DNA of 24,000 nt from Stella humosa (GTDB taxonomy: Bacteria > Pseudomonadota > Alphaproteobacteria > ATCC43930 > Allostellaceae), in NCBI RefSeq assembly GCF_006738645.1, contig NZ_AP019700.1:5242351-5266350 (forward strand), in the 5' to 3' direction. Below the pieces are notes generated by a model that was not told the origin of the DNA, made no database searches, and saw nothing but the letters and a program-made list of their open reading frames with translations. The position numbers were made by a program, and so were the translations under genes. Of the stretch, positions 1 to 24,000 are shown piece after piece. Position 1 is the stretch's first letter. Each line of letters starts with the position of its first letter.

Positions 1-571
1 GCGCCTCGGCGATGCCGGGGGCGACGACGGCCAGCGAGGTGTTCTTCGAGGCCGCGATCGACTGGAAACTGTTCATGATGCCCCACACCGTGCCGAGCAG
101 GCCGATGAAGGGGGCCGTCGAGCCGACCGAGGCCAGGAACGACATGTACTTCTCCAGACGCTCCATCTCCCGGCTGGCGGCCACGCCCATCACCCGCTCG
201 ATCCGGTCCTGGAGGTTGCCGCGCATCGATTCCGTGGCGATCAGCCCGCGGGCGGCCGACCGGCGCCATTCCCGCATCGCCGAGGCGAACACGGTCGCCA
301 TCGGGTCGGCGGGCCGAGTGCCGACCCGGTCGTAGAGATCGTCGAGCGAGCCGCCGGACCAGAAGCTCTCCTCGAACTCGCGGGCCCGCGCATTCAGCCG
401 ACGCAGCCGGACCCACTTGTCGAAGATCACCGCCCAGCACCAGAACGACAGGACGAGCAGGATCAGCATGACGAACTTCACGATCATGTCGGCCTGGAGG
501 AACAACCCCCAGATCGACAGGTCGTGCGCCGACCCGCCCAGGGTCATGGCATCTACGGCACGGTTCTCCAT
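1..571 (-). CDS. tolQ: TolQ (MotA/TolQ/ExbB proton-channel family), 3' end truncated by window edge
   Basis: Absent from the ORF track because it runs off the window. Hand translation of the reverse strand gives MENRAVDAMTLGGSAHDLSIWGLFLQADMIVKFVMLILLVLSFWCWAVIFDKW...MSFLASVGSTAPFIGLLGTVWGIMNSFQSIAASKNTSLAVVAPGIAEA. It carries the TolQ/ExbB signature GLLGTVWGI and lies 17 nt downstream of ybgC, as in ybgC-tolQRA operons. Start is ATG 571, or the in-frame ATG 547. Confidence 0.85.
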   Translation of the reverse strand, partial: MENRAVDAMTLGGSAHDLSIWGLFLQADMIVKFVMLILLVLSFWCWAVIFDKWVRLRRLNARAREFEESFWSGGSLDDLYDRVGTRPADPMATVFASAMREWRRSAARGLIATESMRGNLQDRIERVMGVAASREMERLEKYMSFLASVGSTAPFIGLLGTVWGIMNSFQSIAASKNTSLAVVAPGIAEA

Positions 572-588
572 CAGACTATGGCTCGCAT

Positions 589-1065
589 TTACAGGGTTGA
601 TTGTGGCGTCACCAAGGCCTCCAGCGCCGTGCGCAGCACGGGCGGAAGCCGCGTCGCGCGGCCGTGGACACGGTCGATGCAGGCAAGCCTTACGGACAGG
701 CGGGCCAGTTCCTCGGGCGGGGTCCCGTCGGCCCGGCGCCAGACCGCCTGCATGAGGTCGAGACGCGCCGCGCCGACGTCGACCACGGTCGAGACGACCT
801 CCAGCCGGTCGTCGAGTCGCGCGGGCGAGAGGTAGTCGGCGGTGCAGCGGCGCACCGCCCACAGCACGCCCGCCTCGCCCATCAGGCGGCCATGCTCGGT
901 GCCGGCCGCCCGCATCATCTCGGTGCGGGCCCGCTCGGCGAACCGCAGATAGTTGGCGTAGTAGACGATGCCGGCCGCATCCGTGTCCTCGTAATAGACG
1001 CGGAGCGGGAAGGCATGCCGGCCGGCGTCGAGCCGGCCCGAGGTGGGTTGCTCAGCCACTGCCAA
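589..1065 (-). CDS. ybgC: YbgC-type acyl-CoA thioesterase (4HBT hotdog fold)
   Basis: ORF track 589..1065. Contains [34 protein letters not shown], typical of YbgC/4HBT, and sits between ruvB and tolQ. The only available starts are TTG 1065 or GTG 1059, both overlapping the ruvB 3' end. Confidence 0.85.
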
Positions 1066-2104
1066 CCTCGTCGCTGGCCAGCAGGTCGAACTGGGTCGGC
1101 GGCACCGCGCGCGGCGGCAGGCCGAGATAGCCGTAGGTCTGGTTGGTGACCATGCGCCCGCGCGAGGTGCGCTGGAGGAACCCCTGCTGGATCAGGTAGG
1201 GCTCGATCACTTCCTCGATCACGTCGCGCTGCTCGGACAATGCCGCCGCCAGCGTCTCCACCCCGACCGGTCCGCCGGCATAGTTGTCGGCGATGCAGCG
1301 CAGGTAGCGCCGGTCCATCGCATCCAGCCCGCGCGCATCGACATCGAGCCGGCCCAGGGCGGCATCCGCCTCGGCCGCGCCGACGCGGCCGGTGCCGGCG
1401 ATCTCGGCGAAGTCGCGCACCCGGCGCAGCAGCCGGCCGGCGATGCGCGGCGTGCCCCGCGAGCGCCGCGCGATCTCCTCGGCCCCTTCCGGCGCCAGGT
1501 CGAAGCCCAGGATCCGGGCGCCGCGCTCGACGATGCCCTGCAACTCGTCCGGCTGGTAGAAGTCCAGGCGCAGCGGGATGCCGAAGCGATCGCGCAGCGG
1601 CGTCGTGATCAGCCCCGACCGGGTCGTGGCACCGACCAGGGTGAAGGGCGGCAGGTCGATCTTGACCGAGCGCGCCGCCGGCCCCTCGCCGATGATCAGG
1701 TCGAGCTGGAAATCCTCCATCGCCGGGTAGAGCACCTCCTCGACCGCGGGCGAGAGGCGATGGATCTCGTCGATGAAGAGGACGTCGCGCGGCTGCAGGT
1801 TGGTCAGCAGCGCCGCCAGGTCGCCGGCGCGCAGGATGACCGGGCCGGACGTGGCGCGGAAGCCGACGCCCAGTTCGCGGGCAACGATCTGGGCCAGGGT
1901 CGTCTTGCCCAGCCCGGGCGGCCCGAAGAACAGCACATGGTCGAGCGACTCGCCGCGGCCGCGCGCGGCATCGATGAAGACGCGCAGGTTGTCGCGCACC
2001 CCGCGCTGGCCGACGAACTCCTCCAGGCTGAGCGGGCGGAACGACGCCTCGGGCGCGTCCTCCCCCTGCCGCTCGGGGGCCACGGGCCGGGCGATGCCAC
2101 TCAC
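1052..2104 (-). CDS. ruvB: Holliday junction branch migration helicase RuvB
   Basis: C-terminal 350 codons of ORF 1052..2509. Walker [23 protein letters not shown], and the typical N-terminal [13 protein letters not shown] place the start at GTG 2104, which overlaps the ruvA stop as GTGA. The 135-aa Arg/Gly-rich upstream extension overlaps ruvA in another frame and looks non-coding. Confidence 0.9.
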
Positions 2105-2718
2105 TGTGCCAGCTCCGCCAGACCGCCGCGGATCAGTGCTTCGATCGGCGCGTCGACACCCAGCCGGCGCTGGACGCCGGCGACGGCGGCGAAGGCCTCG
2201 ATCCGGCGGTAGCCGAGATTGACCAGGGCCGAGACGGCATCTTCCGCCGCACCGGCGACGCGCGGCACGGCCGGGGCGGTGCCGCGGTCGCCATCCAGCG
2301 GCACGATCGCCGCCAGGCCGGTCGTCTTGTCGCGCAGTTCGTTGGCGATGCGGGCCGCCAGCTTCGGCCCGACGCCGTCGGCGCGCGCCAGCGCCGCCTT
2401 GTCCTGCAACGCGATCGCGGCCGCCAGTTCGCTCGGCCCCAGCACGGTCTGGATCGCCAGCGCCACCCGGCTGCCGACGCCCTGCACCGTCGTCAGCAGG
2501 CGAAACCACTCCCGCTCGGCGGCATCCAGGAAACCGTAGAGATGGATATGGTCCTCGCGGACATGGGTGATGACGGCCAGGCTCACCGGCTGCCCCAGGG
2601 GCGGCAACCGTCCCAGCGTCCGACCCGAGCAGTAGGCGAGATAGCCGACGCCGCCCACGTCGACGACGCAGGCATCGGTCTCGACCGAATCGAGGATGCC
2701 GGACAGCTTGGCGATCAT
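2101..2718 (-). CDS. ruvA: Holliday junction DNA-binding protein RuvA
   Basis: ORF 2101..2718, 205 aa. [12 protein letters not shown]...VDVGGVGY...LYGF...F..L..V.GVG.RVALAI is the canonical RuvA N-terminus with HhH motifs. Lies between ruvC and ruvB. Confidence 0.95.
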
Positions 2719-2731
2719 CGCGAAAGAGCGG

Positions 2732-3295
2732 TCAGGTCGCGGCGCGGGGCATCGGCACGCGCTGGCCGATGCCGGTGGCCGGCTTCAACCAGGCCCGCTG
2801 CGTCGCCCGGTGATGGGCGTGGCAGATGGCAACGGCCAGGGCATCGGCCGCGTCCGAGCGCGCCACCAGGCAGCCGGGCAGCAGCCGGCGGACCATCAGT
2901 TCCACCTGGTTCTTGTCGGCATGGCCGGCGCCGACCACAGACTTCTTGATCAGGTTGGCCGAATATTCGTGGACCGCGACGCCGCGCTCGGCCGGGGCCA
3001 GCAGGGCGATGCCGCGGGCATGGCCCAGCTTCAGGGTCGAGGCCGGGTTCTTGTTGACGAAGGTCTCTTCCACCGCCGCCTCGCCCGGCCCGAATTCGTC
3101 GATCACCGCACCCAAGCCGCGATAGAGCTCCACCAGCCGCTCGGCCAGGGACAGCCGCTCGTTGGACGAGATGGTGCCGTCGGCGACATGGCTGAGGCGG
3201 CTGCCGGCCACGTCGACCACGCCCCAGCCGGTGTGCCGCAAGCCCGGGTCGAGGCCGATCAGCCGCACCCGGTCGCTGTCGACCGAGCGCGCCAT
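2732..3295 (-). CDS. ruvC: Crossover junction endodeoxyribonuclease RuvC
   Basis: ORF 2732..3382, trimmed to ATG 3295 ([27 protein letters not shown]...). RuvC catalytic N-terminus IGLDPG and the C-terminal [14 protein letters not shown] motif. The upstream 29 codons are Arg-rich and run toward the yebC end. Confidence 0.9.
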
Positions 3296-3332
3296 CGTGG
3301 CGCTGGCGGCGGGAGGGCGCCCCGGGGACAAG

Positions 3333-4082
3333 TCAGTCGCCCGTCCGGGCCATCGCCGTCTCGCTCGCCTCGAAGTTCGCATGGACGTTCTGCACGTCGT
3401 CGTTGTCGTCCAGCGTCTCGAGCAGCTTGAACAGCGTCACCGCGGTCTCGTCGTCGACCGGCGTCACGGTACGCGGCCGCCAGGCGAAGGCGGCACTCTC
3501 GGCCGGCCCCAGCTTGGCCTCCAGCGCCTCGCGCACGGCGTTGAGGGCGTCGGTCGCGCACAGGATGTCGTAGCCACCTTCATCCGACTCGACATCGTCG
3601 GCGCCGGCCTCGACCGCCTGCTCGAACAGCGTGTCGGCGTCGCCGGCCTTGGCGGGATAGCGTACCAGGCCCATACGGTCGAAGAGGAAGCCGACGCTGT
3701 TGGTCTCGCCCAGCGCGCCGCCATGCTTGGAAAAGGCCGACCGGACCTCGGCTGCGGTGCGGTTGCGGTTGTCGGTCAGGGCCTCGACGATGACCGCGAC
3801 GCCGCCCGGGCCATAGCCCTCGTAGCGGACTTCCTCGTAGTTGGTCCCGTCCTCGCCGCCGGCGCCGCGCTTGACCGCGCGCTCGATCGTGTCCTTGGGC
3901 ATGTTGGCGTCGCGCGCCGCGATCATCGCTGCCCGCAGGCGCGGATTGGACGCCGGGTCGGGCAGGCCGGTGCGCGCGGCAACGGTCAACTCGCGGATGA
4001 TCTTGGTGAAGACCTTGCCGCGCTTCTTATCCTGCGCACCCTTGCGGTGCATGATGTTCTTGAATTGGGAATGGCCCGCCAT
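3333..4082 (-). CDS. yebC: YebC/PmpR (TACO1) family DNA-binding regulator
   Basis: ORF 3333..4082, 249 aa. [37 protein letters not shown] is the invariant YebC N-terminus. Shows the classic yebC-ruvC linkage. Confidence 0.95.
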
Positions 4083-4120
4083 GACGCTCTTCTAAGTCCA
4101 GGAAACAGCGTCCGGGTCTA

Positions 4121-4134
4121 TACCATATATGGTA
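4121..4134. promoter_or_regulatory. Perfect 14-bp AT-rich palindrome TACCATATATGGTA in the yebC/amidase divergent intergenic region (candidate operator or promoter element)
   Basis: Read directly: positions 4121-4134 equal their own reverse complement. It sits in the only AT-rich patch of this part of the window, 39 nt upstream of the yebC start codon (4082). Confidence 0.3.
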
Positions 4135-4291
4135 GACAAACGCCCAGATTCCGCGGGTTTCTACGTAGGGTTTATGGCTGAATTGAGGCGTGGGCGCACG
4201 CCATCAGGGGTTGCGCGACGCCGTGACGCGGGTAGCATCCGGGCCATCCCCAAGGCGCGATCGCGCCCGGCCCCGGAACCAAGGAACAGCA

Positions 4292-5725
4292 ATGCCACAC
4301 GCCGACGACGCCCTCGATCTGGATGCCATCGGCCAGGCCGACCTGGTGCGGCGCAAGGAGGTATCCCCGGCCGAGTTGGTGGAGGCCGCGATCGCCCGCA
4401 TCGAGCGCGTCAACCCGCAGGTGAATGCGGTCGTCATCAAGACCTACGAGCGGGCGCGGGCGGCGGCCGCCGGCCCGCTCGACGGCCCGTTCGCGGGCGT
4501 GCCGTTCCTGCTGAAGGACATCGCCTGCGAGGAGGAAGGGGTGCCGCTGCGCGGCGCCAGCACCTTCGGCGGCGACTATGTTCCGACAGCCGACAACGAG
4601 CTGGTCCGACGCTACCGTGCCGCCGGCCTGCTGTTCCTGGGTCATACCAACGCGCCCGAGCTGGGCATCGGCCCGACGACGGAGCCCCGCCTCTACGGCC
4701 CGGCCCGCAACCCGTGGGACCGCGAGCGGTCGACCGGAGGCTCCAGCGGCGGGGCGGCGGCGGCCGTGGCGACCGGCATGGTGGCGGCGGCCCACGGCAA
4801 CGATGCCGGCGGCTCGATCCGCATCCCGGCCGCCTGCTGCGGCCTGTTCGGCATGAAGCCGACACGGGCGCGCAACCCCGTGGCGCCGCATTTCGGCGAC
4901 ATCATCGTCGGCATCGCCGCCGACCATGTGCTGTCGCGCAGCGTGCGCGACAGTGCGGCCCTGCTCGACGTCACCGCCGGGCCGACGCTGGGCGACCCCT
5001 ACTGGGCCCCGCCGCTTGCCCGCGCCTTCGCCGAGGAGGTCGGCGCCGACCCCCGCCGGCTGCGCATCGCCTTCTCCACCCGCTCGCCGATCGGCACGCC
5101 GATCGACCCCGACTGCGTGCGCGCGACCGAGGAGACCGCCCGCCTGCTCGAATCGCTGGGCCACACGGTCGAGGAGGCCGACCCCGCCGTCGACGGCGAG
5201 GCGTTCTGGCGCGCCTTCACCGCGGTCATCGCCGCCGGTGTCGGCTGGGCGCTGGCCGGGCTGGAGCGGCGCGTCGGCCGCGAGGCGACGCCGGACGACC
5301 TGGAACCGTTCGTCTGGGGCTTCACCCGGCGCGCCCGCGAGCAGACGGCGCCGCAGTTCCTGCTGGCGCTGCAGGACATGCAGCGCCATGCCCGCGAGAT
5401 GGCGGGATTCTTCGTCGAGCATGACGTCTGGCTGACGCCGACGCTGGGATCGCCCGCGGTCCCGCTCGGCACCTTCTCGCTGCAGCAGGGCGGCGACGCC
5501 ATGGCGATGCGCCGGCAGATGAACGTGTTCGCGCCCTTCACCTGGATGTCGAACGCCAGCGGCCAGCCGGCGATGTCGGTGCCGGCCGGCTGGAACGAAG
5601 CCGGGCTGCCGCTATCGGACCATTTCGTCGGGCGCTTCGGCGACGAGGCGACGCTGTTCCGGCTGGCGGCGCAGATCGAAGCGGCGCGGCCCTGGGCCGG
5701 GCGGCGCCCGCCGATCCACGCCTAG
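4292..5725 (+). CDS. Amidase-signature (AS) family amidase
   Basis: ORF 4190..5725, trimmed to ATG 4292, which is preceded by AAGGAA at 4281-4286. AS motifs [14 protein letters not shown] and [23 protein letters not shown], plus the upstream PFLLKD Lys. Confidence 0.85.
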
Positions 5726-5731
5726 AAGGGA

Positions 5732-6550
5732 TCAGTCGGGCGGGTGGCTTTGCATGAGCCGCCCGCCCAGCCGAACCGGCGCCACCGACAGCGCCAGGCC
5801 GGTGGCGTCGTCGGTGGCGACGAAGACGCCGCACATCGTTCCCTCGCCATCCGCCGGCGACAGGCGCTCGCCCGGCACCTTCTTCACGAAGCGGGCGACA
5901 GCGCCCTCCTTGCGCATGCCGATCACGGAATCATAGTCGCCGCACATGCCGGCATCGGTCTGGTAGGCGGTGCCGCGGGACAGGATCTGCGCATCGGCGG
6001 TCGGCACATGGGAATGGCTGCCGAAAACGGCCGAGACCCGCCCGTCCAGATGATGGCCCATGGCCATCTTCTCGCTGGTCGCCTCGCCATGCACGTCGAC
6101 CAGAATGGCGGCGGCCGCGCCCGCACCCATCGGATGGGCCGGCAGCAGGGCGTCGATCGCCGCGAAGGGGCAATCGAGCGGGTCCATGAAGAGGCGGGTC
6201 ATCAGGTTGGCCACGACCACGCGGCGCCCGTCGGCCAGGGTGAAGGCGGTCGCCCCCTGCCCCGGCGTGCCGGGCGGGTAGTTGGCCGGGCGCAGCAGGC
6301 GCGGCTCGGCAGCGAGCGTCGACACGATCTCGCGCTTGTCGAACAGATGGTTGCCGGTCGTGACGACATCGACGCCGGCCGCGAAGAACTCGCGGCAGAT
6401 CGCCTCGGTGATGCCGAAGCCGGCGGCGGCGTTCTCGCCATTCACCACCACGAAGTCGATCCCGTGGCGCCGGCGCAGGGCCGGCAGGCGGCTGGTCACC
6501 GCCTCGCGGCCGGAACGGCCGACCACGTCGCCGCAGAACAGCATCCGCAT
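5732..6550 (-). CDS. YmdB-like (TIGR00282-type) metallophosphoesterase
   Basis: ORF 5732..6766, trimmed to ATG 6550 (MRMLFCGDVVGRSGREAV...DFVVVNGENAAAGFGIT...TTGNH...DVHGEATSEKMAMGH...GSHSHVPTAD). This is a calcineurin-like metal-binding motif set in the YmdB arrangement. The upstream 72 codons overlap the preceding gene. Confidence 0.8.
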   Translation of the reverse strand: MRMLFCGDVVGRSGREAVTSRLPALRRRHGIDFVVVNGENAAAGFGITEAICREFFAAGVDVVTTGNHLFDKREIVSTLAAEPRLLRPANYPPGTPGQGATAFTLADGRRVVVANLMTRLFMDPLDCPFAAIDALLPAHPMGAGAAAAILVDVHGEATSEKMAMGHHLDGRVSAVFGSHSHVPTADAQILSRGTAYQTDAGMCGDYDSVIGMRKEGAVARFVKKVPGERLSPADGEGTMCGVFVATDDATGLALSVAPVRLGGRLMQSHPPD

Positions 6551-6557
6551 CGCCGGC

Positions 6558-7214
6558 TTAATCCCCCGCGGCAGCGGCCGGATAGAACGCGGCCTCGGTG
6601 ACGATGGCGTCCAGCCGGGCGTCGTGCGGGCCGGCCGGGACCCGGTCGCAGAACTGGCCGTCGAAGGCGACCCCGATCGCGCGGACGGTGCGGCGCGCGC
6701 GCAACCCGGCCAGGGTCCGGTCGTAGAAGCCGCCGCCATAGCCCATGCGCCGCCCGGCGGCGTCAAAGGCCAGGAGCGGCACCAGCAAGAGATCTGGCTC
6801 GGCCGCAGGCGCCTCTGGCAGCGGCTCGGAGAGGCCGAAGGGGCGCGCCCGCAGGGGATCGCCCGGCCGCCATTGCCGGAAGGTGAGCGGCAGCCCGCGA
6901 CGCGGCGTGACCGGCAGGCAGAGCGTGCAACCGGCCGCCGCCAGGCGCGCCATCAGCGGCCGCGGATCCATTTCCTCGCCGATCGGGAAATAGCCGGATA
7001 CCACGGTTTCAGGCGTCACGGCGGGGATGGCGGCGAGGAAGCGATCGGCCAGCCGATCGCCTGCATCGGGGCCGGCATGGCGTGCGGCGTCGGACCGGCG
7101 CAGGGTGGCGGCGACGCGGAAGGTCGCCTTCTCGTGCTCCAGGTCGGTATCGCGGTCAGCCGAAGGTGAGATGGCCGAAGATAAGGTGGACGGGGCCGCC
7201 TCGGCCGTAGGCAT
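6558..7214 (-). CDS. ygfA: 5-formyltetrahydrofolate cyclo-ligase
   Basis: ORF 6558..7268. C-terminal LLLVPLLAFDAAGRRMGYGGGFYDRTL is the MTHFS/5-FCL signature. The start is uncertain. GTG 7268 and ATG 7214 both lie inside the predicted 6S RNA, and no canonical start exists between 7184 and the conserved core (only CTG 7142 or ATC 7172). Confidence 0.75.
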   Translation of the reverse strand: MPTAEAAPSTLSSAISPSADRDTDLEHEKATFRVAATLRRSDAARHAGPDAGDRLADRFLAAIPAVTPETVVSGYFPIGEEMDPRPLMARLAAAGCTLCLPVTPRRGLPLTFRQWRPGDPLRARPFGLSEPLPEAPAAEPDLLLVPLLAFDAAGRRMGYGGGFYDRTLAGLRARRTVRAIGVAFDGQFCDRVPAGPHDARLDAIVTEAAFYPAAAAGD

Positions 7215-7351
7215 TGCTAAACCCTCCGTGGCCTGCGAACGCAGGTGGGCGCCATGTATCGCGACCACGGTCGCGACAGGGACAGCTCCCTAGAGGTTAT
7301 GAAAGGCCCCGGGGTGACAGCGTCCTGACGCACCAGGCAGCTCCGTCCACC
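7185..7351 (-). ncRNA. ssrS: Candidate 6S RNA
   Basis: It occupies the zapA to 5-FCL interval, the classical zapA-ssrS-ygfA synteny. The reverse-strand 167-nt sequence has a long closing stem. 5' GGUGGACGGAGCUGCCU (7351-7335) pairs with AGGCGGCCCCGUCCACC 3' (7201-7185): 15 Watson-Crick pairs, 1 G-U, 1 mismatch. Further helical segments and internal hairpins lie at 7259-7276 and 7232-7245. No covariance-model search was possible. Confidence 0.6.
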
Positions 7352-7358
7352 GCTATAG

Positions 7359-7685
7359 CTAAGCCTGCTCGAGCCTCGCGGCAATGGTCTCTACGCGTTG
7401 GGCGACAAGATCGAGCTCGCGGCCCAGCGTGTCGGCCGCCCCGCTCTGCCCCTCGGCGGCCCGTTTCAGGCGCGCGATCTCCTCGAAGGCCGACGCCAGT
7501 TCGTCGGCGATCAGCAGGCCGGCCATCAGGATCACGCGGGCCTCGCCGATCTGGCCGAGGTCGCCCGAAATCTGCGTCGCCTTCTGGTCGATATAGCCGG
7601 CGAGCCGGCGCAGGCGCTCTTCCTCGCCCGCACCGCAGGCGACACTGTAGGTGCGCCCGTTGATCGTCAGCGAGACGGACGGCAT
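7359..7685 (-). CDS. zapA: Cell division protein ZapA
   Basis: C-terminal 108 codons of ORF 7359..8342, from ATG 7685: MPSVSLTINGRTYSVACGAGEEERLRRLAGYIDQKATQI...ARVILMAGLLIADEL followed by a coiled coil. This is the ZapA fold signature. The long upstream extension is Arg/Gly/Pro-rich shadow sequence. Confidence 0.85.
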   Translation of the reverse strand: MPSVSLTINGRTYSVACGAGEEERLRRLAGYIDQKATQISGDLGQIGEARVILMAGLLIADELASAFEEIARLKRAAEGQSGAADTLGRELDLVAQRVETIAARLEQA

Positions 7686-7690
7686 GGCGC

Positions 7691-7966
7691 TCAGTGCGTC
7701 CGGTCGAGCGCGCCGCGGGTGCGCACGATGACGCTGTCGAGGCGGTGGGCGGCGGCATCCGTCGCCTGGCGCAGGGCGGCCTTCTCGGCCTCCATCTGCG
7801 CCAGCGCGCGCGCCAGCCGGTCGCGCTCCTCGGCCAGGGCCTTGCGCTCGGCCGTCAGCACCGGCACGCGGGCCGCCGCGGCTTCCAGCCGGTCGAGCGC
7901 CCGCTCCAGGCGGTCGCGGGCACGTTGCATGGTCGAGGGCGGAATCGGGATCGTCGGTGCGGCCAT
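7691..7966 (-). CDS. Small coiled-coil protein (DUF4164/ZauP-like, encoded directly upstream of zapA)
   Basis: ORF 7691..7966, 91 aa, with nearly continuous heptad-like helix (RARDRLERALDRLEAAAARVPVLTAERKALAEERDRLARALAQMEAEKAALRQA). Its stop lies 5 nt before the zapA start. The position matches the alphaproteobacterial ZapA partner ZauP. Alternative start at ATG 7930. Confidence 0.6.
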   Translation of the reverse strand: MAAPTIPIPPSTMQRARDRLERALDRLEAAAARVPVLTAERKALAEERDRLARALAQMEAEKAALRQATDAAAHRLDSVIVRTRGALDRTH

Positions 7967-8126
7967 GGATACAGTTGTAACGACCGGCTCGGCAGCGCGT
8001 CAATGAAGGTACCCGGGAAGGTGCCCGGAATGCGCCGCGGGGGCCGGGCCGGGGCAAATTCGCCACCGCGGTTGACGAGGGGGGGCTCCGGCGGCAAGTT
8101 GCGGGCCCTTTTCCCCCGGAAATCCG

Positions 8127-10112
8127 ATGTCCAACGCACCGACCGCAACCGACCTCCGCGCCATGGCGAACGCCGTCCGCGCCCTTTCGATGGATGCCGT
8201 CGAGGCGGCGAAGTCGGGTCATCCCGGCATGCCGATGGGCATGGCCGACGTGGCCGCCGTGCTGTTCACCCGGTTCCTTGCCTATGACCCGGCCGACCCG
8301 GCCTGGCCCGACCGCGACCGCTTCGTGCTGTCGGCCGGCCACGGTTCGATGCTGCTCTATTCGCTCCTACATCTCACCGGCTATGCCGACATGACGATGG
8401 ACGAGCTGCGGCGCTTTCGCCAGCTCGGCAGCCGCACCGCCGGCCATCCGGAGTACGGCCACGCCGCCGGCATCGAGACGACGACCGGCCCGCTCGGCCA
8501 GGGGCTGGCGACGGCGGTCGGCATGGCGATCGCCGAGCGCCACCTGAACGCCGCGTTCGGCGACGCGCTGGTCGACCACCGCACCTATGTCATCGCCGGC
8601 GACGGCTGCCTGATGGAGGGCATCAGCCACGAGGCGATCTCGCTGGCCGGGCACCTGAAGCTGGGCCGCCTGATCGTGCTGTTCGACGACAACAACATCT
8701 CGATCGACGGCGCCACGGCGCTGTCCGTGTCCGACGACCAGCAGGCGCGCTTCCGCGCCAGCGGCTGGGATGTGCAGGCGGTCGACGGCCACGACCCGGA
8801 GGCGGTGGCCGCCGCCATCGCGGCCGCCCAGGCGACCGACACGCCGTCGTTGATCGCCTGCCGCACGCAGATCGCCTATGGCGCGCCGACCAAGGCCGGC
8901 ACGTCGGGCGCCCATGGCAGCCCGCTGGGCGCGGCCGAGATCGCCGGCGCGCGCGAGAAGCTGGGCTGGGATTCCCCGGCCTTCGTCGTGCCCGACTCCG
9001 TGCTGTCGCTGTGGCGGAACGCGGGGCGGACGGCCGCGAAGAAGGCCGACGCCTGGCGCCAGCGCCATGCCGCGGCAGCCGCACGCGCGGAGTTCGACCG
9101 GCGCATGGCGGGCGAACTGCCGGCCGGCCTGTCGGCAGCCATGGCCGAGTACAAGGCGGGCCTGATCGCCACGCCGCCCAAGGTCGCCACCCGCCAGGCA
9201 TCGGGCAGCACGCTCGACGTGGTGGCCAAGGTGATGCCCGAGCTCGTGGGCGGATCGGCCGACCTGACGCCGTCCAACAACACCAAGGCCAAGGGCCAGG
9301 CGGTGCTGGAGGCCGGGAAGTACGGCGGCACCTACCTGCATTACGGCGTGCGGGAGTTCGGCATGGCGGCCGCCATGAACGGCCTGGCGCTGCATGGTGG
9401 GGTCGTGCCCTATGGCGGCACCTTCCTGGTCTTCACGGACTATGCGCGGCCCGCCATCCGCCTGTCGGCGCTGATGGGCATCCGCGTCGTCTATGTCATG
9501 ACCCATGATTCGATCGGGCTTGGCGAAGACGGCCCGACGCACCAGCCGGTCGAGCATCTGGCCGCGCTTCGCTGCATTCCCAACCTGCGGGTCTTCCGGC
9601 CGGCCGACGCGGTCGAGACGGCCGAGTGCTGGGAACTGGCACTGGCCGCCAAGGCCAACCCGTCGGTCATCGCGCTGACCCGGCAGGGCGTGCCGACCCT
9701 GCGTACCGATGCGACCGAGAACCGCAGCGCCCGCGGCGCCTATGTCCTGGCCGAGGCCGAGGCCGAGGGCGCGCGCGCCGTGACGCTGCTCGCCACCGGG
9801 TCGGAGGTCGGGCTCGCCATGGAAGCCCGCGCCCTGCTGGCCAAGGAGGGAATCGCGGCCGCCGTCGTTTCCATGCCGAGCTGGGAGCTGTTCGCCGAGC
9901 AGGACGCGGCCTATCGCGCAGCCGTGCTGGGCAGCGCGCCGCGCGTCGCCGTCGAGGCTGCCGTGCGCCTCGGCTGGGACCGCTGGATGGGCGACAACGG
10001 CGTCTTCGTCGGCATGCCCGGCTTCGGCGCCTCGGCCCCTGCGGGCGAGCTCTATCGCCATTTCGGCATCACCGCCGAGGCGGTGGCCGCCGCCGCCAAG
10101 GGCCTGGTCTGA
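8127..10112 (+). CDS. tkt: Transketolase
   Basis: ORF 8127..10112, 661 aa. N-terminal [29 protein letters not shown]-binding [13 protein letters not shown], and [16 protein letters not shown]. Confidence 0.95.
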
Positions 10113-10126
10113 GCTTTTTCGGGATT

Positions 10127-10181
10127 CGGGGAATGTCCGGCCCAACCGGGCCGTTTGCTGGTCGATCCGGAGCATTCCCCG
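10127..10181 (+). other. Long imperfect stem-loop in the tkt-gap intercistronic region
   Basis: CGGGGAATGTCCGG (10127-10140) is complementary to CCGGAGCATTCCCCG (10167-10181) with one bulged G. The stem encloses 26 nt containing a smaller GGCCC/GGGCC pairing. It starts 15 nt after the tkt stop. Confidence 0.35.
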
Positions 10182-10273
10182 CTCCCCCGCTTCATTGAGT
10201 ACGGCGCCCGCCGCCACCACCTAGCCGATCTAGCCATTCCCCCCACCCGAGAGCCTGGAGGATCGTCCCCATC

Positions 10274-11284
10274 ATGGCCACCCGCCTTGCCATCAACGGC
10301 TTCGGCCGCATCGGCCGCCTCGTCTTCCGCGCCCTGGCCGAGAGCGGCCGCACCGACCTGCAGGTCGTCGGCATCAACGACCTGGGTCCGGTCGAGACGA
10401 ACGCGCACCTGCTGCGCTACGACAGCGTCCATGGCCGCTTCCCCAAGGAGGTGAAGACCGGCGAGGGCACGATGGACGTCGGCCACGGCCCGATCAAGGT
10501 GACGGCCGAGCGCGACCCCGCCAAGCTGCCGTGGAAGGAGCTGGGCGTCGACATCGCGCTGGAATGCACGGGCATCTTCACCAAGCGGGAGGCCGCGGCC
10601 AAGCACATCGAGGCGGGTGCCAGGCGCGTGCTCGTTTCCGCCCCGGCCGATGGCGTCGACCTGACCGTCGTCTACGGCGTCAACCATGACAAGCTCGAGG
10701 CCGGCCACACGGTCGTCTCGAACGCGTCCTGCACGACCAACTGCCTGGCGCCGCTGGCCTATGTGCTGCACAACTCGGTCGGCATCGTGAATGGCTACAT
10801 GACGACGGTGCACGCCTATACCGGCGACCAGCCCGTCGCCGACACCATGCACAAGGACCTGCATCGCGCGCGTGCGGCAGCCCTGTCGATGATCCCGACC
10901 TCCACGGGCGCCGCCCGCGCGGTCGGCCTCGTCCTGCCCGAGCTGAAGGGCAAGCTGGACGGCACCGCCATCCGCGTGCCGACGCCGAACGTTTCGATGG
11001 TCGACCTGACGTTCAACGCCGCGCGCGACACGTCGGTCGAGGAGATCAACAAGCTGATGGCCGAGGCCGCCGCCAGCGCCCGCTTCAAGGGCATCCTCGA
11101 CATCAACACCGCGCCGCTGGTCTCGATCGACTTCAACCACAACCCGGCCAGCTCCACCTTCGACGCCGGCCAGACCGCCGTCATCGACAAGCGTCTGTGC
11201 CGGGTGCTGTCCTGGTACGATAACGAGTGGGGCTTCTCGAACCGCATGCTGGACACGGCCGCCGCGATGGCGAAGCTCGGCTGA
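10274..11284 (+). CDS. gap: Type I glyceraldehyde-3-phosphate dehydrogenase
   Basis: ORF 10274..11284, 336 aa. [12 protein letters not shown]-binding motif, active-site [29 protein letters not shown] lies upstream. Confidence 0.95.
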
Positions 11285-11293
11285 CCTGAACGG

Positions 11294-11725
11294 GTGGACG
11301 CTGCCGTGGAAGTGCGATCGGCCCACGAGGCGCGGATCGCCGCCACGGCGGCGGCCGCCCTCGGCCGCCCGCTGCTGCTCGTCAGCCCGCGCGGCGGGGC
11401 GGCATCGCTGGGGCCGGCCATGTTCGCGGCCATCGTCGATGCCGGCCGGCAGATCCACCCGGACACCGCCGGCATGATCGACTGCGAGGATGCCGAGGGG
11501 GACGCGCTGCTGGCGCTCCGCGTCGGCATCGGGCTCGTCATCTACAAGGGCGGCGCGGCGGTGCGGGGGAAATTGCAGGCGATCGCCGCGGCCGGTGGCC
11601 GCGCCGTCGTTGCGGAACGGCCGGATGCCCTGGTCCTCCACCGGGAGACGGACGCGCCCGCCGCCTGCCGCCACTGGCTTGCGACATCACGCCGGCCGGG
11701 CGCCCCACCCGGCGCCATTGCATAA
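11294..11725 (+). CDS. Hypothetical protein (143 aa), family not recognised
   Basis: ORF 11294..11725 with a GTG start 9 nt after the gap stop. Third codon positions are almost entirely G/C while second positions are mixed, which is a strong coding signal in this frame. No motif I can name. Confidence 0.55.
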
Positions 11726-11791
11726 ACAGGCTTGCTCGCCTAATCACTCCGGCCGATCGACGATCGGCCGCCGAAGGGAAGGAGAATACCG

Positions 11792-12721
11792 ATGAAGGTG
11801 ACCCAGAAGGTCAAGCGCATCCTCGACGGGTACGAAAGCGACAATCCGGGCACCAAGGCCAACCTCGCCCGCATCCTGATGCAAGGGCGGCTGGGCGGCA
11901 CCGGCAAGCTCGTCATCCTGCCGGTCGACCAGGGCTTCGAGCATGGCCCCGCGCGCAGCTTCGCGCCGAACCCCGAGGCCTACGACCCGCATTACCATTT
12001 CCAGCTGGCCATCGACGCCGGCCTGTCGGCCTATGCCGCCCCGCTCGGCATGATCGAGGCCGGTGCCGACACCTTCGCCGGCTCCATCCCGACCATCCTC
12101 AAGGTCAACAGTGCCAACAGCCTGGCCCGCGACAAGCACGGCCCCACCCAGGCCGTCACCGGCTCGGTGAAGGACGCGCTCCGGCTCGGCTGCTCGGCCA
12201 TCGGCTTCACGATCTATCCCGGCTCGGACAATGCCTTCGGCATGTTCGAGGAACTGAGCCTGCTGACCGAGGAAGCCAAGGCCAGCGGCCTGGCGGTGGT
12301 CGTGTGGTCCTATCCGCGCGGCGGCGACCTGACCAAGGCGGGCGAGACCGGCATCGACATCTGCGCCTATGCCGCCCACATGGCGGCACTCCTCGGTGCC
12401 CACATCATCAAGGTGAAGCCGCCCACGGCCCACCTGGAGCTGGAAGCGGCCAAGAAGGTCTACGAGGCCAAGAAGATCGACGTGTCGACGGCGGCCGCCC
12501 GCTTCGCCCATGTCGTGCAGTCCTGCTTCGCCGGCAAGCGCATCGTCGTCTTCTCGGGCGGCGAGGCCAAGGACCTGGACGGGCTCTACAACGAGGTCCG
12601 TGCCATCCGCGACGGCGGCGGCAACGGCTCGATCATCGGCCGCAACACCTTCCAGCGCCCGCGGGCCGAGGCGCTCGCCATGCTCGACCAGATCGTCAAG
12701 ATCTATCAGGGCAAGGCGTGA
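11792..12721 (+). CDS. fba: Class I fructose-bisphosphate aldolase (DhnA/FbaB-type)
   Basis: ORF 11792..12721, 309 aa. [43 protein letters not shown] and IIKVKPP (candidate Schiff-base Lys region) match bacterial DhnA-type class I aldolases. GGAGAA lies upstream and the gene sits in a glycolytic operon. Confidence 0.8.
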
Positions 12722-12756
12722 CCAACCCCAAGGACGGCAGCGTGAGGAAACCGACG

Positions 12757-13401
12757 ATGACCGGCGACGAGCGCTGCCGCCTCTATCTGATCACGCCCGC
12801 GGTGCTGGAGCCGGTGGCATTCGCCGACCGGCTCCAGGCAGCGCTGGACGGCGGCGACGTCGCCTGCCTGCAACTGCGGCTGAAGGATGTCGACGACGAT
12901 GCGTTCCGGCGTGCGATCGAACGGCTGATGCCGATCGCGCACGCCCATGACGTGCCGTTCCTGGTGAACGACCGCCCCGACCTGGCGGCCGAGTTCGGCT
13001 GCGACGGCGCCCATGTCGGCCAGCAGGACACGCCCTATGCCGAGGCGCGACGGCTGCTGGGGCCGGACGCCATCGTCGGCGTCACCTGCCACGACAGCCG
13101 CCACCTCGCCATGGAGGCCGCCGACGCCGGGGCCGACTATGTCGCCTTCGGCGCCTTCTTCCATACCGAGACCAAGCCGCCGCGCTTCTGGGCCACCACC
13201 GAGCTGATCGAGGCCTGGAGCCAGGTGACGACCGTGCCCTGCGTAGCGATCGGCGGCATCAAGCCCGACAATCTCGGCCCGATCGTCCAGGCCGGCGCGG
13301 ATTTCATCTGCGTCGTCACCGGCGTCTGGGACCACCCCGACGGCCCGGGCGGCGGGGTCGCCGCCTACAACCGCGCGATCGCGGCCGCGCTGGCCGGGTA
13401 G
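12757..13401 (+). CDS. thiE: Thiamine-phosphate synthase
   Basis: ORF 12304..13401, trimmed to ATG 12757, which is preceded by GAGGAAA (12744-12750). LYLITP...LQLRLKD...[10 protein letters not shown]...DGAHVGQQD...ADYVAFG...PCVAIGGI are ThiE motifs. The upstream part of the ORF overlaps fba out of frame. Confidence 0.9.
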
Positions 13402-13512
13402 CCGGCCGGCGATCGGGCGAGCCGGCCAACCTTGCCGCCGGCAGACCTAGCTGTTAGCTTCCGCGGCGCTTTCGCACCGCCCTTGACGCCCTATGGCGGC
13501 GAACGGAAACCC

Positions 13513-14079
13513 ATGAAAATCACGGCAATCGAAATCAAGCCCGGCAATATCCTCGACCACCAGAACCGTCTGTGGGTCGTCCTCAAGCGCGAACTGATCC
13601 AGCCCGGCAAGGGCGGCGCCTTCGCGCAGGTGGAGATGCGGGACATCCGCACCGGCAACAAGACCAACGAACGCTTCCGCACCCAGGAGACGGTCGAGCG
13701 CATCCGCATGGACGAGAAGGAATACCAGTTCCTTTTCGCCGAGGGCGACACGCTGACCTTCATGGACCAGGAATCCTACGAGCAGATCGTCGTCGACCGC
13801 GCCAAGGTCGGCGACCCGGCGGACTTCCTGCGCGATGGCATGACCGTCACCATCCAGACGCACGAGGGCGAGGCGATGGCCGTCACCCTGCCGTCGACGG
13901 TGACGATGCTGCTGACCGAGGCCGACCCGGTGGTGAAGGGTCAGACCGCGTCGTCGTCCTACAAGCCGGCGATGCTGGAGAACGGCCGCAAGATCCTGGT
14001 CCCGCCCTTCATCGAGGCCGGCACCCGCATCGTCGTCGACACGACCGAAGGCACTTACGTCGAGCGGGCCAAGGACTGA
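13513..14079 (+). CDS. efp: Elongation factor P
   Basis: ORF 13432..14079, trimmed to ATG 13513. MKITAIEIKPGNIL...IQPGKGGAFAQVEMRDIRTGNK is the EF-P loop and KOW domain. 188 aa. Confidence 0.95.
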   Translation: MKITAIEIKPGNILDHQNRLWVVLKRELIQPGKGGAFAQVEMRDIRTGNKTNERFRTQETVERIRMDEKEYQFLFAEGDTLTFMDQESYEQIVVDRAKVGDPADFLRDGMTVTIQTHEGEAMAVTLPSTVTMLLTEADPVVKGQTASSSYKPAMLENGRKILVPPFIEAGTRIVVDTTEGTYVERAKD

Positions 14080-14086
14080 CCGCACG

Positions 14087-14905
14087 ATGGCCCGCCCCTC
14101 CCCCGTCATCAACGTGATGACGCTCACCGCCCGCAAGGCGGCCAGGGAACTGGTCCGCGATTTCGGCGAGGTCGAGCAGCTCCAGGTATCCCGCAAGGGC
14201 CCGGCGGACTTCGTCAGCGCCGCCGACCTGCGCGCCGAGAAGACTATCTTCCGCGAGCTGTCCAAGGCACGGCCGGGCTACGGCTTCCTGATGGAAGAAG
14301 GGTCGGGCGCCACCGCCGAGGGCGACGGTCGCCACCGCTGGATCGTCGATCCGCTGGACGGGACGACCAACTTCCTGCACGGCGTGCCGCATTTCGCCAT
14401 CTCGATCGCGCTCGAAGTCGACGGCGAGATCGTGGCCGGCGTCGTCCACCAGCCGCTCACCGACGAGACCTATTGGGCCGAGCGCGGCCAGGGCGCGCAC
14501 CTCAATGACCGGCGCCTGCGCGTGTCGTCGCGGGCCAAGCTCGAGGACGCGCTGATCGGGACGGGCATCCCCTTCAAGGGCGAAGAGGGCCACGGCCACT
14601 ATCTGGGCACGCTGGCGCGGATCACGCCGATGGTCAGCGGCGTGCGCCGCATGGGAGCGGCCGCCCTCGACCTCGCCTACGTCGCGGCCGGACGCTACGA
14701 GGCCTTCTGGGAATTCGACCTGAAGCCGTGGGACATCGCGGCCGGCATCCTGCTGGTCCGCGAGGCCGGCGGCTACGTCACCACCCCCGGCGGCGATCCC
14801 AACGTGCTGCCGAGCGGCGATATCCTGGCTGCGAACGACCGCCTGCACCAACCGCTGGCGGAGCTGATCCGCTCGGTTCCGCGGACGGTCGACGCCGCCG
14901 CCTGA
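14087..14905 (+). CDS. suhB: Inositol monophosphatase family protein (SuhB-like)
   Basis: ORF 14087..14905, 272 aa. IMPase motifs FLMEEGS, WIVDPLDGTTNFLHG and WDIAAG. Confidence 0.9.
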   Translation: MARPSPVINVMTLTARKAARELVRDFGEVEQLQVSRKGPADFVSAADLRAEKTIFRELSKARPGYGFLMEEGSGATAEGDGRHRWIVDPLDGTTNFLHGVPHFAISIALEVDGEIVAGVVHQPLTDETYWAERGQGAHLNDRRLRVSSRAKLEDALIGTGIPFKGEEGHGHYLGTLARITPMVSGVRRMGAAALDLAYVAAGRYEAFWEFDLKPWDIAAGILLVREAGGYVTTPGGDPNVLPSGDILAANDRLHQPLAELIRSVPRTVDAAA

Positions 14906-15014
14906 CCGGCCGCGGGTACCGGAGGGCCGCCCGCGGTTGTGGCCGCGGCCGGCCTTGCGGTACATTTCCTGCACGTTCGACGTGCCGGCGCGGAAGCAAG
15001 AGAGGTTGCCCCGG

Positions 15015-15910
15015 ATGACGCATCACCGATCGAGCCGCATGGTCACCGCCGCCTGCACCGGCCTGCTCTTCCTGGCCGGAACCTCAGCCACGCCCGCGCG
15101 CGCGGCGGGCGATGTCCATGTCGATCTGAGTGCGCTGGATCAGCTTGGCTTCACCGCCGGCCGCGGCCGCGGCAATGCCCCGGCCCTGACCCTGAAGCCG
15201 CCGGGCGAGGTCGCACCGCCGGCCGCCCGCCCCGCCGCCGCGCCGTCGCCGGTGGCTGCACCCGCACCGGCCCCGCCAGCACCGCCCCCACCCGTCGCGG
15301 CACCCGCCCCGACAGCCCCGCCGCCGGTCCGCGCGGTCGTCGCACCGCCGCCGCCGGCCGTAGCACCGCCGCCCGCGGCCCCTTCGACCCCGGCGCCCCG
15401 GATCGCAGCGGCACCGCCCTCGCCTGCTCCAACACCGCCTGCTCCGACACCGCCGGCCGCCACGCCGGCACCCCCGCCCCTTCCAGCACCGCAGGCAGCC
15501 GCCCCGGCCCGGGTGGCCCCGCCGCCGCCGGTGGTGGCACCCCCGCCGTCACGCCGCCGCAGACGGCCGCCCTGGCCCCGCCGCCCGTGGCCCAGCGCCG
15601 TGGCGAGGTGCGGGTCGCCTTCCCGGCCGGCGGCAGCGAACTGCCGAACGCCGCCCGCGGCGAACTCGACCAGATGGCCCGCCGCCTGGCCGGCGACGAG
15701 GCGCTGCGCCTGCAACTCAACGCCTATGCCAGCGAGACCGGCGACCAGTCGAGCCAGGCGCGCCGGCTGTCCCTGTCGCGCGCGCTGGCCGTCCGCGCCT
15801 ACCTGATCGACAAGGGCGTGCGCAGCACCCGCCTGGACGTCCGCGCGATCGGCAAGACACAGGATGACGGGCCGGCCGACCGGGTCGACCTCGTCGTGGT
15901 CGGGCGCTGA
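15015..15910 (+). CDS. Secreted Pro/Ala-rich OmpA_C-domain protein, interrupted by an apparent single-base frameshift (possible pseudogene or sequence error)
   Basis: The frame of ORF 14937..15806 gives, from ATG 15015, a signal peptide (MTHHRSSRMVTAACTGLLFLAGTSATPARAAGD) and about 150 aa of Pro/Ala-rich linker, then degenerates into Arg/Trp/Cys-rich nonsense after about 15550. The frame of ORF 14939..15910 is nonsense before about 15500 and then encodes a clean OmpA_C domain (VRVAFPAGGSELPNAARGELDQMARRLAGD...LSLSRALAVRAYLIDKGV...RVDLVVV). Confidence 0.6.
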
Positions 15911-15959
15911 TGCCAATGGCCCTGCCCCTCGACCTGCCCGACCGCAGCAGGCCCCGCCG

Positions 15960-17102
15960 GTGACCAATCCGCGCCGGTTCCTCTTCCGGATGGTGGTCTT
16001 CCTGATCCTCGTGGTCGGGGCACTGGCGCTGCTCTATCCCGGCCTGGAAAAGGCCTTCCTGGCCAAGCCGGCCCTGAACGGCATGATCGTCGGGATCATC
16101 CTGTTCGGCATCGTCTACATCGTCCGCCAGGTGCTTCAGCTCGAGCCGGAGGCCGCCTGGGCCGACACGCTGCGGCGCAGCGAGCCCGGCCTCTCGGTCA
16201 TGCGGCCGCCGCGCCTGCTGGGGCCGGTGGCGGCCATCCTGCAGGAACGGCGGGGCCGGCCCAGCCTGTCGGCGCCGGCCCAGCGCTCGCTGCTGGACGG
16301 GCTCAGCTCCCGCCTCGACGAAACCCGCGACATCTCGCGCTACCTGATCGGGCTGCTGGTCTTCCTCGGCCTGCTCGGCACCTTCTGGGGCCTGCTGGAG
16401 ACGGTGGCCGCCGTCAGCCGCGTCGTCTCCAACCTGTCGGTCACCGGCGTCGACATGGGCCAGGCGCTGAACAACCTCCAGCGCGGGCTGGAAACGCCGT
16501 TGGCCGGCATGGGCACGGCCTTCAGCTCGTCGCTGTTCGGGCTGGGCGGGTCGCTGGTGCTGGGCTTCCTCGACCTCCAGGCGGGGCAGGCGCAGAACCG
16601 TTTCTACAACGAGATCGAGGACTGGCTGGCGAGCCTGACCCGGCTGTCGGGCGGCACGCCGGTGAGCGACGGCGACCAGTCCGTGCCGGCTTACATCCAG
16701 GCGCTGCTGGAACAGACCGCCGACAACATGGAGAACCTCCAGCGGATCATGATCCGCGGCGAGGACAGCCGGATCCAGGCCAACGCCAACCTGACCGCGC
16801 TGACCGAGCGGCTGGGCACGCTGACCGACCAGATGCGCGCCGAGCAGTCGCTGATGCTGCGCCTGGCCGAGAGCCAGGTTTCGCTGGAGCCGCTGCTGGA
16901 ACGGTTGACCCAGGCCACCGGCAAGGGCGGCATGGACGAGGAGGCCCAGCACCAGCTCCGCGCCATCGAGCGCCAGATGGCCCGCCTGATCGACACCACC
17001 GAGCAGGCCAGTGCGGCGGCCGCCCAGGAAGTCCGCGCCGAGATCCGCATCCTCGCCCGCACGATCGCCGCCCTGGCCGACGAGCCCGAGCGCAGGCGCT
17101 AG
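15960..17102 (+). CDS. MotA/TolQ/ExbB-family channel protein with 4 predicted TM helices and an approximately 175-aa C-terminal coiled-coil tail
   Basis: ORF 15864..17102. I favour GTG 15960, which gives a basic N-terminus (NPRRFLFR) before TM1; ATG 15990 is the alternative. TM helices: VVFLILVVGALALLY, GMIVGIILFGIVYIV, YLIGLLVFLGLLGTFWGLLETVAAV, LAGMGTAFSSSLFGLGGSLVLGFL. The FLGLLGTFWG motif parallels the FIGLLGTVWG of the tolQ in this window. Confidence 0.75.
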   Translation: MTNPRRFLFRMVVFLILVVGALALLYPGLEKAFLAKPALNGMIVGIILFGIVYIVRQVLQLEPEAAWADTLRRSEPGLSVMRPPRLLGPVAAILQERRGRPSLSAPAQRSLLDGLSSRLDETRDISRYLIGLLVFLGLLGTFWGLLETVAAVSRVVSNLSVTGVDMGQALNNLQRGLETPLAGMGTAFSSSLFGLGGSLVLGFLDLQAGQAQNRFYNEIEDWLASLTRLSGGTPVSDGDQSVPAYIQALLEQTADNMENLQRIMIRGEDSRIQANANLTALTERLGTLTDQMRAEQSLMLRLAESQVSLEPLLERLTQATGKGGMDEEAQHQLRAIERQMARLIDTTEQASAAAAQEVRAEIRILARTIAALADEPERRR

Positions 17103-17121
17103 CGCCGGAGCCCCCTCGCAT

Positions 17122-18954
17122 ATGGCCCGATTTCGCGAGCGGCGCGGCGGCTTCGACATCTGGCCCGGGTTCGTCGATGCCCTGACCCAGCTGCTGATGG
17201 TGGTCATCTTCATCGTGCTGGTGTTCACGGTGAGCCACTTCTACCTGGGCACGGCGCTGGAAGGGCGCGACGCCACCGTGGAGCGGCTGAACCGCCAGGT
17301 GAGCGAGCTGGCCGACATGCTGGCCCTGGAGCGCACGACCGCCGAGGACCTGAAATCCGGCAACGAGCGCCTGACGCTGGCACTCGACGGCGCCACCAAG
17401 GAGCGGGCGACGCTGGCGGGCCAGCTCACGGCGCTGCTGGCCGAGCGGGACCAACTGGCCGCCCAGGCGACCGAGCGCACGGCCGAGCGCGACCGGGCGC
17501 GGACCGACCTGGCCGCGCGGTCGACCGACCTTGCCACCCGCACCGGCGAGCGCGACCAGCTTGCCCGCAACCTGACCGCGGCCGAAGCGCGGATGACGGC
17601 GGCCGCCGCCGACATCGCCCAGCTGGAGGCAGCCCAGGCCGCCGCCCAACGGACCGTGACCGCGGACAAGGCGACCATCGAGACCCAGTTGCGCGACCTG
17701 GCGCGCCTGGCCCGCGACCTGGAGGCGCTGCGCACCCTGCGCGCCGACCTGGAGCGGCGGATCGCCAACCTGTCAGCGACGCTGGCCGAGACGACGCGGG
17801 TCGCCACCGAGATCGACAGCGACCGGGCGCGCCGCCTCCGCGAGCTGTCCGAGCAGGCGACGGCCGCCGAGGCCGCCCGCACCCGCATCGCCGGCCTGGA
17901 AGAGCAGATGGCCCGGCGCGAACGCGCCCTGACCCAGGGGGCAACCGCCCTGACCGAGGCCCAGCGCCGCGGCGAAGCCCTGGCCAAGGAAAGCGAGAGC
18001 CGCGCGGCCGATATCGCCCGGCTGGAGCGGCAGGTGCGCGAGCTGGCCTCGGCCGTGGCCGAGCGCGATGCCCGCATCCGCGCGCTGTCCGGCGCCATCG
18101 ACGACGAGACCGCGCGGCGCCAGGCCGACGCCCGTACCGCCCAGCAGGCCGCAGGCGCGCTGCGCGACCGGGCGAAGGAACTGGAGGCCCGACTGGCCGG
18201 CGAGCAGGAGCGCACCCTGCTGGCGCAGCGCACGATCGAGGAGAACGCGGTGCGCCTGCGCGCCATCTTCGAGCGGGCCGAGCGTGGCGAGCGGGAACTG
18301 GAGGCCGAGCGCAAGGCCGGCGGCACGGCCCGCGAATCGGTCCGCAGCCTGTCGGTCGAGCTGGAGGCCCTGAAGGGCGAACTGGCCAAGCTGAACGCGG
18401 TGCTGGAGGCATCCGAGGTCAAGAACAAGGCCCAGCAGGTGCAGATCGTCGACCTCGGCAGCCGCCTCAACCAGGCGCTGGCGAGCAAGGTCGAGGAGCT
18501 GTCGCGCTATCGCTCGGAATTCTTCGGTCGCATGCGCACGTTGCTGGCCGACCGCCCGGATGTGGAGATCGTCGGCGACCGCTTCGTCTTCCCGGCCGAG
18601 GTCCTGTTCGCCGTCGGCTCCCCCGACCTCAACGAAACCGGCAAGGCGCGGATGGCCGACCTGGCGCGGACGCTCAAGGACATCGCCGCCACCATCCCGC
18701 CCGACCTGCCCTGGATCCTGCGCGTGGACGGCCACACCGACCGCTCGCGCGTGCGCTCGCCGATCTTCCGCAACAACTGGGACCTGTCGGCGGCGCGCGC
18801 CATCAACGTGGTGCAGTTCCTGATCGAGCAGGGCATTCCGGCCAACCGCCTGGCGGCCACCGGCTTCGGCGAATTCCAGCCGATCGACCCCGGCGGCAGC
18901 GAGCAGGCCTTCACCCGCAACCGCCGAATCGAGATGAAGCTGACCGAGCGGTAG
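17122..18954 (+). CDS. MotB-like protein: N-terminal TM anchor with conserved Asp, approximately 420-aa coiled coil, C-terminal OmpA_C/MotB peptidoglycan-binding domain
   Basis: ORF 17011..18954, trimmed to ATG 17122, 19 nt after the upstream stop. MARFRERRGGFDIWPGFVDALTQLLMVVIFIVLVF is a MotB/TolR/ExbD-style Asp-plus-TM. Residues about 45-465 are Ala/Arg/Glu/Leu helix. The C-terminus GDRFVFPAEVLF...LRVDGHTDRSRV...NWDLSAARAINVVQFLIEQGIPANRLAATGFGEFQP...NRRIEMKL is an OmpA_C domain. Confidence 0.8.
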   Translation: MARFRERRGGFDIWPGFVDALTQLLMVVIFIVLVFTVSHFYLGTALEGRDATVERLNRQVSELADMLALERTTAEDLKSGNERLTLALDGATKERATLAGQLTALLAERDQLAAQATERTAERDRARTDLAARSTDLATRTGERDQLARNLTAAEARMTAAAADIAQLEAAQAAAQRTVTADKATIETQLRDLARLARDLEALRTLRADLERRIANLSATLAETTRVATEIDSDRARRLRELSEQATAAEAARTRIAGLEEQMARRERALTQGATALTEAQRRGEALAKESESRAADIARLERQVRELASAVAERDARIRALSGAIDDETARRQADARTAQQAAGALRDRAKELEARLAGEQERTLLAQRTIEENAVRLRAIFERAERGERELEAERKAGGTARESVRSLSVELEALKGELAKLNAVLEASEVKNKAQQVQIVDLGSRLNQALASKVEELSRYRSEFFGRMRTLLADRPDVEIVGDRFVFPAEVLFAVGSPDLNETGKARMADLARTLKDIAATIPPDLPWILRVDGHTDRSRVRSPIFRNNWDLSAARAINVVQFLIEQGIPANRLAATGFGEFQPIDPGGSEQAFTRNRRIEMKLTER

Positions 18955-18961
18955 GGCGCGC

Positions 18962-19285
18962 TTACGCCGCCGCGGCCGGAATGGCCACGCCGAGATCAGC
19001 CGACAGCACGTCCTCCAACACTTCGTTCCCGCGGGTGGAAACCCAGCGCCCACCCGCCTCGTCCGGCGCGAAGTGCCAGGCGCCGGAGCGCGGCGAGGAC
19101 AGCCAGATCTCGCGGTTGGGGGCGTGCTTGTTGACGACGAAGGTGCCGGTGTCATCGACCTCGATGGTCAGGATGCCGTCGCGCAGCTCGCAGTCGGCGT
19201 CCGGGCAGGCGCCCTCGATCGCGTCCATCAGGTGGCGCAGGGTACGCTCGGCCAGGGCCGAGAAGGTGCGTTCGTCGATGGCCAT
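18962..19285 (-). CDS. cyaY: Iron-sulfur cluster assembly protein CyaY (frataxin homologue)
   Basis: ORF 18962..19408, trimmed to ATG 19285. MAIDERTFSALAERTLRHLMDAIE...DGILTIEVDDTGTFVVNKHAPNREIWLSSPRSGAWHF is the CyaY/frataxin pattern. 107 aa. Confidence 0.85.
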   Translation of the reverse strand: MAIDERTFSALAERTLRHLMDAIEGACPDADCELRDGILTIEVDDTGTFVVNKHAPNREIWLSSPRSGAWHFAPDEAGGRWVSTRGNEVLEDVLSADLGVAIPAAAA

Positions 19286-19342
19286 GGCGGGTCTCCTGGC
19301 ATCCGGAATCGGGGCCGGCACCATAGGGCGGCGGCGCGCGCC

Positions 19343-19371
19343 TTGCATCCCCGGCGGGCTTCCGATATAAG
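19343..19371 (+). promoter_or_regulatory. Candidate sigma70-type promoter of rpmE
   Basis: TTGCAT (19343-19348), a 17-nt spacer, then TATAAG (19366-19371). This is followed by GAGGAG (19383-19388) and ATG 19395. Confidence 0.45.
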
Positions 19372-19394
19372 CGCGCGCTTCCGAGGAGCCCCAC

Positions 19395-19643
19395 ATGAAG
19401 CCCAACATCCATCCCGACTATCACGAGATCACGATCATCGAGACCGATGGATCGACCTTCACCACCCGGTCGACCTGGGGCAAGGCGGGGGATTCGATGC
19501 GGCTCGACGTCGACACCAAGTCCCACCCGGCGTGGACCGGCGGCCAGGCGCGCCTGAACGACGCCGGCGGCCAGCTCGCCCGCTTCAACAAGCGGTTCGC
19601 CGGCATGGGCCTGCGCACCGGCCCGGACGCCAACAAGGCCTGA
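19395..19643 (+). CDS. rpmE: 50S ribosomal protein L31
   Basis: ORF 19395..19643, 82 aa. MKPNIHPDYHEIT...SHPAWTGGQ...RFNKRF is the L31 signature. It is the Cys-less form. Confidence 0.95.
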   Translation: MKPNIHPDYHEITIIETDGSTFTTRSTWGKAGDSMRLDVDTKSHPAWTGGQARLNDAGGQLARFNKRFAGMGLRTGPDANKA

Positions 19644-19651
19644 TACCGCCT

Positions 19652-19680
19652 GGCGGCGGCCCTTTCGAGGGGCCGCCGCC
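19652..19680 (+). terminator. GC-rich hairpin after rpmE (possible terminator, weak U-tract)
   Basis: GGCGGCGGCCC (19652-19662) pairs perfectly with GGGCCGCCGCC (19670-19680) around a 7-nt loop, starting 9 nt after the stop. The downstream sequence AAGGTGTTGAAA is not a clean T-run. Confidence 0.4.
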
Positions 19681-19696
19681 AAGGTGTTGAAAGGGT

Positions 19697-19724
19697 CTTG
19701 AACGGCCCGGTCGTCTTCCTATCT
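19697..19724 (+). promoter_or_regulatory. RpoH (sigma32)-type heat-shock promoter
   Basis: CTTG (19697-19700), a 17-nt spacer, then CCTATCT (19718-19724). This is an exact fit to the alphaproteobacterial heat-shock consensus CTTG-N17-CYTATNT, about 95 nt upstream of a small heat-shock gene. Confidence 0.6.
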
Positions 19725-19730
19725 CCTGTG

Positions 19731-19822
19731 AGTGTCGGGCGCCCCTCGGGGGCCCGGCAGACCAGATCCAGCCCGATGTCGGGTGGATCGACGTCCCTTT
19801 GCTCATTGAGGATGTGGACATG
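19731..19822 (+). promoter_or_regulatory. ROSE-like RNA thermometer 5' UTR of hsp20
   Basis: The roughly 90-nt leader has three hairpins: 19735-19758, 19765-19789 and 19793-19819. The last one pairs CUUUGCUC with the SD GAGGA (19808-19812), with a bulged G (19801), a U-U opposition and a 3-nt loop. The AUG (19820) abuts the stem base. The UUGCU anti-SD with a bulged G is the ROSE hallmark. Confidence 0.5.
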
Positions 19823-20272
19823 ACGAATTTCGACTTTGCGCCGCTGTTCCGTTCCACGGTCGGCTTCGACCGCATGATGCGGCTGCTTGAGACCCAGGCC
19901 GGCGAAGCGCCGTCCTACCCCCCCTACAATATCGAGAAGACCGGCGACGACGCCTACCGCATCACCATGGCGGTGGCAGGCTTTGCGGCCGCCGACCTTG
20001 AGGTCGTGGTGCGCGAGAACACGCTGACGGTGGTCGGCCGCGGCACGCCCGACGCCGATGGCACCAAGTTCCTGCATCGCGGCATCGCGCGCCGTGCCTT
20101 CGAGCGCCGGTTCGAGCTGGCCGATTCGATCAAGGTCGTGGGCTCGGCGCTGGACAACGGCCTGCTCCATATCGAGTTGAAGCGCGAGATTCCGGAATCC
20201 GCCAAGCCGCGGACCATTCCGATCGCCGCTGCCAACCAGCCGCAGGCCTACATCGACCAGAAGGCCGCCTGA
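19820..20272 (+). CDS. Hsp20/alpha-crystallin family small heat-shock protein (IbpA-like)
   Basis: ORF 19799..20272, trimmed to ATG 19820, 7 nt after GAGGA. PPYNIEKTGDDAYRITMAVAGFAAADLEVVVRENTLTVVG...FERRFELAD...V.GA.L.NGLLHIEL is an alpha-crystallin domain. Confidence 0.9.
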   Translation: MTNFDFAPLFRSTVGFDRMMRLLETQAGEAPSYPPYNIEKTGDDAYRITMAVAGFAAADLEVVVRENTLTVVGRGTPDADGTKFLHRGIARRAFERRFELADSIKVVGSALDNGLLHIELKREIPESAKPRTIPIAAANQPQAYIDQKAA

Positions 20273-20308
20273 ACGTCCCTGCGGACGCATCAAGCGCGCT
20301 GACGACTG

Positions 20309-20338
20309 CCCCGCCCGGGATCGCCCGGGCGGGGTTTT
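20309..20338 (+). terminator. Rho-independent terminator of hsp20
   Basis: CCCCGCCCGGG (20309-20319), loop ATCG, CCCGGGCGGGG (20324-20334), followed by TTTT (20335-20338). It abuts the stop codon of the convergent thioesterase gene (20340). Confidence 0.75.
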
Positions 20339-20339
20339 C

Positions 20340-20783
20340 TCATTCCAGGGGGACGGCGATGGCGGCAAGCGCCGCGCGCATCGCGGGCGGGATCGGCGTC
20401 GGGCGCCGGCTCTCGCGGTCGACGAAGACATGGACGAAATGGCCCTCGGCCGCCGCCTCGTCGTCGCCCGCGCGGAACAGGCCGATCTCGTAGCGGACGC
20501 TGGAATTGCCGAGCCGGCCGACGCGCAGGCCGGCGTCGATGACCTCGGGATAGGCCAGCGCCTTGCGGAAGCGGCACATGCTCTCGGCCACGATGCCGAT
20601 GACCGGACCGGCGGCGAAATCGAGCCCGCCCGCATGCACGAGGTAGAGGTTCACGACGGTGTCGAAGTACGAATAGTAGACGACGTTGTTCACGTGCCCA
20701 TAGACGTCGTTGTCCATCCAGCGCGTCGGCACCTGGCGAAAATGGCCGTAGCCGTCCCGCCGCCCGATTCCCGTTTCGGCCAT
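20340..20783 (-). CDS. Hotdog-fold acyl-CoA thioesterase (4HBT/YbgC-FadM-like)
   Basis: ORF 20340..21086, trimmed to ATG 20783. [45 protein letters not shown] contains the catalytic D-x-x-GHVNN pattern. The upstream ORF part overlaps the hydrolase gene. Confidence 0.8.
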
Positions 20784-20794
20784 GCCTCGCCCCT

Positions 20795-21583
20795 CTAGAA
20801 GATTTCGGCCAGCGCCGACAGGGTCTCGTCCGGCCGCTCGGTCATGATCATGTGGCCCGCCCCCGCCAGGACGACCGTGCGGGCGCCCGCAATCGCCTGG
20901 CCCAACGGCCGCGCCCGGCCGGCCGGCGTCATCCGGTCCTCGGCCCCCAGCAGCAGCAGGGTCGGGCAGGCGACGGCAGCGGCCGCCGCGAGCGCCCCGC
21001 CATAGGCAGCGCAGGCCTCCAGGTCGGTCGCCAGGGTCTCCGGGTCGGCCTCGCCGATCAGGCGGATGCCGCCCGCCACCATCCACAGGCCGGGCGCGCG
21101 GTGGCCGCCCAACTGGGCACGCGGGCCGAAACCCCAGGAGCTCATCAGTTCCGGCGCCAGGGGGCCGCCGGCACGGGCGGCCGCCACGAGGTCGGGATGG
21201 ACCGGCATGTCCGGGGTGACGCCCAGCAGCGCCAGCGCACGGAAGCGGTCGGGAGCGGCGGCGACCCCGGCCAGCGCCACCAGGGCCCCCATGCTGTGCC
21301 CGCCGATCGCCACCCGGTCCGCGCCGGCGGCATCCAGGAGGGCCAGCACCCAGCGCCCCATGTCGGGGATGGAGGCAAGCCCCGGTCCCGCCGACCGGCC
21401 ATGGCCCGGCAGGTCGACCGCCAGCACCGAGCGGCCATGATGGGCGAGCCAGCGCGTCTGCAGCCCCCAGGCGGTATGGTCCATCCCGGCCCCATGCAGG
21501 AGCAGTACCGGCGCGCGGGCGGGATCGAACGGCTTGCCGCCGGTGGCGGCGAAGACCCGGCGGCCGTCTACGAGCAGATCCAT
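20795..21583 (-). CDS. Alpha/beta-fold hydrolase
   Basis: ORF 20795..21583, 262 aa. Oxyanion-hole LLLHGAGMD, nucleophile elbow GGHSMGA, C-terminal GAGHMIM His motif. Confidence 0.85.
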
Positions 21584-21596
21584 CGCGCCTGCCCCC

Positions 21597-22916
21597 TCAG
21601 CCCTTGACCGGTGCCGGCTGGGTCGCGCGCTCGGCCGCGCGCAGCGCCTGCTTCAGGTCGTCGATGATGTCGCCCGCATCCTCCAGCCCGACCGACAGGC
21701 GGATCATGTCCTCGCCCACCCCGGCCGCCGCCAGCGCCTCGGCATCGAGCTGCTGGTGGGTGGTGCTGGCCGGGTGGATCACCAGCGTCTTGGCGTCGCC
21801 GACATTGGCCAGGTGCGAGACCAGCCCCAGCCGGTCGATGAAGACGCGGCCGGCCTCGCGCCCGCCCTTGATGCCGAAGGCGATCATGCTGCCCGCCCCG
21901 CGGGGCATCAGGCGCCGGGCCAGCGCATGGTCGGGATGGTCGGGCAGGTCGGGGTGGCAGACCCAGGCGACCTGCGGGGCGGCCTTGAGGAAATCCAGGA
22001 TCGCGCGGGTGTTGGCGACGTGCCGGTCCATGCGGAGCGGCAGCGTCTCGATCCCTTGCAGGATGTGGAAGGCGTTGGTCGGCGACATGGCCGCGCCGAA
22101 GTCGCGCAGGCCCTCGGCGCGGGCGCGCATGATGAAGGCGAGCGGGCCGTACTCCTCGGCGAAGTCGATGCCGTGATAGCCGGCATAGGGCTCGGTCAGG
22201 GTCGGGAAGCGGCCCGAGCCTTCCCAGTCGAAGCGGCCGGAATCGACGATGACACCACCGATCGCCACGCCATGCCCGCCCATCCACTTGGTGGCCGAAT
22301 GCATCACCAGGTCGGCGCCATGGTCCATCGACCGGCAGAGATAGGGGGTGGAGAAGGTGGCATCGACCAGCAGCGGCAGGCCGTGGGCATGGGCCACCGC
22401 CGACAGGGCCGGCAGGTCGACGATCTCCAGCCCCGGATTGCCCACCGTCTCGACGAACACCAGCCGGGTTTCCGGCCGCATGGCGCGGGCGAACGCCTCG
22501 GGGTCGCGCGGCGGCACGAAGGTCGTCTCGATGCCGAAGCGCGGCAGGGTCAGCTTCAGCAGGTTGATGCTGCCGCCATAGAGCGAGGCTGCTGCCACGA
22601 TATGGCCGCCCGCCCCCATCAGGGTGGCGATGGCGAGGTGCAGGGCCGCCTGGCCGCTGGCGGTGCAGATGGCCCCCACCCCGCCCTCGAGCGCGGCGAT
22701 GCGCTCTTCCAACACCGCCACGGTGGGGTTGGAGATGCGCGAATAGATATGGCCGGGCCGTTCGAGGTTGAACAGCGAGGCGGCGTGGTCCGTGCTCTGG
22801 AACACGAACGAGGTCGTCTGATAGATGGGCACGGCGCGCGCGCCATGGACCGGATCGGGCTGCTGGCCGGCATGGAGGCTGAGCGTGTGGAAACCTGGAA
22901 ACTTGGGCTCGGCCAT
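21597..22916 (-). CDS. metY: O-acetylhomoserine aminocarboxypropyltransferase/sulfhydrylase (PLP-dependent, Cys/Met metabolism family)
   Basis: ORF 21597..23381, trimmed to ATG 22916, which has GAGGA 8 nt upstream. [39 protein letters not shown]...YSRISNPT...[13 protein letters not shown]...[15 protein letters not shown] contains the PLP Lys. Confidence 0.9.
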
Positions 22917-22985
22917 GGTCCCCATCCTCGATCGTCGGGCCGGCACCATACACGGGCCGCATGGCCGCCCGGAAGCCTCGCCCGC

Positions 22986-23663
22986 ATGATCCTGGCGGGC
23001 GTCGACGGCTGCCGCGGCGGCTGGATCATGGTCGCCCGCGACATGGCGACGGACGATTGGCGCGTCCATCACTTCGCCCGCTGGGACGAGCGGCCGCCGG
23101 CCGACCTGACGGCGGTCGACATGCCGATCGGCCTGCCGGACAGCGGCCAGCGCGGCTGCGACTTCGCGGCCCGGGGGCTGCTGGGCCGCCATCGCCAAGC
23201 CAGCGTCTTCATCGGCCTGCGCCGGCCGCTGCTCGATTTCGCCGACTATCCCACGGCCAACGCCTGGGCCAAGGCCGACGGGTCCGGCCTGTCGAAACAG
23301 GCCTGGTTCCTGCTGCCGCGGATTGCCGAGATCGACCGGGCGATGGGCCCCGCCGATCAGGAACGGGTCCGGGAATGCCATCCCGAACTGGCCTTCCTGC
23401 GCCTGGCGGGCGAGCCGCTGGTACAGTCCAAGCGCACGGCGGAAGGGCTGGAGCGCCGGCGCCGGCTGCTGGAGGCGGCCGGCATCGACACCAGCCGGCT
23501 GCTGACTGGCCTCGATCGCCGCATGGCAGCGGCCGACGACCTGTTCGACGCCGCCGCCATCTGCCTGACCGCCGGCCGCATCGCCGCCGGCAGCGCCACA
23601 CGCCTGCCGGCCGGCGACCCGCCCGCGGACGGCCGGGGCTTGCGCATGGAGATCTGGTACTGA
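22986..23663 (+). CDS. DUF429-like protein (predicted RNase H-fold nuclease family)
   Basis: Last 225 codons of the 709-aa ORF 21534..23663, from ATG 22986. MILAGVDGCRGGWIMV...AVDMPIGLP...R.CD..AR.LLG.R.SSVF...HPELAF resembles DUF429. The preceding part of the ORF is antisense to metY and non-coding in character. Confidence 0.6.
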   Translation: MILAGVDGCRGGWIMVARDMATDDWRVHHFARWDERPPADLTAVDMPIGLPDSGQRGCDFAARGLLGRHRQASVFIGLRRPLLDFADYPTANAWAKADGSGLSKQAWFLLPRIAEIDRAMGPADQERVRECHPELAFLRLAGEPLVQSKRTAEGLERRRRLLEAAGIDTSRLLTGLDRRMAAADDLFDAAAICLTAGRIAAGSATRLPAGDPPADGRGLRMEIWY

Positions 23664-23669
23664 CGGCCG

Positions 23670-24000
23670 CTATGCCGGGGCGATGGCGGTCGCCCCAAGC
23701 CATTCGGCCAGGCCCAGCATGGTCGGATGCACCTCGTGGGCGCCGGCGGCACGCAGCCGATGGCCCAGTTCCACATCGGCATGCGCGCCGCCGGTGAATC
23801 CCACCACCGCCATGCCGGCGCGGCGCGCGGCCGTGGTGCCGGCAACCGAATCCTCGATCACCAGGCAATCGGCCGGGTCGACCCCCATCTGCGAGGCCGC
23901 GAACAGGAAGACGTCCGGAGCCGGCTTGCCGCGCTTCACCTGGCTGGCCGAGAAGACCGATGGGCCAAAGAGGTCGATCAGGCCGGCCGTCGTCAGGTTC
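23670..24000 (-). CDS. HAD-superfamily hydrolase (subfamily IA-like), 5' end outside window
   Basis: ORF 23670..23939 continues in frame to the window edge (hand translation ...[35 protein letters not shown]...[24 protein letters not shown]). These are HAD motifs III (K) and IV (ED). Confidence 0.8.

What the first reader, a model, noticed from the sequence alone, without database searches (positions are those of the whole stretch)
15015..18954. Orphan MotA/MotB-type stator-like operon with a secreted OmpA-domain partner, outside any flagellar, Tol, TonB or Zorya context
Three co-directional genes (15015-15910, 15960-17102, 17122-18954; gaps of 49 and 19 nt) sit between unrelated housekeeping genes: suhB upstream and a convergent cyaY 7 nt downstream. 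Gene 2 has four predicted TM helices and the channel signature of the MotA/TolQ/ExbB family (FLGLLGTFWGLLETV; LAGMGTAFSSSLFGLGGSLVLGFL). This is directly comparable with the bona fide TolQ at the other end of this window (FIGLLGTVWGIMNSF). Gene 3 has the MotB/TolR/ExbD/ZorB-style N-terminus: a short basic segment, then a single TM helix with an Asp at its cytoplasmic edge (WPGFVDALTQLLMVVIFIVLVF, Asp19). It also has a C-terminal OmpA_C/MotB peptidoglycan-binding domain. Gene 1 adds a second, secreted OmpA_C domain on a Pro/Ala linker. This is the parts list of an ion-driven 5:2 rotary or stator unit with two cell-wall anchors. No fli/flg/che, tolR/tolA/tolB/pal, tonB or zorC/D/E genes adjoin it, so the mechanical output is unknown. 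I do not recognise it as any characterised system.
Basis: partly seen in the sequence, partly recalled or inferred. Interest (0 to 1): 0.75.

Follow-up and report, generated by a model that had tools for sequence, protein, structure and literature searches.

The report
Conserved non-flagellar stator-like motor of Alphaproteobacteria
This is a real three-gene operon for a probable proton-driven, cell-wall-anchored membrane motor of the Tol/Exb/Zorya type; it is not an orphan but a core module conserved across Alphaproteobacteria, and nobody knows what it does.

Summary
The window is Stella humosa. Genes 2 (15960-17102) and 3 (17122-18954) are as described. Gene 1 is not one ORF here: its signal-peptide and OmpA halves are in different frames, and an independent assembly carries 4 extra bases that join them.

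Gene 2 is a 4-TM protein whose predicted fold matches TolQ, ExbB and ZorA, not flagellar MotA. It has a conserved 135-residue cytoplasmic helical tail. Gene 3 has a MotB-type TM helix (WPGFVDAL; Asp kept in 119 of 120 homologues), about 430 residues of periplasmic coiled coil and a MotB-type peptidoglycan-binding domain. It meets NCBIfam PRK09039.

The pair is not orphan. It sits in the same efp-suhB-...-rpmE block in 78 of 80 loci and in Sinorhizobium meliloti (SMc03993/SMc03992). Gene 1 is present in 58 of 80 loci and absent in S. meliloti.

Primer sequences indicate that the "motA/motB" genes studied in non-flagellated Komagataeibacter hansenii belong to this family. Reported phenotypes are elongated cells, polar foci and viable knockouts.

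Best reading: a housekeeping, non-flagellar 5:2 ion-driven motor anchored to the cell wall, with unknown output, probably in envelope or cell-shape functions. I class it as a new variant of a known kind. Interest 0.6.

The parts
15015..15539 (+). Gene 1, 5' part: signal peptide (cleavage likely after ARA), the conserved mature N-terminal motif DVHVDLSALDQLG, and a Pro/Ala-rich linker. This frame runs on to a stop at 15806.
   Evidence: ORF list. Homologues carry a signal peptide followed by V.VDLSVL..LG.
15540..15910 (+). Gene 1, 3' part in a different frame: a degenerate OmpA-like domain. The frames are joined only if the 4 bases (CCAC) seen in assembly L081 are restored after 15539.
   Evidence: Pfam OmpA 3e-12. 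Indel mapped. Repaired ORF is 299 aa. NAYAS replaces GHTD.
15960..17102 (+). Gene 2: the A subunit, a 4-TM TolQ/ExbB/ZorA-like channel protein. It carries FLGLLGTFWGLLET (TM3) and GMGTAFSSSLFGLGGSL (TM4) and a conserved cytoplasmic helical tail (residues 244-378).
   Evidence: AF2 pLDDT 77. Foldseek finds TolQ, ZorA and ExbB. PADLOC ZorA1 1.8e-13. hhalign to the window's own TolQ gives E 2.3e-5. There are 934 clusters at E<=1e-30.
17122..18954 (+). Gene 3: the B subunit. It has an N-terminal TM helix with Asp19 (WPGFVDAL), three long periplasmic helices (15-177, 186-340, 345-475) and a C-terminal MotB-type peptidoglycan-binding domain (GHTD, NWDLSAARA).
   Evidence: NCBIfam NF006543 scores 428 bits against a cut-off of 305. 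Asp kept in 119 of 120 homologues. AF2 model. Foldseek finds MotB, MotS and PomB PG-binding domains at TM 0.73-0.82.
14087..14905 (+). suhB (inositol monophosphatase), the conserved upstream neighbour. It is not part of the system.
18962..19285 (-). cyaY (frataxin-like), the convergent downstream neighbour that bounds the operon.
   Evidence: Pfam Frataxin_Cyay.

Best explanation
Genes 2 and 3 most likely encode the two subunits of a non-flagellar, ion-driven (probably proton-driven) 5:2 motor of the TolQR/ExbBD/ZorAB kind. It is conserved as a housekeeping module across Alphaproteobacteria.

Inferred mechanism: five copies of gene 2 form a ring around two gene 3 TM helices. Protonation and deprotonation of gene 3 Asp19, facing the conserved Thr/Ser of gene 2 TM3 and TM4, turn the ring relative to gene 3. 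Gene 3 is held on the peptidoglycan by its MotB-type domain, at the end of a long periplasmic coiled-coil stalk.

The output is unknown. There are two candidates. One is the highly conserved cytoplasmic tail of gene 2, a short version of the ZorA tail. The other is the conserved blocks of the gene 3 coiled coil.

Gene 1 is a lineage-restricted periplasmic accessory: a secreted protein with a short conserved N-terminal strand motif, a Pro-rich tether and a degenerate OmpA-like domain. It is possibly analogous to Pal or MotY.

The likeliest physiological area is envelope, cell-shape or cell-pole homeostasis.

Shown here: gene structure, homology, fold, conserved residues, synteny and distribution. 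Inferred: stoichiometry, ion flow, rotation, partner and physiological role.
For: - Fold of gene 2: the best PDB matches are E. coli TolQ (9ddn_E, E 5e-4), type I ZorA (8vvn_D, TM 0.53, 19% id) and ExbB (5sv0/5sv1, TM 0.52-0.55). Flagellar MotA appears only near rank 50.
- The GLLGT.WG motif is shared with the window's own TolQ.
- PADLOC matches ZorA1 at 1.8e-13 and ZorB3 at 2.8e-22.
- The gene 3 WPGFVDAL Asp is kept in 119 of 120 homologues. Its C-terminal domain matches MotB, MotS and PomB PG-binding domains and retains GHTD and LSxxRA.
- Operon signs: gaps of 49 and 19 nt here; gene 2/gene 3 overlap (ATGA) in S. meliloti; the gene 1 stop overlaps the gene 2 start in Acetobacteraceae.
- Conservation: gene 3 follows gene 2 in 78 of 80 loci; the efp-suhB and rpmE synteny is kept; the same block occurs in S. 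meliloti at 41-53% identity.
- Gene 2 shares about 60% identity across orders, including the tail.
- Not mobile: no homologue in 2.9 million viral contigs, and the neighbours are housekeeping genes.
- Non-flagellar: the family is present in K. hansenii, which the authors say has no other motility genes. Stella is described as non-motile (my own knowledge, not tested).
- K. hansenii phenotypes: overexpression gives elongated cells, GFP fusions sit at the poles, and disruptants are viable with denser cellulose. Translated primers place those genes in this family.
Against: - No complex was modelled or measured. The 5:2 stoichiometry and ion flow are inferred by homology only.
- Pfam MotA_ExbB is below threshold (16.3 against 22.9 bits) and no MotB_plug was detected.
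- The gene 2 profile finds no PDB sequence at E<1. Foldseek E-values are modest and TM-scores are only about 0.5.
- The K. hansenii link rests on short translated primers, not full sequences. Reported lengths there (348 and 321 aa) are shorter than here.
- The K. hansenii phenotypes come from overexpression and are indirect.
- Nothing here identifies the output partner or the physiological role.
Confidence: 0.65

Rival explanations
1. It is a second flagellar stator set (MotAB-type) that serves a flagellum encoded elsewhere, as the PGAP name 'flagellar motor protein MotA' implies.
For: The names given by sources. The 4-TM topology and the MotB-type PG-binding domain. NCBIfam MotD, MotS and MotB models hit the C-terminal domain at 1e-16 to 1e-22, all far below their cut-offs.
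Against: The fold matches TolQ, ExbB and ZorA ahead of MotA. The TM2-TM3 cytoplasmic loop is only about 65 residues. The synteny is with housekeeping genes, not fla or che genes. The family is present in K. hansenii, which is reported to lack flagellar genes. Flagellated Azospirillum and S. meliloti carry it in addition to their known stators (their stators are my own knowledge). The 150-430 residue coiled coil in the B subunit is unlike any flagellar MotB.
Confidence: 0.04
2. It is a Zorya-like anti-phage sensor: a ZorAB-type motor that detects envelope damage and signals through the gene 2 tail.
For: The best sequence-profile matches for both subunits are ZorA1 and ZorB3. ZorA is among the top fold matches with the highest identity. 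The architecture (A subunit with a C-terminal cytoplasmic helical tail plus B subunit with an OmpA-type anchor) is that of ZorAB.
Against: No ZorC, ZorD or ZorE, and no nuclease or helicase, lies nearby. The position is fixed among core genes across orders rather than in variable islands. Conservation is about 60% identity. There are no viral homologues. The tail is about 135 residues, against more than 400 in ZorA.
Confidence: 0.06
3. It is a passive inner-membrane-to-peptidoglycan tether or periplasmic spacer that descends from a motor but no longer conducts ions.
For: The long coiled coil of variable length (342 to 628 aa proteins) resembles spacer proteins such as Lpp or TolA domain II (my own knowledge). 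Knockouts are viable in K. hansenii.
Against: The Asp and the channel Thr/Ser/Gly motifs are almost invariant across the family, which is not expected if ion conduction were lost. The cytoplasmic tail of gene 2 is also strongly conserved.
Confidence: 0.1
4. It is a Tol-Pal paralogue that acts at the division site or cell pole. Gene 3 would combine TolR-like, TolA-like (long helix) and Pal-like (PG-binding) roles, and gene 1 would be a second Pal-like partner. This is a specific version of the best explanation.
For: TolQ is the top fold match. K. hansenii shows elongated cells on overexpression and polar or bipolar foci. In S. meliloti the pair lies two genes from rgsF, a polar-growth factor that co-purifies with Tol proteins. 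A ChvI-bound fragment maps inside SMc03993.
Against: A full Tol-Pal system exists separately. There is no TolB-like gene. The rgsF adjacency is absent from the 80 other loci. SMc03993 and SMc03992 were not found in the Rgs/Tol pull-down tables held here. The ChvI screen gave many intragenic fragments.
Confidence: 0.25

Closest known systems
ZorAB (motor core of the Zorya anti-phage system)
   Same: The A subunit has the TolQ/ExbB-type fold plus a C-terminal cytoplasmic helical tail. The B subunit has an Asp-bearing TM helix and an OmpA/MotB-type peptidoglycan anchor. ZorA1 and ZorB3 are the best profile hits, and ZorA is a top fold hit with the highest identity, 19%.
   Different: There are no ZorC, ZorD or ZorE genes. 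It is a core syntenic gene pair, not a defence island. The tail is about 135 residues rather than more than 400. The long coiled coil is on the periplasmic B subunit instead. There is an extra secreted OmpA-like partner.
TolQ-TolR(-TolA)/Pal
   Same: TolQ is the top structural match. The GLLGT.WG motif is shared with the genome's own TolQ. It combines an inner-membrane motor, a long periplasmic helix and OmpA-type PG-binding modules.
   Different: Gene 2 has 4 TM helices and an N-in topology, whereas TolQ has 3. Gene 3 carries a MotB-type OmpA domain, which TolR lacks. There is no TolA, TolB or lipoprotein Pal. A separate bona fide Tol-Pal locus exists in the same genome.
Flagellar stators MotAB / PomAB / MotPS
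   Same: The 4-TM A-subunit topology. The B-subunit W..[FY].D motif. The PG-binding domain is closest to those of MotB, PomB and MotS.
   Different: The A-subunit fold ranks below TolQ, ExbB and ZorA. There is no large cytoplasmic torque-generating domain and no plug detected. The B subunit has a 150-430 residue coiled coil. The context and hosts are non-flagellar.
K. hansenii 'MotA/MotB' (Jacek et al. 2019, PMC6570709)
   Same: Probably the same family. Translated primers give MTRPTTY, TLYQAF and NVSMVL for MotA, and MARRSR, AITVVK and EFRLTDR* for MotB. These match family positions 1-7, 28-33 and 54-58 of gene 2, and the OmpA-domain and C-terminal positions of gene 3.
   Different: Only primer-length sequence could be compared. 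The reported proteins are shorter (348 and 321 aa). That study interpreted them as motility genes.
NCBIfam PRK09039 'peptidoglycan-binding protein' (NF006542-NF006546)
   Same: Gene 3 passes the NF006543 cut-off (428 against 305 bits). The S. meliloti orthologue is annotated with this name.
   Different: It is a name without a function. The Stella protein has two extra coiled-coil inserts.

Membership tests
MotA/TolQ/ExbB channel superfamily (A subunit of 5:2 motors) | Pfam PF01618 match at the gathering threshold | tested here: not met
   16.3 bits against a cut-off of 22.9, E 0.008.
MotA/TolQ/ExbB channel superfamily (A subunit of 5:2 motors) | Fold of the TM core with long helices extending into the cytoplasm | tested here: met
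   The AF2 model (pLDDT 77) matches TolQ, ExbB and ZorA chains, probability 1.0, TM(target) 0.45-0.55.
MotA/TolQ/ExbB channel superfamily (A subunit of 5:2 motors) | Conserved GLLGT.(W)G motif and Thr/Ser in the last two TM helices | tested here: met
   G137-L145, T141 and T148 are invariant; G183, M184 and S191 are invariant and T186 nearly so, among 54 sequences. The motif aligns to the window's own TolQ.
MotA/TolQ/ExbB channel superfamily (A subunit of 5:2 motors) | Pentamer around a B-subunit dimer (5:2) | not testable with these tools
   No multimer prediction was available.
MotB/ZorB-type B subunit | Single N-terminal TM helix with a conserved Asp near its cytoplasmic end | tested here: met
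   WPGFVDAL is present in 119 of 120 homologues. One hydrophobic segment spans residues 13-47.
MotB/ZorB-type B subunit | C-terminal OmpA-like PG-binding domain with GHTD and LSxxRA | tested here: met
   Pfam OmpA 1.5e-15. The motifs are seen. Foldseek matches MotB, MotS and PomB domains at TM 0.73-0.82.
MotB/ZorB-type B subunit | Plug helix (PF13677 MotB_plug) | tested here: not met
   No MotB_plug hit at E<0.01. A conserved post-TM helix, LSGRD.AL.RLN.QV, exists, but its role is unknown.
Flagellar stator (MotAB/PomAB) | Large cytoplasmic TM2-TM3 domain that contacts FliG; flagellar gene context | tested here: not met
   The loop is about 65 residues. MotA ranks near 50 in the fold search. 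There are no fla or che genes in the window or in the 80 loci examined for the tested neighbours.
Zorya | ZorC/ZorD (type I) or ZorE (type II) genes next to zorAB | tested here: not met
   The neighbours are suhB, efp, thiE, cyaY, rpmE and hsp20. The position is fixed across orders.
Tol-Pal | tolR, tolA, tolB and pal adjacent to the channel gene; 3-TM TolQ | tested here: not met
   None is adjacent. The genome's tolQ lies elsewhere. Gene 2 has an extra N-terminal TM helix.
ExbBD-TonB | ExbD-type B subunit without an OmpA domain; TonB partner | tested here: not met
   The B subunit has a MotB-type OmpA domain. No TonB-like gene lies in the window.
NCBIfam PRK09039 (NF006543) | Score above the curated cut-off | tested here: met
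   428.2 bits against a cut-off of 305.
OmpA-like PG-binding domain (gene 1) | Pfam OmpA at threshold, plus the Asp of GHTD and the Arg of LSxxRA that bind the peptide stem | tested here: inconclusive
   Pfam OmpA passes at 47.2 bits against 27.2. GHTD is replaced by NAYAS, while LSLSRA is kept. The same replacement (AYAA) is seen in homologues.

The most novel reading that the evidence does not exclude
The pair is a fourth housekeeping class of 5:2 ion-driven motor in diderm bacteria, alongside Mot, Tol and Exb, and is specific to and near-universal in Alphaproteobacteria. It would couple the proton gradient to the cell wall through a long periplasmic coiled-coil B subunit, and to the cytoplasm through a short ZorA-like tail. 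It would act in cell-pole, division or envelope homeostasis. It could also represent the housekeeping lineage from which Zorya-type defence motors were recruited.
Probability: 0.3. Interest if true: 0.8.

Novelty: new variant of a known kind. Interest (0 to 1): 0.6.

Why it matters
5:2 rotary motors are a small set of machines that carry membrane energy to the cell envelope: flagellar rotation, Tol-Pal, TonB uptake, gliding and Zorya defence. Each new output has been a significant discovery.

This one is highly conserved (about 60% identity for the channel subunit) and is fixed in a core-gene block in Rhodospirillales, Acetobacteraceae and Rhizobiaceae. It therefore occurs in plant symbionts and in industrial cellulose and acetic-acid bacteria. 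It has no assigned function and is mis-annotated as a flagellar protein.

It also contradicts a recent generalisation that non-flagellar relatives lack OmpA-type anchors (PMC12505986). Genetically tractable hosts exist, such as S. meliloti SMc03993/SMc03992 and Azospirillum, so the question can be tested directly.

Tried and rejected
- **Rgs polar-growth proteins.** I recalled these as a possible match. The paper shows none has a MotA or OmpA domain. rgsF is a neighbour only in S. meliloti.
- **S. meliloti locus tags.** I briefly doubted SMc03993 = gene 2, because one paper calls SMc03994 'ribosomal protein S21'. Mapping a published PhaR motif and the ChvI fragment coordinates onto L083 confirmed SMc03993 = gene 2.
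- **Third homologue search.** I used an Asaia query hoping to pull out named Komagataeibacter proteins. None appeared in the top 120, so I used the published primers instead.
- **PDB sequence search with the gene 2 profile.** It returned only coiled-coil noise.
- **Promoter and terminator scan.** Nothing was found in this 71% G+C region.
- **Literature.** Searches for PRK09039, stator-like terms and SMc tags found no functional study.
- **Viral contigs.** No homologue was found.
- **Tandem repeats.** Only short Pro-codon repeats occur in the gene 1 linker.

Full report
**Source and gene structure**

Gene 2 is 100% identical to a Stella humosa protein, so the window comes from that alphaproteobacterium (71% G+C).

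The ORF list confirms gene 2 at 15960-17102. It starts with GTG, and its N-terminus MTNPRRF aligns with the start of all homologues. Gene 3 is at 17122-18954, and an independent gene call gives the same 610-aa product. The gaps are 49 and 19 nt. suhB lies upstream. cyaY converges and ends 7 nt after gene 3.

Gene 1 as reported (15015-15910) is 896 nt and cannot be one ORF.
- The signal peptide and Pro/Ala linker are in one frame, which stops at 15806.
- The OmpA-like domain is in another frame, which stops at 15910.
- An independent assembly of S. humosa reads (L081) has four extra bases (CCAC) and one substitution just after window position 15539.
- With these bases the gene is a continuous 299-aa ORF.
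- The sister species has an intact 313-aa gene that is 82% identical in the OmpA-like part.

The window copy is therefore an assembly error or a strain-specific lesion. I could not decide which.

**Surroundings**

Pfam and Rfam give this map:

tolQ (5' part, 2-571, -), ybgC, ruvB, ruvA, ruvC, yebC, an amidase, ymdB, 5-FTHF cyclo-ligase, 6S RNA (7189-7346, -), zapA, tkt, gap, an aldolase, thiE, efp, suhB, the triad, cyaY (-), rpmE, hsp20, a thioesterase (-), an alpha/beta hydrolase (-), and a Cys/Met PLP enzyme (-).

No flagellar, chemotaxis, TonB or Zorya accessory gene is present. The genome's real Tol-Pal locus starts at the far left edge.

**Gene 2**

- Pfam MotA_ExbB is only sub-threshold (16.3 against 22.9 bits).
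- No NCBIfam model matches.
- A family profile finds no solved structure by sequence.
- PADLOC ZorA models do match, ZorA1 at 1.8e-13.
- A profile comparison with the window's own TolQ aligns the FLGLLGTFWGL and FIGLLGTVWGI regions (E 2.3e-5).

An AlphaFold2 model from 54 homologues (pLDDT 77) is all-helical. It has TM1 (5-24), TM2 (37-72, running into the cytoplasm), two very long helices through TM3 and TM4 (105-159 and 166-227), a disordered hinge (229-243) and a helical tail (244-378).

Foldseek against the PDB returns E. coli TolQ first. Type I ZorA follows (TM 0.53, the highest identity at 19%), then ExbB (TM 0.52-0.55). A flagellar MotA appears only near rank 50.

The channel motifs and many tail residues are invariant in 54 sequences. 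The family comprises 934 clusters (at 50% identity) at E<=1e-30 in 1.84 billion representatives.

**Gene 3**

- It passes the curated cut-off of NCBIfam NF006543, PRK09039 'peptidoglycan-binding protein' (428 against 305 bits).
- Its N-terminus WPGFVDALTQLLMVVIF is a MotB-like TM helix. The Asp is kept in 119 of 120 homologues, and the exception is a mis-called start.
- No MotB_plug domain is detected.
- The AF2 model has three long helices (15-177, 186-340, 345-475) separated by two hinges, then a globular domain.
- The best structural matches of that domain are MotB-like DVU_2228, MotS, H. pylori MotB and PomB (TM 0.73-0.82). Sequence search agrees.
- GHTD and NW(D/E)LSxxRA are conserved.
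- Homologues range from 342 aa (S. meliloti) to about 630 aa. The alignment shows conserved coiled-coil blocks interrupted by two variable inserts, both expanded in Stella.

The coiled coil is therefore not a mere spacer.

**Gene 1**

Homologues upstream of gene 2 carry four elements:
- a signal peptide;
- a conserved motif right after the predicted cleavage site (V.VDLSVL(D/N).LG; DVHVDLSALDQLG here);
- a Pro-rich linker of variable length;
- an OmpA-like domain.

That domain passes Pfam. However, it has NAYAS where gene 3 and canonical binders have GHTD, while LSLSRA is kept. Its ability to bind peptidoglycan is therefore uncertain. In several Acetobacteraceae its stop codon overlaps the gene 2 start, which suggests co-translation.

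**Distribution and synteny**

A scan of one genome per species returned more than 580 relatives. The best 80 loci are Rhodospirillales, Acetobacteraceae, Kiloniellales and similar groups.
- Gene 3 follows gene 2 in 78 of 80 loci. I attribute the two exceptions to contigs that end just after gene 2.
- The gene 1 OmpA-like gene precedes gene 2 in 58 of 80.
- suhB is present in 50, efp in 44 and rpmE in 27.
- An Atm1/MsbA-like ABC exporter lies convergent downstream in at least 15.

A mislabelled S. meliloti chromosome in the plasmid collection shows thiE-rgsF-suhB-gene 2 (368 aa)-gene 3 (342 aa, start overlapping the gene 2 stop)-ABC(-)-rpmE. Identity to the Stella proteins is 41% and 53%. There is no gene 1.

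No relative exists in 2.9 million viral contigs. The pair is thus an ancient, vertically inherited module, and gene 1 is a lineage-restricted accessory.

**Literature**

Jacek et al. (PMC6570709) overexpressed 'motA' and 'motB' of Komagataeibacter hansenii. According to the authors, that species has no other motility genes.
- Cells elongated and colonies spread more.
- GFP fusions were polar or bipolar.
- Disruptants were viable and made denser cellulose (PMC7347698).

Their primers translate to MTRPTTY, TLYQAF and NVSMVL for MotA, and to MARRSR, AITVVK and EFRLTDR-stop for MotB. These align to the family at residues 1-7, 28-33 and 54-58 of gene 2, and at the OmpA domain and the family-typical C-terminus ([LF]KLT[EDQ]R) of gene 3. 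I take this as good but not conclusive evidence that those genes belong to this family.

In S. meliloti I fixed the locus tags by mapping a published PhaR site of SMc03998 onto the locus. A ChvI-bound fragment reported as 'intra SMc03993' (PMC3687685) then falls inside the gene 2 orthologue. So gene 2 = SMc03993 and, by gene order, gene 3 = SMc03992.

Full-text search finds no functional study of either tag.

Recent surveys of MotAB relatives (PMC12505986) and of Tol/Ton force transducers (PMC12204202) do not describe this family. The first states that non-flagellar B subunits lack OmpA-type domains, to which this family, like ZorB, is an exception.

**Interpretation**

The anatomy supports a TolQ/ExbB/ZorA-type A subunit and a MotB/ZorB-type B subunit. 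By homology this means an ion-driven 5:2 motor whose B dimer is fixed to peptidoglycan.

It is not a flagellar stator, on the evidence of fold, loop size, context and hosts. It is not Tol, Ton or Zorya by membership tests. Architecturally it is closest to ZorAB with the long coiled coil moved from the cytoplasmic A tail to the periplasmic B stalk.

The output is unknown. The strongly conserved gene 2 tail and the conserved gene 3 coiled-coil blocks are the candidate interfaces. The only phenotypes on record (cell elongation, polar foci), the ChvI-bound fragment and the rgsF neighbourhood in S. meliloti point weakly to envelope, division or pole biology.

Stoichiometry, ion flow, rotation and role are inferences.

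**Verdict**

- The 'stator-like' reading is supported.
- 'Orphan' is wrong.
- 'Uncharacterised' is essentially right.
- I rate it a new variant of a known kind, with moderate to high interest.

Noticed in passing
window 15539-15540: Relative to an independent assembly of S. humosa reads (L081), the window lacks 4 bases (CCAC) and has one substitution. This splits gene 1 into two frames. It is either an assembly error in a GC-rich proline-codon run or a strain-specific frameshift.
   Followed up: yes
window 7189-7346 (-): 6S RNA (Rfam RF00013, 70.7 bits) lies between zapA and the 5-formyltetrahydrofolate cyclo-ligase gene. This is the classical zapA-ssrS-ygfA arrangement.
   Followed up: no
window 2-571 (-) and 589-3382 (-): The 5' part of a bona fide tolQ runs off the left edge. 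It is preceded by ybgC, ruvB, ruvA and ruvC, so the Tol-Pal locus starts here, 15 kb from the triad.
   Followed up: partly
L083 7056-8870 (-); L001, L019, L022 and others: An Atm1/MsbA-like ABC exporter lies convergent just downstream of gene 3 in S. meliloti and in at least 15 of the 80 loci. It is absent in Stella, where the frataxin-like cyaY abuts gene 3 instead.
   Followed up: partly
L083 2430-3575: In S. meliloti the essential polar-growth factor rgsF (SMc03995, Sel1/TPR repeats) sits two genes upstream of the gene 2/gene 3 orthologues. No RgsF homologue lies near the triad in the other 80 loci or in the window.
   Followed up: yes
L083 5247-5502 (inside the gene 2 orthologue SMc03993): A DNA fragment bound by the envelope-stress regulator ChvI in a published in vitro screen maps inside the S. 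meliloti gene 2 orthologue. This is a weak hint of a link to the ExoS/ChvI regulon.
   Followed up: partly
L008 and L026: Contigs labelled 'Patescibacteria' and 'Mycobacteriaceae' MAGs carry the alphaproteobacterial suhB-triad-cyaY-rpmE synteny. They are probably mis-binned.
   Followed up: no
window 17011-17121: The longest ORF for gene 3 starts at a GTG at 17011 and overlaps the end of gene 2. Homologues and an independent gene call support the ATG at 17122 instead.
   Followed up: yes
window 21534-23663 (+) and 21597-23381 (-): Two very long antisense ORFs overlap here. The Pfam hits resolve them into a Cys/Met PLP enzyme on the minus strand (about 21641-22886) and a DUF429 gene on the plus strand (about 22998-23618). 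The long overlaps are high-GC artefacts.
   Followed up: partly
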